In this document: positions 1 to 64,000 of the stretch, one piece after another
Layout: each line of letters starts with the position of its first letter
Numbering within the stretch: the stretch's first letter is position 1
From: an uncultured Candidatus Saccharibacteria bacterium
Lineage (GTDB): Bacteria > Patescibacteriota > Minisyncoccia > Portnoybacterales > UBA2143
DNA: 64,000 nt
NCBI GenBank assembly: GCA_964594155.1
Contig: CAZQLH010000001.1
Location: 74,132-138,131 of the forward strand
Reading direction: 5' to 3'
The notes under the pieces: model-generated
Databases searched by the model: none
What the model was told of the DNA's origin: nothing
What the model saw: the letters and a program-made list of their open reading frames with translations, nothing else
Translations under genes and position numbers: made by a program

Positions 1-1057
1 AGTTCTTAGCATTAGCAGACATTTTTTGAGATATTTCCAGGTTTTCCAGGATCTTGGAAATTTCATTAAGAAGCATATGCGAGGTTAAATTAGCTTGTTC
101 TAAAACAACGGTTGCGCCAGCTCGGGCATAAGCAAAAGCGTTTTCTCTTTGATGGTCAGAAGCAGCATTAGGTAAAGGGATTAAAATACTTGGTTTGCTG
201 CAAACAGCAATTTCAGAAATACTGCCTGCGCCAGCTCTGGAAATAACGAGGTTAGCTGAAGTATAAGCAGCAGTTATTTGTTGTTCGTCTAAGAAATGAT
301 AAAGATGATATCCGTTTAATTGGCCTGTTTTTTCTTTAATTTGTTCAAAGTTTTTAAAACCGCATTGATGAATAATCTCATATTTTTCTAAAAGCCGGGA
401 AAGAGTTGATAAAATAAGTTCGTTGATTTTCTGCGCTCCCTGACTGCCGCCTAAGATAAAAATAATTGGTTTTTGGCTAGTGACGCCAAAAATATTTTTG
501 GCTTTTTCTTTTTCTCCTAAGTTAGTTAAAGCGCAAGTTTGAATGATTTCTGGACGGATTGGATTGCCTATTAAAGCTGTTTTTTTAGCAGGAAAATATT
601 CTCCAGATGAAGCAAAAGAAATAGCAATTCTTTTGGAAAATTTAGCTGCCAAACGATTAGCTAAACCAGGGACTGTATCTGATTCATGGATTAAAATAGG
701 AATTTGATAAAGCCAGCCCATTAAAACAACTGGCACGCTGCCATAACCTCCTTTGCTGAAAATAGCATCTGGCATCCAAATGTATAAATACCAAAGCGCT
801 TGGAGAAATCCAAATGGCATTTTAAATAAATCAAAAATATTCTTAATAGAAAGATACCGCCTTATTTTCCCAGCTAAAATTATTTTAACTCTAATCCCCT
901 CTTTTTCTAAAACACTTTTAGAAAAATCATCTGGCCCTAAAAAAAACATTTCTAAATTTTCCTCATTTTGAGGATAAATGTTTCTCAATTGTCTAGCAAC
1001 GGCAACTAAAGGAAAAAGATGTCCGCCTGTGCCGCCGCCTGTGAATAATATTCTCAT
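1..1057 (-). CDS. murG: UDP-N-acetylglucosamine--N-acetylmuramyl-(pentapeptide)-PP-undecaprenol GlcNAc transferase MurG; C-terminus cut by the window edge
   Basis: The minus-strand ORF starts MRILFTGGGTGGHLFPL with ATG at 1057-1055, forming an ATGA overlap with the ftsW stop. The G-rich loop GGGTGGH is the MurG/GT28 N-terminal signature. The gene lies directly downstream of ftsW, as in dcw clusters. Confidence 0.9.
   Translation of the reverse strand, partial: MRILFTGGGTGGHLFPLVAVARQLRNIYPQNEENLEMFFLGPDDFSKSVLEKEGIRVKIILAGKIRRYLSIKNIFDLFKMPFGFLQALWYLYIWMPDAIFSKGGYGSVPVVLMGWLYQIPILIHESDTVPGLANRLAAKFSKRIAISFASSGEYFPAKKTALIGNPIRPEIIQTCALTNLGEKEKAKNIFGVTSQKPIIFILGGSQGAQKINELILSTLSRLLEKYEIIHQCGFKNFEQIKEKTGQLNGYHLYHFLDEQQITAAYTSANLVISRAGAGSISEIAVCSKPSILIPLPNAASDHQRENAFAYARAGATVVLEQANLTSHMLLNEISKILENLEISQKMSANAKN
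753..971 (+). other. Spurious ORF antisense to murG
   Basis: Low-complexity translation that fully overlaps the well-supported murG frame. Confidence 0.1.
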
Positions 1058-2160
1058 ATTTTTGTATATTTTGAAATATTAACTAATATTCCTATGCCAA
1101 TCAATGAAACAACTAAAGCTGAGCCGCCATAGCTAATAAAAGGCAAAGGCATGCCAGTTAGAGGTATTAAGCCGGTAATAGCCGCTATATTAATAAACGC
1201 CTGAAGAAACAACCAGCTAGTGATTCCGCCAGCTAATAAATAGCCAAATTTATCAGGAATGTTTTTAGCAATTTTAAGCCCACGACAAGATAAAGCAATG
1301 AAAAGAATTATTAAAATTCCAGCTCCAATTAATCCCAATTCTTCAGCTGTTATAGCAAAAATAGAATCGCCAATTACTTCTGGCAAGTATTTCCATTTTT
1401 GAATACTATGACCAAGCCCTAATCCAAAAAGACCGCCTGAGCCAATAGCTAAAAGAGCCTGATTAATCTGATACCCGATTCCTTGCGGATCTGTTTCTGG
1501 ATGCAAAAAAACAGTTAATCTGCTCATTCGGTAAGAATTTGTTTTTATTAAAACATAAAAGCCAGACATAAGAAGTAATCCTATAAAAGCAAGATGCGAT
1601 ATTCTTATTCCAGCTAAAAAATAAATAGCAATTATAATGAGAATAATAATTCCTAAATCGCTTGTATTGGGCTGAAGAAGAACTAAGAGGCCAATAATGC
1701 CCATAATTATCAAACAAGGAATAATGCTTTTCTTGATAACTTTTTGGGTTTCCCCTTTTTTACTTAGCAAAGCAGATAAGTAAATAATACTGGTTAATTT
1801 AACAATTTCAAATGGCTGAATGGAAAAAGAACCTATAGCAACCCATCGCTTGGCCCCGCCATGGCTATACCCTATTGCTGGAACAAAAACTAAAGATAAA
1901 AGAACTAAGCTGAAAATCATTAAAGGAAAAGCAAATTTCTGCCAAGTTTGGTAATTAACTCTTTGAATAACAAAGAAAAATATTAAACCCAAAGACAATC
2001 CGTAAATCAATTGATGCTTTAAGAAATAGTAATTTTCATTAAAAGTGTCTTGGGAAATAACTACTGAAGCGCTGGAAAGAATAACCAATCCCATAAAGAT
2101 AAGAATAAAAACAATAAAAATAAGGATATAATCAGGTTGATGAGATTTTTTTATTATCAT
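1054..2160 (-). CDS. ftsW: SEDS-family peptidoglycan polymerase FtsW/RodA
   Basis: The 368-aa polytopic membrane protein has SEDS-like motifs (GxxxSRL, PETDPxG-like HPETDPQG). Its position between mraY and murG is typical for ftsW. Confidence 0.85.
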   Translation of the reverse strand: MIIKKSHQPDYILIFIVFILIFMGLVILSSASVVISQDTFNENYYFLKHQLIYGLSLGLIFFFVIQRVNYQTWQKFAFPLMIFSLVLLSLVFVPAIGYSHGGAKRWVAIGSFSIQPFEIVKLTSIIYLSALLSKKGETQKVIKKSIIPCLIIMGIIGLLVLLQPNTSDLGIIILIIIAIYFLAGIRISHLAFIGLLLMSGFYVLIKTNSYRMSRLTVFLHPETDPQGIGYQINQALLAIGSGGLFGLGLGHSIQKWKYLPEVIGDSIFAITAEELGLIGAGILIILFIALSCRGLKIAKNIPDKFGYLLAGGITSWLFLQAFINIAAITGLIPLTGMPLPFISYGGSALVVSLIGIGILVNISKYTKI

Positions 2161-3203
2161 AATATTTTTTCAATAAATATTATAATCAAGCCAATTACAG
2201 CCATTACTCCGTTAATCATCCAAAAACGCATGGTAATCTTTGATTCAGGCCATCCTTTTCCTTCAAAATGATGATGAATAGGCGCAGATAAAAAAACTTT
2301 TTTATTTCTAATCTTTCTAGAGGTTATCTGGATAATTACTGAAAGAGATTCCATAACCGGAATAAAGAAAATAAAGGGCAAAATTAGAAAAGCATTGGTT
2401 AGCATAGCAATAATTCCCAAAGTAATTCCCAAAGACATAGCTCCGGTATCTCCCATAAAAAAACGTGCCGGATAAATATTAAACCATAAAAAAGCCACTA
2501 AAGCGCCGATAATCACTCCGCAAAAAGCAGCTAAATCCATTTTTCCTTGAGCAAAGGCAATTACTCCATAAGAAGCAAAAGCAATTAAAAGTATTCCTCC
2601 GACTAATCCGTCTAATCCGTCTGTTTCATTTGTTGAAAAAGCAGTTGCTACTAAGACAAAAACAAAAATAAGAATATACCACCAGCCAATGTTAAAATCA
2701 CCAATAAAAGGAACATGAATCAAATCCCAGTCCAGTTTATAAAAAAACCACCAAGCGCCAAAAACAGCAATAAAAGCATAGATCAAAAGACGGTGTCTAA
2801 TTTTTAATCCGCCTCCATTAGGCCCTATTTTTAAAATCCCAAGAAGATCATCGCCTAATCCAACCAAAGCTGAAGCTATTAGGGCGCCCAAAGGCAAAAG
2901 GGTTTCCTTGCGAGTTAAAAAGTTGAAATTTTCTAAAATACTTCCTTCGCCTATTTGAGCTAAAAACCAAAAAAGCAAAGTTAGGAATAAAACAGTCCCC
3001 CAAATCAAGATACCGCCCATAGTTGGCGTGCCTTCTTTTTTCTTGTGAAATTTAGCAAAAACAGGCACTCCTTTGGTTCTAATTTGCTTGCCTAAACGGT
3101 ACTTATAGAGAAAATGAGTTAAAACTGGCGTCCAGGCCAAAGCAAAAATAAAGGAAATAGCTGCTAAGCCCAAAACGCGGGAAATGTAAAAAATATCAGG
3201 CAT
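2157..3203 (-). CDS. mraY: Phospho-N-acetylmuramoyl-pentapeptide transferase MraY
   Basis: 348-aa membrane protein with the MraY motifs FFMGDTGAMSLG and HHHFE, placed upstream of ftsW. Confidence 0.9.
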   Translation of the reverse strand: MPDIFYISRVLGLAAISFIFALAWTPVLTHFLYKYRLGKQIRTKGVPVFAKFHKKKEGTPTMGGILIWGTVLFLTLLFWFLAQIGEGSILENFNFLTRKETLLPLGALIASALVGLGDDLLGILKIGPNGGGLKIRHRLLIYAFIAVFGAWWFFYKLDWDLIHVPFIGDFNIGWWYILIFVFVLVATAFSTNETDGLDGLVGGILLIAFASYGVIAFAQGKMDLAAFCGVIIGALVAFLWFNIYPARFFMGDTGAMSLGITLGIIAMLTNAFLILPFIFFIPVMESLSVIIQITSRKIRNKKVFLSAPIHHHFEGKGWPESKITMRFWMINGVMAVIGLIIIFIEKIL

Positions 3204-3204
3204 A

Positions 3205-4128
3205 TTACCAAAGGTATGCTTTTTGAACCCAATTAATTAATCTTTCTGTTTGAAGAAATCTTTCTTGGGCTCCTAAAACAATTGTAATTAAATATTTATT
3301 ATTAGTTTCAATGACCAAGACCAAACATCCTTGAGCTTCTTCAGTATAGCCGGTTTTTCCGCCGACAATATTAGGCAAACGATTCAATAATTCATCAGTA
3401 TTAACCCAATGATGATTAATCTTTCCATCAGCTGAAGATAAATCAATGACTGGCGTTTTCATAATCTGCCAAATAATTGGATGGCTAAAACTATATTCAA
3501 CTAACTGAGCTATATCCTCAACAGTTGAAACATTTCCTGAATCATAGCCGCTTGAATCAATAAAATGAGTATTTTTCAATCTTAGCTTTTCAGCTTTTTG
3601 ATTCATTAGATCAATAAAATTTTTATCTACTTTCTGCTGTGTAATTTCAGCTAAAGATGCTGCTGCATCATTGCTTGATTCCATTAAAAGAGCATAAAGC
3701 AAACTCTTAACTGAAATTTTTTCATCAATCACTAATCCGCCCTTATCCCCATAAGCAGTAATAGCTTCTTTAGAAACAACTGCTATTTCTTCTAAATCTA
3801 TATTCTCAACAACAATTAAAGCGGTCATTAATTTAGTTAAACTAGCGATTGGCAGAACTTGATTAATGTTTTTTTGATAGAGAATTTTATTCTTATCTGG
3901 AATAAAAACTAAAGCTGCTTTTGCTTCAACTTCCGGCTCAGTTATATTCCAATCGCGAATAGGCAAAAAATTAGGATTAGCAAACCACAAGGCTGAAAAC
4001 AAAGAATGTTCCCATTTATTTAATTGAGTTTTTTCTTCTGTAAAAACATCTGAAGAAATCGGTTGCCCAATCAAAAAAGAAAAAGGATTCAAAAAAAGTA
4101 AAATAGTGATTAATGATTTAGCTAACAT
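3205..4128 (-). CDS. Serine-type D-Ala-D-Ala carboxypeptidase (peptidase S11, PBP5-like, short form)
   Basis: Carries the S11 active-site triad motifs SxxK (ASLTKLMT), SxN (ESSNDAA) and KTG (GKTGYT), with an N-terminal signal/anchor. Confidence 0.8.
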   Translation of the reverse strand: MLAKSLITILLFLNPFSFLIGQPISSDVFTEEKTQLNKWEHSLFSALWFANPNFLPIRDWNITEPEVEAKAALVFIPDKNKILYQKNINQVLPIASLTKLMTALIVVENIDLEEIAVVSKEAITAYGDKGGLVIDEKISVKSLLYALLMESSNDAAASLAEITQQKVDKNFIDLMNQKAEKLRLKNTHFIDSSGYDSGNVSTVEDIAQLVEYSFSHPIIWQIMKTPVIDLSSADGKINHHWVNTDELLNRLPNIVGGKTGYTEEAQGCLVLVIETNNKYLITIVLGAQERFLQTERLINWVQKAYLW

Positions 4129-4171
4129 ATAACTTTAAGCAAGTAAGTTGAGGTCCGACCTTATTAATTCG

Positions 4172-5572
4172 TTATTTAACAATCTTTATGCCCAACTCAT
4201 TTAATTGCCCTGAATCAACCTTGCTTGGCGCGCCCATCATTAAATCGCGCCCATCGCCTGTTTTAGGAAAAGCTATTACTTCCCTAATATTTTCTTCATT
4301 TAAAAACATGGCTAATAAACGATCTAATCCCAAGGCAATACCGCCGTGAGGAGGCGCTCCGTATTCAAAAGCTTCTAATAAATGACCGAACTTTTCTTCT
4401 ATTTCTTCTTTAGTTAATCCAACTAATTTAAATATTTTTTCTTGAATGTCTTTTTGATGAATTCTAATGCTTCCTCCAGCTACTTCTACGCCGTTTAATA
4501 CTAAATCATATTGCTGAGAAAGAACCTCTAATGGTTCTGTGTTTAATAAAGGAATATGCTTTTTTTTAGGCGCGGTAAAAATATGATGGCAAGGGTCATG
4601 TCTTTTTTCTTCGTCATTCCATTCAAAAAGAGGAAAATTAACAACCCAAACAAATGCCAACTCATCAGGATCTTTTTTATCTTCTCTTAAATCAGGGCTA
4701 TCAGTGCCATATTTTTCCATTGCCTCTTGATAATCCAATTTTAAAAAGGGTTTAAAAGTAAGTTTTTTAGATAATTTTTCATCAAAAACAACTAATTCTT
4801 GAATGGTTTTAATAATAAGCTTTTCAATTAAATTAATAACTTTTTTCTGATTAACAAAAGACATTTCCACATCTAATTGGGTAAACTCTGGCTGTCTATT
4901 GCCTCTCAAATCTTCATCTCTAAAACACCTGGCAATTTGAAAGTATTTTTCCAAGCCAGCTACCATTAACAATTGCTTTAGTTGCTGAGGAGCTTGCGGC
5001 AAGGCATAGAATTCTCCTTGATGAAAATGAGTTGGCACTAAAAAATCTCTGGCTCCTTCTGGAGTTGATTTAGTTAAAATCGGCGTTTCTACTTCAATAA
5101 ATCCTTTCTTATCCATAAAATCTCTGATTAATTTAATTACTTTGTGCCTAAGAACTAAATTATTTTTCATTTTATGACGCCTTAAATCTAAATAACGATA
5201 TTTTAAACGAACTTCCTCTCCAACTTCCTTATACTCAGCAATTTCAAAAGGAGTTGTTTTAGCTTTATTTAATACTTTTAATTCCTTAACTTCTATTTCT
5301 ACTTGGCCAGTAGAAATTTTATCATTAATCATTCCATTGGGTCTCTTATTAATTTGCCCTATCACTTCAATCACCCATTCATTTCTTAAAGAATTAGCTA
5401 ATTTATAGCAATCTTTGTTATCTGGAGCAAATACTAACTGGATTAATCCTTTTTTATCGCGAAGGTCAATAAAAATAATCTGGCCATGATCTCTGCGCGC
5501 ATGAACCCAGCCAGCTAATCTAACCCTGTCCCCTATTTTTTCAATTGTTTTAACAGATAAAATACGCTTCAT
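4172..5572 (-). CDS. aspS: Aspartyl-tRNA synthetase, bacterial-type sequence but only 466 aa (no GAD insertion domain)
   Basis: N-terminal OB-fold anticodon-binding domain. Motif 2 [24 protein letters not shown] matches the E. coli AspRS [25 protein letters not shown]. Motif 3 [18 protein letters not shown] is present. Confidence 0.85.
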   Translation of the reverse strand: [466 protein letters not shown]

Positions 5573-5617
5573 ATACTTAATATATTACCACTTTCCAATA
5601 CAACAATCAATTGTGAA

Positions 5618-5650
5618 TAAAAAAAAACAGGCGATTTCTCGCGCTGTTTT
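5618..5650 (-). terminator. Rho-independent terminator downstream of tRNA-Lys, bidirectional in form
   Basis: GC-rich hairpin acaggcga-tttc-tcgcgctgt at 5627-5647. On the plus strand it is preceded by an A9 run and followed by TTTT, so on the minus strand the hairpin is followed by T9. Confidence 0.6.
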
Positions 5651-5657
5651 ATATTAG

Positions 5658-5730
5658 TACCCCGTGAGGGAATCGAACCCACGACACATTGGTTAAAAGC
5701 CAACTGCTCTACCGACTGAGCTAACGGGGC
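5658..5730 (-). tRNA. tRNA-Lys (anticodon TTT)
   Basis: The reverse complement reads GCCCCGTTAGCTCAGTCGGTAGAGCAGTTGGCTTTTAACCAATGTGTCGTGGGTTCGATTCCCTCACGGGGTA. It has a D-loop, an anticodon loop CTTTTAA, a TTCGATT T-loop and no encoded CCA. It resembles E. coli tRNA-Lys. Confidence 0.85.
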
Positions 5731-5782
5731 ATATTAATATTTTACCCGAACTTAAAATAAAAATCAAGTTAAAGCACAAACT

Positions 5783-5844
5783 AAGGAACGTCCTTAAAAT
5801 ATACGTCCTTATGCACAAGGACGTATATTTTAAGGACGTTCCTT
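5783..5844. repeat. 62-bp perfect palindrome (28-bp arms, 6-nt loop atgcac); copy 1 of the AAGGAACGTCCTT repeat family
   Basis: The arm aaggaacgtccttaaaatatacgtcctt is followed by atgcac and then by the exact reverse complement of the arm. The element is intergenic between tRNA-Lys and the 5857-6408 gene. Confidence 0.9.
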
Positions 5845-5856
5845 GAGCTTAATAAT

Positions 5857-6408
5857 CTATTTATCTTTATCTAACTTTCTTTTTCTTCGTATTAAAACCA
5901 TTGTTAAAATCGGCAGAAGAATCCAGACAAACTGAGCTTCAGAACCAGTAAGTATTTTTCTGATTGGAGAAGAAAGAGTATCTATTGCTTCTTGTGGCAA
6001 AAAAGAAAGAATAACCATGGCTAATAAACCAACCTGAACAACGCTTAAGGTAAAAAGCTGCAGCCAAGAAGCATACCCTCTTTTCCTAATTCTTAAAGTT
6101 GAGCTTAATACTGAACGAGGAATTAAAAAATAGAATAATAAGATAAGACATAAGAAAATCAAAGTTCTTAAAGAAGATGAGGGTTCCTGTCCGATTCCCA
6201 GCCACCCATAAGAAGTTATTCTTTGCCAAGGAACAGCTTGAACAATAGCTAAGGAAAAATAACTGCCTAAAAGCAAGATTATCATCCGATTGCGGCCAAG
6301 AAAAAAACCATAAACAAGAACCGTAACTAAGAAAATTAAAATAATAAACAAATCCCAGCCTGAAGCTGATCCTATGTGTAAATTAGTTAAAAAATCACGA
6401 AAAGCCAT
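5857..6408 (-). CDS. Hypothetical polytopic membrane protein
   Basis: 183 aa with 4-5 hydrophobic segments and a basic C-terminal tail. Its start overlaps the dnaJ stop (ATGA). No recognisable family motif. Confidence 0.4.
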   Translation of the reverse strand: MAFRDFLTNLHIGSASGWDLFIILIFLVTVLVYGFFLGRNRMIILLLGSYFSLAIVQAVPWQRITSYGWLGIGQEPSSSLRTLIFLCLILLFYFLIPRSVLSSTLRIRKRGYASWLQLFTLSVVQVGLLAMVILSFLPQEAIDTLSSPIRKILTGSEAQFVWILLPILTMVLIRRKRKLDKDK

Positions 6409-7493
6409 TATGTTTTCCCTAGTTCTTTAATAATTTTCTTTTGTTGACGAGATGGTTTCTTAGGAACATTAACTTGAATTTTAACAATTAAACTTCCTTG
6501 TCCTTGTCCATACAATCTTGACATGCCTTTATTCTTTAATTCTATCATTTCTCCGGGTTGAATACCAGCTGGAATTTTTAATTTAACTTTTCCATCTAAT
6601 ATTGGTATTTCTATTTTATCGCCTAAAACTGCTTGGGCAAAGTTAATATTCAGATTAAAAACCAAATCATCTCCTTGTCGTTGAAATTGCTTATGAGGCT
6701 TAACATGAACATTGATAAATAAATCGCCGGCTGGTCCGCCATAAGGCCCTGCTTCTCCCTGATTAGACATTTTCAATGTCTGTCCATTATTAATGCCAGC
6801 TGGAATAGTAATTTTAATCTTGCTGATTTTTTTTATTCTTCCCTGACCGCGACATTCAGGACAAGTTTTCTCTGGCATCTCTCCGCGTCCATGACATTTA
6901 GAACATTGTCTTTGCTGAATAAACATTCCGAACAAACTACTGCTTCTTATTTGCTCATAACCGCTTCCTTGGCAATTAGAGCACTTTTTTAAAGATTTAC
7001 CGCCTTTTCCATCGCATTTTTCACAAACATTCATTTTTTTTAATTCTATCTCTTTTTTAACTCCATGAAAAGCGTCTTCTAAATCTATTTCTGTATCTAT
7101 AATAATATCTTGGCCATATTGAACAGTTTGTCTGGGTCTGGCCCCAAAGCCGAACATTTGTTCAAAAATCCGTCCAAAACCAAGATCTTCAAAAATATCC
7201 TGACCGCCAAAAGCATCGTAAAAAGAACCAAAATCCTGTTGGGAAAATCCCTGGCCAAAAGGCGCTCCTTCAAATACTTGACCATATTGATCATATTGGT
7301 CTTTCTTGTTTTTATCAGAAAGAACGCTATAGGCCTTACTAATTTCTTTAAATTTTTTTTCGTATTCTTTTTTCTTACTTTCAGGAGCCCGATCAGGATG
7401 GTATTTTAAAGCTAATTTTCGATAAGCTTTTTTGATTTCACTCTCTGAAGCGCTGCGAGGAACCCCTAAAACTTCATAATAATCTTTTGCCAT
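6408..7493 (-). CDS. dnaJ: Chaperone DnaJ
   Basis: J-domain with HPD (KYHPDRAP), a G/F-rich linker, four CxxCxGxG zinc-finger repeats and a C-terminal peptide-binding domain. Confidence 0.9.
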
Positions 7494-7507
7494 ATATTAA
7501 TTAAACC

Positions 7508-8260
7508 CTATAACTCTATTACTTCCTTTAAAACTGATCGTTCTTGTATTTTTACCGCTCCTAAAAAAACTAAAATCTTGAAAATCAGCATACTTAATAA
7601 AATAACTAACCACATAAAAGGAACACTGATTGTTTTTATTGCAAAAAAAATACCCAAAGACAAGCCAATTGGAAAATATTCTTTATAGGGCTGACTGCGT
7701 TTATTAATTTCTTGATTCAAAGTTTGATAAATTGCATCCTCAATGCTTTCTTCGCCTAATAAGGAAGTATACGGCTTAACTGCTATATCAAATAAAGGGC
7801 GAGGGATTTCAATTTGGCCTTGTCCTTTAAGAGATAATGGGGAAAAATAATAAGCTGAAGCGATAATTAAAGATAAAGCTGTCAAAATATACGGCAATCC
7901 CCGTTTAAGAATTCTAAATACTTGAATTTTAACTCTAATATTTTTTTCTTCAATTGCGCGCAAAGAACCAAAATAGAAAAGAAGGAAAGCAGTAAAAAGA
8001 ACAGCTAAATATTCCAATTTAAAACTAAAAGAAAGCAAAAAGGAAACCAAAACAACAATTAGGGTAACTAATAATATTGGCTTTGATTCAGCTAACAGCC
8101 AAGCTAAACTTAAAAAGACCACTAAAATTAAAAAGCCCAAGCTTGGCCAAATCCAACTTCCATTTTCAAATAAGATGTTTTTTAACCCAGACCAACTAAC
8201 AGCGGCCACTAAAGTGGCCAAACCTACAATAACTGATTGAGTAACACGATTAGTAGTCAT
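7508..8260 (-). CDS. Hypothetical integral membrane protein
   Basis: 250 aa with multiple TM helices and no diagnostic motif. It lies adjacent to the glycosyltransferase locus. Confidence 0.35.
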   Translation of the reverse strand: MTTNRVTQSVIVGLATLVAAVSWSGLKNILFENGSWIWPSLGFLILVVFLSLAWLLAESKPILLVTLIVVLVSFLLSFSFKLEYLAVLFTAFLLFYFGSLRAIEEKNIRVKIQVFRILKRGLPYILTALSLIIASAYYFSPLSLKGQGQIEIPRPLFDIAVKPYTSLLGEESIEDAIYQTLNQEINKRSQPYKEYFPIGLSLGIFFAIKTISVPFMWLVILLSMLIFKILVFLGAVKIQERSVLKEVIEL

Positions 8261-8279
8261 ATTCTTATTCTACTACAAT

Positions 8280-9395
8280 TTAAACGTATTTCAAAGTTAT
8301 TTTTTCCACAACTTCATTCCAGTTATAGTTTTGCTTGCAGTATTTTTGAATTTTTACGCCTCTTTGATAAGAAGAAGAAGAATTATCTAAGATCAATCTA
8401 AGCTTGTTTTTTAAATCCTTAACACTTTTATTTTTAAAAAAGAAAGGTAAATTGCCAAACATATCTTGATGCGATTGAATTTTTGAAAGTATAAGCGAAT
8501 TTCCAAAACTGCCTGCTTCCATTACTGCTAAAGATAAGCCTTCTTGTTCTGAAGGATTAACAAAAACATAAGCATTGCTAAAAAGTTCTTTTAGAATTTT
8601 CCCTTGTTGAGCTCCCAAGAAAAGGATTTTTGGATTATCTTTAGCTATTTTTTTTAACTCCTTTTCATAATCCTGAGTGTAAAAAGCAGGGCCAACAATA
8701 ACCAATTTCTTTTCTGTATCAATTTTTTTATACGCTTTAATCAAATAATGAAGGCCTTTGTGGCGAATTAAACGGCTAACAGCTAAAATATAATTGTTCT
8801 TTTTCAATCCCCATCTTTTAATGGATTTTGCTGGTATATTTTTTTCTCTATTAACTCCATGTGGGATAAATTTAACAGACTGATTGTATTTTATCTTAAT
8901 ATATTTTTCCAATTCAACAGATACTGGAATAATTTCATCAGCTAAATAACAGCCAATCATTTCCCCTGCTTTTAAAGACAGTTGGGCAAATTTCCCCCAT
9001 TTTTGATGAAAATAATCCTGACAATGAAAAGTAAAAATAACTTTAGTTTGAGGACTGAAAAGCTTAGGTATCCAAAGACATAAAGCTGGACCAACTCCAT
9101 GATAATGAATTACATCAGGTTTAAGCTTAAAAACAGCATGCCAACTAGCTAAAAAAACATGGGTAATGGTGTCTAAATGCTTTGTTCTGATGCTAGGCAA
9201 ATGTATAACATTTACTTTTTTGTGTTTTTTAACTGTTTTTGGCGTATAATATGATCGAGCATAAACAAAAACCTGATATAAAGAGCCAGTCAAATCCATT
9301 TTTTTAACTAAACAACAAGACACCTCCTCAACATGACGCTCTATTCCTCCAAAAAGAGCTGGTATTCCTTTTTGGCCAATCATTGCTATTTTCAT
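8280..9395 (-). CDS. Glycosyltransferase, GT4 family (GT-B fold)
   Basis: 371 aa. The N-terminal Gly-rich loop IGQKGIPALFGGIERH and the C-terminal EGLSLAVMEAGSFG EX7E-like motif are typical of GT4. Confidence 0.7.
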   Translation of the reverse strand: MKIAMIGQKGIPALFGGIERHVEEVSCCLVKKMDLTGSLYQVFVYARSYYTPKTVKKHKKVNVIHLPSIRTKHLDTITHVFLASWHAVFKLKPDVIHYHGVGPALCLWIPKLFSPQTKVIFTFHCQDYFHQKWGKFAQLSLKAGEMIGCYLADEIIPVSVELEKYIKIKYNQSVKFIPHGVNREKNIPAKSIKRWGLKKNNYILAVSRLIRHKGLHYLIKAYKKIDTEKKLVIVGPAFYTQDYEKELKKIAKDNPKILFLGAQQGKILKELFSNAYVFVNPSEQEGLSLAVMEAGSFGNSLILSKIQSHQDMFGNLPFFFKNKSVKDLKNKLRLILDNSSSSYQRGVKIQKYCKQNYNWNEVVEKITLKYV

Positions 9396-10720
9396 TTTTC
9401 AAAAGAGATTATCCCCTCCCAGTCATTATTAATAATTTCTTCCTTTGTATATTCCTTTTGATTATTATTCAAAATTATTTTAAAAGATAAACTGTCTATG
9501 CCTGATTGTTTTTGGACTAAAATTCTGTAATCTGCTTCTTTAATAATATGGCCAGGTAAAAAATATGTCAATTCAATTATTTTTTCTTGGCCAGTTGGAA
9601 CTACAATCCAATGCCCAAATGCTGTTTTGCCTAAATCTTCAAAGAATTTTGCTTCGCTATTAACATTATTTGCGCTTATTAATTGAGATCCAGCCGGCGC
9701 ATAAACTCTTAAATAGGCCTGGTAATCCCGGCTAAACCAATTTTTTTCTTTACCATTATGTAAATATTTTATTTTAAGATTAACTTCTGGTTTTTCTTTA
9801 TCTAAATTAACAAAATATTCCACCTCTCTTTTAACAAAAGCATTGCTTTTCATAGCGCCAAAGTTGGCTTCATTTACCATTAAATAGTCGTTTGGATATG
9901 GTTGATTAACTTGCCCGCTCCAATTAAATTCTGAGATCATTTTCTGATCTTTAATATCTTTGGTAAAAATAAGAATGTTTTTTCTGTCTAATTCTAATAA
10001 AACCAAATCTTTTAGCTTATTCTGCTCCCAAAAGCTTTTTTGGGTTAATTGATTTAAAATTTCTTTAACCAATGCCTTAAAAATCGTCTTTCTTTCACCG
10101 CGGCTAATTCCTCTTTCAATATATGCTTTTTCTACTTCGTATTCCAATTGATAAAGAGCGTCTTCTGATTTAAATTCTTTATCAAATTTTTCTAAATAAA
10201 CAGGTCCGATAAATTCCAACAAGCTTGGCAAAATTGCAGCGTTAATTCCAATTATTCCGTCAAATTCTTCATGGCCTGATTGAAGATGGTAAAAATACTC
10301 TGCTTGCTGAGCTGATATTGGCCAATCAGGCGACCAATTGCTGTCTCTCATTTGCCAGTTAGCAACGCCTAAATAATCCTTCATTGGCTGAGGCGGCTCT
10401 GTTTGAATTTTTCCAAACCCGTCAAAAATATTAGTATCATGAATTTCAAAAGCAATTGGCTGTCCATTTTTCACTTTTATAATGCCAAAACTGCCAAGGA
10501 ATCCGCCAGTCGGGCGCAATTCTAAATTATTTTGAAAAAGCAAAAGATAGGTCTTTTCTCCGGAAAATCCAGCTAATTTAGAAAATAATTTCAAAAGAGA
10601 AATCTGATCAATTTTATCTTGGCTTGTTAACCATCCCTGATTCCAAAACAAAAATCCGCCTGTAATTATTAAGATTAAAGAAAGTATAATTAGAGTTTTA
10701 ATTGTTTTGGATTCGTTCAT
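9392..10720 (-). CDS. Membrane-anchored extracytoplasmic protein, DUF4012-like
   Basis: An N-terminal TM segment is followed by LLLFQNNLELRPTGGFLGSFG, which resembles the conserved core of DUF4012 proteins found in cell-surface polysaccharide loci. This assignment is from memory and is tentative. Confidence 0.4.
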   Translation of the reverse strand: MNESKTIKTLIILSLILIITGGFLFWNQGWLTSQDKIDQISLLKLFSKLAGFSGEKTYLLLFQNNLELRPTGGFLGSFGIIKVKNGQPIAFEIHDTNIFDGFGKIQTEPPQPMKDYLGVANWQMRDSNWSPDWPISAQQAEYFYHLQSGHEEFDGIIGINAAILPSLLEFIGPVYLEKFDKEFKSEDALYQLEYEVEKAYIERGISRGERKTIFKALVKEILNQLTQKSFWEQNKLKDLVLLELDRKNILIFTKDIKDQKMISEFNWSGQVNQPYPNDYLMVNEANFGAMKSNAFVKREVEYFVNLDKEKPEVNLKIKYLHNGKEKNWFSRDYQAYLRVYAPAGSQLISANNVNSEAKFFEDLGKTAFGHWIVVPTGQEKIIELTYFLPGHIIKEADYRILVQKQSGIDSLSFKIILNNNQKEYTKEEIINNDWEGIISFEK

Positions 10721-11933
10721 ATATCTTAATTATCTTTTTATAATGCTTTTCTGAATTATATTTTTCCAAAGCTTGTTTTTGGGCATTCTTACCCATTTGT
10801 CTTATTTCTTTTTTATGGTTAATCGCCCAAATAATCTTATCTGTTAAATCTTTTTGATTATTTAGTTTGAATAATATGCCAGTTTTCTTGTCTTTAATTA
10901 ATTCTGGAATACCGCCAACTTTAGCTGCTAAAACTGGCTTAGCTAAAGATAAGCTTTCTAAAATGCTAAAAGGCAAATTATCCGGCCAAATTGAAGCAAG
11001 AACTGTTAAATAAGATTTAGAAATTATTTCTTTTAACTGGCTTCTTTGTTTTCTGCCTAAAAATTCTATATTTTTATTATTTTCAGCTAATCTTTTTAAT
11101 TCATCTTTTTCTGGGCCATTACCAGCTATCTTTAATTTCCACTTAGGGAATTTATCTGAAACATCTAAAAATGATTTAATTAAAAGCTTAATTCCTTTTT
11201 CCCGGCTTAACCGCCCAAAGTATAATAAATATGGATTTTCTTTTGAAGATGAACTTTGTTTTTTATCTTTAGAAACAAAATACGGCAAATGAATAACTTT
11301 TTTCACTGGTATGCCTGCTTCTAACGCCTTTTTTTTCATAAACCTGCTTGGCGCTAAGAAAACGTCTATTTTATCTGTTGCTTTTAAAATATCTTTTTGT
11401 GATTTTGCTTCTAAATAACCGATTAAACTTTTAATATATGAATCTTTAATGCATTTTTTATACAAACAGGAACGAAAGTTTCTTTTTTCTAAACAATCAA
11501 AACATATTTTTCCTTGGGAAAACAACTGATAATTTGGACAAAACAACTTATAATCATGCAAAGTCATTGCTATTGGAATATTATATTTTTTTAATGTAAA
11601 AATTATTGACAGAGAAAGATGGCTCATAAAATTATGCAGATGAGCAATATCTGGTTTTTCTCTTTTAATAATCTTTTCTAATTTCTTAGCTGCTTCTTTA
11701 TTCCAAAAAATTCTTTTTACTTTCTTAAAATCCTTGAAAAATCCTTCGTGTTTGGAAAAATCACTGAATTGAGCAAAATCCTTTAAACCAGGAAAAGAAA
11801 AGTTCTTTGGGTGTTGGACGCTCCAAACTATAACCTGATGGCCTTTTTCAGATAAAAGATCTGATAAGTCAAAAAAGTGCCTCTCTGATCCTCCTTTTAA
11901 AAAGAAAAATTTATTTATCTGAAGTATTTTCAT
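10698..11933 (-). CDS. Glycosyltransferase, GT4 family
   Basis: 411 aa. The C-terminal motif AAKVGGIPELIKDKKTG (E-x7-E region) is typical of GT4 retaining glycosyltransferases. Confidence 0.75.
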   Translation of the reverse strand: MKILQINKFFFLKGGSERHFFDLSDLLSEKGHQVIVWSVQHPKNFSFPGLKDFAQFSDFSKHEGFFKDFKKVKRIFWNKEAAKKLEKIIKREKPDIAHLHNFMSHLSLSIIFTLKKYNIPIAMTLHDYKLFCPNYQLFSQGKICFDCLEKRNFRSCLYKKCIKDSYIKSLIGYLEAKSQKDILKATDKIDVFLAPSRFMKKKALEAGIPVKKVIHLPYFVSKDKKQSSSSKENPYLLYFGRLSREKGIKLLIKSFLDVSDKFPKWKLKIAGNGPEKDELKRLAENNKNIEFLGRKQRSQLKEIISKSYLTVLASIWPDNLPFSILESLSLAKPVLAAKVGGIPELIKDKKTGILFKLNNQKDLTDKIIWAINHKKEIRQMGKNAQKQALEKYNSEKHYKKIIKIYERIQNN

Positions 11934-12955
11934 CTGAAATACAAATTAGTTTGTTTTATTGAGAATTTTTGTCTTGTGATGAATAAGTAAAACTTTTCTT
12001 GCAAAATCCATCTGACAACCTTAAACCAATTCTTCTTAATTGCTTGTCTGACGGTGCAAATCATCCAGCTTACTGGAGGATTCTCTGATAAAATCTTTTG
12101 CCTGGCCTGATTAGAAAACTTAGACCAATTTTTTATTTTATGAAGCCGGCCTATTTTCAAATTCCAGACATTAGATGGATAAATATAGCCAAAAGGATCA
12201 ATAAATAATGAATTTAACCCGGAATAATCCGGCAAAATTCTTTGTCTGTTTTTTAAAAAATTGATTGTTCCCCAGATAAAATAAGCTCTTAACCATTTCT
12301 TAGGGGAAAAACTTCTTAATTCTTGGCTAATCAGCCAGTTTAATTCTCTTTCTATTTGTCTTAAATTATGAATTCTGTTATCTTGTTTTTTAAAATAATG
12401 GGAAGAATTATGATAAACAGACAAGCTAAATTCTGTTTTTAATTCCTTGCTTAGCTGATAAATCCTTTTCAACTGATTAATATTATGACTTCCTAAAGTA
12501 AAAGCAATCTTTAAATCTCTTATTCCTAACTCTTTTAACAGCCGAATGGTCTCTAAAGCCAAGCTAAAGCCTCCTGGAAATCTTCTTAATTCCTCATGAG
12601 CCCTGCCAAATCCGTCTAATGAAACAGCTATTCCAATATTTTTCCTAAACTTAATAACTCTCTGCATTGTTTCTTTTATCTTACTAGGCAGAAAACCATT
12701 GGTGGAAATAACGATTTTAGCTTTTGGGCATTGACGGCTAATATTTTTAATAATTTCTAATAAATCCTGCCTTAAAAATGGTTCTCCTCCACTAATATTG
12801 ACGTTTTCAAGATTTCGTGGTAGATTTTTATAATCAATCGGTTTACAAGAAAAAAACTCCTGATTTTGCCAAATATTACAAAATCGGCAATGGCTATTAC
12901 ACTGATAAGTTACTGCTAAAACCACGTCCTTAATTGTTGAATTAAATCTATTCAT
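11930..12955 (-). CDS. Radical SAM protein inside the polysaccharide locus
   Basis: The CxxxCxxC motif CNSHCRFCNIW lies near the N-terminus, and a GGEP-like motif NISGGEPFL follows. Its substrate is unknown. Confidence 0.7.
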   Translation of the reverse strand: MNRFNSTIKDVVLAVTYQCNSHCRFCNIWQNQEFFSCKPIDYKNLPRNLENVNISGGEPFLRQDLLEIIKNISRQCPKAKIVISTNGFLPSKIKETMQRVIKFRKNIGIAVSLDGFGRAHEELRRFPGGFSLALETIRLLKELGIRDLKIAFTLGSHNINQLKRIYQLSKELKTEFSLSVYHNSSHYFKKQDNRIHNLRQIERELNWLISQELRSFSPKKWLRAYFIWGTINFLKNRQRILPDYSGLNSLFIDPFGYIYPSNVWNLKIGRLHKIKNWSKFSNQARQKILSENPPVSWMICTVRQAIKKNWFKVVRWILQEKFYLFITRQKFSIKQTNLYFR

Positions 12956-12997
12956 ATATAAAATATATCTCTTAAGACCGTTACTTTACCAGAATAT

Positions 12998-14215
12998 ATG
13001 AAAAAAGTCAATAATAAAAATAGAAAAAAAACTTTTTACTTTTTACTTAGCTTGGTCTTATTAAGGCCATCTTTGGATATTTTTAGCCAAATAGAATTTC
13101 AAATTCATCCTAATTTGCCTATTTTTAATATTAATATTATTATTGGCGGATTAGTTTTTTTAATTTGTCTGCTATTTTTTAGTAAAAATATAAAAAATAT
13201 TTATTCTACGCCGCTTTTTTATCCTATTTTACTATTTTTAGGACTATGTTTTGCCAGTATTTTTTATTCTATTGATCCATTTAACAGTATTAGAGAATTT
13301 ATTAGAATTATTACGATTTTTCTTCTTTATTTTCTATCTTATCAATTGATTGAGAGTAAAAAAGATTTCTGGCTATTAATAAAAATTATTCTAATAAGCT
13401 ATATTTTGCCTGGTATTTTTGCCTTAATTCAGCTTATTTTTGGCTTAGGCCTGCCTGATGACTTTGGCGGATTTAAAAGAATTTACGGCACTTTTGCCCA
13501 TCCTAATCCTTTTGCTTTTTACACTTTTTTCATCTTAGGATTAGCCCTTGCTTTAACTCTGTCAAAAACACGCATTAATGTTACGTCTTGGTTTTTAATT
13601 ATTATTTTAACCTTTCTTCTTTTCTCTACTCATACTAGAAGCGCAATTGCTTGTTTTTTTATCTTTATTATTATTTTCGGGGTTTTTAAATACAGGCAAA
13701 TTCTTTTGGCTGGAATCATGATTTTCTTTTTTGCTTATTTCTTTTCTGAAATCTTTCAACAGCGCCTTTGGGAATTAATTGCTTTAGATCCATACAGTTC
13801 AGTTGTTTGGCGATTTCGCCTTTGGAAAGATATAATTCCAATTTCTATGTGGCAGCCATGGCTTGGCTATGGAACTGGAACTTTTACAAACTTAGTTGAA
13901 TTTTACAGGGGTTTTAAATGGGGCAGCTTAGAAGCGCATAATGATTATTTAAAAATATTTGTTGAAAACGGCATTTTGGGCTTAATCGCCTATTTTTGGC
14001 TTATTGCCAGCTTATTATTTTATTTGCTTAAAATATTCAAAAAAACTATTAATCAAGATAAAATTCTAACTTTGGGGATTTTAGTTATTTGTATAAGCTT
14101 ATTTGCCGCTAGTTTTTTTGACAATATTCTACGCGAAACAGCCCTTCAGTGGAATCTTTGGATTCTTTTAGCTGGCTGGTTAAAAATCCAATTAAAAAAC
14201 CCTGCATCTTTTTAG
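12998..14215 (+). CDS. O-antigen ligase / polymerase-like membrane protein (Wzy_C-like)
   Basis: 405 aa with about 10 TM helices and a central extracytoplasmic loop carrying the conserved His/Arg-rich region (FAHPN, HTRS, H-N-DYL) typical of the WaaL/Wzy superfamily. Confidence 0.6.
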   Translation: MKKVNNKNRKKTFYFLLSLVLLRPSLDIFSQIEFQIHPNLPIFNINIIIGGLVFLICLLFFSKNIKNIYSTPLFYPILLFLGLCFASIFYSIDPFNSIREFIRIITIFLLYFLSYQLIESKKDFWLLIKIILISYILPGIFALIQLIFGLGLPDDFGGFKRIYGTFAHPNPFAFYTFFILGLALALTLSKTRINVTSWFLIIILTFLLFSTHTRSAIACFFIFIIIFGVFKYRQILLAGIMIFFFAYFFSEIFQQRLWELIALDPYSSVVWRFRLWKDIIPISMWQPWLGYGTGTFTNLVEFYRGFKWGSLEAHNDYLKIFVENGILGLIAYFWLIASLLFYLLKIFKKTINQDKILTLGILVICISLFAASFFDNILRETALQWNLWILLAGWLKIQLKNPASF

Positions 14216-14237
14216 ATACAGGGTCTTTTTGTTTTTT
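14200..14237 (+). terminator. Rho-independent terminator overlapping the stop of the Wzy-like gene, bidirectional in form
   Basis: Hairpin ccctgcatct-tttt-agatacaggg (one mismatch) is followed by tctttttgtttttt. An A-run precedes it, so it can also terminate minus-strand transcription. Confidence 0.65.
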
Positions 14238-14264
14238 AATCCCTCCTAACTATCATTATTATCT

Positions 14265-14391
14265 CGGGCGGCAATGCCTATCCCTTGAAAATGACAAAGT
14301 CCTTTAGATGATAATATAATAATCTATTCTCTTCCTAAATAGCAATGCTTGTTTAGGAAAGAATTTGCGAATAAATAGCAATGCTTGTTTA
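14265..14391 (-). promoter_or_regulatory. Orphan copy of the leader/operator motif set shared with 18009-18050 (GGCAATGCC palindrome plus two AATAGCAATGCTTGTTTA direct repeats)
   Basis: cgggcggcaatgcctatccc (14265-14284) is about 90% identical to cggacggcaatgcctatcca at 18009-18028. A 19-bp direct repeat aaatagcaatgcttgttta occurs at 14337-14355 and 14373-14391, and tagcaatgctt recurs at 18036-18045. Confidence 0.5.
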
Positions 14392-14414
14392 TTCTGAAAG
14401 TTTGTTGAGAGATT

Positions 14415-15029
14415 TTATTCAGCCAATTCTGGATGCCGGCCTTGTTTTAATTTTCCCAGGCCAAGCGATTTCAGAGGAATCGTGGGCTTATTTGGATACA
14501 TTACCAAGCCAATGGCTAATGTGTCCATAACAACTGCCCCAAGATCCATTTCATAAATAATCCATTTATTTTTTGGATCAAGAAGGAAAAATCCAACATC
14601 ATTGTCTGCTGATTCAGCATATCCCCAAATATGCTCCACAACCGGCTCTTTAACGCCTTTGGCATAATTGGGCAAACTGAATTCAGCTCTGCCTTTTTTT
14701 ACAACAATGTCCGCAAAATAAAAATTTCTTTTGCCAGCCGCATGAAGGATGCCAGAAGCCAGTTTAATTCTGACAGCTGATTTTACCTTTTTTTTCATTG
14801 ACGCCATTGCCGGATTAAGAATAGTAACATGAACTCTGTCGCCTATATCCTTAACCTTAATTGAAAACTTGGCCATTGGCGCCATATCAGCTGTTGGCGC
14901 AGTAAGCTTGCTGTCTTTCATTAAAGCGCGAATCTCATCAGCGGTTTCTGGATGCTTCATCTGTTCTGCGCTGACAAAAACGGGAAATAACCAGAAAATC
15001 GCCAACACTATGAATAATGTTCTTTTCAC
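14415..15029 (-). CDS. Secreted hypothetical protein (signal peptide)
   Basis: N-terminal MKRTLFIVLAIFWLFPVFVSAEQ (signal peptide with AxA-like cleavage region). The rest is hydrophilic with no known motif. The gene reads GC-richer than its surroundings. Confidence 0.45.
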   Translation of the reverse strand: MKRTLFIVLAIFWLFPVFVSAEQMKHPETADEIRALMKDSKLTAPTADMAPMAKFSIKVKDIGDRVHVTILNPAMASMKKKVKSAVRIKLASGILHAAGKRNFYFADIVVKKGRAEFSLPNYAKGVKEPVVEHIWGYAESADNDVGFFLLDPKNKWIIYEMDLGAVVMDTLAIGLVMYPNKPTIPLKSLGLGKLKQGRHPELAE

Positions 15030-15035
15030 TCTACA

Positions 15036-16616
15036 TCACCTCCTTTTTTTTAATTTCTGTTTTAAAATATTCCAGATTTCCTGTTCTGCTTTTTCTGTGT
15101 CAATAACTGAAATCGGGATACTTCTTTTACTCTTGCTAAAAATTTGATGATAAAGATTATACAAGCTAATCTCGCCGTAAAGACCAGTAGAACTTGTATT
15201 TCCTTTGCTACTCTTCCAATCTGTATAACCAGCGCCTATTTTAAAAGAACCATTAAAACATGACAGGCCGATTTTGCCTCCGGTTCCCAATTTGCTGTTT
15301 TCAGCATAATAGGTTCCGCGGGTCTCGCTCCAAACCTGTAAATCTTTGCCAATGATATCAAAGACATCAGCATAAACCGCCAGATTATAAGCGCCTTTAT
15401 TGTCTGGTTCTCCATTTAACGGCTGTTGTCCGTTCCATTGATCAGTCCAATAATCGTTTTTCTGATGATTTATGTCTATTTCCACTTCACCAGAAACACG
15501 AATCTTGGAAAACCATTTTTCATTAGCCCGTCCATTGTATTCAGCAGAAGAATAGAAATTCATAATATCTGTTTTCTGCTCCACGCTGTACTGGCCAAAC
15601 TGATTATTCAGATAACCCTGATCCTTGCGCTGGCCTAAGCCAGCCCTGCCAAGAACTTCCCAATTTCTTTTCTGGTCGCGGAAACGCCCGGCTATAGCCC
15701 AGATATCCGCATCGCCTTTGTAATGAAACGGATTGCTTTCTCCGGTTTCGCCTGACCAATTTCTGGCCGTGTAATTCAACCCAAATGCCCATTCATTTCC
15801 GTCATAATCATCAAAAACAACCGGGTAAAGAGTTGACGACTGCCACCAGCCACTTACATTATTGCCGTCTTTATAGCTTTCGCTATATCCGCCCCAAGTT
15901 GAATCCCAGTCCCATTTATGTTTTTTAACTTTTGCTGGAATTTCCAACCTATCTGCTAAAAAGAATGGAAATGGCGGCGGTATTGGGGGTATTGGCGGAG
16001 GCAAAAGTAAAGCTATTTTTTTCTTTTGCTTGATTGCCCAATTTCCGCAATAAATCGGATACCAAAGCTCGCGGCCGTTATCAAGCTGATAAACCCGGGC
16101 TGCTTGTTTTTTGCCTTTCCAATCAACAACAACATTTCTCCAGATATGAAATTTCTTTCCGAAAAGCATTTTCACAAACTCATCTTTTTCCTTGATAATA
16201 TCCCAGCGAAATCCTTTTTGGGATTTTTCCAAGGCATCCATATGAATGGAAATGACTTTCTCGGTTTGCTCTATGGTTAATCCAAGAGTTCTTAATCCCT
16301 GAATGTCCCGAAGCAGTTGCTTTTCAGAATCAGCTGGAAATCTTTTAAAAGGATTTCTATTGAAATCTTTCCAAATTGATTTAGCATTAATATCCAGAAG
16401 ATCGCTTAAATGAATCTTCTGATTAGGAAAAATAGAATTCCTTTTTCTTGCCTCTGTCCTGACTTTTGCCCAAGGAATATGAAAAACCTTGATAGCGATT
16501 TTATAAATACTATCGCCTTTCTTTACCGTGTAAACCCTGTCATCTGATTGAAAAGCAGAGGCAGAATTTACAATGGCAAAGAATACAATTATTGTTAAGA
16601 GTATTCTTTTTATCAT
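15036..16616 (-). CDS. Secreted LysM-domain protein with Pro-rich linker and Gly/aromatic-rich C-terminal domain
   Basis: Signal peptide MIKRILLTIIVFFAIVNSASA. LysM-like segment YTVKKGDSIYKIAIKVF...IHLSDLLDI. PPPIPPIPPPFPFF linker. The C-terminal 300 aa are rich in W/Y/G/N with alternating-pattern stretches (beta-rich, barrel- or wall-binding-like). Confidence 0.5.
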   Translation of the reverse strand: MIKRILLTIIVFFAIVNSASAFQSDDRVYTVKKGDSIYKIAIKVFHIPWAKVRTEARKRNSIFPNQKIHLSDLLDINAKSIWKDFNRNPFKRFPADSEKQLLRDIQGLRTLGLTIEQTEKVISIHMDALEKSQKGFRWDIIKEKDEFVKMLFGKKFHIWRNVVVDWKGKKQAARVYQLDNGRELWYPIYCGNWAIKQKKKIALLLPPPIPPIPPPFPFFLADRLEIPAKVKKHKWDWDSTWGGYSESYKDGNNVSGWWQSSTLYPVVFDDYDGNEWAFGLNYTARNWSGETGESNPFHYKGDADIWAIAGRFRDQKRNWEVLGRAGLGQRKDQGYLNNQFGQYSVEQKTDIMNFYSSAEYNGRANEKWFSKIRVSGEVEIDINHQKNDYWTDQWNGQQPLNGEPDNKGAYNLAVYADVFDIIGKDLQVWSETRGTYYAENSKLGTGGKIGLSCFNGSFKIGAGYTDWKSSKGNTSSTGLYGEISLYNLYHQIFSKSKRSIPISVIDTEKAEQEIWNILKQKLKKRR

Positions 16617-16632
16617 AATTCTGCCCCTTTTT

Positions 16633-17469
16633 TTAATCTTGCTTCATGCGCAATTGCAGCCATTCTTTATAATCGCGTTCGTACTGTTCTTTTTTTTGTT
16701 GATAATCCTGCATTTCTTTATTCCACTTATTAAATCCGAGCTTTTCAAGAGTCAAGCCAAGCTGAAATCTATCCACTAAGGCTGTGTCGTAATACGGCAG
16801 GTATAAATCAGCTTTTTGGACAATCGCTTGAACAAGCGACCAAATCCTAACGCCGAAAATGCCGAATAAAGAAGAAAAATCAGTTGCCCCGGCCAAAATT
16901 ATATCATCTGTGGTAATTTTGGCTACCTGGGACATAACCCGGTCAAAAAGGCCTGGAATTTTCTGATTGTCTAAGCCTTTTCCGATATTAATTAAAATAG
17001 TTTGTATTTGCTTATCCTGTTCAGAATCTAATTTAATATTTTCCCAAATCTCAATCCCGGTTTCGCCCAATAACTTAATCTTAGACCAATCTAATTTTGG
17101 AACTAAATAGCCATTTTTGGAAAAGATATTTTTTCCATCAACAGTATAAAAGTTCCTGCCGCTTCGTGAAGAAATAATGCATTTTTGATTAGAAAGATCT
17201 GCTTCAGCTATTATTAATAACCGATTTTTAACCCTGACGCCAGAAAATGATTTCTTGTTATCTAATGGTTGTTCCAAAAATAAATTATGGCGTACCCCTG
17301 ATCCTTCTGATAAAAAAAGAACAGGATGTATTTCCAACCAATAGACATTATAAGATAGAAAAGCTTGTTCTTCTATCTTATTTATATCTTTTTCCGGCAT
17401 TATGAATTGCCGATTAGCGCAGGCGCTCAAAGAAAGCGCCAGCATTAACATTATTGTTAATCTTTTCAC
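16633..17469 (-). CDS. Putative lipoprotein, hypothetical
   Basis: The N-terminus MKRLTIMLMLALSLSACANRQ has an LSAC lipobox-like motif. No further family motif. The stop overlaps the start of the upstream gene by 4 nt, which fits co-transcription. Confidence 0.45.
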   Translation of the reverse strand: MKRLTIMLMLALSLSACANRQFIMPEKDINKIEEQAFLSYNVYWLEIHPVLFLSEGSGVRHNLFLEQPLDNKKSFSGVRVKNRLLIIAEADLSNQKCIISSRSGRNFYTVDGKNIFSKNGYLVPKLDWSKIKLLGETGIEIWENIKLDSEQDKQIQTILINIGKGLDNQKIPGLFDRVMSQVAKITTDDIILAGATDFSSLFGIFGVRIWSLVQAIVQKADLYLPYYDTALVDRFQLGLTLEKLGFNKWNKEMQDYQQKKEQYERDYKEWLQLRMKQD

Positions 17470-17993
17470 ACTGTCACCTCCTTGAATGATTTTAGCTCTT
17501 CGTTTTGTTTATAGTGCAGTTTAAGATGTTTTGCCACCCTATGAGGGTTTTTATTCCTAAATTTACAAATAGGACAGCAAATCATTTCTTTTTCCATAAA
17601 GCATTTAACTTCAAATACCCTCTTATTGGCAAAACCCAATCTAATAATTTTCTGGCTTTTCTGAGTTGTTTTTATTCTTTTTCTACGTATATAGAAAAAA
17701 ACAACAATCAAGAAAAAAATAGACACAATTCCTGACATAATTTCTAAAAAAGAATTATTTGAAATAATATCTTTTTTCTTTTCAAAAACCGGAATCTTAA
17801 GGCCCTCGCCAGCAAAAATAGTGTCTTTTATAGTGCGATTATTTATTTTTGCCAGTTCATCCATTGGAATTTTATACTTTACAGCAATAATTCCCCATGT
17901 TTCTTTTGGCTGGACTACATGAATCTTGTATTCCTGCGCAAAGCCCAAAGAATAACAAAACAACGCCACAAAACAAATCAATATCTTTTTCAT
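17466..17993 (-). CDS. Single-pass membrane protein with extracytoplasmic LysM domain and cytoplasmic C2H2-type zinc finger
   Basis: The start is taken at MKKILICF (ATG 17993-17991) because GAGAGG lies 8 nt upstream; the ORF track begins 12 codons earlier. Signal peptide, then LysM YKIHVVQPKETWGIIAVKYKIPMDELAKINNRTIKDTIFAGEGLKIP, then TM helix IMSGIVSIFFLIVVFFYI + RRKR, then CPICKFRNKNPHRVAKHLKLH (C-x2-C-x12-H-x3-H). Confidence 0.5.
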   Translation of the reverse strand: MKKILICFVALFCYSLGFAQEYKIHVVQPKETWGIIAVKYKIPMDELAKINNRTIKDTIFAGEGLKIPVFEKKKDIISNNSFLEIMSGIVSIFFLIVVFFYIRRKRIKTTQKSQKIIRLGFANKRVFEVKCFMEKEMICCPICKFRNKNPHRVAKHLKLHYKQNEELKSFKEVTV

Positions 17994-18008
17994 TTCAAAC
18001 CTCTCTTT

Positions 18009-18050
18009 CGGACGGCAATGCCTATCCATTATAGTAGCAATGCTTTCTAT
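18009..18050 (-). promoter_or_regulatory. Leader/operator motifs upstream of the LysM cassette (GGCAATGCC palindrome, TAGCAATGCTT site, TATAAT -10)
   Basis: On the minus strand: AAGCATTGCTACTATAATGGATAGGCATTGCCGTCCGAAAGAGAGGTTTGAAATG. TATAAT lies at 18033-18028 and the RBS GAGAGG follows. The motifs are shared with 14265-14391. Confidence 0.5.
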
Positions 18051-18087
18051 TTAATTTTCAAGGAACTCCTCCTTAAAAACCTCCTCT

Positions 18088-18726
18088 TTAGATATAAAAA
18101 TCATTTCTATCCAAAAAGGAAGTTTCTTTTTTTAAAACCCAGATTATGCCAATTAAAAATCCTGCTAAAGCGCCTAAAATTGAACCTACCCACAGCTGAA
18201 TAACAACTGGTTTTTGACTGACTAACGGCTCATTTAAAATCTTTAATTCAACATTTTGTCCGCCGCCATGATAAAACCAATGTTCATCTGCTAATGTATT
18301 GATAATTGCCCGGCTGATTTGTTCAGCTTTTTCTTTTTGAGGATAAAAAACATCTATCTCTATTATTCCTAAATCGCGGATTATTGTTGTTTTAACTGTT
18401 TTTTGCCATTGTTTCCGTCTTTTTTTGATTTGAGGTGAAAAGCCATCTGCTTCCACTTGATAAGACGATTGCGTAACTTTTTCAAAAAAACTATCAGAAT
18501 AAATTCCTTGTTTTAAAATACGGGAAAGATATTGAGCTGATTTAGAAATACTATAAATATCCTGGCCAGATACTTGTTTTTGAACAACTAATATCTTAGA
18601 ACTGGATTTATATTGCGGTGTTTGAATAACAGCCAAATCAAAAACTAAAACAGCCCCTAAAACAGTCAGCCAAAAGATTAGCCATTTCTTTTTATAAAGC
18701 GTTTTGATTGTTTGTTTAAAAGTCAT
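18088..18726 (-). CDS. Polysaccharide chain-length determinant (Wzz/PCP-like, short form)
   Basis: 212 aa. An N-terminal TM segment is followed by VIQTPQYKSSSKILV (the PxY.S...I Wzz signature region), and a C-terminal second TM GSILGALAGFLIGIIW follows. This N- and C-terminal TM topology is typical of PCP proteins. Confidence 0.5.
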   Translation of the reverse strand: MTFKQTIKTLYKKKWLIFWLTVLGAVLVFDLAVIQTPQYKSSSKILVVQKQVSGQDIYSISKSAQYLSRILKQGIYSDSFFEKVTQSSYQVEADGFSPQIKKRRKQWQKTVKTTIIRDLGIIEIDVFYPQKEKAEQISRAIINTLADEHWFYHGGGQNVELKILNEPLVSQKPVVIQLWVGSILGALAGFLIGIIWVLKKETSFLDRNDFYI

Positions 18727-18751
18727 AAAAAAATTGCCTTATCACAGGCAA
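18727..18751 (-). terminator. Hairpin plus T-run immediately upstream of the Wzz-like start codon; likely terminator of the dnaK transcript
   Basis: Minus strand reads ttgcctgtgataaggcaa then TTTTTTT then ATG of the 18088-18726 gene. No Shine-Dalgarno sequence lies between. Confidence 0.5.
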
Positions 18752-18802
18752 TAATATTATAACCAAATTCTATCTTGTTTGTCAAATTTTGTCAAGCGAA
18801 TT

Positions 18803-18864
18803 CAAGGACCGTCATAGAAAATGATGTTCTTGGAACAAGGACGTCATTTTCAGGACGGTCCTTA
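18803..18864. repeat. Degenerate copy of the AAGGAC...GTCCTT palindromic repeat family, immediately downstream of dnaK
   Basis: aaggaccgtc ... gacggtcctt form 10-bp perfect outer arms. The inner arms are imperfect and the centre is a cttg-gaa-caag mini-hairpin. The right half aaggacgtcattttcaggacggtcctt is close to the right arm of the copies at 5783 and 50134. Confidence 0.75.
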
Positions 18865-18867
18865 AAA

Positions 18868-20715
18868 TTATTCCTTCTTTTCCTCCTCTTTAACTTCCTC
18901 ATATTCCCCCTTAACAGTATCTTTTCCCTTTATCTCTGGTTCTGACTGTTCGGCTTTCTCCTCCTCAACCTTTTTATATAATTGAGCGCCAATTTTTTGA
19001 ATTACTTGAGATAATTCATCAATTGCCTTTTTAAGCTCTTCAATCTCATTGCTGTCTTTTAATTTCTTTAATGCTTCTAATTTTTCATCAACTTCTTTTT
19101 TATCTTCTGCTTTTACTTTATCTCCAGATTCTTTAAGCGCTTTTTCAGTAGAAAAAATCAATGTATCAGCCTGATTGCGAACTTCAATTAATTCCTTTTT
19201 CTTTCTATCCTCAACTGAATGAGTTTCTGCTTCTTTTTTCATTTTTTCAATTTCTTCTTTAGAAAGAGCTGAAGAATCAGTAATAGTAATCTGCTGTTCC
19301 TTATTAGTTGCTTTATCTTTTGCCTTAACATTCAAAATACCATTAGCGTCAATATCAAAAGAAACTTCAATTTGAGGCGCGCCTCGCGGAGCTGGCGGAA
19401 TCCCGTCTAAAATAAATCTGCCTAAAGTCCGATTGTCGGATGCTATTGGCCTTTCTCCTTGTAAAATATGAATATCTACTGCTGGCTGATTATCAGCTGC
19501 TGTGGAAAAAATCTGGATTTTGGAAGCTGGAATAGTTGTATTGCGTTCAATCAAAGGCGTCATTACTTGCCCTAATGTTTCAATTCCTAAAGTCAAAGGA
19601 GTAACATCCAACAAAAGCACGTCTTTTGTCTCGCCAGTTAAAATACCTCCTTGAATACCTGCGCCCATAGCAACGCATTCCATTGGATCAACTCCTCTTT
19701 CTATTTTCTTTCCAGCATAATCTTCAACAAATTTATGAACAATCGGCATCCTGGTTGGTCCGCCAACCAAGATAATTTTAGTAATATCATTTGGAGTTAA
19801 TTTAGCGTCTTTTAAGGCCTGTTCCATTGGCTGTTGGCACTTATTAATAATCGGCTTAACTAATTCTTCTAATTTAGCCCTGGTAATTTTCATAGTTAAA
19901 TGCTTTGGACCAGCATCATCAGCGCTAATAAAAGGAAGATTAATATCTGTTTCTAAAGTTGAAGAAAGTTCAATCTTAGCTTTTTCCGCTCCTTCTTTAA
20001 GCCGCTGTAAAGAGGTCTTATCTTGCTTTAAGTCAATCTTATTTTCTTTTTTAAACTCTTCAGCTAAATAATCAATCAAAACTTCATCCATATCAGTCCC
20101 GCCTAATTGAGTATCTCCAGAAGTTGATTTTACTTCAAAAACTCCTTCGCCAAAATCCATAATTGTTACATCAAGCGTCCCTCCGCCAAGATCAAAAACA
20201 AGAATCTTTTCTTCTTGGTCTGCCTTGTCAATTCCATAAGCCAAAGAAGCAGCAGTTGGTTCATTAATAATTCTAACTACTTCTAATCCTGCTATCGCGC
20301 CTGCGTCTTTAGTTGCCTGTCTTTGGGCATCGTTAAAATAGGCTGGGGCGGTAATAACTGCTTTTTGTATTGGCTCGCCTAAAAATGCTTCTGCGTCTTT
20401 TTTAATTTTTTGCAAAATAAAAGCAGAAAGCTGTTGAGGAGTATATTCCTTGCCATTCAAAGCATACTTCTCTTTGGTCCCCATCTTTCTTTTAAACGCA
20501 GATGCAGTATTCTCTGGATTGGTAACTGCTTGGCGGCGAGCTGGCTCGCCAACTAAAAGATTGTTGTCTTTGTCAAAAGACACATATGATGGAAAGGCCT
20601 TGCCTCCGCCAACTACTGTTCCTTCAGCTGAAGGAATAATTGTTGGCTTGCCTGCTTCAACAACTGAAGCAGCTGAATTAGATGTTCCTAAGTCAATGCC
20701 AATTATTTTACTCAT
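18868..20715 (-). CDS. dnaK: Chaperone DnaK (Hsp70)
   Basis: 615 aa. Motifs [18 protein letters not shown] and [11 protein letters not shown] are present, with a C-terminal [10 protein letters not shown] tail. Confidence 0.95.
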
Positions 20716-20723
20716 ATTTTTAT

Positions 20724-21164
20724 TTATTTAATTTCAATCGGAATCTTTTTTGTTTTGGAAATAGCTTTAGCTACTTTGGGAATAGAGATTACAAGAATGC
20801 CGCCTTTGCTTTCAGCAACTGCTTTATTCCCTTTTACTTCCACTGGCAATTCAATTACCCGGCGAAAAGATCCTTTTTTAATTTCTTTTCTTAAATAATC
20901 TTTTTTCTTGATTTCCTTCTCTTCTTCGCTTTTTCCTTGGATAACTAAAATATTATCATCAATAGAAATCTCTACATTCTCTGGCTTTATTCCAACTAAA
21001 GGTATTTCTACGTAAAGATTATTTTTATCCTGATAAATATCTATAGATGGCTCTTCAGCTCTTTGAGTTGGCAAAAAAGGCATCCAATCTTCTTCAGGAA
21101 CAGGCATTCTTGGAAGATTTAAAGGCCTTTCTGGTTCTTTAAATGGCTGCCACTTGATAGGCAT
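20724..21164 (-). CDS. Small heat-shock protein (Hsp20/alpha-crystallin family)
   Basis: 146 aa. The alpha-crystallin domain pattern [39 protein letters not shown] is followed by [10 protein letters not shown] and the conserved C-terminal I-x-I motif (KKIPIEIK). It lies between grpE and dnaK. Confidence 0.85.
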
Positions 21165-21180
21165 AATTATATCTCCTTTC

Positions 21181-21684
21181 TTATTTAGCTACTTTTTTAG
21201 CTACTTTAACTTTACTTGTTCTTAATATTTTTCCGTTTAATAGATATCCTTTTTGCGCTTCTTCAATAATTATTCCTTGTTTTTCTTTTGATTCAACTTG
21301 TTCAACTGCCTCATGAAATTCTGGATTAAATTCTTCGCCAATTGCTTTAATTTCTTCTATATTACATTCTTTTAAAACGCTTATCATTTGTTCCTTGATT
21401 TTCTTAACATCTTTATTTTTTTCGGCTCCAGCTTCTAAGCTGTCTAAAACAGGTAATATTTTATTAATTACGCTAGCCTGACCGATTGCTACTATTCCAG
21501 GTATAATCTTTTCTTCTTGTCTTTTTCGATAATTAATTAAATCAGCCCGGACTCGCTGAGCTTGGATTAAGTACTCCTCCTTTTCTTTTTGGCATTCTTT
21601 AAGCTTTGCCTTAAATTCTTTTATTTTATCTCTTGGCTCTTTAGATTCTTCAGAAATATATTTAAGTTTTTTTTTCTTAATCAT
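21181..21684 (-). CDS. grpE: Nucleotide exchange factor GrpE
   Basis: 167 aa. A coiled-coil N-terminus is followed by the GrpE core (RADLINYRKR; the C-terminal beta domain ends FNPEFHEAV). The gene is upstream of dnaK. Confidence 0.85.
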   Translation of the reverse strand: MIKKKKLKYISEESKEPRDKIKEFKAKLKECQKEKEEYLIQAQRVRADLINYRKRQEEKIIPGIVAIGQASVINKILPVLDSLEAGAEKNKDVKKIKEQMISVLKECNIEEIKAIGEEFNPEFHEAVEQVESKEKQGIIIEEAQKGYLLNGKILRTSKVKVAKKVAK

Positions 21685-21782
21685 TCTATGTATTAATTTA
21701 TCATTTTTTTAAAAATTTGTAAACACCAATTTGCTCTTTATATAAAAAATGTGGTAGAATAAAATGGAAAGGAAATAAATCA

Positions 21783-22694
21783 ATGAAAAAAATAACCGCT
21801 AATAATATAACTTGGATTGATATTGAAAATCCAACCCAAAAAGATCTTGATGAATTAAATGAAAAATTCAATCTTCACCCTTTTATTGTTAAACAATTTC
21901 TTCCGCCTATCCACCGTCCTGAAATAGAAGAATACCCTGATCAGCTTTTTATCGCCCTTCACTTTCCTGTTTATAACTCTAAAAGCAAAGAAACAAAAAC
22001 AGTAGAAATAGATTTTATTGTTACTCCAGATGCTTTAATTACCAGCCATAAAGATAAAGTTCCTGACTTGGAAACTTTTTTTAATGATTGTGAGCTTCAA
22101 GATCACTACCAAAATCAATTCTTTAAAAGCAGCGGGTATTTACTGCTTGGCCTGCTTGACTGGCTAATTGATTCTTGTCTGCCAATGCTTGATCATATTA
22201 GTGAAAAAATTGAAAAGATTGAAGACAATGTTTTCAAAGGCAAAGAAAAAGAAATGCTTTTAGAAATTGCTATGGTTAAAAAAGATTTAATCAACTTTCG
22301 CAAAGCTGTTAAGCCTCAGCGCTCTGTTTTAGAAATTTTAGGCAAAAAGTCAATCCGTCTTTTTGGCCAGGAATCAAGGCCTTTAGCTCAAGAAGTGGTT
22401 GGCTCTATTATCCGCGTCTGGAATGTTTTGGAAAACCACCGTGAATTAATTAATTCAATTGAACAAACTAATAATTCCCTGCTTTCATATAAATTAAGCG
22501 ATATCATGAAATTTCTGACTGTGGTTTCTTTTATTACTTTCCCTTTAAGCATTATTGTGGGATTTTTTGGAATGAACATCTTTTCTAATATTCCAATAAT
22601 TCAGCATTCTTTTTCTTGGATGGTTATTCTTATCTTTATGGCCATGACAGCCATTATTATGGTTATTTATTTTAAAAAGAAAAAATGGATTTAA
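21783..22694 (+). CDS. corA: CorA-family Mg2+/Co2+ transporter
   Basis: 303 aa. The cytoplasmic N-domain is followed by two C-terminal TM helices with the GMN signature in the first (FFGMNIF). Confidence 0.8.
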   Translation: MKKITANNITWIDIENPTQKDLDELNEKFNLHPFIVKQFLPPIHRPEIEEYPDQLFIALHFPVYNSKSKETKTVEIDFIVTPDALITSHKDKVPDLETFFNDCELQDHYQNQFFKSSGYLLLGLLDWLIDSCLPMLDHISEKIEKIEDNVFKGKEKEMLLEIAMVKKDLINFRKAVKPQRSVLEILGKKSIRLFGQESRPLAQEVVGSIIRVWNVLENHRELINSIEQTNNSLLSYKLSDIMKFLTVVSFITFPLSIIVGFFGMNIFSNIPIIQHSFSWMVILIFMAMTAIIMVIYFKKKKWI

Positions 22695-24022
22695 AATTAT
22701 ACAACACCCTAACTCGCAAAAAAGAAACCTTTAAGCCGATTAAAAAAGATTCGGTTTCTTTTTATGCTTGCGGTCCGACCGTTTATGACAGAGTCCATAT
22801 TGGCAACCTTAGAACTTATATTTTTGAAGATATTCTTAAAAAAACACTTGAATATAATAATTATCAAGTAAAATATGTAATGAATATTACTGATATTGAA
22901 GATAAAATTATTAAGAAAATGAAAGATGAAAATAAAACCTTAAAAGAAGCCACCCAGCCTTATACTGATATATTTTTCAAAGATATCAAAGAATTAAACA
23001 TAGCTGAGGCAAATCACTACCCTAAGGCCACTGAACACATAAAAGAAATGATAAAATTAATAGAAACATTGTTAAAAAAAGATATTGCTTACAAAGGCAA
23101 TGATGGTTCTATTTATTTTAACATAAAGAAGTTTGAAAATTACGGAGCCTTATCCAGGCTTGAACAAAGAGATTTAAAACATGGCGCCAGAATTGAAACA
23201 GATGAATATAATAAAGAAAATGCTGGAGATTTTGTTCTTTGGAAGGCTATTAGCGAAAACGAACCATCATGGGAAGCTCCCTTTGGCAAAGGCCGGCCAG
23301 GCTGGCACATTGAATGTTCAGCTATGAGTTCAAAATATCTAGGCAAAACTTTTGACATTCATGCTGGCGCTGTAGATTTAATTTTTCCCCATCATGAAAA
23401 TGAAATTGCTCAATCTGAAGCAGCTAATGAAGCTAAATTTGTCAATTACTGGATAGAAGGAGAACATCTTTTAGTCAATAATCAAAAAATGGCAAAATCA
23501 CTTCGGAATTTTTACACTATTGAAGACATTAAAAAGAAAAACTTTTCGCCATTAGTCTTCCGCTATCTAATTCTAGGCGCGCACTATCGTTCAAAATTAA
23601 ATTTTACCTGGGAATCATTAGAAACAGCCAAAAACTCTTACAAACGATTAAAAAACATTACTTCAAAAATCAAAAATGATAAAAAAATAAACAAAAAATA
23701 TCTAAAAGAATTTGAAAATAATATAAATGATGATTTAAATGCGCCTCAAGCATTATCTGTATTATGGAATTTAATTAGAGATAAAAAAGCTGACGGAAAA
23801 TACAAAACAATTGAAAAAATAGATCAAATTTTCAGCTTGGACTTGCTTAAAAAAGAAAAAATAATTATTCCTCAAGAGATTAAAGAGCTTATCCAAAAAA
23901 GAGAAAAAGCCAGAAAAAATAAAAAGTGGGAACAAGCTGATCAAATCAGAAAACAAATAAAACAAAAAGGATATCAAGTAGAAGATACTGAACAAGGCCA
24001 AAAAGTTTCCCCAAAATATTAA
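22685..24022 (+). CDS. cysS: Cysteinyl-tRNA synthetase
   Basis: HIGH motif ([17 protein letters not shown]), the Zn-binding Cys context and KMSKS (KMAKSLRN), with a C-terminal DALR-like helical domain. Confidence 0.9.
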
Positions 24023-24070
24023 CAGGATTTCCTCTTGCCTTGTAGAAGAATTTAAGATTAAAATAATAAT

Positions 24071-25423
24071 ATGTCTAAAAAAACAGAAGGCCGCTTGCCG
24101 CCGCAAAACATTGAAGCTGAACAATCTGTTCTAGGCTCTTTAATGCTGGACAAAGAAGCAATTATTAGAGTAGCTGATCTTCTTAAGCCAGATGATTTTT
24201 ATCGCGGCATCCATGGCATTGTTTATCAGATAATGCTTGGTCTTTATGAAAAAAATGAACCAATTGACTTGCTTAGTTTAACTAACAGATTAGAAGAAAA
24301 AAACAAATTAGAAGAAATTGGCGGCCATACTTATTTAACCAGCTTAGTTAATATGGTTCCTACAGCTGCTCATGTTACTCATTACGCCAAGATTGTTAGA
24401 AATAAAAAAACTCTCCGCGATTTAATTGATACTTCTCATAAAATTACTGAGTTAAGCTATCAAGAACCAGAAGATATAGAAAGCTTGGTTGATGAAGCTG
24501 AACAAAAAATATTTGGCGTTTCCCAGCAATCAATCAGCCAGAAATTTATGCCGGTTAAAGAAAGCTTAGAAGGAGCTTTTGAAAGAATTGACAAGCTTCA
24601 TCGCGGAGACGAGGTTACCAGGGGCATACCAACTGGATTTAGCGATTTAGACAATTACTTGGCTGGTTTTCAAAAATCAGACCTGATTATCTTAGCAGCC
24701 CGCCCATCGCTCGGCAAAACCAGCATGGCTTTGGATTTTGTCCGTCACGCAGCTACTAAGAATAAAACGCCAATAGCTTTCTTTAGCATTGAAATGTCTA
24801 AAGAACAATTAGTTGACCGGCTTATTTGTTCCCAAGCTGAAGTTGATCTTTGGCGAATGAGAACCGGACGCTTGTCAGGAGAAGGCCCTGACAATGATTT
24901 TCAAAGAATTCAACGTTCTTTGGATGAACTATCAGCTGCTCCTATCTTTATTGATGACACCCCTTCTCCAACAGTTATTCAAATGAGAGCTATGGCTCGC
25001 CGTTTGCAAGCTGAACACAAATTAGGCCTAATTGTCATTGATTATCTTCAAATGATTCAACCTCGCAATCCCAATGATTCCCCGGTTCAGCAAGTAACAG
25101 AAATATCGCGTAACCTCAAGGCCTTAGCGCGTGAAATTAATGTTCCAGTCCTTGCTCTTTCCCAGCTTTCCCGCGCTGTTGAAAACCGATCCCCAGCTAT
25201 TCCCAAGCTTTCTGACCTTCGCGATTCTGGATCAATAGAACAAGATAGCGATGTAGTGCTTATGATATATAGAGAGGATAAAGATAAGCGCGACTCTGAA
25301 AGAAAAAATATTGCTGAACTAATTATTGCCAAACATCGCAACGGGCCAATTGGAAAAATTGAACTCTTCTTTAATGAAAGCCATGTAAGCTTTAAAACCC
25401 TTGAAAGACACCTTGGAGAATAA
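24071..25423 (+). CDS. dnaB: Replicative DNA helicase DnaB
   Basis: N-terminal PQNIEAEQSVLGSLML. Walker A ARPSLGKTS, H2 IDYLQ and H4 SQLSRAVE are all typical of DnaB. Confidence 0.9.
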   Translation: MSKKTEGRLPPQNIEAEQSVLGSLMLDKEAIIRVADLLKPDDFYRGIHGIVYQIMLGLYEKNEPIDLLSLTNRLEEKNKLEEIGGHTYLTSLVNMVPTAAHVTHYAKIVRNKKTLRDLIDTSHKITELSYQEPEDIESLVDEAEQKIFGVSQQSISQKFMPVKESLEGAFERIDKLHRGDEVTRGIPTGFSDLDNYLAGFQKSDLIILAARPSLGKTSMALDFVRHAATKNKTPIAFFSIEMSKEQLVDRLICSQAEVDLWRMRTGRLSGEGPDNDFQRIQRSLDELSAAPIFIDDTPSPTVIQMRAMARRLQAEHKLGLIVIDYLQMIQPRNPNDSPVQQVTEISRNLKALAREINVPVLALSQLSRAVENRSPAIPKLSDLRDSGSIEQDSDVVLMIYREDKDKRDSERKNIAELIIAKHRNGPIGKIELFFNESHVSFKTLERHLGE

Positions 25424-25427
25424 ACAC

Positions 25428-26021
25428 ATGTTTCCTGAATCAATCCAAAACCTAATTAAACAATTAAGCAAACTGCCTGACATTGGCCCCCGAGCTGCTA
25501 CTCGGCTGGTTTTTTATTTAATCAGCCAAAACCAGGAAGATTTAGATGATTTATCATTATCAATTAAAGATTTAAAAACAAAAATTAATCTTTGCAATAA
25601 TTGCTATAATATCACAACTAATGAAAACCAGTTCTGCTCTATTTGCTCAGATCAGAAAAGAAATAAAGATGCTATTTGTATTGTTGAAACAATTTTAAAT
25701 ATTCCACCAATAGAAAAAACAAAACAATTTAACGGACTATATCATGTTTTAGGCGGATTAATTTCTCCAATTGACGACATTGGACCAGAAAAATTAAAGA
25801 TTGATGAGTTAATTAAAAAAACCAAATCATTAAATATAAAAGAAATAATTTTTGCTTTGAGTCCAACTACTGAAGGCGATACCACCGCCTTATACATTGA
25901 ACGCTTGCTTAAACCGTTAGAAATAAAAATAAGCCGCTTGGCTCGCGGCTTGTCAACTGGCAGTGATTTAGAATACATAGATGAAAATACTTTAACTAGC
26001 GCTTTTCGCGGACGAAGATAG
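25428..26021 (+). CDS. recR: Recombination protein RecR
   Basis: The start is taken at MFPESIQNLIKQLSKLPDIGPRAATRL (the HhH signature region of RecR). A C4 zinc-finger CNNCYN...CSIC is present, followed by a Toprim domain. The ORF track begins 9 codons earlier, inside the dnaB 3' end. Confidence 0.85.
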   Translation: MFPESIQNLIKQLSKLPDIGPRAATRLVFYLISQNQEDLDDLSLSIKDLKTKINLCNNCYNITTNENQFCSICSDQKRNKDAICIVETILNIPPIEKTKQFNGLYHVLGGLISPIDDIGPEKLKIDELIKKTKSLNIKEIIFALSPTTEGDTTALYIERLLKPLEIKISRLARGLSTGSDLEYIDENTLTSAFRGRR

Positions 26022-26178
26022 ACCTCTTGCAAGATAATTTTTCGTGATAAAAAATTAATAGTTTTGAGCGAAAATTATAAAAACGAGAAGCTTATATGGT
26101 GAATATAGGCGACGAGTTTTGAACAATTTGCAGCCAAAAATATTAATTTGTAATAGAAAATATTATTTTATAAGAGGT

Positions 26179-26490
26179 CTACACTATCTTTAATATTTCC
26201 ACTTCTGTATAGGGCTGACGATGCCCTTTTTTCTTTTGATATCTTTTCTTTGGCTTATACTTAAAAACAATTATTTTTTTAGCTCTATCTTGTTTAATAA
26301 CCTTAGCTTTAACTTTAGCGCCTTTTACTAAAGGATCGCCGATTTTTACAGTTTTTTTGCCGCTAACCACTAACAAAACTTCGTCAAAGACGACTTCTTT
26401 CTTTTCTTCTACATTTAACTTCTCTACTTTAATTTTGTCACCTGGGGAAACCAAATACTGCTTTCCCCCGGTTCTTATTACTGCAAACAT
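26179..26490 (-). CDS. rplU: 50S ribosomal protein L21
   Basis: 103 aa beginning [25 protein letters not shown], the L21 signature. Confidence 0.9.
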
Positions 26491-26535
26491 AGATTTAATC
26501 TTAAACTATTTAAAAACAAAAATCAATATTAAAGC

Positions 26536-26760
26536 TTATTTCTTAGATAATCTTATAAACTCCCTTACTGTAATTTCAGAGTCTCTTAACAACTTTCTTA
26601 AAAGTCCTTTGCCTAAAGTTTTGTGATTTGGCACAGTTAAAGACTCTTTATTTGGATGATATAAACGAAAATGACTACCTTTTTTTCTAATAACTTGGTA
26701 GCCAATTTTACTAAATATTTTAATAGCTTTCTTTCCTGAAATTGAAGGAAGTTTTACCAT
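26536..26760 (-). CDS. hicA: Type II toxin HicA (mRNA interferase, YcfA-like)
   Basis: 74 aa reading ...GYQVIRKKGSHFRLYHPNK... This is the HicA fold signature (G-x-x-x-x-x-KGSH). The gene starts 3 nt after the hicB stop. Confidence 0.75.
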   Translation of the reverse strand: MVKLPSISGKKAIKIFSKIGYQVIRKKGSHFRLYHPNKESLTVPNHKTLGKGLLRKLLRDSEITVREFIRLSKK

Positions 26761-26762
26761 AA

Positions 26763-27011
26763 TTAAAGAGTAATAGCATGAAGGCTTAATTCTTGCGGCT
26801 TATATGACTTTAAAACTTCTTGATTTTCTTTTTCTTCCAAACAAAGCTCAATAACCTCTTTAATATTTTTCAAAGCATCATCTACGCTTTTTCCTTGAGA
26901 ATAACAACCTCTAAAAAGAGGACACTCAACCACATAAAAACCATCCTCGTCTTTTTCAATAACAACAGGAAACCTGCTTTTTTTAATTTTTGATAAAAGC
27001 GTCTTGTTCAT
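26763..27011 (-). CDS. hicB: Type II antitoxin HicB (UPF0150 family)
   Basis: 82 aa reading FPVVIEKDEDGFYVVECPLFRGCYSQGKSVDDALKNIKEVIELCLE, the HicB N-terminal RNase-H-like domain signature. It lies immediately upstream of hicA. Confidence 0.7.
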   Translation of the reverse strand: MNKTLLSKIKKSRFPVVIEKDEDGFYVVECPLFRGCYSQGKSVDDALKNIKEVIELCLEEKENQEVLKSYKPQELSLHAITL

Positions 27012-27067
27012 ATATTTTTATTTTACTAAAGATTAAATTAAGTGTCAAATAAAATATTGATTTTTTG

Positions 27068-28150
27068 TTAATTATCATCTAAATCTAATAATGGCCTTTC
27101 TAAATCTTCAGTTTCTATCTTTGGCTTGCCGCTAATAATCTTAGCTGTATCCTTGTCTATTTTTTTAAGCTCTTGATTGCTTCTATTGTACATATTAACA
27201 GTTGTATTAATGCTATTGCCTAATTTCTTATGATATGAACTATAGCCCTTAACATGCCTGTCTAACTTGCCTACTAATTTAATAATTTCCTTGGTTGATT
27301 CTTCAATTTGCATCCCTCTTAATCCTTCTAAAATTGTTTGTAAATACGCATAGAAAGATGTAGGCGAAACTATATGAACATGTTTTTCTCTAATTGCATA
27401 ATCTAACAAGCTTCTAGTATTAGCTTTAATTGCTCCAATTTTATTAACTAATAAGTCATAATATATTGCTTCAGCTGGAATAAACATAAAAGCAAATTCA
27501 TAAGTTCCTTCTTTGGGCTTAATATATTTAGCTGTTTCATCAATCCTTGTTTTTAAATCCTGCTTAAATGCTTTTTCTAATTTCTCTCTTTTATTTGGAT
27601 CATTTTCCCCTATAATCCTATTATAATTCTCTAATGAAAATTTAGAATCAATTGGAATTATTTTATCTTTTAGGAATATAACAGCATCAACAATCTGGCC
27701 GTCTTTAAAGCTATATTGCATCTGATACTGGCTAGGATTAAAAATATTCTTTAATAATTCCTCTAAATAATATTCGCCTAAAACGCCTCTGCGCTTGGGA
27801 TTTGTTAAAATATTTTCCAAAGATTGCAGCTGCTCAGCAAAGCTAACTACTTGCTTATTAGTATTTTTTAATTCAGTCAATCCTTGAGTAACATTTTTAA
27901 TAATCTTAGCGCTCTCGCTAAACTGACTTTGAACAGATTTAGCTGATTCAGAAAGCTTGTTATCTAAAACCTGGCTTAGCTGATTCATCTGCTGTTGAAG
28001 CATTAATAATGATTGATTATCTTCTTGTTCTGGTTTTTTCTTTAATAATAAAAAAAATAAGAAACCTAGCCCGACAACTATTAATATTAAGAGAAAAATA
28101 ATAAAAGTTTCCATAGAAATTATTTTAACACAAATTAGACAAAAGAACAA
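27068..28150 (-). CDS. rmuC: DNA recombination protein RmuC
   Basis: 360 aa. An N-terminal TM segment, a long coiled coil and a C-terminal RmuC nuclease-like domain (...AFMFIPAEAIYYDLL...HVHIVSPTSFYAYLQTI). Confidence 0.8.
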   Translation of the reverse strand: MFFCLICVKIISMETFIIFLLILIVVGLGFLFFLLLKKKPEQEDNQSLLMLQQQMNQLSQVLDNKLSESAKSVQSQFSESAKIIKNVTQGLTELKNTNKQVVSFAEQLQSLENILTNPKRRGVLGEYYLEELLKNIFNPSQYQMQYSFKDGQIVDAVIFLKDKIIPIDSKFSLENYNRIIGENDPNKREKLEKAFKQDLKTRIDETAKYIKPKEGTYEFAFMFIPAEAIYYDLLVNKIGAIKANTRSLLDYAIREKHVHIVSPTSFYAYLQTILEGLRGMQIEESTKEIIKLVGKLDRHVKGYSSYHKKLGNSINTTVNMYNRSNQELKKIDKDTAKIISGKPKIETEDLERPLLDLDDN

Positions 28151-28152
28151 AT

Positions 28153-28189
28153 AAAAAAACCTGGATTTGTTAAAAAACAGGTTTTTTTT
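28153..28189 (-). terminator. Rho-independent terminator downstream of ugd, bidirectional in form
   Basis: aacctgg-atttgttaaaaaa-caggtt hairpin at 28158-28183, flanked by an A7 run upstream and a T8 run downstream on the plus strand. Confidence 0.6.
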
Positions 28190-28207
28190 ATTTGTTTTTT
28201 TTTGCTT

Positions 28208-29542
28208 TTATGGCCTTCCCATGCAAATATATTCAATTCCTTTATTTCTTATTGTTTTAGGATCAAATATATTTCTTCCATCAATTATCCGGGGAACTTT
28301 CATTAATGCTTTTATCTTGCCAAAATCTACTTCTTGAAAGTCTGACCATTCGGTTAAAATAAGGAGAAGATCAGCATTTTTAAGAGCTTCATATTTATCA
28401 TCGCAAAAAACAGTAGAAGGATGATCTAATTTTACAATTTTTTTAAGTTCTTTTTTAAACTTATAAACAGCCACTGGATCATATACAAATATCTCTGCGC
28501 CTTCTTTTAAAAGCGCAGGAACTATATCCAAAGACGGCGCCTCTCTTACATCGTCAGTATTGGGCTTAAAAGAAAGCCCCCAGACTGCTATTTTCTTATT
28601 CTTAACGCGCTTCCAAAGAGTTGTTTTTATTTTTTCTACAAATAATTCTCTTTGCTTCTGGTTAATCTCAAGCACGCTTCTAATTATTTCAGCAGGTACT
28701 CTGTATTTTTTCTCTGACTTACGCAATAAACTCCTGATATCTTTTGGAAAACAACTTCCGCCAAATCCTAAACCAGCTTTAAGAAAATGGGGTCCAATTC
28801 TTTTATCCATGCCTACTCCTGCCATTACCTCTTCAACATCAGCGTTATTTTTTTCACAGATTTGAGCAACAAAATTTGTTGCTGAAATACGAAGGGCTAA
28901 GAAAAAATTGCTTATCTCTTTAATCATTTCAGCATTTCTAATGCTAGTCATGATATAAGGCGCAGGATTTGGAGAATCTATAAGAGGAGCGTATATTTTA
29001 AGAAAAATATTTTCTACAACTTCTTCGTCAGCACCAAAAATAAGGCGGTCTGGATTATTGAAATCAAAAACAGCGCTTCCTTCTCTTAATGTTTCTGGAT
29101 TTGAGCCAGTATAAAACTTTATCTCTGGATTAAAAGTAGATAATGCTCTTTTAATTTCATCTCCAGTGCCAGCAGGAACAGTTGACTTGCTAATAACAAT
29201 TAAGTTATCTTTTTTTACATTTTCAGCAATCTCTCTAGCGCTTTCAAAAACATAAAAAAGATAGTGATTGCCTTTTTCATCTGAAGGAGTTCCCACGCAA
29301 ATAAATATCACCTCTGGATTTTCCTTAAGACCGTCAATAATATTATTATGAAAACTCCATCTGTTATAATGCTCAACAAGCAAATCCTCAACTCCAGGCT
29401 CGTAAATATGGCTCTTTTTTTTATTTAACTTATCTAATTTTTCTTTATCAATATCAACTCCTATTACCTGATGCCCCCATTTAGCAAAGCATACCCCTGT
29501 TACCAAACCAACATACCCCAATCCAACAATCATAATCTTCAT
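28208..29542 (-). CDS. ugd: UDP-glucose 6-dehydrogenase (UDP-glucose/GDP-mannose dehydrogenase family)
   Basis: N-terminal Rossmann motif MKIMIVGLGYVGLVTG and catalytic Cys motif GFGGSCFPKD. Confidence 0.85.
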   Translation of the reverse strand: MKIMIVGLGYVGLVTGVCFAKWGHQVIGVDIDKEKLDKLNKKKSHIYEPGVEDLLVEHYNRWSFHNNIIDGLKENPEVIFICVGTPSDEKGNHYLFYVFESAREIAENVKKDNLIVISKSTVPAGTGDEIKRALSTFNPEIKFYTGSNPETLREGSAVFDFNNPDRLIFGADEEVVENIFLKIYAPLIDSPNPAPYIMTSIRNAEMIKEISNFFLALRISATNFVAQICEKNNADVEEVMAGVGMDKRIGPHFLKAGLGFGGSCFPKDIRSLLRKSEKKYRVPAEIIRSVLEINQKQRELFVEKIKTTLWKRVKNKKIAVWGLSFKPNTDDVREAPSLDIVPALLKEGAEIFVYDPVAVYKFKKELKKIVKLDHPSTVFCDDKYEALKNADLLLILTEWSDFQEVDFGKIKALMKVPRIIDGRNIFDPKTIRNKGIEYICMGRP

Positions 29543-29642
29543 AACCTAATACCCCCTTTATTTTTTCTATTCTATTTTTAAAAAACCTTTTATCAATAAT
29601 AACTATTAAAGTATCATAACATTAATTTACAAAAAGTAAATA

Positions 29643-30596
29643 CTAAAAAAACAAAACTTCTGTTAAAACAAAAACAAAATAAATCAATAAAAGAAAAATC
29701 GCTTCTTTTTTGGTAATCTTTTTATCAGTTCGCAGAAAGATCAAGAAAAATACTGCTGAAACAATTAAGAAAAATCGCCCGATAGCAAAAGGCGAAAAAC
29801 TGCTAATTCTAATCGGACAAATTAAAGCCACAATTCCTAAAACCAAAGTAGCTGGGATAATAACTGAACCCATTAAATTGCCAACCACCATCCAATCATT
29901 CTCTTTTTTAGCCGCCTGAATACTGAAAAATATCTCTGGCATAGCATTGCCTAAACCAATAATTAAAATTCCAATTAAAGCAACGGGTAAATTCAGAGAT
30001 GCTGAAAAAAAAGTAGCTGATCTGACAATTCCCTCAGCTGACAAGAAAAGCAAAATTATTACTCCAAGAAGAATGCCTAAATTGCTAAAAATATCCTTAA
30101 ATCTCATTGGCTTTTTTATATGATCATATATCTTGCTAAATCTTTCTTTTTTGCTAAAAAGCCAAGTAATGTAAATAATAAAAGCAATAATTAAAATCAG
30201 GCCGTCTGCCCGGGAAATCACCTTGTCAAATATTAAAAGCAAGGGCAAAATGGCAATAATTAGAGTAAAAATAGCGCTTCCTTGAACAACCCGGCTATGC
30301 AAGCTTAATTCTTTCCTTGAAATTAAAACTGCCAAAGCCACAGCTAAAGTCAAATCAATAATATTTCCGCCAACAATTTCACCAAAAGAAAGCTGGGGAA
30401 TTTTATGCAAAGCAGAACTTATCCCTACAGAAAGATTAGGCACAGCCCCAGCTAAAGCCATAGTAAAAAAAGCCACGACAAATTCTTTCCAGCCTAAAAA
30501 CTTAGCTATTCTGGTTAATACCACTACCAGCCATTTGCTGGAATAAGCCAAAACAATGAATGAAACTATGAAAATAAAAAAATAAAATAGAGTCAT
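29643..30596 (-). CDS. Ca2+/cation antiporter (CaCA family, YrbG-like)
   Basis: 317-aa polytopic membrane protein with two alpha-repeat regions containing GEIVGGNI and LGNAMPEIF (GNxxPE). Confidence 0.75.
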   Translation of the reverse strand: MTLFYFFIFIVSFIVLAYSSKWLVVVLTRIAKFLGWKEFVVAFFTMALAGAVPNLSVGISSALHKIPQLSFGEIVGGNIIDLTLAVALAVLISRKELSLHSRVVQGSAIFTLIIAILPLLLIFDKVISRADGLILIIAFIIYITWLFSKKERFSKIYDHIKKPMRFKDIFSNLGILLGVIILLFLSAEGIVRSATFFSASLNLPVALIGILIIGLGNAMPEIFFSIQAAKKENDWMVVGNLMGSVIIPATLVLGIVALICPIRISSFSPFAIGRFFLIVSAVFFLIFLRTDKKITKKEAIFLLLIYFVFVLTEVLFF

Positions 30597-30600
30597 CTGA

Positions 30601-33204
30601 TTAAAGCTTCTTTTTTATAAACGCCCATTTAGTCACTTCAATTAAAAAGATATTTAATAATCCTAATCCTAAAATTAAACTCCAATCAAAAAGATTAAGA
30701 GATGTTGTTTTAAGAAGTGTCTGCAAAAACGGAATATAAAGAGCTGACAACAACATTAAAATTCCAAATAACCAAGCTAAAAGTAAAAACTTATTAGACC
30801 AAAGATCAATCTCCCATAGATTGCGCCGCAAGCTTTTACAGGAAAAAATATAGAAAAGCGAATCAATAGTCAGTCCGGCAAAAATAACTGATCTAATATG
30901 CCCAATCTCATAATTAGAATAATTTAAAAGATAAAAGAAAAGCCCTAATAAGAGAAAATCAGTAATTAGTCCAATTATCAGAATAAGGACCTTCATTTCT
31001 TTATTTAAAAGAAAAAGTCCGAAATCATCAGGGCTTCGCTCCATAATGTCTTTTTCTTTTTCTTCAAAAGCCAAACTAATTCCCAAAGGCCCGTCTTCTA
31101 TTAAATTAACCCATAGAATTTGACCAGCTAAAATTGGCAAAGGCCAACCAAAGAATAAGCTGACACCAACCAAAACAATCTCAGTAAAACTATCTGAAAG
31201 CAAATAAGTAATAATTTTTCTGATATTATCAACAATCACCCGCCCTTCTTCAACTGCTGATTCAATAATACTAAAATTATCAGTTAAAAGAACTAAATCA
31301 GAAACTTCTTTAGCCACATCAATTCCAGACCCTAAAGCTATGCCAATGTCAGCTTTTTTTAAAGCTGGCGCGTCATTAATTCCATCGCCAGTCATAGCCA
31401 CAACTTCTCCTTGTTTTTGCCAGGCCTGAACAATTCTTAATTTTTGGCTTGGCTCAACTCTGGCGTAAACCTGAATATGTTTTAATCTTTTTTCAAATTC
31501 TTTATCGCTTAATTTATCTATATCTTTACCCTCGCAAATATTTTCTTTTTTAGTTTTAAATCCTAATTTCTCAGCTACTGCTATTGCAGTTAATTTATGA
31601 TCGCCAGTAACAATAATTGGCCTCATGCCTGCTTTTCGGCAAATATCCATTACCTCTTTTGTTCCTTTTCTAATTGGATCATGCAGGGCAAAAAAACCAA
31701 CTGAAACCATTTCTTTTATTTCCTCTTCTTGATCTTTATTTATCTTCTCATCTTTAGTTTCTCGATAAGCCGCTGCAATAACCCGGAAACCTTCGCGAGT
31801 CAGTTTTTCATATCTTTCTTTTAATCTTTTGAAATCAGATAAAAGCAGCTTTTTTTTCTTTCCATTAATGTCAATATAGGAAGACATTGATAAGATTTTT
31901 TCCGGAGAACCAACTGTATATAAAATATTACTGTATGAATTAAGCTTATGCAAACTAGCTGCGTATTTGTAATTTGAATCAAAAAGAAACCTATCAATCA
32001 ATGGCTGTTTTTTTTCAAGCTCTTTTTTTGAAAAACCTGCTTGAATACCAGCCAAAAACAATGCTCGTTCAGTTGGTCTGCCCCTGATAATCCATCTTTC
32101 AGTCGGCTCTTCAATATTTTCAATAAAGGACTCGTTGCAAAGCATAGCAATTTTTAAAGCTAAAGCGCGTGACTGAGAAAAGATCTTAGCTACTTCCATC
32201 TTAGCTTCGGTTAAAGTACCGGTTTTGTCAGTAAGAATTATTGAAGTGCTGCCCAGTGTCTCAGCTGAAGCTAATTTGCGAACCAATCCTTTTTTCTTTA
32301 AAATCTTTTGCATTCCTAAAGCTAAAATAACTGTCATAGCTACTGGCAGTCCTTCAGGAATAGCTGCTACAATAATAGCAATAGAAGTAGTAAATATTTC
32401 AATAAATTTCCCTCCAGTGACCATTCCTTCAATAAAAATAATTGAAGAAATAATTACAATAATTATCCCAACAACCTTGCTAAAACGGAACAGCTTCTTT
32501 TGATAAGGAGTTTTTTCTTCTTTTGTTTCTTTTATAATTCTTGCTATTTTCCCAATCTCTGTTTTTAATCCAGTAGCCACAACCATTGCTTTGCCCCAAC
32601 CGCTTTCAATAATTGTTCCCATATAGGCCATATTGTCTCTGTCAGCCAAAGAAATTCCTTTTGATAAAACATCTGTGTTTTTTTCAGCAGCTAACCATTC
32701 GCCAGTCAAGGCTGATTCATTGATTTTTAAATTATGATTATCAATTATTCGAACATCAGCTGGAACCTTATTGCCAGCCCTTAAAAAAACAACATCTCCA
32801 GGAACAAGATATTTCTGAAAAACCTCTCTTTCTTGGCCATTGCGAAAAACAATTGCTTTTAACTGAAGGATTTTTTTAAGATTGCCTAATGCTTGGCTGG
32901 CTTTATTTTCCTGTAAATAACCTATCCAGGTATTTAGAATAACTGCTCCAAAAATAATAATGCTGTCAGTATATTCTTTCAAAGCCAAAGCAGTAATTCC
33001 CGCAATGAGCAGAATATAAACTAAAGGACTCATTATCTGTCCTAAAAGTAATTTTAATCTATGAAATGATTTTTCTTCAGGAAGATTATTTAATCCATAT
33101 TTACCCAATCTTTTCTTAGCTTCTGTCTCGTTTATTCCTCTTGCCCCTGATTTCAATTCCTGAAAAACTTTTTTAATTGAAAAACTATGCCATGCTTTTT
33201 GCAT
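30601..33204 (-). CDS. P-type cation-transporting ATPase (type IIA, Ca2+-ATPase-like)
   Basis: 867 aa. Phosphorylation motif DKTGTLT and hinge motif VAMTGDGINDAPALKKADIGIALG. The N-terminal cation-ATPase domain is present, followed by 10 TM segments. Confidence 0.9.
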   Translation of the reverse strand: MQKAWHSFSIKKVFQELKSGARGINETEAKKRLGKYGLNNLPEEKSFHRLKLLLGQIMSPLVYILLIAGITALALKEYTDSIIIFGAVILNTWIGYLQENKASQALGNLKKILQLKAIVFRNGQEREVFQKYLVPGDVVFLRAGNKVPADVRIIDNHNLKINESALTGEWLAAEKNTDVLSKGISLADRDNMAYMGTIIESGWGKAMVVATGLKTEIGKIARIIKETKEEKTPYQKKLFRFSKVVGIIIVIISSIIFIEGMVTGGKFIEIFTTSIAIIVAAIPEGLPVAMTVILALGMQKILKKKGLVRKLASAETLGSTSIILTDKTGTLTEAKMEVAKIFSQSRALALKIAMLCNESFIENIEEPTERWIIRGRPTERALFLAGIQAGFSKKELEKKQPLIDRFLFDSNYKYAASLHKLNSYSNILYTVGSPEKILSMSSYIDINGKKKKLLLSDFKRLKERYEKLTREGFRVIAAAYRETKDEKINKDQEEEIKEMVSVGFFALHDPIRKGTKEVMDICRKAGMRPIIVTGDHKLTAIAVAEKLGFKTKKENICEGKDIDKLSDKEFEKRLKHIQVYARVEPSQKLRIVQAWQKQGEVVAMTGDGINDAPALKKADIGIALGSGIDVAKEVSDLVLLTDNFSIIESAVEEGRVIVDNIRKIITYLLSDSFTEIVLVGVSLFFGWPLPILAGQILWVNLIEDGPLGISLAFEEKEKDIMERSPDDFGLFLLNKEMKVLILIIGLITDFLLLGLFFYLLNYSNYEIGHIRSVIFAGLTIDSLFYIFSCKSLRRNLWEIDLWSNKFLLLAWLFGILMLLSALYIPFLQTLLKTTSLNLFDWSLILGLGLLNIFLIEVTKWAFIKKKL

Positions 33205-33226
33205 ATTATTATTATACCATACTTAA

Positions 33227-33256
33227 ATAAAAAAACTGACAAAACTCAAGTCAGTT
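33227..33256 (-). terminator. Rho-independent terminator downstream of the 33288-33554 gene
   Basis: aactgac-aaaactcaa-gtcagtt hairpin, preceded by A7 on the plus strand (T7 follows on the minus strand). Confidence 0.55.
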
Positions 33257-33287
33257 ATGCTCTTAATACAAATTTTTCATACTCTAA

Positions 33288-33554
33288 TTATTCTGTTATT
33301 TTATAAACCTCATCACCTTCTCTGGCTTGCTGATCAACTTTTAACCCGGCTGATTGTCCTTTTTTGGCTTTTTCTACATTTTCATGCTCTATTTGCAATG
33401 ACTCAATTTTTTGTTCAAAATCGCTAGTAGCTCCTTTAATATGAATCTTATCGCCTATTTTTAATTCTCCATTAGTAACCTCAACCACTGCCACGCCAAT
33501 ATTAGTGAAGTAATGAGTAACTTTGCCAACTAATTTTTCTTCCATAACTTTCAC
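33288..33554 (-). CDS. Small hypothetical protein, possibly an EF-Tu domain-2-like beta-barrel
   Basis: 88 aa. VGKVTHYFTNIGVAVVEVTNGELKIGDKIHIKG resembles the small beta-barrel of translation-factor domain 2. This is weak, motif-level similarity only. Confidence 0.35.
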   Translation of the reverse strand: MKVMEEKLVGKVTHYFTNIGVAVVEVTNGELKIGDKIHIKGATSDFEQKIESLQIEHENVEKAKKGQSAGLKVDQQAREGDEVYKITE

Positions 33555-33565
33555 CTCCTTTCATG

Positions 33566-33637
33566 TAGCCCCACGGGGAATCGAACCCCGGTTACCAGAC
33601 TGAGAACCTGGCGTCCTAACCACTAGACGATGGGGCC
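33566..33637 (-). tRNA. tRNA-Glu (anticodon CTC)
   Basis: The reverse complement GGCCCCATCGTCTAGTGGTTAGGACGCCAGGTTCTCAGTCTGGTAACCGGGGTTCGATTCCCCGTGGGGCTA aligns with E. coli tRNA-Glu. The anticodon loop is TTCTCAG and the T-loop is TTCGATT. Confidence 0.8.
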
Positions 33638-33662
33638 ATCGTCTTTAGTGTGCCATAAATAA

Positions 33663-34940
33663 TTAATTCTGTCCAACTAATAATTCATTGGCTCTTTCTG
33701 GTTCAGCCATAATTTCTTTAACAATTTTTTCCATTTTTATTGAACGCGATCCTTTTATTAAAATAATATCGCCTTTTTTAATTTCTTGCTGAAGAGGAAT
33801 ACATGCTTCACTTGATTGAGAGAATTCAAAAACCTTATCTTTGGATAATCCTTGTTTTTTAGCTTCGTCAGATATAAAGATAGATCTCTGGCCAACTGTA
33901 AAAAGCAGATCAACAACTGAAGCAACCTTTTGTCCAACTTGCCGATGCCCATTTTCTGTTTCTTCTCCTAATTCCATCATATCCCCTAAAACAGCTATTT
34001 TTCTACCCTCTTGGCCTGCGCCTGCTGCGTCTAAAATATCCAAAGCTGCTAAAACAGCCAATGGCGAAGCATTATAGCTGTCATCAATAATCCACACACC
34101 TTTAACTCCTTTAATAATATTAGTTCGCCCAGGCAAATAATAATGCTCTCTAAAAATTTCTGAAACTTCAACTAAATTAATATTAAAAAACGAACCAACG
34201 CTGGCTGCGGCTGCTATTGCGTAAACCTGTTGTTTGCCTAAGGCCTTTAATAATCTTACTGGAACAATACTTCCTTTATAATCCATTTTAAAGTTTATCC
34301 CAAAATCTCCTTTGTTAAAATCATTAATTTCCAATTCAAAGTTATCAATTCGCAAATCAGCTCCTTGGCCAAAACCATAGTTAATCTTTTTAATTTTTTC
34401 AGGCAATTCATCGCCTGCCATCCTAATAGACAAATCATCATAATTTAAAACAGCTAAACCGTCTTTGGGCAAAGATTTAACTAACAAAGCTTTTTCTTCA
34501 ACTAACCTGCCTTTTTCTGGAAAAAACTCTATATGAACTGGAAATTCGCCAATAGCTGTAAAAACGCCTACTTTAACCGGTATAAAACTTGTTAAATACT
34601 TCATATCGCCTGGCCGGTCAACTCCCATTTCTAAAACTAAAATCTTTGGGTAGTTTCTTTGCCAAATAATTGTTTTTATTGTTTTTAGAAAAATAATCAT
34701 CCAGGCAAATATTGAAGATCTTCCTGTTTCTAATCCTAAAATAGTTAAAGGCGCTCCTATCTCATTATTATAGCTCCCTATATTTCTCCTTACCTGAAAT
34801 CTTTTTTTTAAAACAAGGTAGATTGCTTCTTTGGTGCTGGTTTTGCCAACACTGCCAGTCACAGCCACAACAATTGGCTTGTAACGCCAAAGAACAATCT
34901 TGGCTAATATTTTAAGAATGTATTCTAAAATTTTTATCAT
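33663..34940 (-). CDS. murF: UDP-MurNAc-tripeptide--D-alanyl-D-alanine ligase MurF
   Basis: The P-loop VAVTGSVGKTSTKE and Mur ligase central and C-terminal domains are present. It lies downstream of ftsI. Confidence 0.85.
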   Translation of the reverse strand: MIKILEYILKILAKIVLWRYKPIVVAVTGSVGKTSTKEAIYLVLKKRFQVRRNIGSYNNEIGAPLTILGLETGRSSIFAWMIIFLKTIKTIIWQRNYPKILVLEMGVDRPGDMKYLTSFIPVKVGVFTAIGEFPVHIEFFPEKGRLVEEKALLVKSLPKDGLAVLNYDDLSIRMAGDELPEKIKKINYGFGQGADLRIDNFELEINDFNKGDFGINFKMDYKGSIVPVRLLKALGKQQVYAIAAAASVGSFFNINLVEVSEIFREHYYLPGRTNIIKGVKGVWIIDDSYNASPLAVLAALDILDAAGAGQEGRKIAVLGDMMELGEETENGHRQVGQKVASVVDLLFTVGQRSIFISDEAKKQGLSKDKVFEFSQSSEACIPLQQEIKKGDIILIKGSRSIKMEKIVKEIMAEPERANELLVGQN

Positions 34941-34941
34941 A

Positions 34942-36666
34942 TTATTGAGGCGGTATTTCTAAATAATTAAACAGGTATTCAGCCAATCTCTTAAAAACCG
35001 GTCCAACTGAATCAGAAGCAAATCGAATCCCCTGCGGCTTGTCTATTTTGATTAAAATAATAAACTTAGGATTAAAAGCCGGGGCAAATCCAACAAAAGT
35101 ATGAATGGTTTCTTCTTCAAAATAGCCTCCTTTTTCTAAATCAGGGATTTGAGCAGTGCCGGTTTTCCCAGCTATATTATAGCCGCTTACCCGCGCTGGT
35201 CTGCCAAAACCGTTTTCTGTCACGCTAACCATCATTTTGGTCAATTCTTTAGCTGTTTTTGAAGAAATAGGCTCTCCAACAATTTCTGGCTTAGTGATTA
35301 TTTCTGTTCCATCTGAATAAACTATTTTCTTAACTAAGAAAGGACGCATTATTTTTCCATTATTGGCAATAGATCCAAGCGCAGTAATTAATCCTAAGGG
35401 AGTAACAGTAATCCCTTGCCCAAAAGAAATAGTTGCTAAGTTTATTTCCCGCTTGGTAAATAAATTAGAAATATCTCCGCCAACTTCGCCATTTAAATCT
35501 ATTTTGGTTGGCTTATGAAAATTAAACCTTTGAATATATTCTTTAAAAATATCTTGGCCTATTTTCTGCTGAACAAAAACTGCTCCTGTGTTTAATGACT
35601 TTTCTAAAACCTCAGTCATGGTCTGCTGGTTATAGGCCTTGCCGTCAACATTTCTAATAACGCTTCCTTTAATTCTAACCTGTCCTGTATCCTGATAAGC
35701 AGTTTGAGGAGTAACTTTACGGCTGTCTATTCCAATAGCCATGGTAATAGGCTTAAAAACCGACCCTGGCTCGTAAACTTTTTGAATTGACGGATTTAAA
35801 AAAACATTAATATTTTCCACCATATTATACTCATTTGGATCAAAGGCCGGCCAATTAGCCATAGCTAGAATAGCTCCGCTGTCTGGCTCCATAATAATAA
35901 TGCTTCCTGATTCAGCTTTTCTCTGTTCAATTGTCTGAATTAATTCTTTTTCTGCCTTAAACTGAATATTTTGATCAATAGTTAAAATCAATTTTGCGCC
36001 GTCTTTAGCTGATTCTAATCTTTGATTAAAAGAAGGAATTCCATAGCCAGTTGTGTCTTTTTCTCCTGTTAAAAAACCGATTTGTCCTTTTAATTCATCT
36101 TCATAATATCCTTCTAAGCCATACTGGCCGATTTTCTTTTCATTGGCTTCTCCTACAAAACCCATTACATGACTAGCAAGTGTATTGTTAGGATAATAGC
36201 GCCAAGTTTCTGGAGCTAATCCTAACCCTTTAAAAGATAATTCCTTAATCTGATTAGCTGTTTCTTGATCAACTTTATGCTTTAATGGCTCATAAGGATC
36301 ATCTTGCTTGTTTACTCTTTGTAAAATAAGTTCTTTGTCTAAATCAAGCAAATCAGACAACTGATTGGCTAAATCATCTTTTTCCTCTTCAATGGCTTTT
36401 TTAGGAATAAGATAGACCTGTTGAAATTCCTTGTTAACAGCTAAAGGATAATAGAATTCATCTTTATTTCTCCGGCTTACTGATAAATCTTGAAGAAATA
36501 TTTCTCCCCGTTCAGGAAAAAGCGTTTTATAAAGTTGGTGCTGGTCTTGAGCTAAAGCGCTATAATAGTCATACTGTAAAATCTGGAGAGAAAATAAGCG
36601 GGCTAAAACCCCGCCACCTACTAAAAAGACAATAATTAACAATAAATAAATGCGCCAATATCTCAT
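34942..36666 (-). CDS. ftsI: Penicillin-binding protein 2B/3 (FtsI-like transpeptidase)
   Basis: N-terminal TM, a PBP dimerisation domain and a transpeptidase domain carrying the SxxK (SVFKPIT), SxN (SLNTGAVF) and KTGT (AGKTGTAQI) motifs. Confidence 0.85.
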   Translation of the reverse strand: MRYWRIYLLLIIVFLVGGGVLARLFSLQILQYDYYSALAQDQHQLYKTLFPERGEIFLQDLSVSRRNKDEFYYPLAVNKEFQQVYLIPKKAIEEEKDDLANQLSDLLDLDKELILQRVNKQDDPYEPLKHKVDQETANQIKELSFKGLGLAPETWRYYPNNTLASHVMGFVGEANEKKIGQYGLEGYYEDELKGQIGFLTGEKDTTGYGIPSFNQRLESAKDGAKLILTIDQNIQFKAEKELIQTIEQRKAESGSIIIMEPDSGAILAMANWPAFDPNEYNMVENINVFLNPSIQKVYEPGSVFKPITMAIGIDSRKVTPQTAYQDTGQVRIKGSVIRNVDGKAYNQQTMTEVLEKSLNTGAVFVQQKIGQDIFKEYIQRFNFHKPTKIDLNGEVGGDISNLFTKREINLATISFGQGITVTPLGLITALGSIANNGKIMRPFLVKKIVYSDGTEIITKPEIVGEPISSKTAKELTKMMVSVTENGFGRPARVSGYNIAGKTGTAQIPDLEKGGYFEEETIHTFVGFAPAFNPKFIILIKIDKPQGIRFASDSVGPVFKRLAEYLFNYLEIPPQ

Positions 36667-36669
36667 AAG

Positions 36670-37005
36670 CTATTCTTTCATAGCCATTTCTCTTTCTGTT
36701 TTTAAATAAATTACCTGTCCTGATTCAATCATTCCCAATGATTTAACTATTTCTTCTAAATTAATAGGTGATTGTGATTTAGCAATTTCCATTTCCATAT
36801 TTTGATTTTCTGCTTGAAGTTTTTTAAGATGCTCTTTTTGTTGTCTAATTTCATAACTGCAGCTAACCAAACTATTGGTTTGGATTAGGTATAAGAAGCC
36901 AAAAATTAAAACAGTGGAAATAATTAAAATATTCAAAATAGCCAAGCCGCGATTACGGCTGAACCTTTGGAATTTTTTAGATTTAATGTAAGTCATATAA
37001 GTCAT
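36670..37005 (-). CDS. ftsL: Cell-division protein FtsL-like (septum formation initiator family)
   Basis: 111 aa with a single N-terminal TM followed by a coiled coil (LKKLQAENQNMEMEIAK). It lies between rsmH and ftsI. Confidence 0.5.
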   Translation of the reverse strand: MTYMTYIKSKKFQRFSRNRGLAILNILIISTVLIFGFLYLIQTNSLVSCSYEIRQQKEHLKKLQAENQNMEMEIAKSQSPINLEEIVKSLGMIESGQVIYLKTEREMAMKE

Positions 37006-37880
37006 AATTTTTCAACAGCTCTAAGCTTGGCGCTTCGGCTTCGAATATTTAATTGTATTTCTTCTTGATTAGCTCTAATTGGCTTCTTAAATAAAATCTT
37101 TACATATCCATCTTTACCTGATTGACGAAAAAAATGTTTAACAATCCTATCTTCTAAAGAATGAAAAGAAATCACCACTAACCTGCCATTTGTTTCTAAA
37201 ACTTCTAAAGCTTGCGGCAAGGCCTTTTCTAAATTATCCAATTCATTATTAACAGCTATTCGCAAGGCCTGAAATATTCGCGTAGCAAAATGAATCCGTC
37301 CATATCTATACCTATTAGGAATCGCTTGTTTAATAATTTCTACTAATTGATCAGTTGTTTTAATTGGCTTAATCTTTCTTTTTTGACAAATCAATTTAGC
37401 AATTGAACGAGAATATCTTTCTTCTCCGTATTCTTTAAATACTTCCATTAATTCATTTTCTGTCCATTGATTAACTATTTCTTCAGCTGTTAAATCATTT
37501 CCAGAATAATTCATTATTAATGGCTCGTTTTTTTGAAAAGAAAATCCTTTTTTGCTTTTTTCAAAATGCCAGGATGATATTCCTAAATCAAGCAAAATTC
37601 CATTAACTAAAGCAAATTCATTCTCCTTTGTTATTTCCTTTAAATCAGCAAAATTTCCATGGGTTAAAATCAATCTCTGATTAGAAGCTTTTTTCTTTAA
37701 AATTTCTAAAATCCTTTTATCAGAATCAATTCCTAAAACTTTTCCATCTGGCTTGTTTTTTTCCAAAATTGATAAAGCATGCCCTCCAAATCCAACTGTG
37801 CAATCAATAAAATTCTTATTAAAAGACGGATTAAGATATTCTAAAACCTCTTTTAAGAGTACTGGCTGGTGCATAATCAA
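37002..37880 (-). CDS. rsmH: 16S rRNA (cytosine1402-N4)-methyltransferase RsmH (MraW)
   Basis: MIMHQPVLLKEVLEYL...DCTVGFGGHA is the RsmH N-terminal signature, and ISFHSLEDRIVK is the RsmH C-terminal motif. Confidence 0.9.
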   Translation of the reverse strand: MIMHQPVLLKEVLEYLNPSFNKNFIDCTVGFGGHALSILEKNKPDGKVLGIDSDKRILEILKKKASNQRLILTHGNFADLKEITKENEFALVNGILLDLGISSWHFEKSKKGFSFQKNEPLIMNYSGNDLTAEEIVNQWTENELMEVFKEYGEERYSRSIAKLICQKRKIKPIKTTDQLVEIIKQAIPNRYRYGRIHFATRIFQALRIAVNNELDNLEKALPQALEVLETNGRLVVISFHSLEDRIVKHFFRQSGKDGYVKILFKKPIRANQEEIQLNIRSRSAKLRAVEKL

Positions 37881-38308
37881 AACCCTAACTCTCCCAATTT
37901 AGCCGCTAAATCGCCAACTTCTTTTTCAGCTTGTTGCTTATATGACTCCCACTTATCTTCAGACCATATTTCTAAACGAGTATAAAGGCCGATAACAACA
38001 GCATTTTTTTTTAAGAAAGCATAATTCTTAAGATAGTCTGGGATAAGAATTCTGCCCAATCTGTCAAATTTAACCGACATAGCCCCTGCTAACATTACCC
38101 TGGCAAAACTTCGCGCTTCAACTTGACTTGATGGCAATTGTCCCAACTTTTTAGCTGTGTTTTCCCATTCCTTTGATGAGTAAAGAACCAAACAACTATC
38201 AATGCCGCGAGTAATAACCGCTCCCTGCTTAAAAGCGCGTCTAAACTTAGCTGGAATAGCTAATCTTTTTTTAGTATCAATTGTATGTTTGTATTCGCCA
38301 ATTAGCAT
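37877..38308 (-). CDS. mraZ: Transcriptional regulator MraZ
   Basis: 143 aa with two SpoVT/AbrB-like repeats (DTKKRLAIPAKFR and KFDRLGRILIPDYLKNYA). It is the first gene of the dcw half-cluster. Confidence 0.85.
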   Translation of the reverse strand: MLIGEYKHTIDTKKRLAIPAKFRRAFKQGAVITRGIDSCLVLYSSKEWENTAKKLGQLPSSQVEARSFARVMLAGAMSVKFDRLGRILIPDYLKNYAFLKKNAVVIGLYTRLEIWSEDKWESYKQQAEKEVGDLAAKLGELGF

Positions 38309-38313
38309 AGTTT

Positions 38314-38350
38314 TCCACAGTTTTACCTATTTATCCCCACCTTTATCCAC
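38314..38350 (-). promoter_or_regulatory. MraZ-box-like direct repeats GTGG(A/G) in the mraZ 5' UTR
   Basis: On the minus strand, GTGGA (38350-38346), GTGGGG (38340-38335) and GTGGA (38318-38314) are spaced about 10 and 21 bp apart, downstream of the promoter. This matches the known MraZ operator architecture (TGGGN direct repeats). Confidence 0.5.
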
Positions 38351-38369
38351 AATTGTTCTTTACACTCCC

Positions 38370-38398
38370 ATTATATGTCACTTTATATCTTGTGTCAA
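38370..38398 (-). promoter_or_regulatory. Consensus sigma70-type promoter of the mraZ operon
   Basis: Minus strand reads TTGACA (38398-38393), a 17-nt spacer, then TATAAT (38375-38370), about 60 nt upstream of the mraZ ATG. Confidence 0.7.
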
Positions 38399-38431
38399 AC
38401 ACTTCAAATTCAAGGATTTTTAAGATTGGAT

Positions 38432-38459
38432 AAAATAAAAAATGGCTTGTTTAAGCCAT
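38432..38459 (-). terminator. Rho-independent terminator downstream of the 38514-38948 gene
   Basis: atggctt-gtt-taagccat hairpin at 38442-38459; on the minus strand it is followed by TTTTTTATTTT. Confidence 0.65.
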
Positions 38460-38513
38460 ACTTTTAATTCTAATCTTTTTTCTCTCCACAGATTATCCCC
38501 AATAATCAAAAAT

Positions 38514-38948
38514 TTAAAATATTATAAATAAAATAGCTATTGTAGAAACAGTTAGTATTGCTGGAATTCCTTGCGCAAAAGAAAGATGTTTCCAAAAATG
38601 AATCTTATGATGAAAATCAGATAAAAATTGTAATTGTTTAACTTTGAAATTTTTATAAATAAACTCTAAGAAATCAGGCAAAAGAGCAGAAACTACCGCA
38701 ATCGCAATAATCAGCTTATTAGGCAAATTCCAAACTAAAAAAAGAACCATAATGGTTCCAATAATAAAATCCAGAAATATTTTTAAAAAATCTTCTAATT
38801 TGTTAATTCTTATTTCTTTTAAATAATCCCAGTGAGGCAAAAAATCAATCAAGTAATGACTAAGAAGTCCAAAACAAAAAGCTGTCCAAGGATTAGACGC
38901 TTTAACGCCAATAGCTGCCCCAACTAACATATGCGGAGTAATAAACAT
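38514..38948 (-). CDS. Small polytopic membrane protein, possibly a DUF457/YdjM-like metal-dependent hydrolase
   Basis: 144 aa. The N-terminus MFITPHMLVGAAIG is followed by His-containing motifs (LSHYLIDFLPHWDY). The family call is tentative. Confidence 0.35.
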   Translation of the reverse strand: MFITPHMLVGAAIGVKASNPWTAFCFGLLSHYLIDFLPHWDYLKEIRINKLEDFLKIFLDFIIGTIMVLFLVWNLPNKLIIAIAVVSALLPDFLEFIYKNFKVKQLQFLSDFHHKIHFWKHLSFAQGIPAILTVSTIAILFIIF

Positions 38949-38949
38949 T

Positions 38950-39525
38950 CTAAAGTCTTAATTTGTTAATTAACTTCTCATGTGGTTTTTCCAAAACATC
39001 TCGGATAAACCTATCAAACATATCATAGCGATATTTGAAATCATTAGTAGATAAAACAACATAATCAATCTCCTTGCCTGTTTCTGCTTCTAAATCTTTA
39101 AAAAAAGAAGAGGTCTTGTTTTTCTTAATGCCATCGCCAACTATTAAAAGATCTACTCTGGCATTATCAGTGTTCATAAAAATACCAGAAAGAATAGCTA
39201 AATTAACTCTGCCCAGTCCCCTTATCCGTTTTACTATTTTCTTTTTTGAAGCAGGACTGGATTTTAAAACTAAAGTTCTTAATTCTTTGTAAAAATCAAA
39301 TTTAGGATCTACAGCATAACCCTTTTTTCCGGACTTTACCCTGGTTTTAAGAAACTTAATGCTTTCCAGTCTATTTATTTGACTGCGACAAGAAGATGAA
39401 TCGCTTTTAGTTTTTTTAGTTATTTCTGATAAAGTAAAAAACTGATCTGGATTTCTTAAAAACATCTTAAGCAATTTTACTTTGACTGGTGAATCAAAAA
39501 GTTTTTCTAAAATTTCTTTAGACAT
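38950..39525 (-). CDS. Hypothetical protein with an N-terminal winged-helix-like segment
   Basis: 191 aa. The N-terminal FTLSEITKKT region is wHTH-like. No confident family motif. Confidence 0.3.
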   Translation of the reverse strand: MSKEILEKLFDSPVKVKLLKMFLRNPDQFFTLSEITKKTKSDSSSCRSQINRLESIKFLKTRVKSGKKGYAVDPKFDFYKELRTLVLKSSPASKKKIVKRIRGLGRVNLAILSGIFMNTDNARVDLLIVGDGIKKNKTSSFFKDLEAETGKEIDYVVLSTNDFKYRYDMFDRFIRDVLEKPHEKLINKLRL

Positions 39526-39533
39526 TGTTTTTA

Positions 39534-40010
39534 TTATTTAAGCTCAACAGATGCTCCTGCTTGTTCCAATTTCTTTTTCATTTCTTCTGCTTCTTCTTTT
39601 TTAATTCCTTGTTTAATTACCTTAGGCGCGCCATCAACTAAGTCCTTGGCTTCTTTAAGGCCTAAATCAGTAATTTCTTTAACTGCTTTAATAACCGCTA
39701 TTTTTTGCTCGCCAGCTGTTTTAAGCTCTACGTCAAAAGCGCTTTTTTCAGCAGCTTTTTCTCCTCCTTCATCTGAGGCTCCAGCTGCTGCTGGAGCAGT
39801 CCCGCTGTACTGCGGAACGCTAACGCCAAACTTCTCTTCTAAAACTTTAACTAATTCTGCTAAATCTAAAACGCTTAGTTCTTCAATTTGTTTAACTAAG
39901 TCCTTAAATTTAGCTGGAACTTTAACTTTTTCTTTTTTTTCTTTTTCTTTCCCGACGTCTTTTGAGTCGGGATCCCGATCTTGCGTCGGGGCTTTTTTTT
40001 CTTCCGCCAT
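39534..40010 (-). CDS. rplL: 50S ribosomal protein L7/L12 with an unusual ~35-aa Lys/Glu-rich N-terminal extension
   Basis: The core [29 protein letters not shown] is followed by an Ala/Gly hinge and the C-terminal domain ...[55 protein letters not shown]. No alternative start codon lies inside the extension. Confidence 0.8.
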
Positions 40011-40072
40011 AAAATTTTTCTTTATAACTTATTACTTGTAGCTTATATTATTTTAACTTAAATTACAAGTTA

Positions 40073-40597
40073 TTAGTTATAAGATTTTAATATAAAAATT
40101 AGTTTTCTTAAATTGCCTTGCAAGGCATTATTCAAATTATACATCGGCGCTGAAACGCTATTAATTAATTTAGCTAATAATTCTTTCTTAGTTGGCAGCT
40201 TAGCTAAGCTTATCACTGATTCGTTTTCTAAATATTCTTGCTGAATCAAACCAGTCATAATTTTTAAATCTTCATTTTTTTTGGAAAAATCATATAAAAT
40301 CTTAGCTGGTAACACTTCATCATCGTATCCAAAAACTAAAGCTATTTGGCCTGGCAAATCCCTAATCTTAAGATTCTTAAAAGCAGCTTCTTTTGAAGCA
40401 GCTTTTTCTAAAGCTAAATCAATTAAGCTTTTTTTAACTACTACGCAATCAATATTTTCTTCTCTTAATTTCTCGCGCAATTCCTGAAATTGATTAACTT
40501 TTAATCCAGTGTAATCAAAGAAAATAACTGACTTCTGGCGAGACAGCTTATCAATTAAATCATTAACTATTTCTTTTTTCTTTTCTTTGGTGATCAT
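40073..40597 (-). CDS. rplJ: 50S ribosomal protein L10
   Basis: 174 aa. MITKEKKKEIVNDLIDKLSRQKSVIFFDYTGLKVNQFQELREKL is the typical L10 N-terminus. It lies upstream of rplL. Confidence 0.85.
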   Translation of the reverse strand: MITKEKKKEIVNDLIDKLSRQKSVIFFDYTGLKVNQFQELREKLREENIDCVVVKKSLIDLALEKAASKEAAFKNLKIRDLPGQIALVFGYDDEVLPAKILYDFSKKNEDLKIMTGLIQQEYLENESVISLAKLPTKKELLAKLINSVSAPMYNLNNALQGNLRKLIFILKSYN

Positions 40598-40746
40598 GGT
40601 TCGATAAACTCACCATAAATTAAAAAATCTATGGATTAACCATAGACAAAAAATACTCTGCCTTAATAGGATTTATCTGTATCAACACCTATTGTCTACG
40701 GCTATGTATACTTACATCTTATTTTATCTTAAAAAGATTGTCAACC

Positions 40747-41718
40747 TTAATTCAAATACTTAGCCTTATTTTCCTTATGCTCTTCAAAAGTTTTGCTGAA
40801 AACTGTTTCTCCGTCAGGTTTTGATAAAAAGAAATTGTAATCGCTTTTTTTAGGGTAAATAGCCGCCTTAATTGCTTCCAACCCAGGATTAGAAATCGGA
40901 CCAGGCGGCAAGCCAATATTCTTATATGTATTATACGGCGAATCAATTTCAGTATCTTCAGTAGAATAAATCCATTTATCTATCTCTAAAATATAGGCAA
41001 TAGTAGCGCAGGACTGTAAAGGATAATCAATGGCTATTCTTTTCCAAAAAATACCAGCTGCTATTTGACGATCTTCATAAAGCGGAACTTCTTTTTCCAA
41101 TAAACTGGCCATGATAATTATTTGTTCAATTGTTTTTCCTTGCTTGGCTATTTCCTGTTTTAATTCTTGGTCCAGTTTTGTATTAAAATTTTCTTTCATA
41201 ATCTCAATAATTTCCTCTAAACTTATATTCTTGCTGAATTCATAAGTATCAGGAAATAAATAACCTTCTAATTCTGATTGCTGGGCTAATTCGCCTAATT
41301 CAATCAGCCCTGCTTTGGCTAATCTGGCGTCAATCTGTTTTAAGGTAAAACCCTCTGGAATAGTTATTAATACTTCTGAAGAAATAATTTCTCCTTTGAC
41401 TATTTTCCGAGATATTTGAAAAACACTCCAAGCAGGATTTAAAGAATACTCGCCAGCTTGCAATTGAGCTGCCCAGCCCTTATAGAAAATATAGGCCATG
41501 AACCAAGTCTTGTTTTTAATTAATTCTGCTTCTTCTAAATTAGCAGTAATTTCTTTTAATCCTTGGCCTTGTTTAATAATAAATATTTGTTCAGTTCCTT
41601 TAACAGCTAAAGGAGTTGTAATTTGATAATATATAAAAAAACCAATACTCAAACAAAAAATAACTAAAATAATAATTAGGCAAAATAAAATAAATCTTTT
41701 TTTATTAACTATTTTCAT
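40747..41718 (-). CDS. mltG: Endolytic murein transglycosylase MltG (YceG-like)
   Basis: N-terminal TM followed by a YceG domain with conserved GLPPGPISNPG and YNTYxxxGLPP motifs. Confidence 0.8.
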   Translation of the reverse strand: MKIVNKKRFILFCLIIILVIFCLSIGFFIYYQITTPLAVKGTEQIFIIKQGQGLKEITANLEEAELIKNKTWFMAYIFYKGWAAQLQAGEYSLNPAWSVFQISRKIVKGEIISSEVLITIPEGFTLKQIDARLAKAGLIELGELAQQSELEGYLFPDTYEFSKNISLEEIIEIMKENFNTKLDQELKQEIAKQGKTIEQIIIMASLLEKEVPLYEDRQIAAGIFWKRIAIDYPLQSCATIAYILEIDKWIYSTEDTEIDSPYNTYKNIGLPPGPISNPGLEAIKAAIYPKKSDYNFFLSKPDGETVFSKTFEEHKENKAKYLN

Positions 41719-42347
41719 AGTTTATCGCTAATTAACGGCACAAAAACAAATCCTGGATACTCTTTTTCTTCAAATTGATTTTCTTTCTTCTTTATTAACA
41801 GCCAAATACTGTTTTCAACTGGCGTTACTAACCGTCCATTAACCTTTAATTGTTTTTTCCAAGCTTGTGGTATTTCTCTGGCTGAAGCTGCTGCGATAAT
41901 TTTATCAAAAGGAGCTTGTTCTTCTAATCCTTTTGAGCCGTCTCCGCAAATAAATTCAACATTCTTAAAATTATACTTAGAAACATTATCCTGGCCAAAA
42001 TCCCTTAATTCTGGAATTATTTCGATAGCGTGAACAAATCCTTGGGGACCAACTATTTGACACAACATTGCTGTTTGCCAGCCAGAACCAGAACCAATAT
42101 CTAAAATTTTATCTCCTTGTTTTGGCTGAAGCAGTTCCAGTATAAAAGCCACTGTTAATGGCTGTGAAATGGTCTGGCCATAACCAATAGACAAAGGAGC
42201 GTTAAATTCATTAACAAATTCTTTTCCTTTTTCCCTTGTTATCTCCTTAGGAACAAAATCAGCCCGTTTGATTTTCTTAAAGGCATTAATAATCAACGGG
42301 CTTTTTAAATACTTCTGTTCAATTAATTCATCAATTAGTTTATTCAT
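41715..42347 (-). CDS. pcm: Protein-L-isoaspartate O-methyltransferase
   Basis: 210 aa. The SAM-binding motif ILDIGSGSGWQTAML and the PCMT-like N-terminus (FVPKE...GQTISQP) are present. Confidence 0.8.
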   Translation of the reverse strand: MNKLIDELIEQKYLKSPLIINAFKKIKRADFVPKEITREKGKEFVNEFNAPLSIGYGQTISQPLTVAFILELLQPKQGDKILDIGSGSGWQTAMLCQIVGPQGFVHAIEIIPELRDFGQDNVSKYNFKNVEFICGDGSKGLEEQAPFDKIIAAASAREIPQAWKKQLKVNGRLVTPVENSIWLLIKKKENQFEEKEYPGFVFVPLISDKL

Positions 42348-42352
42348 TTTAA

Positions 42353-43072
42353 TTACTTTCCTTTTCTTCTTTCTCTTTTTTGGTATTCCTTAATTGCTTT
42401 AATAAACTCACTACGTCCAAAATCAGGATACATTGTATTAGTGAAATACAATTGACTGTTAGCTGTATGCCACATCATAAAGCCAACGCTGTTATGAGGA
42501 TCGCTCTTACTGCCAGTCCTGATTACTAAATCAACTGGCGGCAAATCATGAGTCCAAAGATGATTTTCTAATACTTTTTTAGTTATTCTTAAATTCTTAT
42601 TCTTTCTCGCCTCTTTAACAATGCTTCTAACAGCCGCAATCATTTCATCAGTTCCATTATATCCAATAAAAAAATTAAGCTTGCGATGATTATGATTCTT
42701 AGTTTTTTCAATTATTTCTTTTGCTGTTTTAATTCCTGTTTTAGGCAAAAGCTCTTGCCAGCGGCCAATCACATTGACTTTAATTTGATTATCATAAATT
42801 TTTTTGTTATTAATCAATTTGCGAATATATTGTTCATATATTTTAAAAAGCGCTTTGATTTCTATTAGAGAACGCTTGGTTAGATTATTCCAGGAACCGC
42901 CCCACAAGGAAAGACACTCAATATTTAAATCAAGCGCTGTTTGGAGTATTTCTTTTGTTTTTTCTGCCCCGGCTATATGTCCTTGCCAAGGTAATAAATT
43001 TCTTTTTTTTGCCCAGCGCCGATTAGCGTCTGGAATAATAGCTATATGCTTCGGGAAATTTTCTTTATTCAT
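42353..43072 (-). CDS. uppS: Undecaprenyl diphosphate synthase (cis-isoprenyl transferase)
   Basis: HIAIIPDANRRWAKK matches the E. coli UppS HVAIIMDGNGRWAKK, and the C-terminal RTGSKS...SDFxxW region matches R-x-G-E-x-R-x-S. Confidence 0.85.
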   Translation of the reverse strand: MNKENFPKHIAIIPDANRRWAKKRNLLPWQGHIAGAEKTKEILQTALDLNIECLSLWGGSWNNLTKRSLIEIKALFKIYEQYIRKLINNKKIYDNQIKVNVIGRWQELLPKTGIKTAKEIIEKTKNHNHRKLNFFIGYNGTDEMIAAVRSIVKEARKNKNLRITKKVLENHLWTHDLPPVDLVIRTGSKSDPHNSVGFMMWHTANSQLYFTNTMYPDFGRSEFIKAIKEYQKRERRKGK

Positions 43073-43134
43073 TATTTTAATAATTAATTTTATATAATCT
43101 TATCACAAACAATTACGACAAGCAACCTTGTCTC

Positions 43135-43163
43135 TTGACTTCTTGATCGCAACAATTTATAAT
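43135..43163 (+). promoter_or_regulatory. Sigma70-type promoter of the RRM-protein gene
   Basis: TTGACT (43135-43140), a 17-nt spacer, then TATAAT (43158-43163). The implied 5' UTR is about 125 nt. Confidence 0.6.
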
Positions 43164-43292
43164 CTAAATAATAAACGTAAGTAAGTTTTCTCTTTCCTTA
43201 TGCAAACTTTATCCTGATGAATATCGGGAAGCGTAGGTCAAGCAGAAACTCTAAAAAAGTCGGCTTACGCTAAAAATTATATAAGGAAAAAT

Positions 43293-43586
43293 ATGGCTAA
43301 AAAACTATATGTTGGCGGTTTGTCTTATGACACATCTGAAGATTCTTTAAAAGAAGCTTTTGCTAAAGCTGGAACAGTTGAATCAGCAATTATCATTACT
43401 GATAAAATGTCTGGTCGTTCAAAAGGATTTGGCTTTGTTGAAATGTCTTCTGAAGAAGAAGCTCAAAAAGCTATAGAAATGTGGAATGGGAAAGAGCTTG
43501 ACGGCAGAAATCTTACTGTTAACGAAGCTCGTCCTATGGAAGAGCGCCCGCGAAGAGATTTTAATCGCGGCGGAGACAGAAGCTAA
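43293..43586 (+). CDS. RNA-binding protein with a single RRM domain (glycine-rich RBP type)
   Basis: RNP-2 motif LYVGGL and RNP-1 motif KGFGFVEM, with a C-terminal RGG-like tail (RRDFNRGGDRS). Confidence 0.8.
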   Translation: MAKKLYVGGLSYDTSEDSLKEAFAKAGTVESAIIITDKMSGRSKGFGFVEMSSEEEAQKAIEMWNGKELDGRNLTVNEARPMEERPRRDFNRGGDRS

Positions 43587-43609
43587 CCGCATAAACACAG
43601 AAATAAAAA

Positions 43610-43636
43610 CACTCTGCAGTACTGCAGAGTGTTTTT
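43610..43636. terminator. Bidirectional rho-independent terminator between the RRM gene and tRNA-Trp
   Basis: Perfect hairpin cactctgcag-ta-ctgcagagtg flanked by AAAAA upstream and TTTTT downstream, so it can serve both strands. Confidence 0.75.
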
Positions 43637-43652
43637 AGTTGTTTAATTTAAT

Positions 43653-43727
43653 TGGCAGGCGCGGAGGGACTCGAACCCCCAGGATCGGCTTTGGAGGCCG
43701 ACCGTTTACCAATTAACGGACGCGCCC
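43653..43727 (-). tRNA. tRNA-Trp (anticodon CCA), 3' CCA encoded
   Basis: The reverse complement GGGCGCGTCCGTTAATTGGTAAACGGTCGGCCTCCAAAGCCGATCCTGGGGGTTCGAGTCCCTCCGCGCCTGCCA has anticodon loop CTCCAAA and is similar to E. coli tRNA-Trp. Confidence 0.85.
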
Positions 43728-43734
43728 ATATATT

Positions 43735-43893
43735 TTACTTTTTCATCTCCTTATGTAATGTATGCTTTCTACACCACTTGCAAAACTTCTTCAGTTCTAA
43801 TTTATCCTGAATTGTTTTCTTGTTTTTGCGAGAATAATAATTTATTCTTTTGCACTCGCTGCATTGAAATTTAATTAAATTATCTTGTGACAT
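43735..43893 (-). CDS. rpmG: 50S ribosomal protein L33 (absent from the supplied ORF track)
   Basis: Hand translation gives MSQDNLIKFQCSECKRINYYSRKNKKTIQDKLELKKFCKWCRKHTLHKEMKK (52 aa). It carries the L33 pattern C-x2-C...NY...KN...LEL.K(F/Y)C.xCRKHTLHKE. Confidence 0.75.
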   Translation of the reverse strand: MSQDNLIKFQCSECKRINYYSRKNKKTIQDKLELKKFCKWCRKHTLHKEMKK

Positions 43894-43903
43894 AGTTTTT
43901 CAG

Positions 43904-43976
43904 AGCCGATGCTCGGATTCGAACCGAGGACCTACTCCTTACCATGGAGGCGCTCTACCAACTGAGCTACATCGGC
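43904..43976 (-). tRNA. tRNA-Thr (anticodon GGT)
   Basis: The reverse complement GCCGATGTAGCTCAGTTGGTAGAGCGCCTCCATGGTAAGGAGTAGGTCCTCGGTTCGAATCCGAGCATCGGCT aligns with E. coli tRNA-Thr(GGU). The anticodon loop is ATGGTAA. Confidence 0.8.
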
Positions 43977-43989
43977 TTTTTTTATTATG

Positions 43990-44071
43990 TGGGCGGTGCA
44001 GGACTCGAACCTGCGAAGTCCGAAGACGCGAGATTTACAGTCTCGAGCAATTGCCGCTATGCGAACCGCCC
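43990..44071 (-). tRNA. tRNA-Tyr (anticodon GTA), type II with long variable arm
   Basis: The reverse complement GGGCGGTTCGCATAGCGGCAATTGCTCGAGACTGTAAATCTCGCGTCTTCGGACTTCGCAGGTTCGAGTCCTGCACCGCCCA has anticodon loop CTGTAAA and a long extra arm. Confidence 0.8.
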
Positions 44072-44072
44072 A

Positions 44073-44147
44073 TGGAGCCAGCGAAGGGAATCGAACCCCC
44101 AACCTACTGTTTACAAAACAGTTGCTCTGCCATTGAGCTACGCTGGC
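44073..44147 (-). tRNA. tRNA-Thr (anticodon TGT), 3' CCA encoded
   Basis: The reverse complement GCCAGCGTAGCTCAATGGCAGAGCAACTGTTTTGTAAACAGTAGGTTGGGGGTTCGATTCCCTTCGCTGGCTCCA has anticodon loop TTTGTAA. Confidence 0.85.
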
Positions 44148-44150
44148 AAT

Positions 44151-44822
44151 CTATTTATTAATATCCATTTTTTTAAGTTCTTGTAAAATCTCTTTAACTT
44201 TTTTATCCTTGGAGCCGAGCTTAACAGCCATTTCTAATGATGCCTTGGCATCATGATAATTATGCTGTTTCCAGTATAGAATTCCTAAAAATTTATAAGC
44301 AGTAATATTATCAGGGTTTTCAATAATTAAATCAATCCATCTTTGTTCTTCCTTGATTGGTTTTTTAAGCTCTTCAATAGGAAGATCATCTTCGTCCAAT
44401 TCTGGCAAATGATCTGCTGTTTCTTCTTTGTTGATTTTAATAGAAACTTCTTCTTCTGCCTTAACAGAAGCATCTTTTTTGACTTCTCGGCGCTTAGCTT
44501 CTTTTTGCCTAATCCATTCCTTTGATTTCTGGGTCATTATTTGAGATCTGTTTCTTAACCAGCTAATCCATTTGGTAAGCAAGTTCTCTATCTTCAAAAA
44601 TATTATCTTTATCTTTCTTAGAAATTTCTCTAAGAAGATTATAAGGTTGAGCCAGTGCTGCTTGTAATTTACTTCTTTAATTCTATGAATAACTCCTTTT
44701 TTTCTGCTTAGAATAGTTATTTCTTCTTCAGATAAATTAGCTAAAGCAGGAATCTTTTGATAAACAATGATTCCCAGCCAAATAAAGCTGAAAAAGATAA
44801 ATAAGTAAAGAATGATACTCAT
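44151..44822 (-). CDS. Hypothetical membrane-anchored protein with a C-terminal TPR-like repeat
   Basis: 223 aa. An N-terminal TM, a charged coiled region and a C-terminal AYKFLGILYWKQHNYHDAKASLEMAVKL TPR-like motif. The stop overlaps tsf. Confidence 0.4.
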   Translation of the reverse strand: MSIILYLFIFFSFIWLGIIVYQKIPALANLSEEEITILSRKKGVIHRIKEVNYKQHWLNLIIFLEKFLRKIKIIFLKIENLLTKWISWLRNRSQIMTQKSKEWIRQKEAKRREVKKDASVKAEEEVSIKINKEETADHLPELDEDDLPIEELKKPIKEEQRWIDLIIENPDNITAYKFLGILYWKQHNYHDAKASLEMAVKLGSKDKKVKEILQELKKMDINK

Positions 44823-45268
44823 ATTTCTAATCTTACAAACTTGCCTATTTTAATATTCTCCCCTAATTTTCCAACCGCTTCAGCAATTAAGTCCTGAATG
44901 GTCTTTTGTTCATCTTTAATAAATGGCTGTGATAAAAGCTCTTTTGTGTCATTAGGATTCATAGCGGTAATATGCATTGCTATATCGCGAGTCAATTGCT
45001 TAAATTCCTCGTTCCGAGCCACAAAATCTGTCTCACAGTTTAATTCTAAAATAACGCCTATTTTATTATTACTATGAATATAGGCATCAATTAAACCTTG
45101 TTTAACTTCTCTGTCTGATTTCTTAATTGCTTTTTCCGCTCCTTTTTTCTCTAAGATTTTTAAAGCTTCTTTTTCATTGCCTTTGGTCTTTTCCAAGGCT
45201 TTTTTACATTCCATGATTGAAAGGTTTGTTTTTTTACGAAGCTGTTTAACTTGATCAATTGAAATCAT
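44819..45268 (-). CDS. tsf: Elongation factor Ts, minimal form (149 aa)
   Basis: The N-terminal UBA-like IDQVKQLRKKTNLSIMECKKALEKTKGNEKEALKIL is followed by the core motif LNCETDFVARNEEF. It is downstream of rpsB. It is far shorter than the ~280-aa bacterial EF-Ts. Confidence 0.8.
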   Translation of the reverse strand: MISIDQVKQLRKKTNLSIMECKKALEKTKGNEKEALKILEKKGAEKAIKKSDREVKQGLIDAYIHSNNKIGVILELNCETDFVARNEEFKQLTRDIAMHITAMNPNDTKELLSQPFIKDEQKTIQDLIAEAVGKLGENIKIGKFVRLEI

Positions 45269-45269
45269 A

Positions 45270-46022
45270 TTACTTTAATACTTTAGCTACTGCGCCTAAA
45301 ATCATTCTTAAAGACGAAATAGCGTCATCATTAGATGGAATTGGATAATCAATAATGCTTGGATCTGCATTAGTGTCGCATAAGCCAACTATAGGAATAT
45401 TTTTCATATTAGCTTCTTTAACAGCTAGTTTTTCTTTGTAGGTATCCACCACAAACAAAACATCAGGCAATTTAATTATTTCCTTAATGCCGCTAAACTG
45501 CCGGCTTAATTTCTGTAATTCAATACCAAATTCATGTTGTTCTTTTTTGGTATATTTTTTTAATTCGCCTGTATTCTTTTTTTTCTCTAAATCCCTGAAA
45601 TGCTCTAAGCGTTTGGAAATAACGCCAAAATTAGTTAAAGTTCCGCCTATCCATTTCTCTGTAACATAAGGCATTTTAACTTCTTGAGCAGTTTTCTGAG
45701 TAATCTCTTTAACAGCTATTTTTGTGCCAACAAAAAGAATAATTTCTTTTTTTAATTTAATCTTTTGAAGAAATTCCAATGCTTGTTTTAATTTTTCCTG
45801 TGTTTTTTTCAAATCAATAACATGAACATTGTTTCGAACAGTAAAAATATATTGATCCATTTTTGGGTTTTTTCGGGACGTCCGATGCCCAAAATGCACT
45901 CCAGCTTTTAGCATTTCTTCCAAATCAGGAATCTCCTTGTCTATTTTAACAGATTTTTTAACAACAGCTGCAGCTGTTTTTGTTTTTTTGATTGTTTTTT
46001 TTGTTTTTTTCTCTTTAATCAT
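45270..46022 (-). CDS. rpsB: 30S ribosomal protein S2
   Basis: 250 aa. MLKAGVHFGHRTSRKNPKMDQYIF is the S2 signature. A Lys-rich N-terminal extension is present. Confidence 0.9.
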   Translation of the reverse strand: MIKEKKTKKTIKKTKTAAAVVKKSVKIDKEIPDLEEMLKAGVHFGHRTSRKNPKMDQYIFTVRNNVHVIDLKKTQEKLKQALEFLQKIKLKKEIILFVGTKIAVKEITQKTAQEVKMPYVTEKWIGGTLTNFGVISKRLEHFRDLEKKKNTGELKKYTKKEQHEFGIELQKLSRQFSGIKEIIKLPDVLFVVDTYKEKLAVKEANMKNIPIVGLCDTNADPSIIDYPIPSNDDAISSLRMILGAVAKVLK

Positions 46023-46117
46023 AAACTACTAAAAAACGCGTCTTAAAACGACACTATTAATTTATCTATTTACTTACATACAAAAATTATATCATATTAG
46101 AAAATAAAAGCAATATC

Positions 46118-46146
46118 TTGATAATTTCTTAATAATCTATTATACT
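46118..46146 (+). promoter_or_regulatory. Sigma70-type promoter for rpmE-prfA-trpS
   Basis: TTGATA (46118-46123), a 17-nt spacer, then TATACT (46141-46146), 8 nt before the rpmE ATG region. Confidence 0.55.
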
Positions 46147-46153
46147 GAAACTA

Positions 46154-46393
46154 ATGAAAAAAGATATACATCCAAAATATTATCCTAAAGCTAAAATCAA
46201 GTGCGCTTGCGGCGCTGTTTTTGAAATTGGCTCAACCCAACCTGAAATAGATGTAGAAATTTGTTCTCAATGCCATCCTTTTTACACAGGCAAGGAAAGA
46301 ATTATTGAAACTGGCCAAGTAGAAAGGTTTAGACAGCGATTAGCTAAAAAACCCGCCTTTGCTAAAGCTTCGGCGAGGCGAAGAAAGAAATGA
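46154..46393 (+). CDS. rpmE: 50S ribosomal protein L31
   Basis: 79 aa reading [28 protein letters not shown]...[10 protein letters not shown], the L31 Zn-ribbon signature. Confidence 0.9.
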
Positions 46394-47127
46394 ATAAAGC
46401 TATTATTATGGAAATCAGAGCTGGCGCAGGCGGAGAAGAAGCAGCTCTTTTTGCAGCTGATCTTTTTCAAATGTATTCCCGTTTTGCTGAAAAACAAAAT
46501 TGGCCTACCTTTCTTATTGGAAATAATCCTACTGGCTTAGGCGGTTACCGGGAAATCATTTTTGAAATTAAAGGAAAAGAAGCTTATATTAAACTCAGAC
46601 AAGAAGCTGGCGTTCATCGGGTCCAGCGCATTCCAACTACTGAAAAATCTGGCCGGGTTCATACTTCTACTGTTTCTGTGGCTGTATTGCCGATAGCTAA
46701 TGAAACAGAGATTAAAATTAATCCCCAGGATTTAAGAATTGATGTTTTAAGGGCTTCTGGACCAGGCGGCCAGCATGTTAATAAGATTGAATCAGCTGTT
46801 AGAATCACTCACTTGCCTACTGGCTTGGTAGTCAATTGCCAAAAAGGAAGATCTCAACAACACAATAAGGAAAAAGCTATGCAGGTTTTAAGAGCTCGTC
46901 TTTTATCTAAAAAACAAAAAGAAGAATTAGGACAAAGAAGCGCTAACCGCCGCGAGCAAATTGGCACTGCTGACCGTTCTGAAAAAATCCGCACCTATAA
47001 CTTTCCTCAAAACAGGATTACTGACCATAGAATTAAAAAATCCTGGCATAATTTAGATAAAATAATTGATGGCGATTTAAAACCAATCATTAAAGTTTTT
47101 GAAAAAATTAAAAAAAAGGAGGAATAA
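46390..47127 (+). CDS. prfA: Class-I peptide chain release factor, RF1-like, lacking N-terminal domain 1 (245 aa)
   Basis: It begins at the domain-2 segment [27 protein letters not shown]. The [17 protein letters not shown] (PxT-type) tripeptide region and the GGQ motif ([23 protein letters not shown]) are present. An in-frame TAA 27 nt upstream of the ATG rules out an N-terminal extension. Confidence 0.75.
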
Positions 47128-47128
47128 A

Positions 47129-48112
47129 ATGAAAAAACGAATCTTTAGCGGTGTTCGACCAAGCGGATCAATTCACATTGGCAATTATTTAGGCGCGATT
47201 AAAAACTGGGTTGAAATTCAGAAAAAGCATGATTCTGTTTTTTGCATTGTTGATTTGCATGCCTTAACTACTTCTTATCAACCTAAAGAATTAACAAAAA
47301 ATACTTTGGGAACAGCTGCTGCTTATTTAGCTCTTGGACTTGATCCTAAAAAAAATATAATCTTTATTCAATCGCATGTTCCAGAACATACTGAAATGAC
47401 CTGGCTGTTAAACACTATTGTTAAAATCCAAGAACTGCAACGAATGACGCAATTTAAAGATAAATCCAAAGAAAAACCGTTTAATATTAATGCTGGTCTT
47501 TTAAATTATCCAGTTTTAATGGCAGCTGATATTTTATTATACAACACAGATGTTGTTCCAGTTGGCCAAGACCAAAAACAGCATGTTGAATTAGCAAGAA
47601 CCTTAGCGCGCAGATTTAACCGGCTTTATGGAAAAACCTTAACTGTGCCTGACGTTTTAATCAAAAAAGAAGGAGCTAAGATTATGCGCCTTGATAATCC
47701 TTTGAAAAAAATGGCTAAAAGCGCTGCTAATCCATACAATGCTATTGCTTTAACTGACTCGCCTGCTTTAATTAAAGACAAAGTTAAAAAAGCTGTAACT
47801 GATTCTGGAAAAGAAATAAAATACAATTCCAAAAAACCAGCTATTGCTAATTTAATGGCTATTTATCATTGTTTTTCTGAAATGTCTTTTAATGAAATTG
47901 AGAATAAGTATAAAAATAAAAACTATGCTGATTTTAAGAAAGATTTAGCTGATATAATTATCAAAGGATTAGCTTCATTCCAGAAAAAGAAAAAAGATCT
48001 GGAAAAGAATCCAGATCAGATTAAGAAAATCTTAGACAATGGAGCTAAACAAGCGCAAACTATTGCTCAGAAAACATTAAAAGATGTTAAAAAGAAAATG
48101 GGATTGATTTAA
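47129..48112 (+). CDS. trpS: Tryptophanyl-tRNA synthetase
   Basis: The start is taken at MKKRIFSGVRPSGSIHIGNYLG (HIGH-type motif), with AGGAGG 6 nt upstream. KMSKS-like KMAKS is present. The ORF track begins 10 codons earlier, inside the prfA 3' end. Confidence 0.9.
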   Translation: MKKRIFSGVRPSGSIHIGNYLGAIKNWVEIQKKHDSVFCIVDLHALTTSYQPKELTKNTLGTAAAYLALGLDPKKNIIFIQSHVPEHTEMTWLLNTIVKIQELQRMTQFKDKSKEKPFNINAGLLNYPVLMAADILLYNTDVVPVGQDQKQHVELARTLARRFNRLYGKTLTVPDVLIKKEGAKIMRLDNPLKKMAKSAANPYNAIALTDSPALIKDKVKKAVTDSGKEIKYNSKKPAIANLMAIYHCFSEMSFNEIENKYKNKNYADFKKDLADIIIKGLASFQKKKKDLEKNPDQIKKILDNGAKQAQTIAQKTLKDVKKKMGLI

Positions 48113-48149
48113 TCCCAATTCAAGGACTGTCCTTAAAAAAAGCTATTTT

Positions 48150-48926
48150 TTATTTACTTTCAAAATACTCCAGTAAAAACCCGACTAACAATTCCCCGCC
48201 TAATTCATCTAATTTGGGCTCAATAAAATACTCTGCCTTAACCCTGTCTGATTTTACAGAAACGCCTTTTCCAATCTGTAACATCTCCTCATCATTATAA
48301 TTATTCCCAGTAGTCATAATTTGTTTTGGTTTAATATTAAGTTTTTCAGCCAAATTACTAATTGCCTTGCCCTTAGACATTTCTTTACTGCCAATATCAT
48401 AACCTTCATTAGTCCAAAGGCAATACAAACTATCTTTAGATGTTTCTTTAACTAAATTAGGTATTTCTTCCATTTGCTCGCAATGCACAGTTAGAATAAA
48501 CAGCTTTGGCTCAAATCCCCTAATTCTTGAATCGTTCTTTTTCATTTCTTTAATCTTTTCTTTCAAATCTCTTAATTGATCAAAATACTCATCTGGATAT
48601 ACTGGATGAGTTATTTTATTATTCAGCCAAGTAATATTGCCGTTTTCCGCTTGAAGAACGGTTTGTTTGTCAAAAATCTCATTAACTAAACTTTTAAGAT
48701 AAAGAATATTCCTGCCTGAAGAAAAATTAATCCGAATATATTTTTCAAGCTTTTTTAAATTTTCTATAAACTCTTGTGAAATCTGTTTTGATTTTATAAA
48801 CAATTCTGTGCCATCTTGGTTCTCTCTTAATTCAGTGCCTACTGGAATAATCACCCCGTCAATATCAAAAGTAACTACCTTAATATTATCTAATTCTTCT
48901 TTTGTAATTTCTTTAATATTTTTCAT
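48150..48926 (-). CDS. HAD-superfamily hydrolase (Cof/SPP-like)
   Basis: The N-terminal motif I VVTFDIDGVII (DxDG) is present. Motif III/IV-like GNNYNDEEM lies near the C-terminus. Confidence 0.5.
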   Translation of the reverse strand: MKNIKEITKEELDNIKVVTFDIDGVIIPVGTELRENQDGTELFIKSKQISQEFIENLKKLEKYIRINFSSGRNILYLKSLVNEIFDKQTVLQAENGNITWLNNKITHPVYPDEYFDQLRDLKEKIKEMKKNDSRIRGFEPKLFILTVHCEQMEEIPNLVKETSKDSLYCLWTNEGYDIGSKEMSKGKAISNLAEKLNIKPKQIMTTGNNYNDEEMLQIGKGVSVKSDRVKAEYFIEPKLDELGGELLVGFLLEYFESK

Positions 48927-48944
48927 AAGTATATTATAACATAA

Positions 48945-50123
48945 CTATCCAAACATTAAAATTTCCGGCCTGAAGATTAAAAGCAGGCCAAGAATGAAAA
49001 TTAGCAAACCGCCGATTAATGTGCTCCATTTGATATATTTATCTGTAAAGCCAATCTGACTTAAAGTTATTACTGCTATTCCAAAAATAATTAAGTCGTC
49101 TATCATGAAAATAAAAGTGTATAGTAAAAGATACGAATAATAACTAAGAGAACTTAATTCATTTAATGACAATATTCGGGTATAAATAGCTGGCAAGCCA
49201 GCTGAACAGAAAAACTCAATTAAATTAACTCCTAAAGCTAATGCAATAATTCCAAGTAAAGTAGCTGGCAAGGCGCTTGACTGAACTACTTGCTTAGCTT
49301 TTTCTGTTAATTTTTCTTGTCTTTTGCCGCCTGCTGGCGCTACTTCGCAAGTTCCAGGCTTGTAAAGGGTAAAATTCCTAATTTGCCAAATACCAGCTCC
49401 TAAGGCAATTATGCCAATGATTATTCTAGTTAATCCAACATAACTAATAGCTAAGAATAAATTAAGCCAAGCTGTTAAAAGTAGATAATAAACTACACCT
49501 GAGGCAAGAATGAAAGTTCCGCCTACTAACCACATTTTCTTCCGAGATTTAACATTAATTAACAAAGCAATCAAGAAAAGCAAAACCCACATAGCGCAAG
49601 GATTAAATCCATCCAAAGCTGCCAATATTACAGTTAAAACCGGTAAAGATAATTTAGAAAGATTAATTTGCCCGATAATAGGATAATTAATAATTTCATC
49701 CTTTTTTTCTTTTTTCTCACACTTTAATTTTTCTAAAGGATTAAAACATTCTTTTGTTAAACAATTTAAAACTGCTTCTTCAATAGCTTTACCAGTAGTT
49801 TCATCATTTAAATAACCAATAATTGCTTCATCTCCGATAAATATAGCTGGAACTCTAACCACTTCTTCTTCTCCGCAAGATTTAAGAAATTCAAGCAATA
49901 ATTTAGCATTATCCTTATTACTATAAACTTCATATGTATTTATTTTAATTGAAGGATATCTTTCCTGAAGATCTTTTAAAAAAACTGCTGGTTTTTTGCA
50001 ATGAGGACAAGTACTGCCATAGAAGAAATGAATTTCTACTTGATTATCTTCTTGAGCAAAAGCAAAATTAGCTAGGCCTAAAAAAACAAACGATATTAAA
50101 ATTAAAACAATAAATTTTTTCAT
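48945..50123 (-). CDS. Thiol:disulfide oxidoreductase: secreted thioredoxin-fold domain (CPHC) fused to a CcdA/DsbD-like transmembrane domain
   Basis: Signal peptide, then FFYGSTCPHCKK (CxxC). The C-terminal 6-8 TM helices have Cys in NPCAMW and FFCSAG, like the DsbD beta-domain and CcdA. Confidence 0.5.
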   Translation of the reverse strand: MKKFIVLILISFVFLGLANFAFAQEDNQVEIHFFYGSTCPHCKKPAVFLKDLQERYPSIKINTYEVYSNKDNAKLLLEFLKSCGEEEVVRVPAIFIGDEAIIGYLNDETTGKAIEEAVLNCLTKECFNPLEKLKCEKKEKKDEIINYPIIGQINLSKLSLPVLTVILAALDGFNPCAMWVLLFLIALLINVKSRKKMWLVGGTFILASGVVYYLLLTAWLNLFLAISYVGLTRIIIGIIALGAGIWQIRNFTLYKPGTCEVAPAGGKRQEKLTEKAKQVVQSSALPATLLGIIALALGVNLIEFFCSAGLPAIYTRILSLNELSSLSYYSYLLLYTFIFMIDDLIIFGIAVITLSQIGFTDKYIKWSTLIGGLLIFILGLLLIFRPEILMFG

Positions 50124-50133
50124 AGTTAATTCT

Positions 50134-50195
50134 AAGGAACGTCCTTAAAATATACGTCCTTTTGCATAAGGACGTATATTTTAAGGACGTTCCTT
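50134..50195. repeat. 62-bp perfect palindrome (28-bp arms, loop ttgcat); copy 2 of the AAGGAACGTCCTT repeat family
   Basis: The arms are identical to the 5783-5844 copy; only the 6-nt loop differs. The element is intergenic between mnmA and the DsbD-like gene. Confidence 0.9.
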
Positions 50196-50198
50196 GAT

Positions 50199-51278
50199 TC
50201 ATTCCTTGATTTCCCCACCACCAAGACAAATATCCCCTTGATAAAAAACCGCCCATTGGCCCGGAGTAATTGCTTTTTGCGGATTATCAAAAACTAATTT
50301 CTTGCCTCTTAGATAAAGCTTAGCTGGAGACAATGATTGATTAAAACGCGTCTTAGCTTCAACTTTAATTGCTTTTTTTGGCGCTTGACCAGAAATAAAA
50401 TGAGGTTTGGAAATAATAATTGTTTTTTTAAAAAGACCTAAGTCATCTTCCTGATTAGTAACAATAAGCTGATTTTTTTTCCTATTAAAACCAATCACCC
50501 ACCAGGGACCGCCTGGAACTGTAATTCCCCGGCGCTGGCCAATGGTATAAAAATGCAACCCTTGATGCTGGCCTAAAACATTATTTTCCTGATCAATAAT
50601 TTCTCCTGATTCAAAGCCGATTTCTTCTTCTAAATAAGAAGTTATTGATTGCTTAGCCACAAAACAAAGATCCTGGCTCTGCTTTATCTTGCTGAAAAAA
50701 TCAAGGCCTTCTTTTTTAGCTATCTTATAAACATGCTCTTTTGTATATCCTCCTAATGGAAAAACTATATTCTTCAACTGTTTCTGAGTTAAAAGACAAA
50801 GAAAATAGCTTTGATCTTTTCTTTCATCTTTTCCTCTAAGAAGTTCATATTTCTTTGTTTCTTTATTCTCTCTTACTCGAGCATAATGACCAGTAGCTAC
50901 ATACTTAATCCCCTTTTTCTTAGCAAAATCAAATAGCTTATTAAATTTTACCAAGCGATTGCAAACCAAACAAGGATTAGGAGTTTTCTTTTCTTTAAGA
51001 ACTCTTAAAAAATATCCAATTACTTTTTCTTTAAAATCAAGTTGCTCATCAATGATATAATATGGGACTTTTAGTTTTTGGCAAATTTCTTTGGCAATAC
51101 TAAACGATTCTGCTGAACAGCAAACATTTTCTCTAAGAATATTTCTTTTATTCTCCCAAATAGAATATTTTAATGAAACGCCAATTGGCTGATATCCTTG
51201 TTTTTTTAACAATAACAAAGAAATCGAGGAATCAACCCCGCCTGACAAGCCAACAACTATTTTTTTTGATTTCTTCAT
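50199..51278 (-). CDS. mnmA: tRNA-specific 2-thiouridylase MnmA
   Basis: The PP-loop VVGLSGGVDSS and the catalytic Cys context are present. The C-terminal domain reads ...GQWAVFYQGDICLGGG. Confidence 0.85.
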   Translation of the reverse strand: MKKSKKIVVGLSGGVDSSISLLLLKKQGYQPIGVSLKYSIWENKRNILRENVCCSAESFSIAKEICQKLKVPYYIIDEQLDFKEKVIGYFLRVLKEKKTPNPCLVCNRLVKFNKLFDFAKKKGIKYVATGHYARVRENKETKKYELLRGKDERKDQSYFLCLLTQKQLKNIVFPLGGYTKEHVYKIAKKEGLDFFSKIKQSQDLCFVAKQSITSYLEEEIGFESGEIIDQENNVLGQHQGLHFYTIGQRRGITVPGGPWWVIGFNRKKNQLIVTNQEDDLGLFKKTIIISKPHFISGQAPKKAIKVEAKTRFNQSLSPAKLYLRGKKLVFDNPQKAITPGQWAVFYQGDICLGGGEIKE

Positions 51279-51279
51279 A

Positions 51280-52542
51280 TTATTCCTTTCTCATTGCCTC
51301 AACTGGGCTTAATTTGGCTGCTTTGCGAGCTGGATAAATGCCAAAAATTAATCCAATAGCCATAGAAACAAAGAAAGCAAGTATAATAGCCAGCCAAGAA
51401 ACATCCACTGGCCAACTGCTTAATCCTTGTGATCTAGCTACAAAGCTGCCTATTAGAAAATTACCAATTCCTAAAACAATTCCAATTACTCCGCCTAAAA
51501 CAGTAATAATTAAACTTTCAATCAAAAACTGCCAAAGAATATTTTTCTTAGTTGCGCCTAATGACTTTCGCAATCCAATTTCATGAGTTCTCTCGCTAAC
51601 TGAAACCAGCATAATATTCATAATGCCGATTCCGCCGACTAATAAGGAAATAGCCGCTAAAAATCCCAATAAAAGATTTAAAATAATACTTATTTCCTGA
51701 ACCTTGCTGATAACTTCCTCCATAGTAGTAATCTGGAAATCATCTTTGGTTGGATCTTTAATATTATGATGACGGCGGAGCATTTGAGAAATTTCCTCAA
51801 TTGCCTGAACAGAATAGCTTTCATCTTTAATGGTTAAAATTATCTCTAATAGATAATCAATTCCTAAAACCTCTTTAAGAGTTGTATTAATAGGAACATA
51901 CATAAAATCATTCATATCAACTCCGCCAAATGAAAAGCCTCCCATTGGCTCTAAGGCGCCAACAATTTTAAAGCTTTGACCCTTTAGCTTAATTTTCTTG
52001 CCTATGGGATCTGCTAACCCAAAAAACTCTTCAGCTAAATTACTGCCTAAAACAGCTACTTTAGCTAATGTCTCATCTTCTGTGTCAGTAAAAAAACGTC
52101 CTTTATCTATTTTAGCTGTCTTCATTACCAAGGGAAAATCAGCATTAGCTCCAAAAAGCAAAACTTTTTTTTCTTTATCCCTGTAAACAGCCCATTCTTG
52201 GGCAAAAGTTTCTCCAGTTACTGCTTCAATATATGGAAATCTTTCTTTATCTTTAAGCGCTTTAATGTCTTTTATCTTAAGAGTTGTTATCTTGATTCCC
52301 TGCATTATGGAAATAGCTGATCCAACTTCGCTTGCTTCCGGCACTTTAACTGCAATATCAAGTATTCCTGGGCCAAATGCTTCAATCTCATTAGTAACAA
52401 AACCTTTTAAGCTTTGCCCTAATGAAAGAATAATTACCACAGCTGATACTCCAATAACAATTCCTAAAATAGAAAAGAAACTGCGCAGTTTATTCGCCTT
52501 TAGAGCAATAATTGATTGTTTGATAATGGAAAAAAGATTCAT
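51280..52542 (-). CDS. ABC transporter permease, MacB/FtsX family (paralogue 2)
   Basis: The start is taken at MNLFSIIKQ..., which aligns with the start of the upstream paralogue; the ORF track begins 22 codons earlier, inside the intergenic palindrome. N-terminal TM, a large periplasmic domain, and a C-terminal FtsX domain with GIGIMNIMLVSVSERTHEIGLRKSLGA. Confidence 0.75.
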   Translation of the reverse strand: MNLFSIIKQSIIALKANKLRSFFSILGIVIGVSAVVIILSLGQSLKGFVTNEIEAFGPGILDIAVKVPEASEVGSAISIMQGIKITTLKIKDIKALKDKERFPYIEAVTGETFAQEWAVYRDKEKKVLLFGANADFPLVMKTAKIDKGRFFTDTEDETLAKVAVLGSNLAEEFFGLADPIGKKIKLKGQSFKIVGALEPMGGFSFGGVDMNDFMYVPINTTLKEVLGIDYLLEIILTIKDESYSVQAIEEISQMLRRHHNIKDPTKDDFQITTMEEVISKVQEISIILNLLLGFLAAISLLVGGIGIMNIMLVSVSERTHEIGLRKSLGATKKNILWQFLIESLIITVLGGVIGIVLGIGNFLIGSFVARSQGLSSWPVDVSWLAIILAFFVSMAIGLIFGIYPARKAAKLSPVEAMRKE

Positions 52543-52553
52543 GATATCAAGCC

Positions 52554-52582
52554 GCAATTCGGCTATCGGATAGCCGAATTGC
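52554..52582. repeat. Perfect GC-rich 29-bp palindrome between the two paralogous FtsX permease genes
   Basis: GCAATTCGGCTATC-g-GATAGCCGAATTGC has 14-bp arms and a 1-nt centre. It lies within the 43-bp spacer between the upstream permease's stop (52586) and the downstream permease's start (52542). Confidence 0.85.
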
Positions 52583-52585
52583 GAA

Positions 52586-53818
52586 TTACTCGTAACGCAA
52601 CGCCTCAATTGGATTTAATTTAGAAGCGCGATTAGCCGGCCAAAGTCCGAATATTAAGCCAACAATAACAGCAACTGTTGTAGAAAGAATAACAGAAAAA
52701 GGCGTCACAATAAATCGCCAGTCATAGTCAAAATAATTAACTCCAATAGATATAACCAAGGCAATCAAAATTCCTAAAACAACACCTATTATTCCTCCGA
52801 TTAAAGTCATAATAGCGCTTTCTATTAAAAACTGGATTAAAATATCTTTTCTTCTGGCGCCAATTGCCTTGCGCAAGCCAATCTCTCTGGTTCTTTCATT
52901 AACTGCTACAAACATAATATTCATAATGCCGATTCCGCCGACTAATAAAGAAATAGCTGCTACAGCTACTAAAAACATTTTAAGCGCTTGAGTAATTGAT
53001 CCTAAAATATCCAAAGCTTGAGCAGTGCTTTTAACTCCAAAATCATCTTTAGCTGGATCTTTAATATGATGTTGATAACGAATAGTTGATTTAACTTGGC
53101 TAATAGTCAAGTTAATATTTTCTGGCTTATCAATTTTGGCTCGAATAAATGTTAAATGATCAACTCCTAAAAGAAGTTTTTGGGCTGTTTTCAAAGGAAC
53201 AAAAACCTGTTCATCTTGATTTTGAAAAGTAACCACTCCTCTTTCTTTCATAACGCCAACAACTTTAAAACTAACTTGATTTATTTTAATTCTTTTATTT
53301 ATAGCGCTATCTTGACCAAATAATTTTTCTTTAACACTACTACCTAAAACAACTACCCTGTCCATTCCATTAACTTCTTCTGGTTTTATAAACCGGCCTG
53401 ATTCAACCGATGTGTCTTCAACTGATGTATATCCCGAAGTAACGCCAGTATAATCAAAATTCTTTGATTTGTTAAAATAACTTATTGTGCCTTGTCCTTT
53501 AATATATGAACAAACTGCCACAATGTGTGACAGTTCTTCTATTGCCAAAGCATCTTCATGTTTAAGAGTGGTTATTTCAATGCCAAAAGCAGAAGCTGGC
53601 GGACCAGCTTCATCAGCAGCTCCTGGCAAAACACCTATTAGATTGCTTCCCATTGCGCTAACTTGGGATAAAAGCAAATCCTGAGCGCTTGCTCCCACTG
53701 CCATAATTGAAATTACTGCGGCTACGCCAATAACAATTCCCAGCATTGTCAAAAAAGAACGGCTCTTTTGTAATAATAAATTATCAAAAGTTAATTTTAA
53801 AACATTAAATAGATACAT
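52586..53818 (-). CDS. ABC transporter permease, MacB/FtsX family (paralogue 1)
   Basis: 410 aa with the same architecture as paralogue 2. The FtsX motif is GIGIMNIMFVAVNERTREIGLRKAIGA. Confidence 0.75.
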   Translation of the reverse strand: MYLFNVLKLTFDNLLLQKSRSFLTMLGIVIGVAAVISIMAVGASAQDLLLSQVSAMGSNLIGVLPGAADEAGPPASAFGIEITTLKHEDALAIEELSHIVAVCSYIKGQGTISYFNKSKNFDYTGVTSGYTSVEDTSVESGRFIKPEEVNGMDRVVVLGSSVKEKLFGQDSAINKRIKINQVSFKVVGVMKERGVVTFQNQDEQVFVPLKTAQKLLLGVDHLTFIRAKIDKPENINLTISQVKSTIRYQHHIKDPAKDDFGVKSTAQALDILGSITQALKMFLVAVAAISLLVGGIGIMNIMFVAVNERTREIGLRKAIGARRKDILIQFLIESAIMTLIGGIIGVVLGILIALVISIGVNYFDYDWRFIVTPFSVILSTTVAVIVGLIFGLWPANRASKLNPIEALRYE

Positions 53819-53820
53819 AA

Positions 53821-54537
53821 TTATTTCTCCAAACCATCTTTAGCTGCATGCTGATTAGCTACTCTTTGATCAGAAATAATTTGACCGTCTTTTAAGATTA
53901 TAATCCGTCGGGCGCATTCAGCCACATATTTTTCATGAGTAACCATTAAAATAGTATGGCCTTCTTCATTTAAATCCTGTAAAACTTCCATTACTTCCTG
54001 GCCTGATTTGCTGTCTAAATTACCAGTTGGCTCATCAGCTAAAATTAAGCGCGGTTGATTAATTAAAGCCCTTACAATTGCCACTCTTTGCTGTTCTCCT
54101 CCAGAAAGCTGATTAGGATGATGATTAACCCTATGAGACAAACCTACTTTATCTAAAAGCTGCCTAGCTTTTTCTTCAACTTCTTTTTTGTCTATATCTG
54201 GAGTATAAATGGTTGGCAAAAGAACATTATCTAAAACAGAAGTTCTAGCCAAAAGATTATATGATTGAAAGATAAAACCAACTCTTTGATTTCTAATTTG
54301 AGCTAATTTATCATCATCAAACTCATTTATATCCTCATTATCAAAAAAATACTCGCCAGATGTTGCCCTGTCTAAAAATCCAATTATATGCATTAAGGTT
54401 GATTTTCCTGAACCAGAAGAACCCATTACCGCGATAAACCCTCCTTGCTTAATATCAAAAGAAACCCCGCGTAAAGCCGGGGTAACTAATTCTTCATTAA
54501 CATAATCCTTGGTAATATTTTCTAATTTTATAAGCAT
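53821..54537 (-). CDS. ABC transporter ATP-binding protein (MacB/LolD-type)
   Basis: Walker A GSSGSGKST, Q-loop, ABC signature LSGGEQQRVA, Walker B ILADEPTGNLD and the H-loop are all present. Confidence 0.9.
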   Translation of the reverse strand: MLIKLENITKDYVNEELVTPALRGVSFDIKQGGFIAVMGSSGSGKSTLMHIIGFLDRATSGEYFFDNEDINEFDDDKLAQIRNQRVGFIFQSYNLLARTSVLDNVLLPTIYTPDIDKKEVEEKARQLLDKVGLSHRVNHHPNQLSGGEQQRVAIVRALINQPRLILADEPTGNLDSKSGQEVMEVLQDLNEEGHTILMVTHEKYVAECARRIIILKDGQIISDQRVANQHAAKDGLEK

Positions 54538-54554
54538 CTAATTTAATATATATC

Positions 54555-54630
54555 CCTAAACGAATATTCTGAAATTTTTGAGACGCGTCGGAGCCCTTTA
54601 GGGTAAAGCGCGAATAAATTTTAGAATATG
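54555..54630 (-). promoter_or_regulatory. Structured GC-rich element between the HlyD and ATPase genes
   Basis: The imperfect inverted repeat aatattctgaaattt / aaattttagaatat encloses the GC-rich core gagacgcgtcggagccctttagggtaaagcgcg. The core contains the GACGCGTC and CCC-ttta-GGG mini-palindromes. Confidence 0.4.
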
Positions 54631-54647
54631 AGTTTAATAAATTTATT

Positions 54648-56261
54648 CTATCTCTCTATAATCACTTCTTCGTTCTCTCCTAATCCGCTAAGAATTTCTA
54701 CTCTTGTTTCTCCTTCTAATCCAGTGGCTATTGTTTTTTCTTTTCTCTTTCCATTTTCAATAACTACAACATATTTCCGCCCATTTGTTTCTTTAATGCT
54801 GTAATAAGGCAGATATAAAATATTTTCTTTTTTATCTGTTTCAATATCTAAATTAACTGTCATGCCTGATTTAATCCTTTCATCTTCTGCGTCAAAAATA
54901 GAAGTTGCTTTATAGTAAATTACCCCAGAAACAATTGTTTCAGCTGGATTAATTTTAATAATCTTGCCAGTAAATTTTTCATCCGGACCTAAAGCATCTA
55001 AGGTCATATCTATTTTATCCCCTAAATTAACTTTAGCAATTTCTGTTTCTGAAATATTAGCTTCAATTTGGAAATTGCTTGTGCTAATCATTGAAACAAT
55101 TATTGAATTAGCTTGGGCTGTTTCTCCTTCTTCCTTTTCTATAACAGTAATAATTCCGTTAGTTGGAGCTTTTAAAATAGTTTTATTTATTTTTTCATAA
55201 ATCTGAAGCACATTTGCCTGAGCTTGATTAACTTCAGCTTGAGCTAAATCAATATCAGTTTGCCTAGGGCCGGCTTTTTTCAAAACTAATTCATCTTGAG
55301 CTTTTTTTAGATTGGTTTTAGTTGTATCTAAATTAGCTTCAGCTGTATTAATATTTGTCTGATTAGTTATTTTAGTTGAGCTAATTGATTGTTCAGCTGA
55401 AGTTAAATTAACCAATTGATTATCAATACTAGCTCTTTCTGTATCAATATTTGTTTCATCAGCTGAAGAAACTGAATTGCTGACGCTTGGATCATCTAAA
55501 GCTGCCCTTAAATAAGCCAAAGCATTTCTAGCGCTAATAACAGCTGTTTTCATCGCGTCTAAAGCTGAATCAATATTGCTATGCGTAGGATTGTTATCAG
55601 CTACATCTAAATAATCTTCAGCTATAGATAAATCGTTTTGAGCTACGCTTTCTTTGCTTTTAACAGCAATAGATAATTGGCTGCTGCCATTAAAATAGTT
55701 TTTTCTAACTCCAGCAAAAATTATTAATAAGGCCTGATCAGTTACTGTATAAGCTGTCTTAACAGTATCTAAAGCGTCTTCATAAGAAGCATCCAAATCA
55801 TTATCTGCGTCAGCTTGCGCGTCAATCAATGCCTGCTCTTTATTAGATACTTCTATTTGAGCATTATCAACTGCTGTTTGATAAACTTGAATATCTTCTG
55901 GCCTGCTGCCAGCTAAAGTTTGAGCTAATTTTGCTTGAGCAATATCTAAAGCTGCTTGATTAGATTTAAGCTGAGCGTTTAATTCACCTGTATTTAATCT
56001 AATTAAAACCTGATTAGTTGAAACTCTATCGCCAACTTTTGTTTCAATCCTGCTTATTTTCCCCTGATTCTCAAATTGTAAATCTATTTGCTTGGCTGGA
56101 ATAACTGTGCCAGTAACTGAAACATTCTGAATAACATCTCCTTTAGAAACAACTTCTGTGGTATATGGCAGTTCTTTTTCTCCAAAAATTCCCTGATAGG
56201 CAAAATAAAGGCCGATGAAAACAATAATAATACTGATAATAATAATTATTTTCTTTTTCAT
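54648..56261 (-). CDS. HlyD/MacA-family periplasmic adaptor protein
   Basis: N-terminal TM, a lipoyl/beta-barrel segment (VSVTGTVIPAKQIDL), a very long coiled-coil hairpin (about 250 aa) and a C-terminal beta-barrel. Confidence 0.75.
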   Translation of the reverse strand: MKKKIIIIISIIIVFIGLYFAYQGIFGEKELPYTTEVVSKGDVIQNVSVTGTVIPAKQIDLQFENQGKISRIETKVGDRVSTNQVLIRLNTGELNAQLKSNQAALDIAQAKLAQTLAGSRPEDIQVYQTAVDNAQIEVSNKEQALIDAQADADNDLDASYEDALDTVKTAYTVTDQALLIIFAGVRKNYFNGSSQLSIAVKSKESVAQNDLSIAEDYLDVADNNPTHSNIDSALDAMKTAVISARNALAYLRAALDDPSVSNSVSSADETNIDTERASIDNQLVNLTSAEQSISSTKITNQTNINTAEANLDTTKTNLKKAQDELVLKKAGPRQTDIDLAQAEVNQAQANVLQIYEKINKTILKAPTNGIITVIEKEEGETAQANSIIVSMISTSNFQIEANISETEIAKVNLGDKIDMTLDALGPDEKFTGKIIKINPAETIVSGVIYYKATSIFDAEDERIKSGMTVNLDIETDKKENILYLPYYSIKETNGRKYVVVIENGKRKEKTIATGLEGETRVEILSGLGENEEVIIER

Positions 56262-56265
56262 AAGG

Positions 56266-56763
56266 TTATCTAATCGCTCTTAAAAATGGCTGAATTATTT
56301 TATCAACAAATTCCAAACAGCTTTCTCTGTCTATGTAAAACCAGCCAATAAAACCCAGAATTAAAACAAGAATTAATATTCCTAAAAATGAACGGCTGAT
56401 AAAAAGGCGGAATATTTTGCTAATCCAAAGTTTTCTTTCTGATTTTTCCATTTTATCTAATTTTCTTTCCAAGCTGAAATCATAATACTTATAAAATTCA
56501 ACTTTGTCAATTAAAAATTTCTTTAGATTGTTTTGATAAAACCTGCTATCAGGATTTTGCTCTAACAACAATAAAAGACCAGCAAATTTAATTGCTTCTG
56601 TATTATCAATATTCTCTAAAATTATTTTAATTTCAGAAGACCATTGAAACCATTTGGTCTTATCTTCTTTTAATGAATCTAAAAGCTCTTTTCTGCTTTC
56701 TATTTCAAGAAACTTTTTAGAAAGCTTTTCTAATTTTTTAACTAATTTTTTCTTAGAAAACAT
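56266..56763 (-). CDS. Hypothetical protein with a C-terminal TM anchor, first gene of the export operon
   Basis: 165 aa. It is hydrophilic with a C-terminal TM (GILILVLILGFIGWFYI). No family motif. Confidence 0.3.
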   Translation of the reverse strand: MFSKKKLVKKLEKLSKKFLEIESRKELLDSLKEDKTKWFQWSSEIKIILENIDNTEAIKFAGLLLLLEQNPDSRFYQNNLKKFLIDKVEFYKYYDFSLERKLDKMEKSERKLWISKIFRLFISRSFLGILILVLILGFIGWFYIDRESCLEFVDKIIQPFLRAIR

Positions 56764-56904
56764 AATGCTATTATTTTACCATAATTATAAATTAATTGAA
56801 AGATTAAAAGGCCTTACACATTGCCAAATTAATTTGACAAATATAATTATATTTAATATAATAATATTAGTTTTTATAATAATTAATAAAAAAGGAGGGG
56901 GAAA

Positions 56905-57132
56905 TTGACAACAAGAAAAGAATTAGAAAAAAAGATAGTTGACTTAGAAGCCGAACTTGCGCAGATTAAACAAATATTAAGTATTTGCGCAAGCTGCCAC
57001 AAAATTCGCGAAGAAAAAGAATGGTATCCAGTCGCAGATTTTCTTACAAAAAAATTCGGAATAATATTCAGCCACAGCATCTGTCCTGAATGCGTAAAAA
57101 AAACTCTACCGTTTGTGTCTTACAAAAAATAA
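56905..57132 (+). CDS. Small coiled-coil / Cys4 zinc-ribbon protein, TTG start
   Basis: 75 aa. A strong RBS GGAGGGGG lies 6 nt upstream of the TTG. The N-terminal coiled coil KELEKKIVDLEAELAQIKQ is followed by ICASCHKIR...SHSICPEC (CxxC...CxxC). It is the only plus-strand gene in the 48-64 kb stretch. Confidence 0.45.
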   Translation: MTTRKELEKKIVDLEAELAQIKQILSICASCHKIREEKEWYPVADFLTKKFGIIFSHSICPECVKKTLPFVSYKK

Positions 57133-57917
57133 ATTGAACCAATCACCAACAGCCCAAAAATCAACACAAAATAGCCAAAGTTAATTCTTTTGGCTATTTT
57201 TAATAGCATATCAATGGTTAATAAGCCGAAAATAAAAGAGAAAATTAATCCCAAAATTAATTCAGCTGAAAAGATTAAATTATTAAAATTAAGAATAATA
57301 TTGCCTGCTAAAACAATTGGCAAGCTCATTAAAAAACTCAACCTTAAAGCGTCTTGATCATCAAACTTTCTTAAAAGCAAAGCTGAAACAGTTAATCCAG
57401 AACGGGATAATCCTGGCAAAACAGCCAACCCCTGCATTAAGCCTAATAAAATACTATCTGTATTTTTCAAATCATTTGGCTTCTTATACCCCTGCTTAGA
57501 CGATTTAATTTGCAGATAAGCAGTAATAAGAAGAAGCAAGCCAATCACTAAAGTAATTGCTTTAGCTGATAAAGATAATTGCTCTTCCAAGTTAATAAAG
57601 ATTTTAAGCAGAGCAAATCCTAAAAATCCGCTGATTAAAAAACTTATAAAAAGAAACTTAAAGATTTTCTGTGTTTCAGTATTAGCTGATTTGTAATTAA
57701 ACATCGTTTTAATCAAAGATAAAACATCTTTGCGAAAATATACTAAAGCAGCTAAAAATGTTCCTAAATGAAGAAACAGCGCTTGTTTAACTGCTATTTC
57801 TATAGTTATTCCGTCTTTTAAAAAATTCTCTGTAATCAGAACTATTACTCCTTCAGAGCTAACTGGAAGCCATTCAGTAATTCCTTGAACAATGCCTAAA
57901 ATTATTTGTTCTAACAT
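57120..57917 (-). CDS. uppP: Undecaprenyl-diphosphatase UppP (BacA)
   Basis: 265-aa membrane protein with the BacA motifs GITEWLPVSSEG and PGLSRSG. Confidence 0.85.
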   Translation of the reverse strand: MLEQIILGIVQGITEWLPVSSEGVIVLITENFLKDGITIEIAVKQALFLHLGTFLAALVYFRKDVLSLIKTMFNYKSANTETQKIFKFLFISFLISGFLGFALLKIFINLEEQLSLSAKAITLVIGLLLLITAYLQIKSSKQGYKKPNDLKNTDSILLGLMQGLAVLPGLSRSGLTVSALLLRKFDDQDALRLSFLMSLPIVLAGNIILNFNNLIFSAELILGLIFSFIFGLLTIDMLLKIAKRINFGYFVLIFGLLVIGSIYFL

Positions 57918-57938
57918 AACAACTTATCTAATATTTTC

Positions 57939-58124
57939 TTAACTATTTTTACCAAAAGATGCCTTGGATCTTCTTGTTGCATAATTAATTTTATCGCTAT
58001 CTAAGCTTTTACCTAAACGCCATAACAAAGAAGCAATTTCAATTTTCCTATCAGCTGACATTTTTTTAAAAATCTCATCTTGAATTTCTTGAGCTGTTTT
58101 GTTTTTAGGATATTTCTTTTTCAT
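57939..58124 (-). CDS. Small basic hypothetical protein
   Basis: 61 aa, Lys/Arg-rich, with no motif. It is a plausible short gene given the tight spacing, but unsupported. Confidence 0.25.
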   Translation of the reverse strand: MKKKYPKNKTAQEIQDEIFKKMSADRKIEIASLLWRLGKSLDSDKINYATRRSKASFGKNS

Positions 58125-58163
58125 ACCTGTATTTTAACATCAAAAGACCGCCCTGAACAATGC

Positions 58164-58472
58164 TTAAATTGCTAAAATAATTATTATAATCGCAATAATG
58201 CCTAAACAATAAAGCAAAGTATAGGCAAAAATAGATATTCCATCTTTAATTTTTCCATTAAGAGCTAAATAAGCTGGATAGCCAAAAACTATGGCCCCGG
58301 TTACTGCAGCTGAAAAAACAAGAATAGTCAGCATTAAAGCCGCTATTAAAAAATTAGGCGGGGTTATAGCAATCTTTTCCATGGCCCAGAAAAAACCGCT
58401 GATTAAAAAACAATAAGCAGTTACTCCCAAGGCCTGCAAAAGCCCGATTAAAGATTGTCTTGTTTTATCCAT
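58164..58472 (-). CDS. Small membrane protein, hypothetical
   Basis: 102 aa with three hydrophobic segments. Confidence 0.3.
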   Translation of the reverse strand: MDKTRQSLIGLLQALGVTAYCFLISGFFWAMEKIAITPPNFLIAALMLTILVFSAAVTGAIVFGYPAYLALNGKIKDGISIFAYTLLYCLGIIAIIIIILAI

Positions 58473-58576
58473 AATATTATTCTCCTTTCTATCTATATTA
58501 TATCAGAAAGTTGATATTAATAAAATAAAAAAGCCATGCTGTCTTCATAACAACATAGCTTTTTTTTGAAAATTCT

Positions 58577-58921
58577 TTATTCTGGAACAGAATTCCGATA
58601 AAGCGCGCGAAAAACATTGCGAGCGTCTTCAAGAGAATGATTTCTACAGCTCCAAATCATGACTCCATTCTCAAATTGACAACCATGAAAAAGAGAAAAC
58701 TCAACATCAGTCATTAAATTAATATAAGATATCAAAGCAGGAATTTCTTGTTTGCCAAAAAAATAGATGTCTATAAATCCCCATACAGGACTATAAACTA
58801 CTACTGTATTGACATATTTTCCCATCTCTGATTTTTGAAATTCAATTCTATTAAAATTTTCTTCCCAAAATCCAACCTGAGGAAGAGTTCCCCTTACCTC
58901 CATATATCTATACTTATCCAT
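58577..58921 (-). CDS. Hypothetical protein
   Basis: 114 aa with no recognisable motif. A hairpin followed by a T-run (about 58531-58568) lies downstream on the minus strand. Confidence 0.3.
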   Translation of the reverse strand: MDKYRYMEVRGTLPQVGFWEENFNRIEFQKSEMGKYVNTVVVYSPVWGFIDIYFFGKQEIPALISYINLMTDVEFSLFHGCQFENGVMIWSCRNHSLEDARNVFRALYRNSVPE

Positions 58922-58985
58922 AGTCCCCCCTTAATATTTAAAATTAAAATAACTAAAAAACATAATAACAAATCCTGCTGTTCTG

Positions 58986-60155
58986 TCAATTATATTCAAT
59001 AACTTCTATTTCTCTAATAGCTTTTGAAATTAATTTATCTAAATCTAATTCTTTTTCTAATTCCTTGATTATTTCTAATTTAGCTGCAGCGGTCTGTCGC
59101 TTGGGGACAAATAAAGTGCAGCAATCTTCCTGGGGTTTAATAGAAATATTAAAAGTTTTAATTTGTTCAGCTAAAGAAATTATTTCTTCTTTATCCATCC
59201 CAATTAATGGCTGGAAAATAGGGATCATTATATTCTCCTGGGTTATCTGGAAATTAGGCAAGGTTTGAGAACTAACCTGACCTAAGCTTTCTCCAGTAAC
59301 CAAAGCCTGATAATTTTCCTTTTGAGCAATGTCTTGGGCAATTTCTAACATTAATTTCCTGTAGAAAATAACTCGGTACTTAGCTAAGATTTTTATTTTT
59401 ATTTCCTTTTGAATTTCTGAAAAAGGAATAAGATAAAGTTTTAATTTTGACTGGTAATTTAAAAATACTTTAGCTAATTCTTTTGTCTTTTCAATGCTTG
59501 CCTTGGAAACCAAAGGAAAACTATGAAAATGAAGCCAAATATTTTCTGCGCCTCTTTTAGCTATTAAATAAGCAGCCACTGGAGAATCTATTCCCCCGGA
59601 AATTAAAGTTAATACTTTTCCTTGACTGCCTACTGGCAAACCGCCAGATCCTTTTTGTTTTTTAAAATAAATAAACCAGCCATGTTTTCTTCCTTCAATA
59701 AAAATTTCTTTTTTAGGATTATCAAGATTAACCTTTCTCTCTATATTCTCGGCAATCTCTTTTATTGCTTGCTCTGTTCTTTTTTTAACCAAAGGCCCCT
59801 TTTTAATCCTTAAAGCAAAACTTTCGTCTTTTTTAATCCAATCTTGGTAATTCTCTTTGACAAAATTATTCATTTGTTCAAAGCTTGCTTCTTCTAAAAA
59901 GCAAGCTTGAGCAAACCAAACAAGACCAAAAACCTTCTCTAAAACAGATGAAGTTTTTTTAAAATCTTTTGTTTTAACAAAGATTCTTTCACGCCAAGGA
60001 TAAATCTCAAACTCAATCTTTTGTTTTTTTAATAAAGAAGAAAGATTATTATTTAATCTCTTCTTTAATATCTTTTGAACTCCTTCTGACTTTAAAAAAA
60101 GCTCTCCAAAAGCCAAAATAAACCCTTGTTTTATTTTATTATCTTTATTATCCAT
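58986..60155 (-). CDS. thiI: tRNA sulfurtransferase ThiI (s4U8 synthase; THUMP + PP-loop ATPase)
   Basis: 389 aa with a THUMP-like N-terminal half and the PP-loop LISGGIDSPVAAY. The rhodanese domain is absent (short form). Confidence 0.8.
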   Translation of the reverse strand: MDNKDNKIKQGFILAFGELFLKSEGVQKILKKRLNNNLSSLLKKQKIEFEIYPWRERIFVKTKDFKKTSSVLEKVFGLVWFAQACFLEEASFEQMNNFVKENYQDWIKKDESFALRIKKGPLVKKRTEQAIKEIAENIERKVNLDNPKKEIFIEGRKHGWFIYFKKQKGSGGLPVGSQGKVLTLISGGIDSPVAAYLIAKRGAENIWLHFHSFPLVSKASIEKTKELAKVFLNYQSKLKLYLIPFSEIQKEIKIKILAKYRVIFYRKLMLEIAQDIAQKENYQALVTGESLGQVSSQTLPNFQITQENIMIPIFQPLIGMDKEEIISLAEQIKTFNISIKPQEDCCTLFVPKRQTAAAKLEIIKELEKELDLDKLISKAIREIEVIEYN

Positions 60156-60159
60156 AATC

Positions 60160-60450
60160 TTATTTTATATTAAATTTATTTTTATAAACTTCTTCTAATA
60201 TTTCTAAGGACGCTTGAACTGATGGGTTGTCAGTATTCTTTAATACCAACCTATCTTTGTATTTATTGTACAAAAAACCCAAAAACTCATCACCCCAAGA
60301 TGGTGTAAAAGTTATAACGCCCTCAAAGTCAACAATAATTTTTTCATCTTTTTTAACTTCTCTTAGAGAAGACTTAAAAGCAGTAATTGATTCCCTGCCA
60401 AATTGCCGACTATTTAAAGTTGTGCCGAATTTTTTAAGATATATAGTCAT
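60160..60450 (-). CDS. Small STAS-like / DUF4325-like protein (putative partner of the adjacent GHKL kinase)
   Basis: 96 aa reading KIIVDFEGVITFTPSWGDEFLG, which resembles STAS/anti-sigma-antagonist-like domains. It starts 4 nt after the upstream gene's stop. The family call is tentative. Confidence 0.35.
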   Translation of the reverse strand: MTIYLKKFGTTLNSRQFGRESITAFKSSLREVKKDEKIIVDFEGVITFTPSWGDEFLGFLYNKYKDRLVLKNTDNPSVQASLEILEEVYKNKFNIK

Positions 60451-60454
60451 TTTT

Positions 60455-61195
60455 TTAAAATTTAATTAATGCTAAACAACCTTGTAAATAAATATTTGAT
60501 TTTTCGATATTTAAATTAACCCTACTTTTATTAATTTTAAGCTTTGCATCACCAGTTTGAAAAATCAAATTTATTTCATTGTCAGCAACAACATTTCTAA
60601 CAAACTTTAATCCATTACCGCGATGCTCTGGAGCGCGTCCAGAGATTACTTCGTTAAAGGCAACATCTAACGCCTTCTGATGAGTTGATAATTTTGGTCT
60701 AACTTTTTTCAACGTTGCCAATATTCCCTGGCCTCTATCTGCTAAAACTATCTTTTTTCCATGTAAATCATAGGCAAAAAATACACCTGGAATATCTGGC
60801 CATTTACCTAAATTATGATCAAAAGAATTATTACCGATTTCGCCTGTAATAGCCGAAATCAAAGGGAATATTTTACCTAATTCTCTTATTTCCCCTAATT
60901 TACCTTCTAATTTTACTAATCGTGCTTGGAATACCGAACTATCAAGGCAATAAAAATCAGGATAGAATTCTGTCTTTAAATCACTTACAACCCAACTTCT
61001 TGCTAATTTAACAAGTAAACTTCTTGTATTATTTTTTATATAATTATCAACATCACTTCTTCTATAATATCTATGTCCAGTTATTCCTTTGCGAACTGAA
61101 GATAACTTATCAATATCATCCCACCGCCGTAAAGTTTGAATAGAAACGCCAAATATTTTAGACACTTGACCAATTGTTAGTAATTTTGAATTCAT
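60455..61195 (-). CDS. MerR-family HTH fused to a GHKL (RsbW/SpoIIAB-like) serine-kinase / anti-sigma ATPase domain
   Basis: The N-terminal LLTIGQVSKIFGVSIQTLRRWDDIDKL is a MerR HTH. The N-box is EIGNNSFDHN, the G1 box is ADRGQGI (DxGxG) and the G2 box is GNGLKFV. Confidence 0.6.
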   Translation of the reverse strand: MNSKLLTIGQVSKIFGVSIQTLRRWDDIDKLSSVRKGITGHRYYRRSDVDNYIKNNTRSLLVKLARSWVVSDLKTEFYPDFYCLDSSVFQARLVKLEGKLGEIRELGKIFPLISAITGEIGNNSFDHNLGKWPDIPGVFFAYDLHGKKIVLADRGQGILATLKKVRPKLSTHQKALDVAFNEVISGRAPEHRGNGLKFVRNVVADNEINLIFQTGDAKLKINKSRVNLNIEKSNIYLQGCLALIKF

Positions 61196-61275
61196 AATCT
61201 ATACATTATTATATATATCTATAGTATATTACATATAAATCTTTGTCAAATCTATACATCTATAGTTATCCACAG
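61196..61275 (-). promoter_or_regulatory. Repeated TCTATA(C/G) motifs upstream of the MerR-GHKL gene (candidate operator)
   Basis: tctatacat (61197), tctatagta (61219), tctatacatctatag (61252-61266). CTATAG is palindromic. Confidence 0.35.
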
Positions 61276-61300
61276 AATCAAAATAAAATTAAAGTTATTC

Positions 61301-63679
61301 TTAATACCCTGTATTTTCTATTAATTTCTCTAATAAGCTTCTTGGAAAAATTGGCGGATTTTCTGTTAAGGCCTGATGATACAAAACAGTAGAAGGAGTT
61401 AAAGCAGGCAATGTATTCATTTCAATAATCAATAAATCCCCTGTTTTAATATTAGTAAAAGTATCAATTCGCGAATAGCCTTTTAATTTCATCTTATTAA
61501 CCATTTTCCCTATTAAGGACTTAGTTCTATTTAACGCTTTTTTATTCATAATAGTTTCTGGCGGCGGGGTGATATTTACCCCGGTTCCTCCTTGAAACTT
61601 TTCCTCAACTGTTAAAACCTCGCCTTCAGCCACAGTAATGCTTGGATTAAAAACCCTTAATTTGCCTTTGTCCTCAGCTACCCCTATGGTTGTTTCCAGC
61701 CAACCGCTTCTCTGACGATGTTTTAACTTATTCCCTTTAACCCTTAAAACATCTGTTTCTATGAATTTCTCAAAAAGCAGTTCCTTCATTGGCTCTAATG
61801 GCATTTCTAAAATATCATTCTGGTTTTTAAAAGTGTTCTTAGATACAGAAGTTGCCCTTGATTTAATCACTTCAATGTATTTCCTTAATTCATTAACTGA
61901 AAAAAGATGAACTACTCCGGAAGAACAGCCATCAGCGCGCGGTTTAACCACTATTGTATCAGCGTCTAATTCTTGACGCAGTTTTTTCCAAAAATCTTTT
62001 AATCTATTGTTTCTCAGGTTAAATAAATACTTGGTTTGAACAAGTTTTTTAGGAATAGGATTTAATCCCTTGATTTTTAAGCTTTTAATAAATTCAGCTG
62101 TTTTCCATTTATCCATTCCTAATCTAGAAACTCTTTCATCAGGCCCATTAAACTTAACTTTTTGTTCAGCCAATGTTTTCTGTAAATTTCCGTTTTCTCC
62201 ATCTCCGCCATGCAAAGCAATGAAAATAAAATCTGAATCTTTAATAAATTTATCCAAAGCCATGCCGGTTGGCTCAAAAAAATCCTGTTCATCTTTATCT
62301 TCTGATAAATCTAATCTATTTCTGGCTCTTCTTTCAAACATTCCTAATCTTTCTTTAGCTGTCTGGTAATTCCTGCAATTATCAATAATCTCTTCAACAG
62401 TATGGTTTAAAGTTAAATGATAAGGCAAGTGCCAGACCCGTCCGTCAATATCCCATAAATACGGCTGTGGATCATATTTTTTTGAATTGCGAAGTTTTAA
62501 CCAGGTATTGGTTCCGCTCATTAAAGAAACCTGTCTTTCTGAAGTATCTCCGCCAAAAAGAATATTGATTGGTTTTCTTTTTCTTTTGATTTTTAAATAA
62601 TTCTTGTTTTTCTCTTCTGGAAAACTAATATTATGGCGAAAACAGGCCTGTTTAACAATATATCTTAAAATATCTCTATGACTCATCCCCACTCTTGATG
62701 CTTGCTGGAATAAAAAGCTGTTTTGTTCCATTCCGCTAATCGGATTAAAATCAGAAAACCATATTTTGTTATCAGGCAGAACCCAGCCGTCAAATCTGCC
62801 AAAATCTTCCATTTCTAAAAGAGAAAATAACTGTTCTGCTTGTGTTTGAATTGTTTCTATTGTTTCATTGTTGAACCGAGGCGGACAATGATAAGTTACT
62901 TGTCGAGTAGGCAAATATTTTTTTCTGTAATCAAAAATCTGATGCTTAGTATAATCTGCCTCTATTTCTGTTGGAACTAAAGCCACGGGCAAGCCAAAGC
63001 GATTCTTTAGGATAATCACTGTAAATTCTATGCCTTGAACAAATGGCTCTATCACCACCCGCTTATCCATTCGTTTAGAAAAAAGCAATTTTGCTTTTTC
63101 CAACGCTTCTTCAGGAGTAGACACGGAAAAAACACCAATACTGGAACCGCCAGCAGCCGGCTTAACCACAGCTCGCTTAATATTATGTTTTTCAAAAAAA
63201 CTCTTTATAACTTGCTTATGATTATTATAATGTATTTTCAAAACATCTGAAGGAAAACCAAAAAAACCATGCTGCTTGATAAACTCATTGGCAATATATT
63301 TATCAAAAGCTCTTTTACATGTTTTAGAATCAGAACCAATAAAAGGAATATTATTCTTTTCAAAAAAGCTTTGGATTCCGCCATCTTCGCCAAAAGCGCC
63401 ATGTATCACTGGAAAAGCAATATCTGCTTTTTTAAGCAAGCGAATTAAAGATTGATCAGCCAAAGGCGAAGCAGTCTGTTTTAATTTAAAATCAAAATCT
63501 GAAGGAGTATTAGAATAAAGCTGGGAAATAGAAATCTGATAAGGGTTCTTTTTGGAATCAAAATAAAAAGGGATGATTTCAATTTTATCAGAACTCAAAT
63601 GATCTAAAACAGACCGAGCTGAATTCAATGAAATTCCCCTTTCCAATGAAGGCCCTCCGCAAACCAACGCTACTTTCAT
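61301..63679 (-). CDS. Tandem fusion of two D-alanine--D-alanine ligase-like ATP-grasp modules (792 aa)
   Basis: The Ddl N-terminal signature occurs twice: MKVALVCGGPSLERGISLNSARSV and, at about residue 370, PINILFGGDTSERQVSLMSGTNT. Each is followed by an ATP-grasp-like region. Confidence 0.7.
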   Translation of the reverse strand: MKVALVCGGPSLERGISLNSARSVLDHLSSDKIEIIPFYFDSKKNPYQISISQLYSNTPSDFDFKLKQTASPLADQSLIRLLKKADIAFPVIHGAFGEDGGIQSFFEKNNIPFIGSDSKTCKRAFDKYIANEFIKQHGFFGFPSDVLKIHYNNHKQVIKSFFEKHNIKRAVVKPAAGGSSIGVFSVSTPEEALEKAKLLFSKRMDKRVVIEPFVQGIEFTVIILKNRFGLPVALVPTEIEADYTKHQIFDYRKKYLPTRQVTYHCPPRFNNETIETIQTQAEQLFSLLEMEDFGRFDGWVLPDNKIWFSDFNPISGMEQNSFLFQQASRVGMSHRDILRYIVKQACFRHNISFPEEKNKNYLKIKRKRKPINILFGGDTSERQVSLMSGTNTWLKLRNSKKYDPQPYLWDIDGRVWHLPYHLTLNHTVEEIIDNCRNYQTAKERLGMFERRARNRLDLSEDKDEQDFFEPTGMALDKFIKDSDFIFIALHGGDGENGNLQKTLAEQKVKFNGPDERVSRLGMDKWKTAEFIKSLKIKGLNPIPKKLVQTKYLFNLRNNRLKDFWKKLRQELDADTIVVKPRADGCSSGVVHLFSVNELRKYIEVIKSRATSVSKNTFKNQNDILEMPLEPMKELLFEKFIETDVLRVKGNKLKHRQRSGWLETTIGVAEDKGKLRVFNPSITVAEGEVLTVEEKFQGGTGVNITPPPETIMNKKALNRTKSLIGKMVNKMKLKGYSRIDTFTNIKTGDLLIIEMNTLPALTPSTVLYHQALTENPPIFPRSLLEKLIENTGY

Positions 63680-63694
63680 ATTTTTGCAAAAAAT

Positions 63695-64000
63695 TTAACT
63701 TTTTCTTTTAGCTCTATAAATCAGGAGCAAAGCCGCAGCAGCCAAAACTAAAACAATTATCATCCAGGCATTGCCGTTAGCTTCTTTAATAAAAGCTAAT
63801 AATATTCCTTGGTCAAGCTGGGCAAGATCTGAAAAAGCAAGTTTGGCAAAATATATTTCATTTCCATTTTCTCCTCTTGTATCCTGCCAGACAAAAGCAT
63901 ATTGAGAAGTCCCTAAGGCAATTATTGGCTTGATAGCTTCTTGATTTGTTTGAGAAATTTGAACTAATTCATTTTTCCAATGTCCTTTTTCATCAAGATT
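63695..64000 (-). CDS. Partial ORF (N-terminus outside the window) ending in a C-terminal TM anchor plus basic tail
   Basis: Hand translation gives ...NGNAWMIIVLVLAAAALLLIYRAKRKS with stop at 63697-63695. The frame is open to the window edge. Confidence 0.3.
   Translation of the reverse strand, partial: NLDEKGHWKNELVQISQTNQEAIKPIIALGTSQYAFVWQDTRGENGNEIYFAKLAFSDLAQLDQGILLAFIKEANGNAWMIIVLVLAAAALLLIYRAKRKS

Follow-up and report, generated by a model that had tools for sequence, protein, structure and literature searches.

Can a bacterium terminate translation with a housekeeping release factor 1 (RF1) from which an entire domain is missing? To our knowledge, domain 1 is a textbook part of every bacterial RF1 and RF2, where it touches uL11, bL12 and, functionally, RF3, and the evidence that it can be dispensed with has come so far from engineered deletions in Escherichia coli. 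The question is raised by a stretch of 64,000 nucleotides from an uncultured Candidatus Saccharibacteria bacterium, analysed here as a whole and called the window. It contains a gene, prfA-short (46390-47127, plus strand), that encodes an RF1 of 245 residues consisting of domains 2, 3 and 4 only, as judged from the ORF call, Pfam, NCBIfam, PDB searches and an AlphaFold2 model compared by Foldseek. With a probability of about 80%, we consider it to be the housekeeping prfA, an RF1 ortholog that lost its domain 1 (~105 residues) by deletion in an ancestor of the Portnoybacteria/Paceibacteria-type CPR.

The first point to settle is whether the reading frame is complete. It opens with ATG and closes with TAA. 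An in-frame TAA can be read in the DNA 27 nt 5' of the start (46363-46365, plus strand), and the eight codons that separate it from the ATG (AGC TTC GGC GAG GCG AAG AAA GAA) include no ATG, GTG or TTG. The gene for ribosomal protein L31, rpmE (46154-46393, plus strand; NCBIfam L31 equivalog), is conserved directly 5' of short as well as full-length prfA in CPR loci, and here its TGA at 46391-46393 overlaps the prfA-short ATG at 46390-46392 in an ATGA. A longer form is impossible because of the upstream TAA and the rpmE stop that overlaps the start. Moreover, the upstream DNA consists of L31 and a 131-bp divergent intergenic region between rpmE and rpsB, so there is no space for the ~315 nt of a domain 1. 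Downstream, trpS (47129-48112, plus strand; NCBIfam equivalog, 356 bits) begins 1 nt past the prfA-short stop. On the minus strand, rpsB (45270-46022; Pfam Ribosomal_S2), divergent from rpmE, and tsf (44819-45268; NCBIfam tsf) serve as synteny anchors.

A preliminary description of this DNA had read much of this in the same way: a 245-residue ORF that keeps PTT and GGQ, which we place at residues 82-84 and 126-128, barred from any longer form by the TAA and the rpmE stop, and set in an rpmE-prfA-trpS order that is borne out by the NCBIfam equivalogs on either side. Its placing of the start at the domain-2 boundary needs one correction. The coordinates stand, 46390 being the supported start, but 'MEIRAGAGG', taken as the beginning of the protein, comes six residues late; relatives open with M-x-K-G-I-I-I-E-I-R.

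Profile searches assign the protein to a family and locate what is missing from it. The Pfam RF-1 domain (PF00472, 2.9e-43) is matched in full, and of the PCRF domain (PF03462, 1.4e-42) only profile positions 100-194 of 194 are covered. Set against RF1, RF2 and PrfH, the protein is RF1-type, with NCBIfam scores of 391.3 bits for prfA (positions 103-344 of 347), 246.6 for prfB, 98.5 for PrfH and 47.2 for ArfB. It falls just under both curated prfA cut-offs (391.3 versus 400 for NF001859; 386.9 versus 423.25 for TIGR00019), as expected for a truncation, because about 100 profile positions are missing. The best PDB matches are RF1 from T. maritima (E = 1e-87) and from T. thermophilus (1e-85), aligned to their ends from residue 87 and 107, respectively, with a gapless domain 2 and 53-56% identity across domains 2-4; PrfH chains reach only E = 1.6e-14, against 1e-85 for RF1.

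The functional motifs are retained as well: GxGGxE, RVQR-PTT, HTST, GGQ and the switch loop. Using an ungapped offset of +102 from prfA-short to T. thermophilus RF1, residues G14/E17, Q79, P82-T-T84, T92 and G126-G-Q128 are equivalent to G116/E119, Q181, P184-x-T186, T194 and G228-G-Q230. By alignment, GAGGEE (residues 12-17; 46423-46440) corresponds to the tip of helix alpha5 and is invariant in 66 short RF1s. The PxT motif P82-T83-T84 (46633-46641), with RVQR (Q79) before it and HTST (T92) after it, and the catalytic motif G126-G127-Q128 (46765-46773) follow on the same plus strand; P82, T84, Q79, T92, G14, E17 and the GGQ are invariant among 66 homologs. The helix-alpha5 tip, with its equivalents of T. 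thermophilus G116 and E119, is what we take to read U1. From RF1 termination complexes, the residues aligned here presumably catalyse hydrolysis and recognise U1, A2 and the third-position purine. The RF1 set of PxT, Q and T is not known to read G at position 2.

An AlphaFold2 model built with 66 homologs (mean pLDDT 83.7) has ribosome-bound RF1 structures as its top Foldseek matches, covering 243-244 of 245 columns at TM 0.70 and rmsd ~5.8 Å, and is less close to the compact RF1 crystal forms (rmsd 11-13 Å). The protein thus comprises all of RF1 domains 2-4 and has no additional part. It shares with bacterial RF1 (prfA; TIGR00019/NF001859) the PxT, GGQ, alpha5-tip and switch-loop residues, the fold and the rpmE-adjacent locus. 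It differs in lacking the N-terminal helical domain 1 (the 'GTPase-interacting domain', ~105 aa), in scoring below the curated equivalog cut-offs, and in having a strongly basic core where that of RF1 has a charge of about zero.

Gene order provides a further handle on orthology. The arrangement tsf<-rpsB / rpmE->prfA recurs in 12 loci with a short RF1 (L001-L011, L018) and in a Saccharibacteria locus in which prfA encodes 352 residues (L013). Two other loci (L012, L015) have a full-length prfA of 353 and 354 residues with rpmE immediately upstream, and in Shapirobacteria (L017) rpmE is followed by a prfA of 232 residues. trpS lies 3' of the short prfA in 10 related loci. prfA-short is a positional ortholog of prfA because it occupies the slot of full-length prfA in related lineages. 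The earlier suggestion that the operon setting marks a housekeeping RF1 is strengthened accordingly, since the rpmE-adjacent position holds the full-length prfA in other CPR genomes.

The competing view that fares best is that of an accessory paralog, PrfH-like or rescue-type, with a full-length prfA elsewhere in charge of housekeeping termination. Natural RF homologs without domain 1 and with special roles do exist (PrfH, ArfB), and our view of this genome spans the 64-kb window and ~14 kb of flanks (~9 kb past the left end, ~5 kb past the right). RF-H (PrfH, TIGR03072) is such a natural homolog of ~200 aa that has a codon-recognition-like domain and GGQ, but its decoding residues are altered and it is always paired with an upstream, translationally coupled rtcB-family gene. 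In contrast, prfA-short has RF1-type decoding residues, scores 98.5 bits against a PrfH cut-off of 166.65, has rpmE as its upstream gene and trpS as its downstream neighbour, and no RtcB lies within 10 kb on either side. The rescue hydrolases ArfB (YaeJ), ICT1 and C12orf65 are GGQ-domain homologs that also work without domain 1. Unlike prfA-short, in which domains 2 and 4 are fully present, they have neither of these codon-recognition domains, and they insert a basic C-terminal tail into the empty mRNA channel; the match of prfA-short to the ArfB model is confined to residues 105-140 (47 bits, cut-off 100). RF2 (prfB, TIGR00020) is a class-I paralog that shares the four-domain layout of RF1, and its GGQ, but has SPF instead of the PxT seen here as PTT, and prfA-short stays at 246.6 bits versus a cut-off of 370.

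A search for a second factor is equally relevant to this view. A tblastn search of the window with E. coli RF1 and the short RF1 as queries found no RF gene other than prfA-short itself, and neither the ~14 kb of flanks nor the related and control loci (~0.3 Mb) contained a second one. Given these results and the position next to rpmE, we regard a paralog as unlikely. By sequence, motifs, fold and locus prfA-short is an RF1 ortholog and not a PrfH, ArfB or RF2. In the left flank, some 6-7 kb beyond the end of the window, a 129-aa ORF (L151:18597-18986) bears a weak precomputed Pfam label 'ArfC'. A Pfam rerun did not reproduce it and gave only a sub-threshold Ada zinc-binding match.

An RF1 also raises the question of how UGA is read. 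Among 69 non-overlapping ORFs of the window, TAA closes 44, TGA 14 and TAG 11; the use of TGA as a stop, pointed out before for rpmE and ftsW, is therefore real. With TGA in use and a short RF1 whose decoding residues are still of the RF1 type, an RF2 is expected. The flanks (~9 kb left, ~5 kb right) contain no RF2, RF3, PrmC or uL11, and tblastn with E. coli sequences found no uL11, uL1 or RRF in the window. A 210-aa methyltransferase at 41715-42347 was considered as PrmC and rejected, as it is a protein-L-isoaspartate methyltransferase. In metagenomes, we scanned for the pattern GGTExxDW preceded by ATGA, which gave at least 120 RF2 loci, and searched with core profiles. Among the listed matches of these searches, no RF2 of this clade was found.

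CPR-type RF2s came from Roizmanbacteria, Beckwithbacteria, WS6, Saccharimonadales-like and other Patescibacteria, not from Portnoybacteria. Each is encoded by one continuous ORF (335-375 aa) that includes domain 1 and lacks a +1 programmed frameshift site, and every intact CPR RF2 gene inspected is full length. Their signature is SPFNA(D/Q)xLRQTSFA together with GGQNVNKV, where typical RF2s have SPFDxxxRRHTSF and GGQHVN; it occurs in L129:4202-5209, L051:1759-2769, L043:4832-5896, L066:12272-13360, L070, L080 and L103. An ftsE-like ABC ATPase gene lies 3' of prfB in L129, L051, L043 and L070, followed in the first two by ftsX and another large conserved ORF.

Several apparently short RF2s dissolved on inspection. 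Four of them (L047, L083, L114, L143) are ordinary +1-frameshift prfB genes whose ORF calls were too short. Another one of 242 aa, the only such case on a long contig (P0487), is a full-length prfB broken by frameshifts (L150:9363-10729, JGI Ga0645779_10894), with pieces of domain 1, including 'EPNFWDNPQ', in two other frames just upstream of the call. This locus is a caution against counting 'short' RFs from gene calls alone. With an RF2 profile restricted to the core, which treats short and long forms equally, the listed matches were almost only full-length proteins, with few below 310 aa, and for this reason the loss of domain 1 appears, as far as these sequences tell, to be specific to RF1. 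Within Microgenomates, Roizmanbacteria and Beckwithbacteria have a full-length RF2, and the short RF1 is found in a different lineage, Shapirobacteria.

The same data bear on the idea that the short RF1 is the sole class-I factor of this organism, RF2 having been lost, and terminates at UAA, UAG and UGA without domain 1, RF2 or RF3. If true, such a single omnipotent factor would be a minimal bacterial termination system. The TGA-ended ORFs and the lack of an RF2 of the clade among the listed matches of any search fit this idea, but the latter comes from ranked best matches rather than from a whole-genome scan. Against it, the RF1-specific PxT, Q79 and T92 are invariant and show no SPF-like change, and the other CPR lineages inspected all have a full-length RF2. 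We therefore consider a sole factor improbable, and return to an RF1 that shares its task with a predicted RF2.

What, then, happened to domain 1? We built an HMM from 76 full-length RF1 N-termini. It gives 0.0 bits on prfA-short and 58-107 bits on full-length controls, in line with the initial claim that the domain is absent in its entirety. Run over six frames of the window and 29 loci with the speed filters off, the HMM found every full-length control, plus out-of-frame copies in L016 and L019, and no other domain-1 sequence (best non-control E = 0.018). No domain-1 ORF was detected in the window, the ~14 kb of flanks and 28 other loci (~0.3 Mb in total; 18 of the 28 with a short RF1). Controls apart, the six-frame scan was empty, which settles an early concern that a frameshift might conceal an upstream domain-1 ORF. 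As to one of the out-of-frame copies, the insect symbiont Candidatus Shikimatogenerans silvanidophilus (L016:9646-10723) encodes its RF1 domain 1 out of frame with domains 2-4, for which a frameshift, decay to a pseudogene or a sequencing error could account.

Relatives show several degrees of reduction. P0113 (287 aa, core 75% identical) keeps only positions 11-54 of the domain-1 HMM, and P0131, P0176, P0157, P0164, P0148 and L015 (9668-10729) keep only positions ~50-107; a leader of 27 residues precedes the core of P0124 and has no match to the HMM. A rough neighbour-joining tree of the core, calculated without bootstrap, groups the Paceibacteria-type short forms with P0113 and P0124 and places the Microgenomates-type short forms L017 and P0185 elsewhere. 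Partial remnants fused to the core and separate branches in the tree together suggest that domain 1 eroded repeatedly and stepwise in CPR rather than being relocated, and it is possible, judging from the same sequences, that the Microgenomates-type lineages lost it separately. Relocation would mean a split gene, with domain 1 encoded elsewhere as a separate small protein that joins the short RF1 in trans. The domain is indeed a flexible, loosely attached helical module (PMC1586002), and our scan covered local DNA only. However, the HMM that detected the controls found nothing in the window and the 29 loci, and in relatives domain 1 decays in place with its remnants still fused to the core, which fits loss. 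We thus give a split gene an even slimmer chance than a sole factor.

The separately branching RF1 of Candidatus Shapirobacteria (L017:9983-10678, PFLE01000004.1; 232 aa) has peculiarities of its own. It carries GGH for GGQ, its domain 3 resembles that of CPR RF2s (NVQKVSTAVRLRH...ERFQERNR), and its domain 2 has a 10-residue deletion. Taken at face value, the sequence may reflect RF1/RF2 gene conversion along with a non-canonical catalytic motif, or else a sequencing error.

Returning to the loss of domain 1 in the clade of prfA-short, we asked how widely it is shared. Fourteen contigs in JGI, ENA and Logan assemblies, which derive from different samples, carry a gene for exactly this protein, each time flanked by rpmE and trpS. 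In a collection of 5.8 billion proteins, the best 120 clusters (at 90% identity) have 71-100% identity to it and are all 235-287 aa long, all but one 235-251 aa; the named members among them are Portnoybacteria, Parcubacteria or Patescibacteria. NCBI usually labels such relatives 'PCRF domain-containing protein' because they score under the curated prfA cut-off. Across the 12 short-RF1 loci, each from a GTDB species and at 60-80% identity, the ORF is short and preceded by an in-frame stop 3-69 nt upstream. The truncation is accordingly shared by relatives, a point that the preliminary description had left to be checked. Mean column identity among 66 homologs is 79%, and with all functional motifs invariant this indicates purifying selection. 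P0121 and P0122 (477 and 481 aa), top representatives that looked like fusions, were rejected as assembly duplications. That the gene is a pseudogene or an artefact of assembly or sequencing, with the 5' part of prfA concealed by a frameshift or misassembly as happened with the 'short' RF2 P0487/L150 and perhaps with the out-of-frame domain 1 of L016, has a negligible chance of being the explanation, given the intact L31 upstream in every relative with no space for ~315 nt of domain 1, the 14 independent assemblies of an identical protein, and a truncation kept down to 60% identity under strong purifying selection.

Taking all analyses together, the most likely role of prfA-short is that of a housekeeping UAA/UAG terminator without contacts to the L11/L12 stalk or RF3. 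Domains 2-4 are predicted to form a tRNA-shaped factor that binds the A site. UAA and UAG would be read via the helix-alpha5 tip (G14, E17), Q79, P82-T-T84 and T92, upon which the GGQ (126-128) would swing into the peptidyl-transferase centre and bring about hydrolysis of the peptidyl-tRNA. UGA would be left to a separate, predicted RF2.

Engineered E. coli RF1 provides the closest precedent for such activity. Without domain 1, its codon specificity is unchanged (Mora et al. 2003, Vestergaard et al. 2005, summarised in PMC1586002). Peptide release in vitro does not depend on the domain, and the truncated factor works in vivo (PMC1586002). It has the same architecture, domains 2-4 only (PMC1586002), but it is an artificial deletion in a host that has RF3 and a canonical stalk, whereas prfA-short is naturally fixed, clade-wide, under purifying selection and carries many core substitutions. 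As for the contacts that are given up, the C-terminal domain of bL12 bridges RF1 domain I to uL11 and helps RF1 delivery (PMC6076264). RF1 domain 1 is also required to stimulate nucleotide exchange on RF3, a factor that is itself dispensable and missing from small genomes (PMC1586002). Both papers agree with the statement made at the outset that domain 1 contacts the stalk and RF3. Without it, there would be no contact with uL11, with the C-terminal domain of bL12 or with RF3 of the kind that in E. coli makes delivery and recycling faster, and the short RF1 would consequently have no assistance in binding or release. Slow-growing episymbionts could presumably afford termination of this kind.

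The composition of the core is of interest in this context. The net charge of the window protein is +16, and cores of the short clade have a mean of about +11 to +12, as compared with ~0 for full-length RF1 cores, a comparison tempered by some full-length cores that reach +13; full-length CPR cores range from -4 to +4. Domain 1 has an average net charge of -8 and whole full-length RF1s one of -9. Domain 3 and the domain-4/C-terminal part, with its Lys-rich tail, account for most of the additional positive charge. A correlation between charge and N-terminal length is gone when only representatives at 50% identity are used, so the charge shift is a property of the clade and not a general law. 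A basic core may, as a hypothesis, compensate for the lost domain-1 contacts. It is offered as a suggestion only, because one or two independent events underlie it and some full-length cores are at +13.

Other components of translation in the window deviate from the usual form too. EF-Ts (149 aa) covers only the N-terminal half of the tsf equivalog (4-145 of 293). It has 149-152 residues in 9 of 10 related loci and 177 in L008, with 194-196 in L011 and L013. EF-Ts is the second trimmed translation factor of the clade. bL12 (39534-40010, minus strand) is a 158-aa ORF whose match to the L12 profile begins at residue 35, so the atypical N-terminal extension reported for it is genuine. The extension comprises 34 K/E-rich residues, in which we looked for an internal Met and saw none. 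In relatives bL12 has 137-149 residues, the extension being conserved as a feature and variable in length. The analyses run established no link between the bL12 extension and the RF1 truncation. Outside translation, a 792-aa protein in the window (61301-63679, minus strand) consists of two D-Ala-D-Ala ligase modules in tandem, with Dala_Dala_lig_N and _C each matched twice, and is conserved on 21 contigs.

One could combine these elements into a broader picture of stalk-independent termination, in which the basic RF1 core replaces bL12/uL11-assisted delivery and the change belongs to a more general reduction of translation factors, with the 149-aa EF-Ts and the altered bL12 as further examples. 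We put this forward tentatively, as a picture that is rather doubtful in this full form; it is more likely than a single omnipotent factor.

In the literature, including a 2019 survey of RF diversity (PMC6514570), the RF-H paper and a 2024 review of Patescibacteria, we came across no account of a CPR housekeeping RF1 that naturally lacks domain 1; an earlier mention is possible. Given the deletion experiments, the mechanism itself is unsurprising. The value of the case lies in a natural deletion at the housekeeping locus that extends through a clade and is under purifying selection, in the graded remnants seen in relatives, and in the possible separate loss in Microgenomates-type lineages. There is a practical side as well, since annotation pipelines that count prfA by curated cut-offs could miss short RF1 genes.

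The short RF1s offer a minimal set with which one can probe what on-rate, accuracy and recycling owe to domain 1 and to the stalk, and they open the roles of domain 1 and stalk-assisted RF delivery in vivo to direct tests. For the organisms themselves, the findings suggest that selection on domain 1 has been relaxed across slow-growing, ultrasmall CPR bacteria, with the short RF1 as a marker of their pared-down translation apparatus.

Follow-up and report, generated by a model that had tools for sequence, protein, structure and literature searches.

A two-gene operon that joins an HTH–GHKL fusion protein to a small STAS-like (DUF4325) partner is strongly conserved across Patescibacteria (CPR), a group with tiny cells. 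We read the pair, with moderate confidence, as a self-contained, autoregulated operon that would encode a sigma-independent transcription switch of the partner-switching type. Patescibacteria have tiny genomes with few recognisable regulators, and the control of their transcription is almost uncharted. Few of their regulatory genes are as conserved as this pair, and its candidate operator is well enough defined to make it an experimentally tractable entry to CPR gene regulation.

A two-gene operon conserved across Patescibacteria

In the window (the whole 64-kb stretch of DNA that was analysed), the 246-aa protein predicted to fuse an HTH to an ATPase domain corresponds to an ORF on the minus strand, followed after a gap of 4 nt, as also predicted, by the ORF of a 96-aa STAS-like protein (Table 1). 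The latter scores above the Pfam cut-off for DUF4325 (PF14213; 35 bits, cut-off 23), which is the only domain in its 96 aa, and nearly all of the 120 homologues listed for it carry the same PF14213 annotation. Both ORFs are genuine genes, because homologue searches returned thousands of clusters (5,562 for the HTH–GHKL protein and 6,670 for the DUF4325 protein) and HTH–GHKL relatives are present in 456 species-level genomes.

Table 1. Features of the gene pair and its upstream region, in window positions.
Feature	Position	Strand	Basis or remark
HTH–GHKL gene, 246 aa	60455..61195	-	ORF including stop codon
STAS-like (DUF4325) partner gene, 96 aa	60160..60450	-	ORF including stop codon; PF14213, E 1.2e-8
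MerR-like/BldC-like winged HTH, aa 5-56	61028..61183	-	Pfam, NCBIfam and PDB sequence matches
Linker, aa 57-85	60941..61027	-	Low pLDDT in full-length model; conserved W68, F81, Y82, C83
Predicted GHKL (Bergerat-fold) ATP-binding domain, aa 86-246	60458..60940	-	AlphaFold and Foldseek; sub-threshold HATPase matches in relatives
N-box EIGNNSFDHN, aa 119-128 (E119, N123, H127, N128)	60812..60841	-	Invariant, 69/69; aligns with SpoIIAB E46/N50/H54
G1 box DRGQG, aa 153-157 (D153, G155, G157)	60725..60739	-	Invariant, 69/69; aligns with SpoIIAB DEGVG
G2 box/ATP-lid end RGNGLKFV (R192, G193, G195, L196); GNGLKFV is aa 193-199	60599..60622	-	Invariant, 69/69; aligns with SpoIIAB RSGMGF
Ser51 codon in invariant PSWGDEF motif; candidate phospho-acceptor	60298..60300	-	S51 in 78/78; alignment with SpoIIAA S58
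Sigma-70-type promoter: TTGACA (61249-61244), 17-nt spacer, TACTAT (61226-61221)	61221..61249	-	Best match in region, 10/12
Candidate operator copy TGTATAGATT abutting/overlapping -35	61249..61258	-	Recurs as ATGTATAGATTTGACA in many orthologous loci
Operator-like copy ACTATAGAT upstream of -35	61258..61266	-	
Operator-like copy ACTATAGAT overlapping -10	61217..61225	-	
Candidate operator copy TGTATAGATT in 5' leader, ending at start codon	61196..61205	-	Position after the -10 conserved in orthologous loci
TGTGGATAA word upstream of -35, reverse complement of DnaA-box consensus	61266..61274	-	Relative placement shared with 8 related loci

The original prediction would have failed had the small ORF not been kept alongside the large one in other genomes. 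A DUF4325 gene lies directly 3' of the HTH–GHKL gene in 73 of the 75 informative loci (those with room for a downstream gene), at gaps of 3–38 nt, and the two genes are probably translationally coupled. The association also holds for distant relatives that carry a wHTH or no HTH at all: in Treponema and Magasanikbacteria the GHKL–DUF4325 pair is kept with the HTH swapped or lost, the kinase and partner genes overlap, and the partners score above the DUF4325 cut-off. Treponema GHKL relatives that lack an HTH are still paired with DUF4325. This GHKL domain is repeatedly fused to HTHs of varied classes (MerR, MarR, HTH_24, TrmB and XRE).

Neighbouring genes are not shared in the same way. No third conserved gene accompanies the pair in the flanks of 81 loci, nor does a sigma factor or phosphatase gene recur there, and a regex screen of the 64-kb window, which is crude and covers <10% of the genome, gave no PP2C motifs. 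Within the window, the next gene after the pair is thiI.

The proteins keep >50% identity across Parcubacteria, Microgenomates, Gracilibacteria and Doudnabacteria, and identity declines with the labelled distance of the source lineage. This pattern across phylum-level CPR lineages suggests a core gene that has been inherited vertically. A phage or mobile origin was rejected, as no relative was found on viral contigs. The same observations bear on whether the pair could belong to a mobile defence or stress system, either as a sensor of DNA damage resembling CapKS or VapKSC or as a part of MADS, that would control an adjacent immune or toxin locus. Such a role would fit the gene order, kinase then STAS as in capK-capS, the partner's best PDB profile match, which is VapS, and a match of the PADLOC model mad1 to the HTH (E 6.6e-12). 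However, mad1 aligns to aa 1-51 only and is the sole PADLOC model with a match; neither an operon 3' of the pair, a PIN toxin nor any other neighbour is conserved in the 81 loci; and a STAS domain inside the kinase and a wHTH in the partner are both absent. Together with the absence from viral contigs and the signs of vertical descent, this makes membership of a defence system very improbable, and we continue with the pair as a transcription switch.

Domains of the HTH–GHKL protein and its partner

The MerR-type DNA-binding domain of the original prediction was recovered above the Pfam cut-offs with PF00376 (47.3 bits, cut-off 28.2, E 1.7e-12) and PF13411 (35 bits, cut-off 21.6); HTH_17 was also matched. 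Its top NCBIfam match is BldC (NF033787), at a score below the cut-off. PDB sequence matches to BrlR, TipA and BldC (6ama) span the HTH only, and the matches to MerR-family structures end at about aa 51. The coiled-coil dimerisation helix is absent after the HTH, where a 30-residue linker leads into the GHKL domain, and there is no MerR effector-binding domain. The HTH belongs to the BldC/excisionase-like, 'MerR-like' class that lacks a coiled coil, and it is predicted to bind direct repeats, not palindromes. Its recognition helix, SIQTLRRWD, is invariant among relatives. The linker, at about 30 residues, is too short for a STAS domain. A redox-sensing pair formed by Cys83 and Cys240 was rejected as a general feature, as only 31 of the 69 relatives have both cysteines.

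The model of the C-terminal domain indicates a GHKL/Bergerat ATP-binding fold with intact catalytic motifs. AlphaFold, run on the GHKL domain alone with a diverse alignment, gave a pLDDT of 95.4 and a pTM of 0.90, and this model had 145 Foldseek matches in the PDB at E<=1e-3, the top 50 being all GHKL ATPases (Hsp90, GyrB, topoisomerase II/VI-B; probability 0.94–1.0). The full-length protein, modelled from a shallow alignment, reached pLDDT 61 and did not enter the fold search. The original prediction, which would also have failed without a GHKL fold in this domain, stands on this point. The motifs named in advance, EIGNNSFDHN, DRGQG and GNGLKFV, are all present, and E119, N123, H127, N128, D153, G155, G157, R192, G193, G195 and L196 are invariant in 69 of 69 relatives, down to 33% identity.

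Profile libraries recognise this domain poorly. In the window protein it has no Pfam, NCBIfam or PADLOC match, and sequence and profile searches of PDB sequences found no solved GHKL structure for it; current Pfam and NCBIfam models do not recognise this GHKL subfamily. Relatives showed weak matches to HATPase_c_2 (15/69), HATPase_c (9/69) and HATPase_c_5, at 13–18 bits against Pfam cut-offs of 22–27. Hence, of the HMM matches anticipated, MerR and DUF4325 exceed their cut-offs, whereas HATPase_c_2 does not match the window protein.

Comparison with SpoIIAB by hhalign placed the N-box, G1 and G2 in register but was marginal, both against 1TIL_A (P 0.094) and against a 27-sequence SpoIIAB profile that is itself shallow (>=75% identity; P 0.041). 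With profile–profile significance this marginal (P = 0.04-0.09), the grounds for placing the domain in the SpoIIAB/RsbW subclass, beyond GHKL in general, are the motif register, the size of the domain and the gene pairing. The proposed RsbW/SpoIIAB-like GHKL therefore holds for the fold and the motif register, while homology to SpoIIAB at the level of the subclass is marginal.

The structural matches raise another reading, in which the protein would work as a clamp driven by ATP instead of as a kinase, as in GyrB, MutL, Hsp90 or MORC: ATP would drive dimerisation and hence cooperative HTH binding, with the STAS-like protein as a non-phosphorylated cofactor tuning the ATPase cycle. The closest Foldseek structures are indeed GHL ATPases (Hsp90, GyrB, topoisomerases), with low TM-scores of 0.34–0.50 and no anti-sigma kinase among them; the marginal sequence link to SpoIIAB points the same way, and the phased direct repeats described below are consistent with regulated multimerisation. 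In GHL ATPases, however, the transducer domain supplies the catalytic lysine, and the GHKL domain here has about 160 residues and no transducer domain. The relatives' weak Pfam matches are moreover to kinase-type families, HATPase_c_3 not being among the families matched by at least two members, and the partner carries an invariant Ser in the region of the SpoIIAA and VapS phospho-sites. We regard a clamp as unlikely and retain the kinase reading.

That Ser answers a check put forward with the original prediction, a phosphorylatable residue in the small protein. Ser51 is present in 78 of 78 sequences and hhalign sets it on SpoIIAA S58, with low alignment probability. The best solved-structure profile match of the partner, VapS (PDB 9z7o), is marginal (E 0.18) and aligned over the DFxxV...S/P core, and S51 falls in the same region as VapS S48. 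Given a one-residue ambiguity in register, the neighbouring T/S49 (73/78), one turn away, is an alternative acceptor.

Promoter and candidate operator

The repeated TCTATAC/TCTATAG motifs that had been proposed as a possible operator proved to be clustered and conserved. ATCTATA[C/G] occurs in four copies within 61197-61265, all in one orientation; the whole 64 kb contains nine matches against 3.3 expected, none of 100 shuffles reaching nine, and exact TGTATAGATT is found in the window only at 61196-61205 and 61249-61258. In orthologous loci, the conserved form is a series of direct TG(T/C)ATAG(A/G)TTT copies (TGTATAGATTT repeats), all in the same orientation and with a phasing of about 21 bp. 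The copies overlap both promoter hexamers (-35 and -10) as well as the transcribed 5' leader. At least two exact 9-mer direct copies lie within 160 nt upstream in 71 of 80 loci. The repeats are most often 21 bp apart (37 cases), then 10, 20, 30, 43 and 53 bp, multiples of about 10.5 bp, and the TTGACA...TATAAT layout recurs across these loci along with the promoter overlap. These data strongly support the upstream repeats as a genuine conserved candidate operator, and from its placement the operon appears to repress its own promoter through the phased direct repeats.

Classical MerR regulators, which have a long coiled coil and a C-terminal effector-binding domain, use a palindromic operator inside an over-long -35/-10 spacer of 19-20 bp. 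The arrangement here is different: the spacer is 17 nt, and the operator copies that flank and overlap the hexamers are direct repeats.

Evidence for a wider regulon was sought in the distribution of the operator. The word is not enriched elsewhere in the 64-kb window or in 667 kb of orthologous flanks, the latter containing only seven further exact copies. In a metagenome-wide scan for tandem operators, 51 of 120 matches lie upstream of an HTH–GHKL family gene, at a median distance of 29.5 nt; the 59 matches without such a gene in the locus come largely from satellite repeats or other organisms, with heterogeneous downstream genes. A regulon beyond the pair's own promoter is thus unsupported by the word search in the window and the flanks and by the tandem scan.

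The lack of a detected regulon beyond the operon's own promoter would also be expected if the STAS-like protein were the real output, switched by phosphorylation to act on an unlinked enzyme, toxin or regulator, as VapS does on VapC or as STAS proteins of the SypA/HsbA type do, while the HTH of the kinase only autoregulated or tethered the operon. The HTH-less GHKL of Treponema, which retains its DUF4325 partner, indicates that the couple can work without a fused DNA-binding domain, and the comparable HTH of CapK, to which no role is assigned, was dispensable in the assays reported (PMC13373217). Nevertheless, none of the 81 loci offers a conserved third gene as a possible target, the recognition helix does not vary, phylum-level lineages share the operator, and the repeated fusion of the GHKL domain to MerR, MarR, HTH_24, TrmB and XRE domains argues that DNA-binding control is a main function. 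We therefore give this alternative little probability compared with direct control of transcription by the pair.

The TGTGGATAA word upstream of the -35 possibly lies outside the module. Its identity as a DnaA box is uncertain, the same word family forming an array in front of mraZ.

Proposed mechanism and relation to known systems

In the mechanism that we propose, GHKL-mediated dimers or multimers would place their HTHs cooperatively on the phased direct repeats, in the manner of BldC, and the bound HTH–GHKL protein would repress the operon's own promoter; both DNA binding and the direction of regulation are read from the positions of the operator copies. The GHKL domain would bind the STAS-like partner and phosphorylate it on Ser51 with ATP, as SpoIIAB does SpoIIAA and CapK does CapS. 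Depending on whether it is free, partner-bound, or charged with ATP or ADP, the GHKL domain may change how the tethered HTHs are arranged or how they oligomerise, and operator occupancy would therefore change. The kinase/STAS couple would thus control transcription directly, with no sigma factor in between. Candidate inputs are a ligand, the adenylate charge or a phosphatase encoded at an unlinked locus. On this account, which presumes kinase activity and sigma bypass by the HTH–GHKL protein, the pair would be an uncharacterised, sigma-free variant of the partner-switching regulators.

A bolder and more doubtful extension is that the pair could act as a master switch throughout the Patescibacteria, passed on by vertical inheritance, with its anti-sigma-type kinase wired to DNA through the BldC-like HTH. 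The phosphorylation state of the kinase/STAS couple, perhaps reflecting adenylate charge or host-attached versus free life, might then set transcription without a sigma factor or a dedicated phosphatase, and GHKL–DUF4325 might serve as a general plug-in for many HTH classes, MerR, MarR, TrmB and XRE among them.

The closest characterised systems are CapK/CapS, VapKSC and SpoIIAB/SpoIIAA, from which the pair differs in domain architecture, operator type and genomic context. CapK/CapS is the precedent for DNA binding gated by a GHKL kinase and its STAS substrate (Chambers et al., EMBO J 2026, PMC13373217). The two systems share the kinase-then-STAS order, an anti-sigma-type GHKL with an N-terminal HTH, an absolutely conserved Ser in the STAS partner and, by our reading of the present pair, an autoregulated operon and an output in which occupancy of the promoter is set directly and no sigma factor takes part. 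However, CapK, compared here through its published description and not its sequence, has the order HTH-STAS-GHKL, whereas the HTH–GHKL protein contains no internal STAS domain. CapS is a STAS-wHTH protein and itself the DNA-binding repressor; here the partner is a bare STAS-like protein and the sole DNA-binding domain is on the kinase. CapS binds palindromes, in contrast to direct repeats phased at 21 bp, and CapKS is found upstream of immune operons in Proteobacteria, whereas the present pair is widespread in Patescibacteria and has no conserved neighbour. In concept, the pair would extend the 2026 discovery of CapK/CapS: the link from a GHKL-kinase/STAS couple to DNA would take at least two forms, one through a DNA-binding domain carried by the substrate and one through such a domain carried by the kinase. 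The GHKL–DUF4325 cassette also combines with many HTH types.

VapKSC, too, pairs a GHKL kinase with a small substrate made up of STAS only, and VapS is a demonstrated kinase substrate (PMC13373217) as well as the marginal best structure match of our partner. The pair differs from it in having no VapC/PIN gene, no internal STAS in the kinase and no association with defence islands. With SpoIIAB/SpoIIAA and RsbW/RsbV it shares a small single-domain GHKL with ExxxNxxxH, DxGxG and GxG boxes, and a neighbouring STAS partner whose Ser opens the helix after the third strand. Unlike those systems, it has no linked sigma factor or PP2C phosphatase, the kinase gene precedes the STAS gene and the kinase carries a fused HTH; similarity at the sequence level is barely detectable, and the partner belongs to DUF4325 and not to canonical STAS (PF01740/PF13466). 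The pair thereby offers a functional context for the large unannotated DUF4325 family and for a GHKL subfamily outside the Pfam and NCBIfam models.

BldC of Streptomyces (PDB 6ama/6amk) shares with the HTH a MerR-like fold without a coiled coil or effector domain, and direct-repeat operators. BldC is a stand-alone protein of 68 residues, whereas the HTH here is part of a 246-aa fusion with GHKL and scores 35.9 bits against the BldC cut-off of 77, and it is thus not a member of that family. BldC binds direct repeats as head-to-tail multimers without the MerR coiled coil (PMC5859096), and the direct-repeat operators of the pair fit such head-to-tail cooperative binding.

Domain architecture and spread of the two genes

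The two open reading frames lie on the minus strand, 4 nt apart, where the original prediction had placed them (see table), and the motifs quoted for the larger product are present (EIGNNSFDHN, aa 119-128; DRGQG, 153-157; GNGLKFV, 193-199). Pfam matches above the cut-off also bear out a MerR-type HTH in the 246-aa protein (PF00376, aa 7-44, E 1.7e-12) and the STAS-like nature of the 96-aa protein (E 1.2e-8 to DUF4325, the 'STAS-like domain of unknown function').

Coordinates of the features in the window
Feature	Position	Strand	Description
Large-protein gene	60455..61195	-	ORF, 246 aa
Small-protein gene	60160..60450	-	ORF, 96 aa
Exact TGTATAGATT	61196-61205 and 61249-61258		only copies in the window
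Promoter, best match	61249-61244 and 61226-61221		TTGACA, 17 nt, TACTAT
Codon of C83	60947-60949		short N-terminal strand
Codon of C240	60476-60478		last GHKL strand
TGTGGATAA	61266-61274	-	DnaA-box-like word
Word array	38311-38351 and 38493-38501		TGTGGATAA / GTGGGGATAA / TGTGGAAAA, 12-20 nt spacing
mraZ	37877-38308	-	head of mraZ-rsmH-ftsL-PBP (dcw cluster)
792-aa ORF	61301-63679	-	two D-Ala-D-Ala ligase modules

Because residues ~60-246 of the large protein match no Pfam, NCBIfam or PADLOC model, we examined the predicted GHKL domain by other routes. Searched exhaustively with HMMER, aa 61-246 returned 299 clusters at 50% identity. An earlier AlphaFold model of the full-length protein, built on a shallow alignment, was poor (pLDDT 61); that of aa 80-246, built on an alignment of 69 diverse relatives, reached pLDDT 95.4 and pTM 0.90. 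The top 50 Foldseek matches in the PDB were all GHKL/Bergerat-fold proteins (Hsp90/TRAP1, GyrB/ParE, topoisomerase II, VI-B), with E 4e-5 to 3e-4, probability ~1.0 and modest TM-scores (0.34-0.50); 145 matches had E<=1e-3. The ATP-binding motifs are intact: the nucleotide-binding residues E119, N123, H127, N128, G137, D153, G155, G157, R192, G193, G195 and L196 are invariant in 69/69 relatives (identity down to 33%). Pfam scans of each relative gave sub-threshold matches to HATPase_c_2 (15/69), HATPase_c (9/69) and also HATPase_c_5, each spanning most of its profile. Together, the model, the structural matches, the invariant residues and these weak profile matches confirm the GHKL fold, and the domain is a divergent GHKL subfamily missed by current profile libraries. 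The GHL-type structural matches also favour a reading in which the domain is an ATP-driven dimerisation clamp and the partner a non-phosphorylated modulator, which we consider unlikely.

C83 and C240 are near-invariant in the MerR-fused CPR clade and both present in only 31/69 of the wider family; they may form a lineage-specific redox or metal site.

The breadth and conservation of the pair in Patescibacteria (CPR) are notable. Large-protein homologues form 5,562 clusters at 90% identity, the 120th-best still being 64% identical, and their named sources are Patescibacteria (Portnoybacteria, Parcubacteria and others). When one genome per GTDB species was scanned, relatives turned up at 456 loci, in Parcubacteria (Portnoy-, Yanofsky-, Colwell-, Moran-, Magasanik- and Falkowbacteria, Paceibacterota), Microgenomates (Roizman-, Woese- and Levybacteria), Gracilibacteria and Doudnabacteria, with identities of 51-90%, which are unusually high across such deep lineages. 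The small protein yields a comparable number of clusters (6,670), named at NCBI only as 'DUF4325/STAS-like domain-containing protein'. Full-text literature searches returned no account of the CPR HTH-GHKL family, nor of DUF4325 function.

The STAS-like partner

The small ORF is, as anticipated, conserved beside the large gene: a homologue follows 3-38 nt downstream in 73/75 orthologous loci with enough downstream sequence, and in 77/80 when all loci are counted. ThiI and Ddl, the pair's neighbours in the window, are not conserved as neighbours in other genomes, and all-against-all clustering of flanking ORFs revealed no third gene that recurs: the best remaining family occurs in 8/81 loci. Residues invariant across 78 orthologues include K7, F8, G9, R15, G18, E20, F42, P50, W52, D54, E55, F56, N75, S77, V78 and S51, the last providing the conserved phosphorylatable residue that had been sought. 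Alignment with SpoIIAA by hhalign, at low probability, places Ser51 opposite Ser58, the phosphorylated serine of SpoIIAA. The best solved structure for the family profile is VapS (9z7o, E 0.18), the match spanning the DFxxV...S/P core where VapS Ser48 sits. The register is ambiguous by one residue, and T/S49 (73/78) is a candidate alternative acceptor.

A 186-aa stand-alone GHKL homologue overlaps an 88-aa DUF4325 gene in Treponema, a wHTH-GHKL homologue overlaps a 92-aa DUF4325 gene in Magasanikbacteria, and MarR, HTH_24, HTH_11, TrmB or XRE domains replace MerR in other relatives. The conserved core is therefore the GHKL-DUF4325 couple, with a modular DNA-binding domain, and the pairing is deeper than the HTH fusion.

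The Treponema pair (L081-L083, gut MAG contigs, 4001-4824) is convergent with ruvB in a ruvC-ruvA-ruvB region, so the cassette exists outside CPR without a fused HTH. The Magasanikbacteria variant (L084) is flanked by two ~250-aa TrmB-family regulators (3121-3867 and 6612-7379); TrmB-like ORFs are the commonest neighbour family of the MerR-type pair, yet in only 8/81 loci. In the window, thiI starts 4 nt past the small-gene stop codon, with no terminator-like site found (60153-60162), and may thus be co-transcribed with the pair in this genome, a linkage not conserved among other genomes.

A phased operator over the promoter

ATCTATA[C/G] occurs on the plus strand in four copies within 61197-61265, all in one orientation, and in the whole 64 kb gives 9 matches versus 3.3 expected. 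Given the promoter position, repeat copies lie just upstream of and abutting the -35, over the -10, and within the leader that ends at the ATG. An exact 9-mer is directly repeated within 160 nt upstream in 71/80 orthologous loci; these 9-mers belong to one word family, TG(T/C)ATAG(A/G)TTT, with lineage variants that include GTATAAGG, GGGTAGAT and GAGTAG. The commonest spacing is 21 bp (37 cases); after it come 10, 20, 30, 43 and 53 bp, and these are multiples of one helical turn. A metagenome-wide contig scan for the tandem operator TGTATAGATTT-N9-11-TGTATAGAT gave at least 120 loci; among the 120 matches listed, 51 lie directly upstream of HTH-GHKL genes (median 29.5 nt to the start codon; protein identity as low as 40%), and most of the others are satellite repeats or belong to unrelated organisms, no downstream gene recurring among them. 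These orthologous and metagenomic comparisons make a compelling case that the operator, first proposed from the upstream repeats, is real, and the pair is also notable for this ready-made, testable operator.

The HTH is not followed by a coiled coil, and BldC is among its best subfamily and structural relatives. BldC multimers occupy direct repeats cooperatively, head to tail (PMC5859096), so a BldC-like HTH fits the operator geometry. The operator positions argue for autorepression of the pair's promoter, not MerR-style activation. Exact copies elsewhere number only 7 in 667 kb, and the operator appears, as far as can be seen, dedicated to the operon's own promoter. Alternatively, the STAS protein might itself be the output and act on an unlinked target, the HTH being there for autoregulation only; we regard this as rather improbable.

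In one metagenomic CPR contig (L108:1747-1776, -), a 181-aa NYN/LabA-like ORF is preceded by a second tandem operator pair, which lies ~570 nt downstream from the STAS gene; nothing else hints at a further target gene. In two metagenome loci (L121:529-753 and L186:38-262), the tandem operator stands right before a STAS-like ORF that ends after 54 aa, and no HTH-GHKL gene intervenes; the arrangement could reflect rearrangement or decay of a copy, or faulty assembly. N-terminal extensions 'MYRF...'/'MYSF...' in annotated homologues (P0005, P0021, P0033, P0055, P0086, P0107, others) and in metagenome loci such as L106 come from translating the operator, ATG-TAT-AGA-TTT, and are artefacts of gene callers choosing the ATG inside it.

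Mechanism and known systems

Our results support the pair being a kinase/STAS partner-switching module wired directly to DNA. In the mechanism that we favour, with little more than even confidence, GHKL-mediated dimers or multimers would seat HTHs on successive repeats, repressing the operon; the GHKL domain would bind the STAS-like partner and phosphorylate Ser51; and partner and nucleotide state would change HTH geometry and hence operator occupancy. The outcome would be a partner switch with DNA in the sigma factor's place. No phosphatase linked to the pair was found among the flanking ORFs of 81 loci or in a crude motif screen of the window.

Among characterised systems, CapK/CapS and VapKSC come closest (Chambers et al., EMBO J 2026, PMC13373217). 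In these, a GHKL kinase activated by ssDNA phosphorylates a STAS protein on a conserved Ser, either releasing the repressor CapS or freeing the toxin VapC. The putative mode of action is similar, yet the pair falls outside both: unlike CapK, the kinase has no internal STAS domain; unlike CapS, the partner has no wHTH, the sole DNA-binding domain sitting on the kinase; and there is neither an associated immune operon nor a PIN toxin. A defence regulator of the CapKS or VapKSC type is very unlikely, since the pair has no conserved neighbours, a search of viral contigs did not find the module, and its conservation pattern is vertical. The HTH-GHKL family suggests one possible role for CapK's own HTH, left open in that study (PMC13373217). 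The pair differs from SpoIIAB/SpoIIAA in having no linked sigma factor and no linked phosphatase, with sequence similarity at the detection limit, and from classical MerR regulators in that the protein has no coiled coil or effector domain and the operator is not palindromic within a long spacer.

About 17 nt upstream of the operon's -35 stands TGTGGATAA, which reverse-complemented is exactly the DnaA-box consensus TTATCCACA and which 8 related loci carry at the corresponding position (L001, L002, L011, L017, L026, L027, L029 and L076); a DnaA site and an MraZ-type site are among its possible roles. The word array directly before mraZ resembles an array of MraZ boxes or a cluster of DnaA boxes. 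In the window, one-mismatch DnaA-box words are twofold enriched (31 versus 15.5 expected). The 792-aa ORF carries two tandem complete modules in one polypeptide (Dala_Dala_lig_N x2 and Dala_Dala_lig_C x2) and is an unusual, fused double Ddl.

Follow-up and report, generated by a model that had tools for sequence, protein, structure and literature searches.

[quoted passage not shown] The first-pass annotation suggested that a duplicated ligase of this kind could make a D-Ala-D-X dipeptide variant or act as a pseudo-dimer. The gene and the boundary between its modules are as follows:

61301-63679, minus strand: full tandem Ddl-Ddl gene, ATG start, 792 codons followed by a stop (ORF listing, Pfam and NCBIfam scans)
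62576-62629, minus strand: inter-module linker, aa 351-368, ISFPEEKNKNYLKIKRKR, an unbroken reading frame with weak conservation (conservation profile, translation)

The two motifs on which the description of the modules had been based were both located in the 792-aa protein, with MKVALVCGGPSLERGISLNSA N-terminal and ILFGGDTSERQVSLMSG starting near aa 372. When the halves were scanned separately with Pfam, Dala_Dala_lig_N and Dala_Dala_lig_C domains were identified in each (87.5 and 103.7 bits for the N half; 65.1 and 46.9 bits for the C half), with all four scores above the gathering cut-offs, confirming that two Ddl modules are fused in one ORF. With TIGR01205, the full-length protein reaches 301 bits and passes the cut-off of 245.65, the best stretch (aa 2-345) falling in the N half. 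In the AF2 model of the full chain (pLDDT 88, pTM 0.87), pLDDT falls to 68-74 in the linker, and the only disordered segments are the two omega-loops. Foldseek matches each module to the Ddl fold (target-normalized TM-scores of 0.78-0.89) and returned no solved structure spanning both modules (best query-normalized TM-score 0.40).

The possibility that a mis-assembly or frameshift joined two adjacent ddl genes arises only from the position of the gene near the window end, and no support for it was found. Several independent JGI and ENA assemblies contain exactly this 792-aa protein, on 21 contigs in total. Among 82 related loci, the ORF is uninterrupted and longer than 650 aa in 81, and the same architecture is found in at least 573 species genomes as well as in plant nuclear genes. 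These observations refute an assembly or frameshift artefact, which is left with a negligible probability, and establish that the junction is real.

The tandem family spans most of the Patescibacteria lineages sampled, Dependentiae, Parachlamydiales, several Gammaproteobacteria and Rickettsiales MAGs, and land plants. The window gene is an ordinary orthologue within this widespread, conserved family, and the view of the fusion as an oddity of this genome does not hold. The plant version has already been described as a double DDL (PMC9954125), while a literature search for a bacterial tandem Ddl found none. The order of the modules, canonical then divergent, is the same in all 108 aligned representatives, including the query. 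The first-pass annotation had left the choice between a recent tandem duplication and a fusion of distinct paralogues to a phylogeny of the halves. A recent duplication is ruled out, as the N and C halves share approximately 20% identity, less than either shares with E. coli DdlB (28% for the N half, 26% for the C half), and the tree separates N-halves from C-halves into two clades. The similar branching of these two clades indicates a single ancient fusion, in which two deeply diverged paralogues were joined.

The features of the first module are listed below:

62630-63679, minus strand: N module, aa 1-350, canonical D-Ala-D-Ala ligase (TIGR01205 best stretch, residue mapping to E. coli DdlB)
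62906-62944, minus strand: N-module omega-loop (lid), HQIFDYRKKYLPT, with K254 and Y255 (alignment, low-pLDDT segment 246-258, translation)

At the positions mapped from E. coli DdlB, the N module carries E13, H93, K127, K173, S179, E211, E218, K254, Y255, R295, D297, D310, N312, and S321. The Glu-Ser-Tyr triad of DdlB (Glu15-Ser150-Tyr216) is present, and the Lys215/Arg255/Asp257/Glu270/Asn272 set is complete except for the replacement of Glu270 by Asp. Conservation of the triad is essentially complete: all 108 representatives have the Ser and the Tyr, and 106 have the Glu, with a gap in the alignment at this position in the remaining two.

The second module is longer and more diverged, with the following features:

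61304-62575, minus strand: C module, aa 369-792, a divergent paralogue of Ddl (separate Pfam scan of this half, HMMER alignment to PDB 8evx, residue mapping)
62270-62425, minus strand: C-module insertion 1, aa 419-470, an insert in the N-terminal subdomain, modelled as helical at 420-455 (alignment to DdlB)
61700-61861, minus strand: C-module insertions 2 and 3, aa 607-660, in the central ATP-grasp subdomain (alignment to DdlB)
61583-61624, minus strand: C-module omega-loop, GEVLTVEEKFQGGT, with K694 and F695 (alignments, low-pLDDT segment 686-699, translation)

Scored alone, the C half falls below every NCBIfam Ddl cut-off (97.5 bits with TIGR01205, against 245.65). Mapping to DdlB reveals that it retains E381, H490, K524, K579, E637, E662, K694, R737, D739, E753, and N755, while Ser150 is replaced by C585, Tyr216 by F695, and Ser281 by T764. 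Consequently, the specificity triad reads Glu-Cys-Phe in the C module, versus the canonical Glu-Ser-Tyr. These substitutions are characteristic of the family, as Cys occupies the Ser150 position in 102 of the 108 representatives and Phe the Tyr216 position in 107. Residues Y420, H426, T427, E429, E430, I431, and C435 are invariant within insertion 1, a beta-hairpin is predicted at 644-655 within insertions 2 and 3, and the EEKFQGGTG segment of the omega-loop is invariant across the tandem family and the plant protein.

The concern that the second half might be a degenerate linker was addressed by examining 14 DdlB positions in each module: the residues for ATP binding, Mg binding, and acyl-phosphate chemistry are all retained in both, and the catalytic residues are nearly invariant in both halves across the 108 representatives (33-64% identity). 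Mean column conservation among the closest 120 homologues (61-89% identical) is 0.80 for the N half versus 0.70 for the C half, both of which are high. Standalone genes of the C type, found among housekeeping genes in some Pseudomonadota MAGs, retain the Cys/Phe signature, suggesting that the C module can work alone.

The genomic context was also examined. Results from tblastn searches with each half and with E. coli DdlB identified no other ddl in the window, in agreement with the earlier statement that neither dcw segment contains one. The first dcw-type segment (1054-4128) contains ftsW, mraY, and a DD-peptidase gene, and the second (33663-36666) contains a murF-like gene and ftsI; the peptidoglycan machinery encoded in the window also includes uppP. 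The tandem ddl is approximately 25 kb away from the nearer segment. The gene most relevant to the dipeptide is:

33663-34940, minus strand: murF-like Mur ligase (Pfam Mur_ligase_M and Mur_ligase_C), adjoining ftsI (34942-36666)

The best NCBIfam match of this gene is TIGR01143 murF, at 250.6 bits, slightly below the cut-off of 288.6. The 424-aa protein encoded upstream of the tandem ddl has no Pfam match. In 18 of 81 related loci (22%), the tandem gene has an alanine racemase gene (TIGR00492, 322 bits) no more than 5 kb away, usually immediately downstream and on the same strand. Natural fusions extend this association, as Ddl-Ddl-MurF (P0151) and Ddl-Ddl-MurF-Alr (P0176) proteins are found whose Mur ligase portion scores above the murF cut-off. 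One related locus (L005) has the tandem gene in the position typical of ddl, with a POTRA/FtsQ gene immediately after it, and another (L016) has an FtsQ-like gene just downstream of it. A vancomycin-resistance-type operon was considered as a general explanation and rejected: a VanX-like D-Ala-D-Ala dipeptidase gene is found directly upstream of the tandem gene in L005 only (1 of 81 related loci), no VanH-like or other dehydrogenase genes and no VanT-like genes occur among the conserved neighbours of the related loci, and no vanH/vanX/vanT operon context is present in the window.

The tandem gene is probably (with a probability of roughly 0.7) the D-Ala-D-Ala ligase of this Patescibacteria (CPR) genome, belonging to a conserved tandem family together with plant DDL. 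The protein would most likely function as the housekeeping supplier of D-Ala-D-Ala. First, alanine racemase would make D-Ala, which the tandem protein would then convert to D-Ala-D-Ala for use by MurF in making UDP-MurNAc-pentapeptide; the murF-like ligase of the window is the expected consumer of the dipeptide. The two modules would pack as a covalent counterpart of the Ddl homodimer, and the pseudo-dimer arrangement proposed in the first-pass annotation, which fits the confident whole-chain model, may apply. Both active sites would turn over, and the default reading is that the C module likewise makes D-Ala-D-Ala. Points against this overall assignment are the presence of the racemase neighbour in only 22% of the loci and a C module that, scored by itself, stays under all curated Ddl cut-offs and lacks two residues of the specificity triad.

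It is also possible, albeit unlikely, that the protein is bifunctional, with the N module making D-Ala-D-Ala while the C module makes D-Ala-D-lactate, D-Ala-D-Ser, or another D-Ala-D-X, giving two stem-peptide termini. The C module would then be a separate enzyme whose own second-substrate specificity is set by the Glu-Cys-Phe triad and the family-specific insertions, an assignment that we regard as doubtful, with D-Ala-D-lactate or some other D-Ala-D-X as the product. The near-invariant Cys and Phe substitutions lend some support to the D-Ala-D-X idea. Park, Lin, and Walsh reportedly showed in 1996 that the Y216F and S150A mutants of E. coli DdlB each gain D-Ala-D-Lac activity. A natural switch at the same position is found in lactic acid bacteria, where depsipeptide or dipeptide activity depends on whether the Tyr216 position holds Phe or Tyr (PMC5996685), and the VanX-like neighbour in L005 is also consistent with this possibility. 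However, D-Ala-D-Ala is still made by Phe-type enzymes and by the Y216F mutant, that neighbour is confined to a single locus, and VanH-like and VanT-like genes are missing from the conserved neighbourhood. The C half scores far below the D-Ala-D-Lac model (35.2 bits, and 126.7 for the whole protein, against a cut-off of 550) and the D_ala_D_ser/VanG models (55-56 bits against 495-520). Furthermore, the position equivalent to Leu282 of DdlB, where VanC-type D-Ala-D-Ser ligases have Arg (R322 in VanC2), is Val in the C module of the 10 family members aligned. A report on moss, finally, describes a pentapeptide precursor identical to the one in typical Gram-negative bacteria (PMC9434261), which argues against an alternative terminus.

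The greater divergence of the C module, its three insertions, its altered triad, and its scores below the family cut-offs could instead mean that this module has no catalytic activity and serves as a structural or regulatory partner, stabilizing or controlling a single active N module. This explanation is quite improbable, as the equivalents of K97, K144, E180, E187, K215, R255, D257, E270, and N272 are essentially invariant in the C module across the 108 representatives, which is not expected of a dead domain, and the standalone C-type genes also keep the residues for ATP binding, Mg binding, and phosphate transfer.

A double Ddl is common to land plants and to bacteria with very small genomes, both sets of active-site residues have been preserved since the ancient fusion, and the second site carries exactly those substitutions that relax the choice of second substrate in well-studied Ddl enzymes. 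No reports of separate assays of the two sites of a tandem Ddl were found in the literature search. The activities of the individual sites bear on how CPR bacteria and plastids make D-Ala-D-Ala or an alternative terminus, and could account for the lack of a phenotype in Arabidopsis ddl insertion lines in which the C-terminal half is still expressed (PMC9954125). If the C module does make a D-Ala-D-X product, then a bifunctional ligase with the capacity to make two kinds of stem terminus would be present in Patescibacteria, Dependentiae, some Chlamydiae, and plant plastids, and the standalone C-type genes of some Pseudomonadota MAGs would represent an unrecognized class of Ddl-like ligase.

Comparison with known ligases places these features in context. 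Canonical Ddl enzymes are single-module proteins of approximately 300-380 aa that are active as non-covalent homodimers. The folds of these enzymes (E. coli DdlB, PDB 2DLN/1IOW; T. thermophilus; S. aureus) match each module of the window protein, which differs in having two diverged modules joined covalently. Phe at the omega-loop Tyr216 position is shared by the C module, the Phe-type Ddl enzymes (Leuconostoc LmDdl2, PDB 1EHI; Lactobacillus), and DdlB Y216F, the mutant represented by PDB 1IOW among the Foldseek matches. In contrast to the C module, with its Cys and three insertions, the Phe-type enzymes keep Ser150; they are single-module proteins and are not close in sequence. VanA and VanB (D-Ala-D-Lac) and VanC and VanG (D-Ala-D-Ser) likewise have the ATP-grasp fold and a replaced omega-loop Tyr.

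Chlamydial MurC-Ddl (NF011171) and MurF-Alr (NF008897) join consecutive steps of the D-Ala branch, as do the Ddl-Ddl-MurF(-Alr) members of the tandem family. The window protein scores 147 bits with NF011171, against a cut-off of 1015, and matches the Ddl part of the model alone; Pfam finds no Mur ligase domain in it. Having neither a Mur ligase nor a racemase domain, it is a fusion of paralogues rather than of consecutive steps.

The plant DDL gene is nuclear and eukaryotic, whereas the window gene is bacterial (Patescibacteria). The Coffea eugenioides protein (XP_027176337, P0173, 956 aa) is colinear with the window protein in a single stretch (query 2-787 versus plant 82-948; 45% identity, E = 5.8e-176), with the two modules in the same order. 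Reciprocal BLAST of the plant protein against bacterial members gives 42-47% identity, and the plant sequences group together in the N tree as well as in the C tree. The approximately 80-aa N-terminal extension of the plant protein, which the window protein lacks, is presumably a plastid transit peptide. Plant DDL (Physcomitrium PpDDL, Arabidopsis AT3G08840) has been described as two fused DDL enzymes required for plastid peptidoglycan, and in moss, D-Ala is no longer dimerized for this polymer once the orthologue is lost (PMC9954125). Horizontal transfer from Chlamydiae/CFB bacteria has been given as the origin of the plant gene (PMC3493653). The plant and window proteins share the motifs GSSIGV and RKKYLPT in the N module and KP..DGCS.G and EEKFQGGTG in the C module, and the C-module signature (Cys at Ser150, Phe at Tyr216) and insertions are common to plant DDL and the bacterial members.

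The tandem ddl-ddl gene is a single open reading frame, which is listed here with its neighbors and the other peptidoglycan genes of the window.

61301-63679, minus strand: tandem ddl-ddl gene (792-aa ORF)
1054-4128: ftsW, mraY and a DD-peptidase gene
33663-36666: murF-like ligase gene and ftsI
57120-57917: uppP
60160-61195, minus strand: two genes directly downstream of ddl
63696-64000, minus strand: gene for a 424-aa protein upstream of ddl, running past the window (full gene at 3876-5150 of comparison locus L001)

The domains Dala_Dala_lig_N and Dala_Dala_lig_C (Pfam) are each present twice in the 792-aa protein, and each half exceeds the Pfam gathering cut-offs when scanned alone (87.5 and 103.7 bits for the N half, 65.1 and 46.9 bits for the C half). 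The entire protein scores 301 bits against the curated Ddl model TIGR01205 (cut-off 245.65), the strongest match covering aa 2-345. The C half alone reaches 97.5 bits on this model and stays under the cut-offs of all curated Ddl and Van ligase models. These results bear out the first-pass annotation, which had described two Ddl modules in one ORF. Its placement of ddl outside the dcw segments (1054-4128 and 33663-36666), with none within them, also stands, as tblastn of the window with each half and E. coli DdlB as queries finds no further ddl.

The AlphaFold2 model (58-sequence alignment) has a mean pLDDT of 88 and a pTM of 0.87, and only the two omega-loops (aa 246-258 and aa 686-699), which are mobile lids in Ddl enzymes, are poorly defined. 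A pTM of 0.87 for a two-module chain indicates a fixed mutual orientation of the modules in the model, which would fit a covalently linked form of the Ddl dimer. Foldseek matches in the PDB are single-module Ddl and Van ligases only (TM-scores 0.78-0.89 target-normalised, at most 0.40 query-normalised), with no tandem Ddl structure among them.

The active sites were mapped by aligning both halves of ten diverse family members to the DdlB sequence of E. coli. All numbered positions of this sequence show the expected residue, supporting the reference used.

Active-site residues of DdlB and their equivalents (DdlB; N module; C module)
Glu15; E13; E381
His63; H93; H490
Lys97; K127; K524
Lys144; K173; K579
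Ser150; S179; C585 (changed)
Glu180; E211; E637
Glu187; E218; E662
Lys215; K254; K694
Tyr216; Y255; F695 (changed)
Arg255; R295; R737
Asp257; D297; D739
Glu270; D310; E753
Asn272; N312; N755
Ser281; S321; T764 (changed)

Judged by these residues, the N module counts as a canonical D-Ala-D-Ala ligase. The C module is not degenerate, as it retains the ATP, Mg and catalytic set with three positions changed (C585, F695 and T764); the Cys and Phe assignments are reproduced by an independent HMMER alignment to PDB 8evx. The C module also contains three insertions, a helical one at aa 419-470 that includes several invariant residues and two inside aa 607-660. In 108 full-length representatives (33-64% identity to the query), the N module has Ser and Tyr in 108/108 and Glu in 106/108 (the remaining two are alignment gaps), and the C module has Cys in 102, Phe in 107 and Thr in 104. 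The phosphate-transfer and metal residues are kept in at least 103/108 in both halves, the sole exception being the N-module Glu180 position (Glu in 89, Gln in 19). Conservation this high argues that both modules are under selection as functioning ATP-grasp sites. Two family-specific N-module motifs, YSNTPSDFDFKL (aa 55-66; nt 63482-63517) and SGMEQNSFLFQQ (aa 315-326; nt 62702-62737), are nearly invariant and absent from E. coli DdlB, making them candidates for an inter-module interface or an additional binding surface.

The default reading is that the C module would also make D-Ala-D-Ala, since Phe-type Ddl enzymes and the Y216F mutant still do so. The moss pentapeptide precursor, reported to be identical to the typical Gram-negative one (PMC9434261), points the same way. 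Another reading is that the C module has an altered second-substrate preference. Its changes hit Ser150 and Tyr216, and the DdlB S150A and Y216F mutants each reportedly gained D-Ala-D-Lac activity in the 1996 work of Park, Lin and Walsh. In lactic acid bacterial Ddl enzymes, Phe or Tyr at the Tyr216 position alone determines depsipeptide or dipeptide activity (PMC5996685). An altered preference is nevertheless at odds with the weak similarity of the C module to the curated D-Ala-D-Lac/D-Ala-D-Ser models, with the Val aligned to Leu282 of DdlB, and with the lack of a conserved VanH/VanX/VanT-type neighbor in related loci.

That the C module is a silent partner is unlikely given its invariant catalytic set and the existence of standalone C-type genes. 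The latter (P0236 and P0334-P0343 of the homologue search; about 415-445 aa) keep the Cys/Phe signature, nest within the tandem C-module clade, and may represent a functional single-module derivative. The gene for P0342 (L088:6001-7281) is flanked by aspS and an endonuclease III gene, among housekeeping genes, with no N-type ddl adjacent; its close relative P0338 is labelled Pseudomonadota.

The first-pass annotation had posed recent tandem duplication against fusion of distinct paralogues, and the phylogeny of the halves favors an ancient fusion of diverged paralogues. The query halves share about 20% identity, less than either shares with E. coli DdlB (N, 28%; C, 26%), whereas the window protein, compared with one from Parachlamydiales, is about 69% identical in the N half and about 56% in the C half. 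A neighbor-joining tree was built from 27 N and 27 C halves, together with 10 standalone C-type proteins and DdlB. In it, all N halves form one clade and all C-type sequences another; the two clades branch similarly and share three deep-branching members and one plant-containing group. Separate clades with similar branching indicate a single ancient fusion followed by co-divergence; the tree, a simple distance-based one with a single outgroup, supports only this coarse reading. A recent duplication is ruled out by the low N-C identity and the separate clades.

Several independent assemblies (JGI and ENA) contain the identical 792-aa protein, on 21 contigs in all and with unchanged neighbors. 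These contigs, together with intact ORFs in related loci, rule out an assembly artefact. Of the 2885 relatives retrieved by a protein word-index search, the top 120 are all 764-834 aa long (at least 97% query coverage, 61-89% identity). Searching 1.84 billion cluster representatives exhaustively with HMMER yielded 371 with E < 1e-30, and more than 100 of these are tandem proteins of full length (about 780-830 aa). When one genome per species was scanned, at least 573 encoded a relative; the 80 best and two previously fetched loci form a set of 82, of which 81 contain an intact ORF >650 aa. Record titles among the genomes listed are mainly Patescibacteria of many classes, with TM6/Dependentiae, Parachlamydiales, Coxiellaceae, Thiotrichales, Francisellaceae and Rickettsiales MAGs also present. 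Across these same groups (L007-L086), the full-length tandem protein is 56-66% identical, which is unusually high for phyla so distant and points to horizontal transfer between host-associated lineages or to mis-binning of some contigs. In one locus (L089:5561-7212) the gene is apparently broken into a 126-aa Dala_Dala_lig_N fragment and a 403-aa C-type ORF, followed by alr; possible causes are pseudogenisation, a frameshift error or ongoing fission.

The immediate neighbors in the window are uninformative on function. The ddl start lies 16 nt past the stop codon of the upstream gene, whose 424-aa product carries a hydrophobic anchor at its C terminus and matches no Pfam family, and the two genes are probably co-transcribed in this lineage. 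The downstream genes, which may be a small regulatory pair, encode a 246-aa protein that begins with a MerR/BldC-like HTH, and a 96-aa DUF4325 protein. Elsewhere in the window, the aspartyl-tRNA synthetase (4172-5572, minus strand) is only 466 aa long; its match to the 590-aa bacterial model is split in two, and the bacterial insertion (GAD) domain is apparently missing. The DnaK encoded in the window shares a 90%-identity cluster with proteins labelled Patescibacteria group bacterium and Candidatus Portnoybacteria, which places the window in a Patescibacterium.

In the 81 related loci, the commonest neighbor is alanine racemase (TIGR00492, 322 bits), found within 5 kb in 18 and usually directly downstream on the same strand (median gap 6.5 nt); none has a second ddl within 10 kb. 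On the 1.22-Mb contig L005 the tandem gene is directly upstream of a POTRA/FtsQ gene, the classic ddl position, and in L016 an FtsQ-like gene lies just downstream. This Patescibacteria genome (L005) also has a VanX/DdpX-like D-Ala-D-Ala dipeptidase (Peptidase_M15; L005:9235-9888) directly upstream, giving the order dipeptidase, ddl-ddl, ftsQ, seen in 1/81 loci only. Fused forms include Ddl-Ddl-MurF (P0151, 1262 aa) and Ddl-Ddl-MurF-Alr (P0176, 1638 aa), whose Mur parts pass TIGR01143 (323 and 357 bits), and a protein with an N-terminal GNAT acetyltransferase domain (P0160, GNAT-Ddl-Ddl, 987 aa). Such "Rosetta stone" fusions link the tandem protein to three pathway steps, those of alanine racemase, Ddl and MurF. 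The tandem protein is likely the housekeeping D-Ala-D-Ala supplier of this Patescibacterium.

The tandem architecture is already known, as plant members have been described as double DDL and bacterial relatives have been noticed before; a literature search found no paper on bacterial tandem Ddl enzymes or on separating their two sites. The window gene is a routine orthologue within a widespread conserved family, and the remaining interest lies in the second active site, where the Glu-Ser-Tyr triad of DdlB (Glu15/Ser150/Tyr216) is Glu-Cys-Phe. Moss Ddl knock-outs have macrochloroplasts and lose D-alanine dimerisation for peptidoglycan (PMC9954125). The query aligns in a single stretch with the 956-aa Coffea protein XP_027176337 (P0173), residues 2-787 of the query matching 82-948 of the plant protein (45% identity, E = 5.8e-176). 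Motifs common to both are GSSIGV and RKKYLPT (N module) and DGCSTG and EEKFQGGTG (C module).
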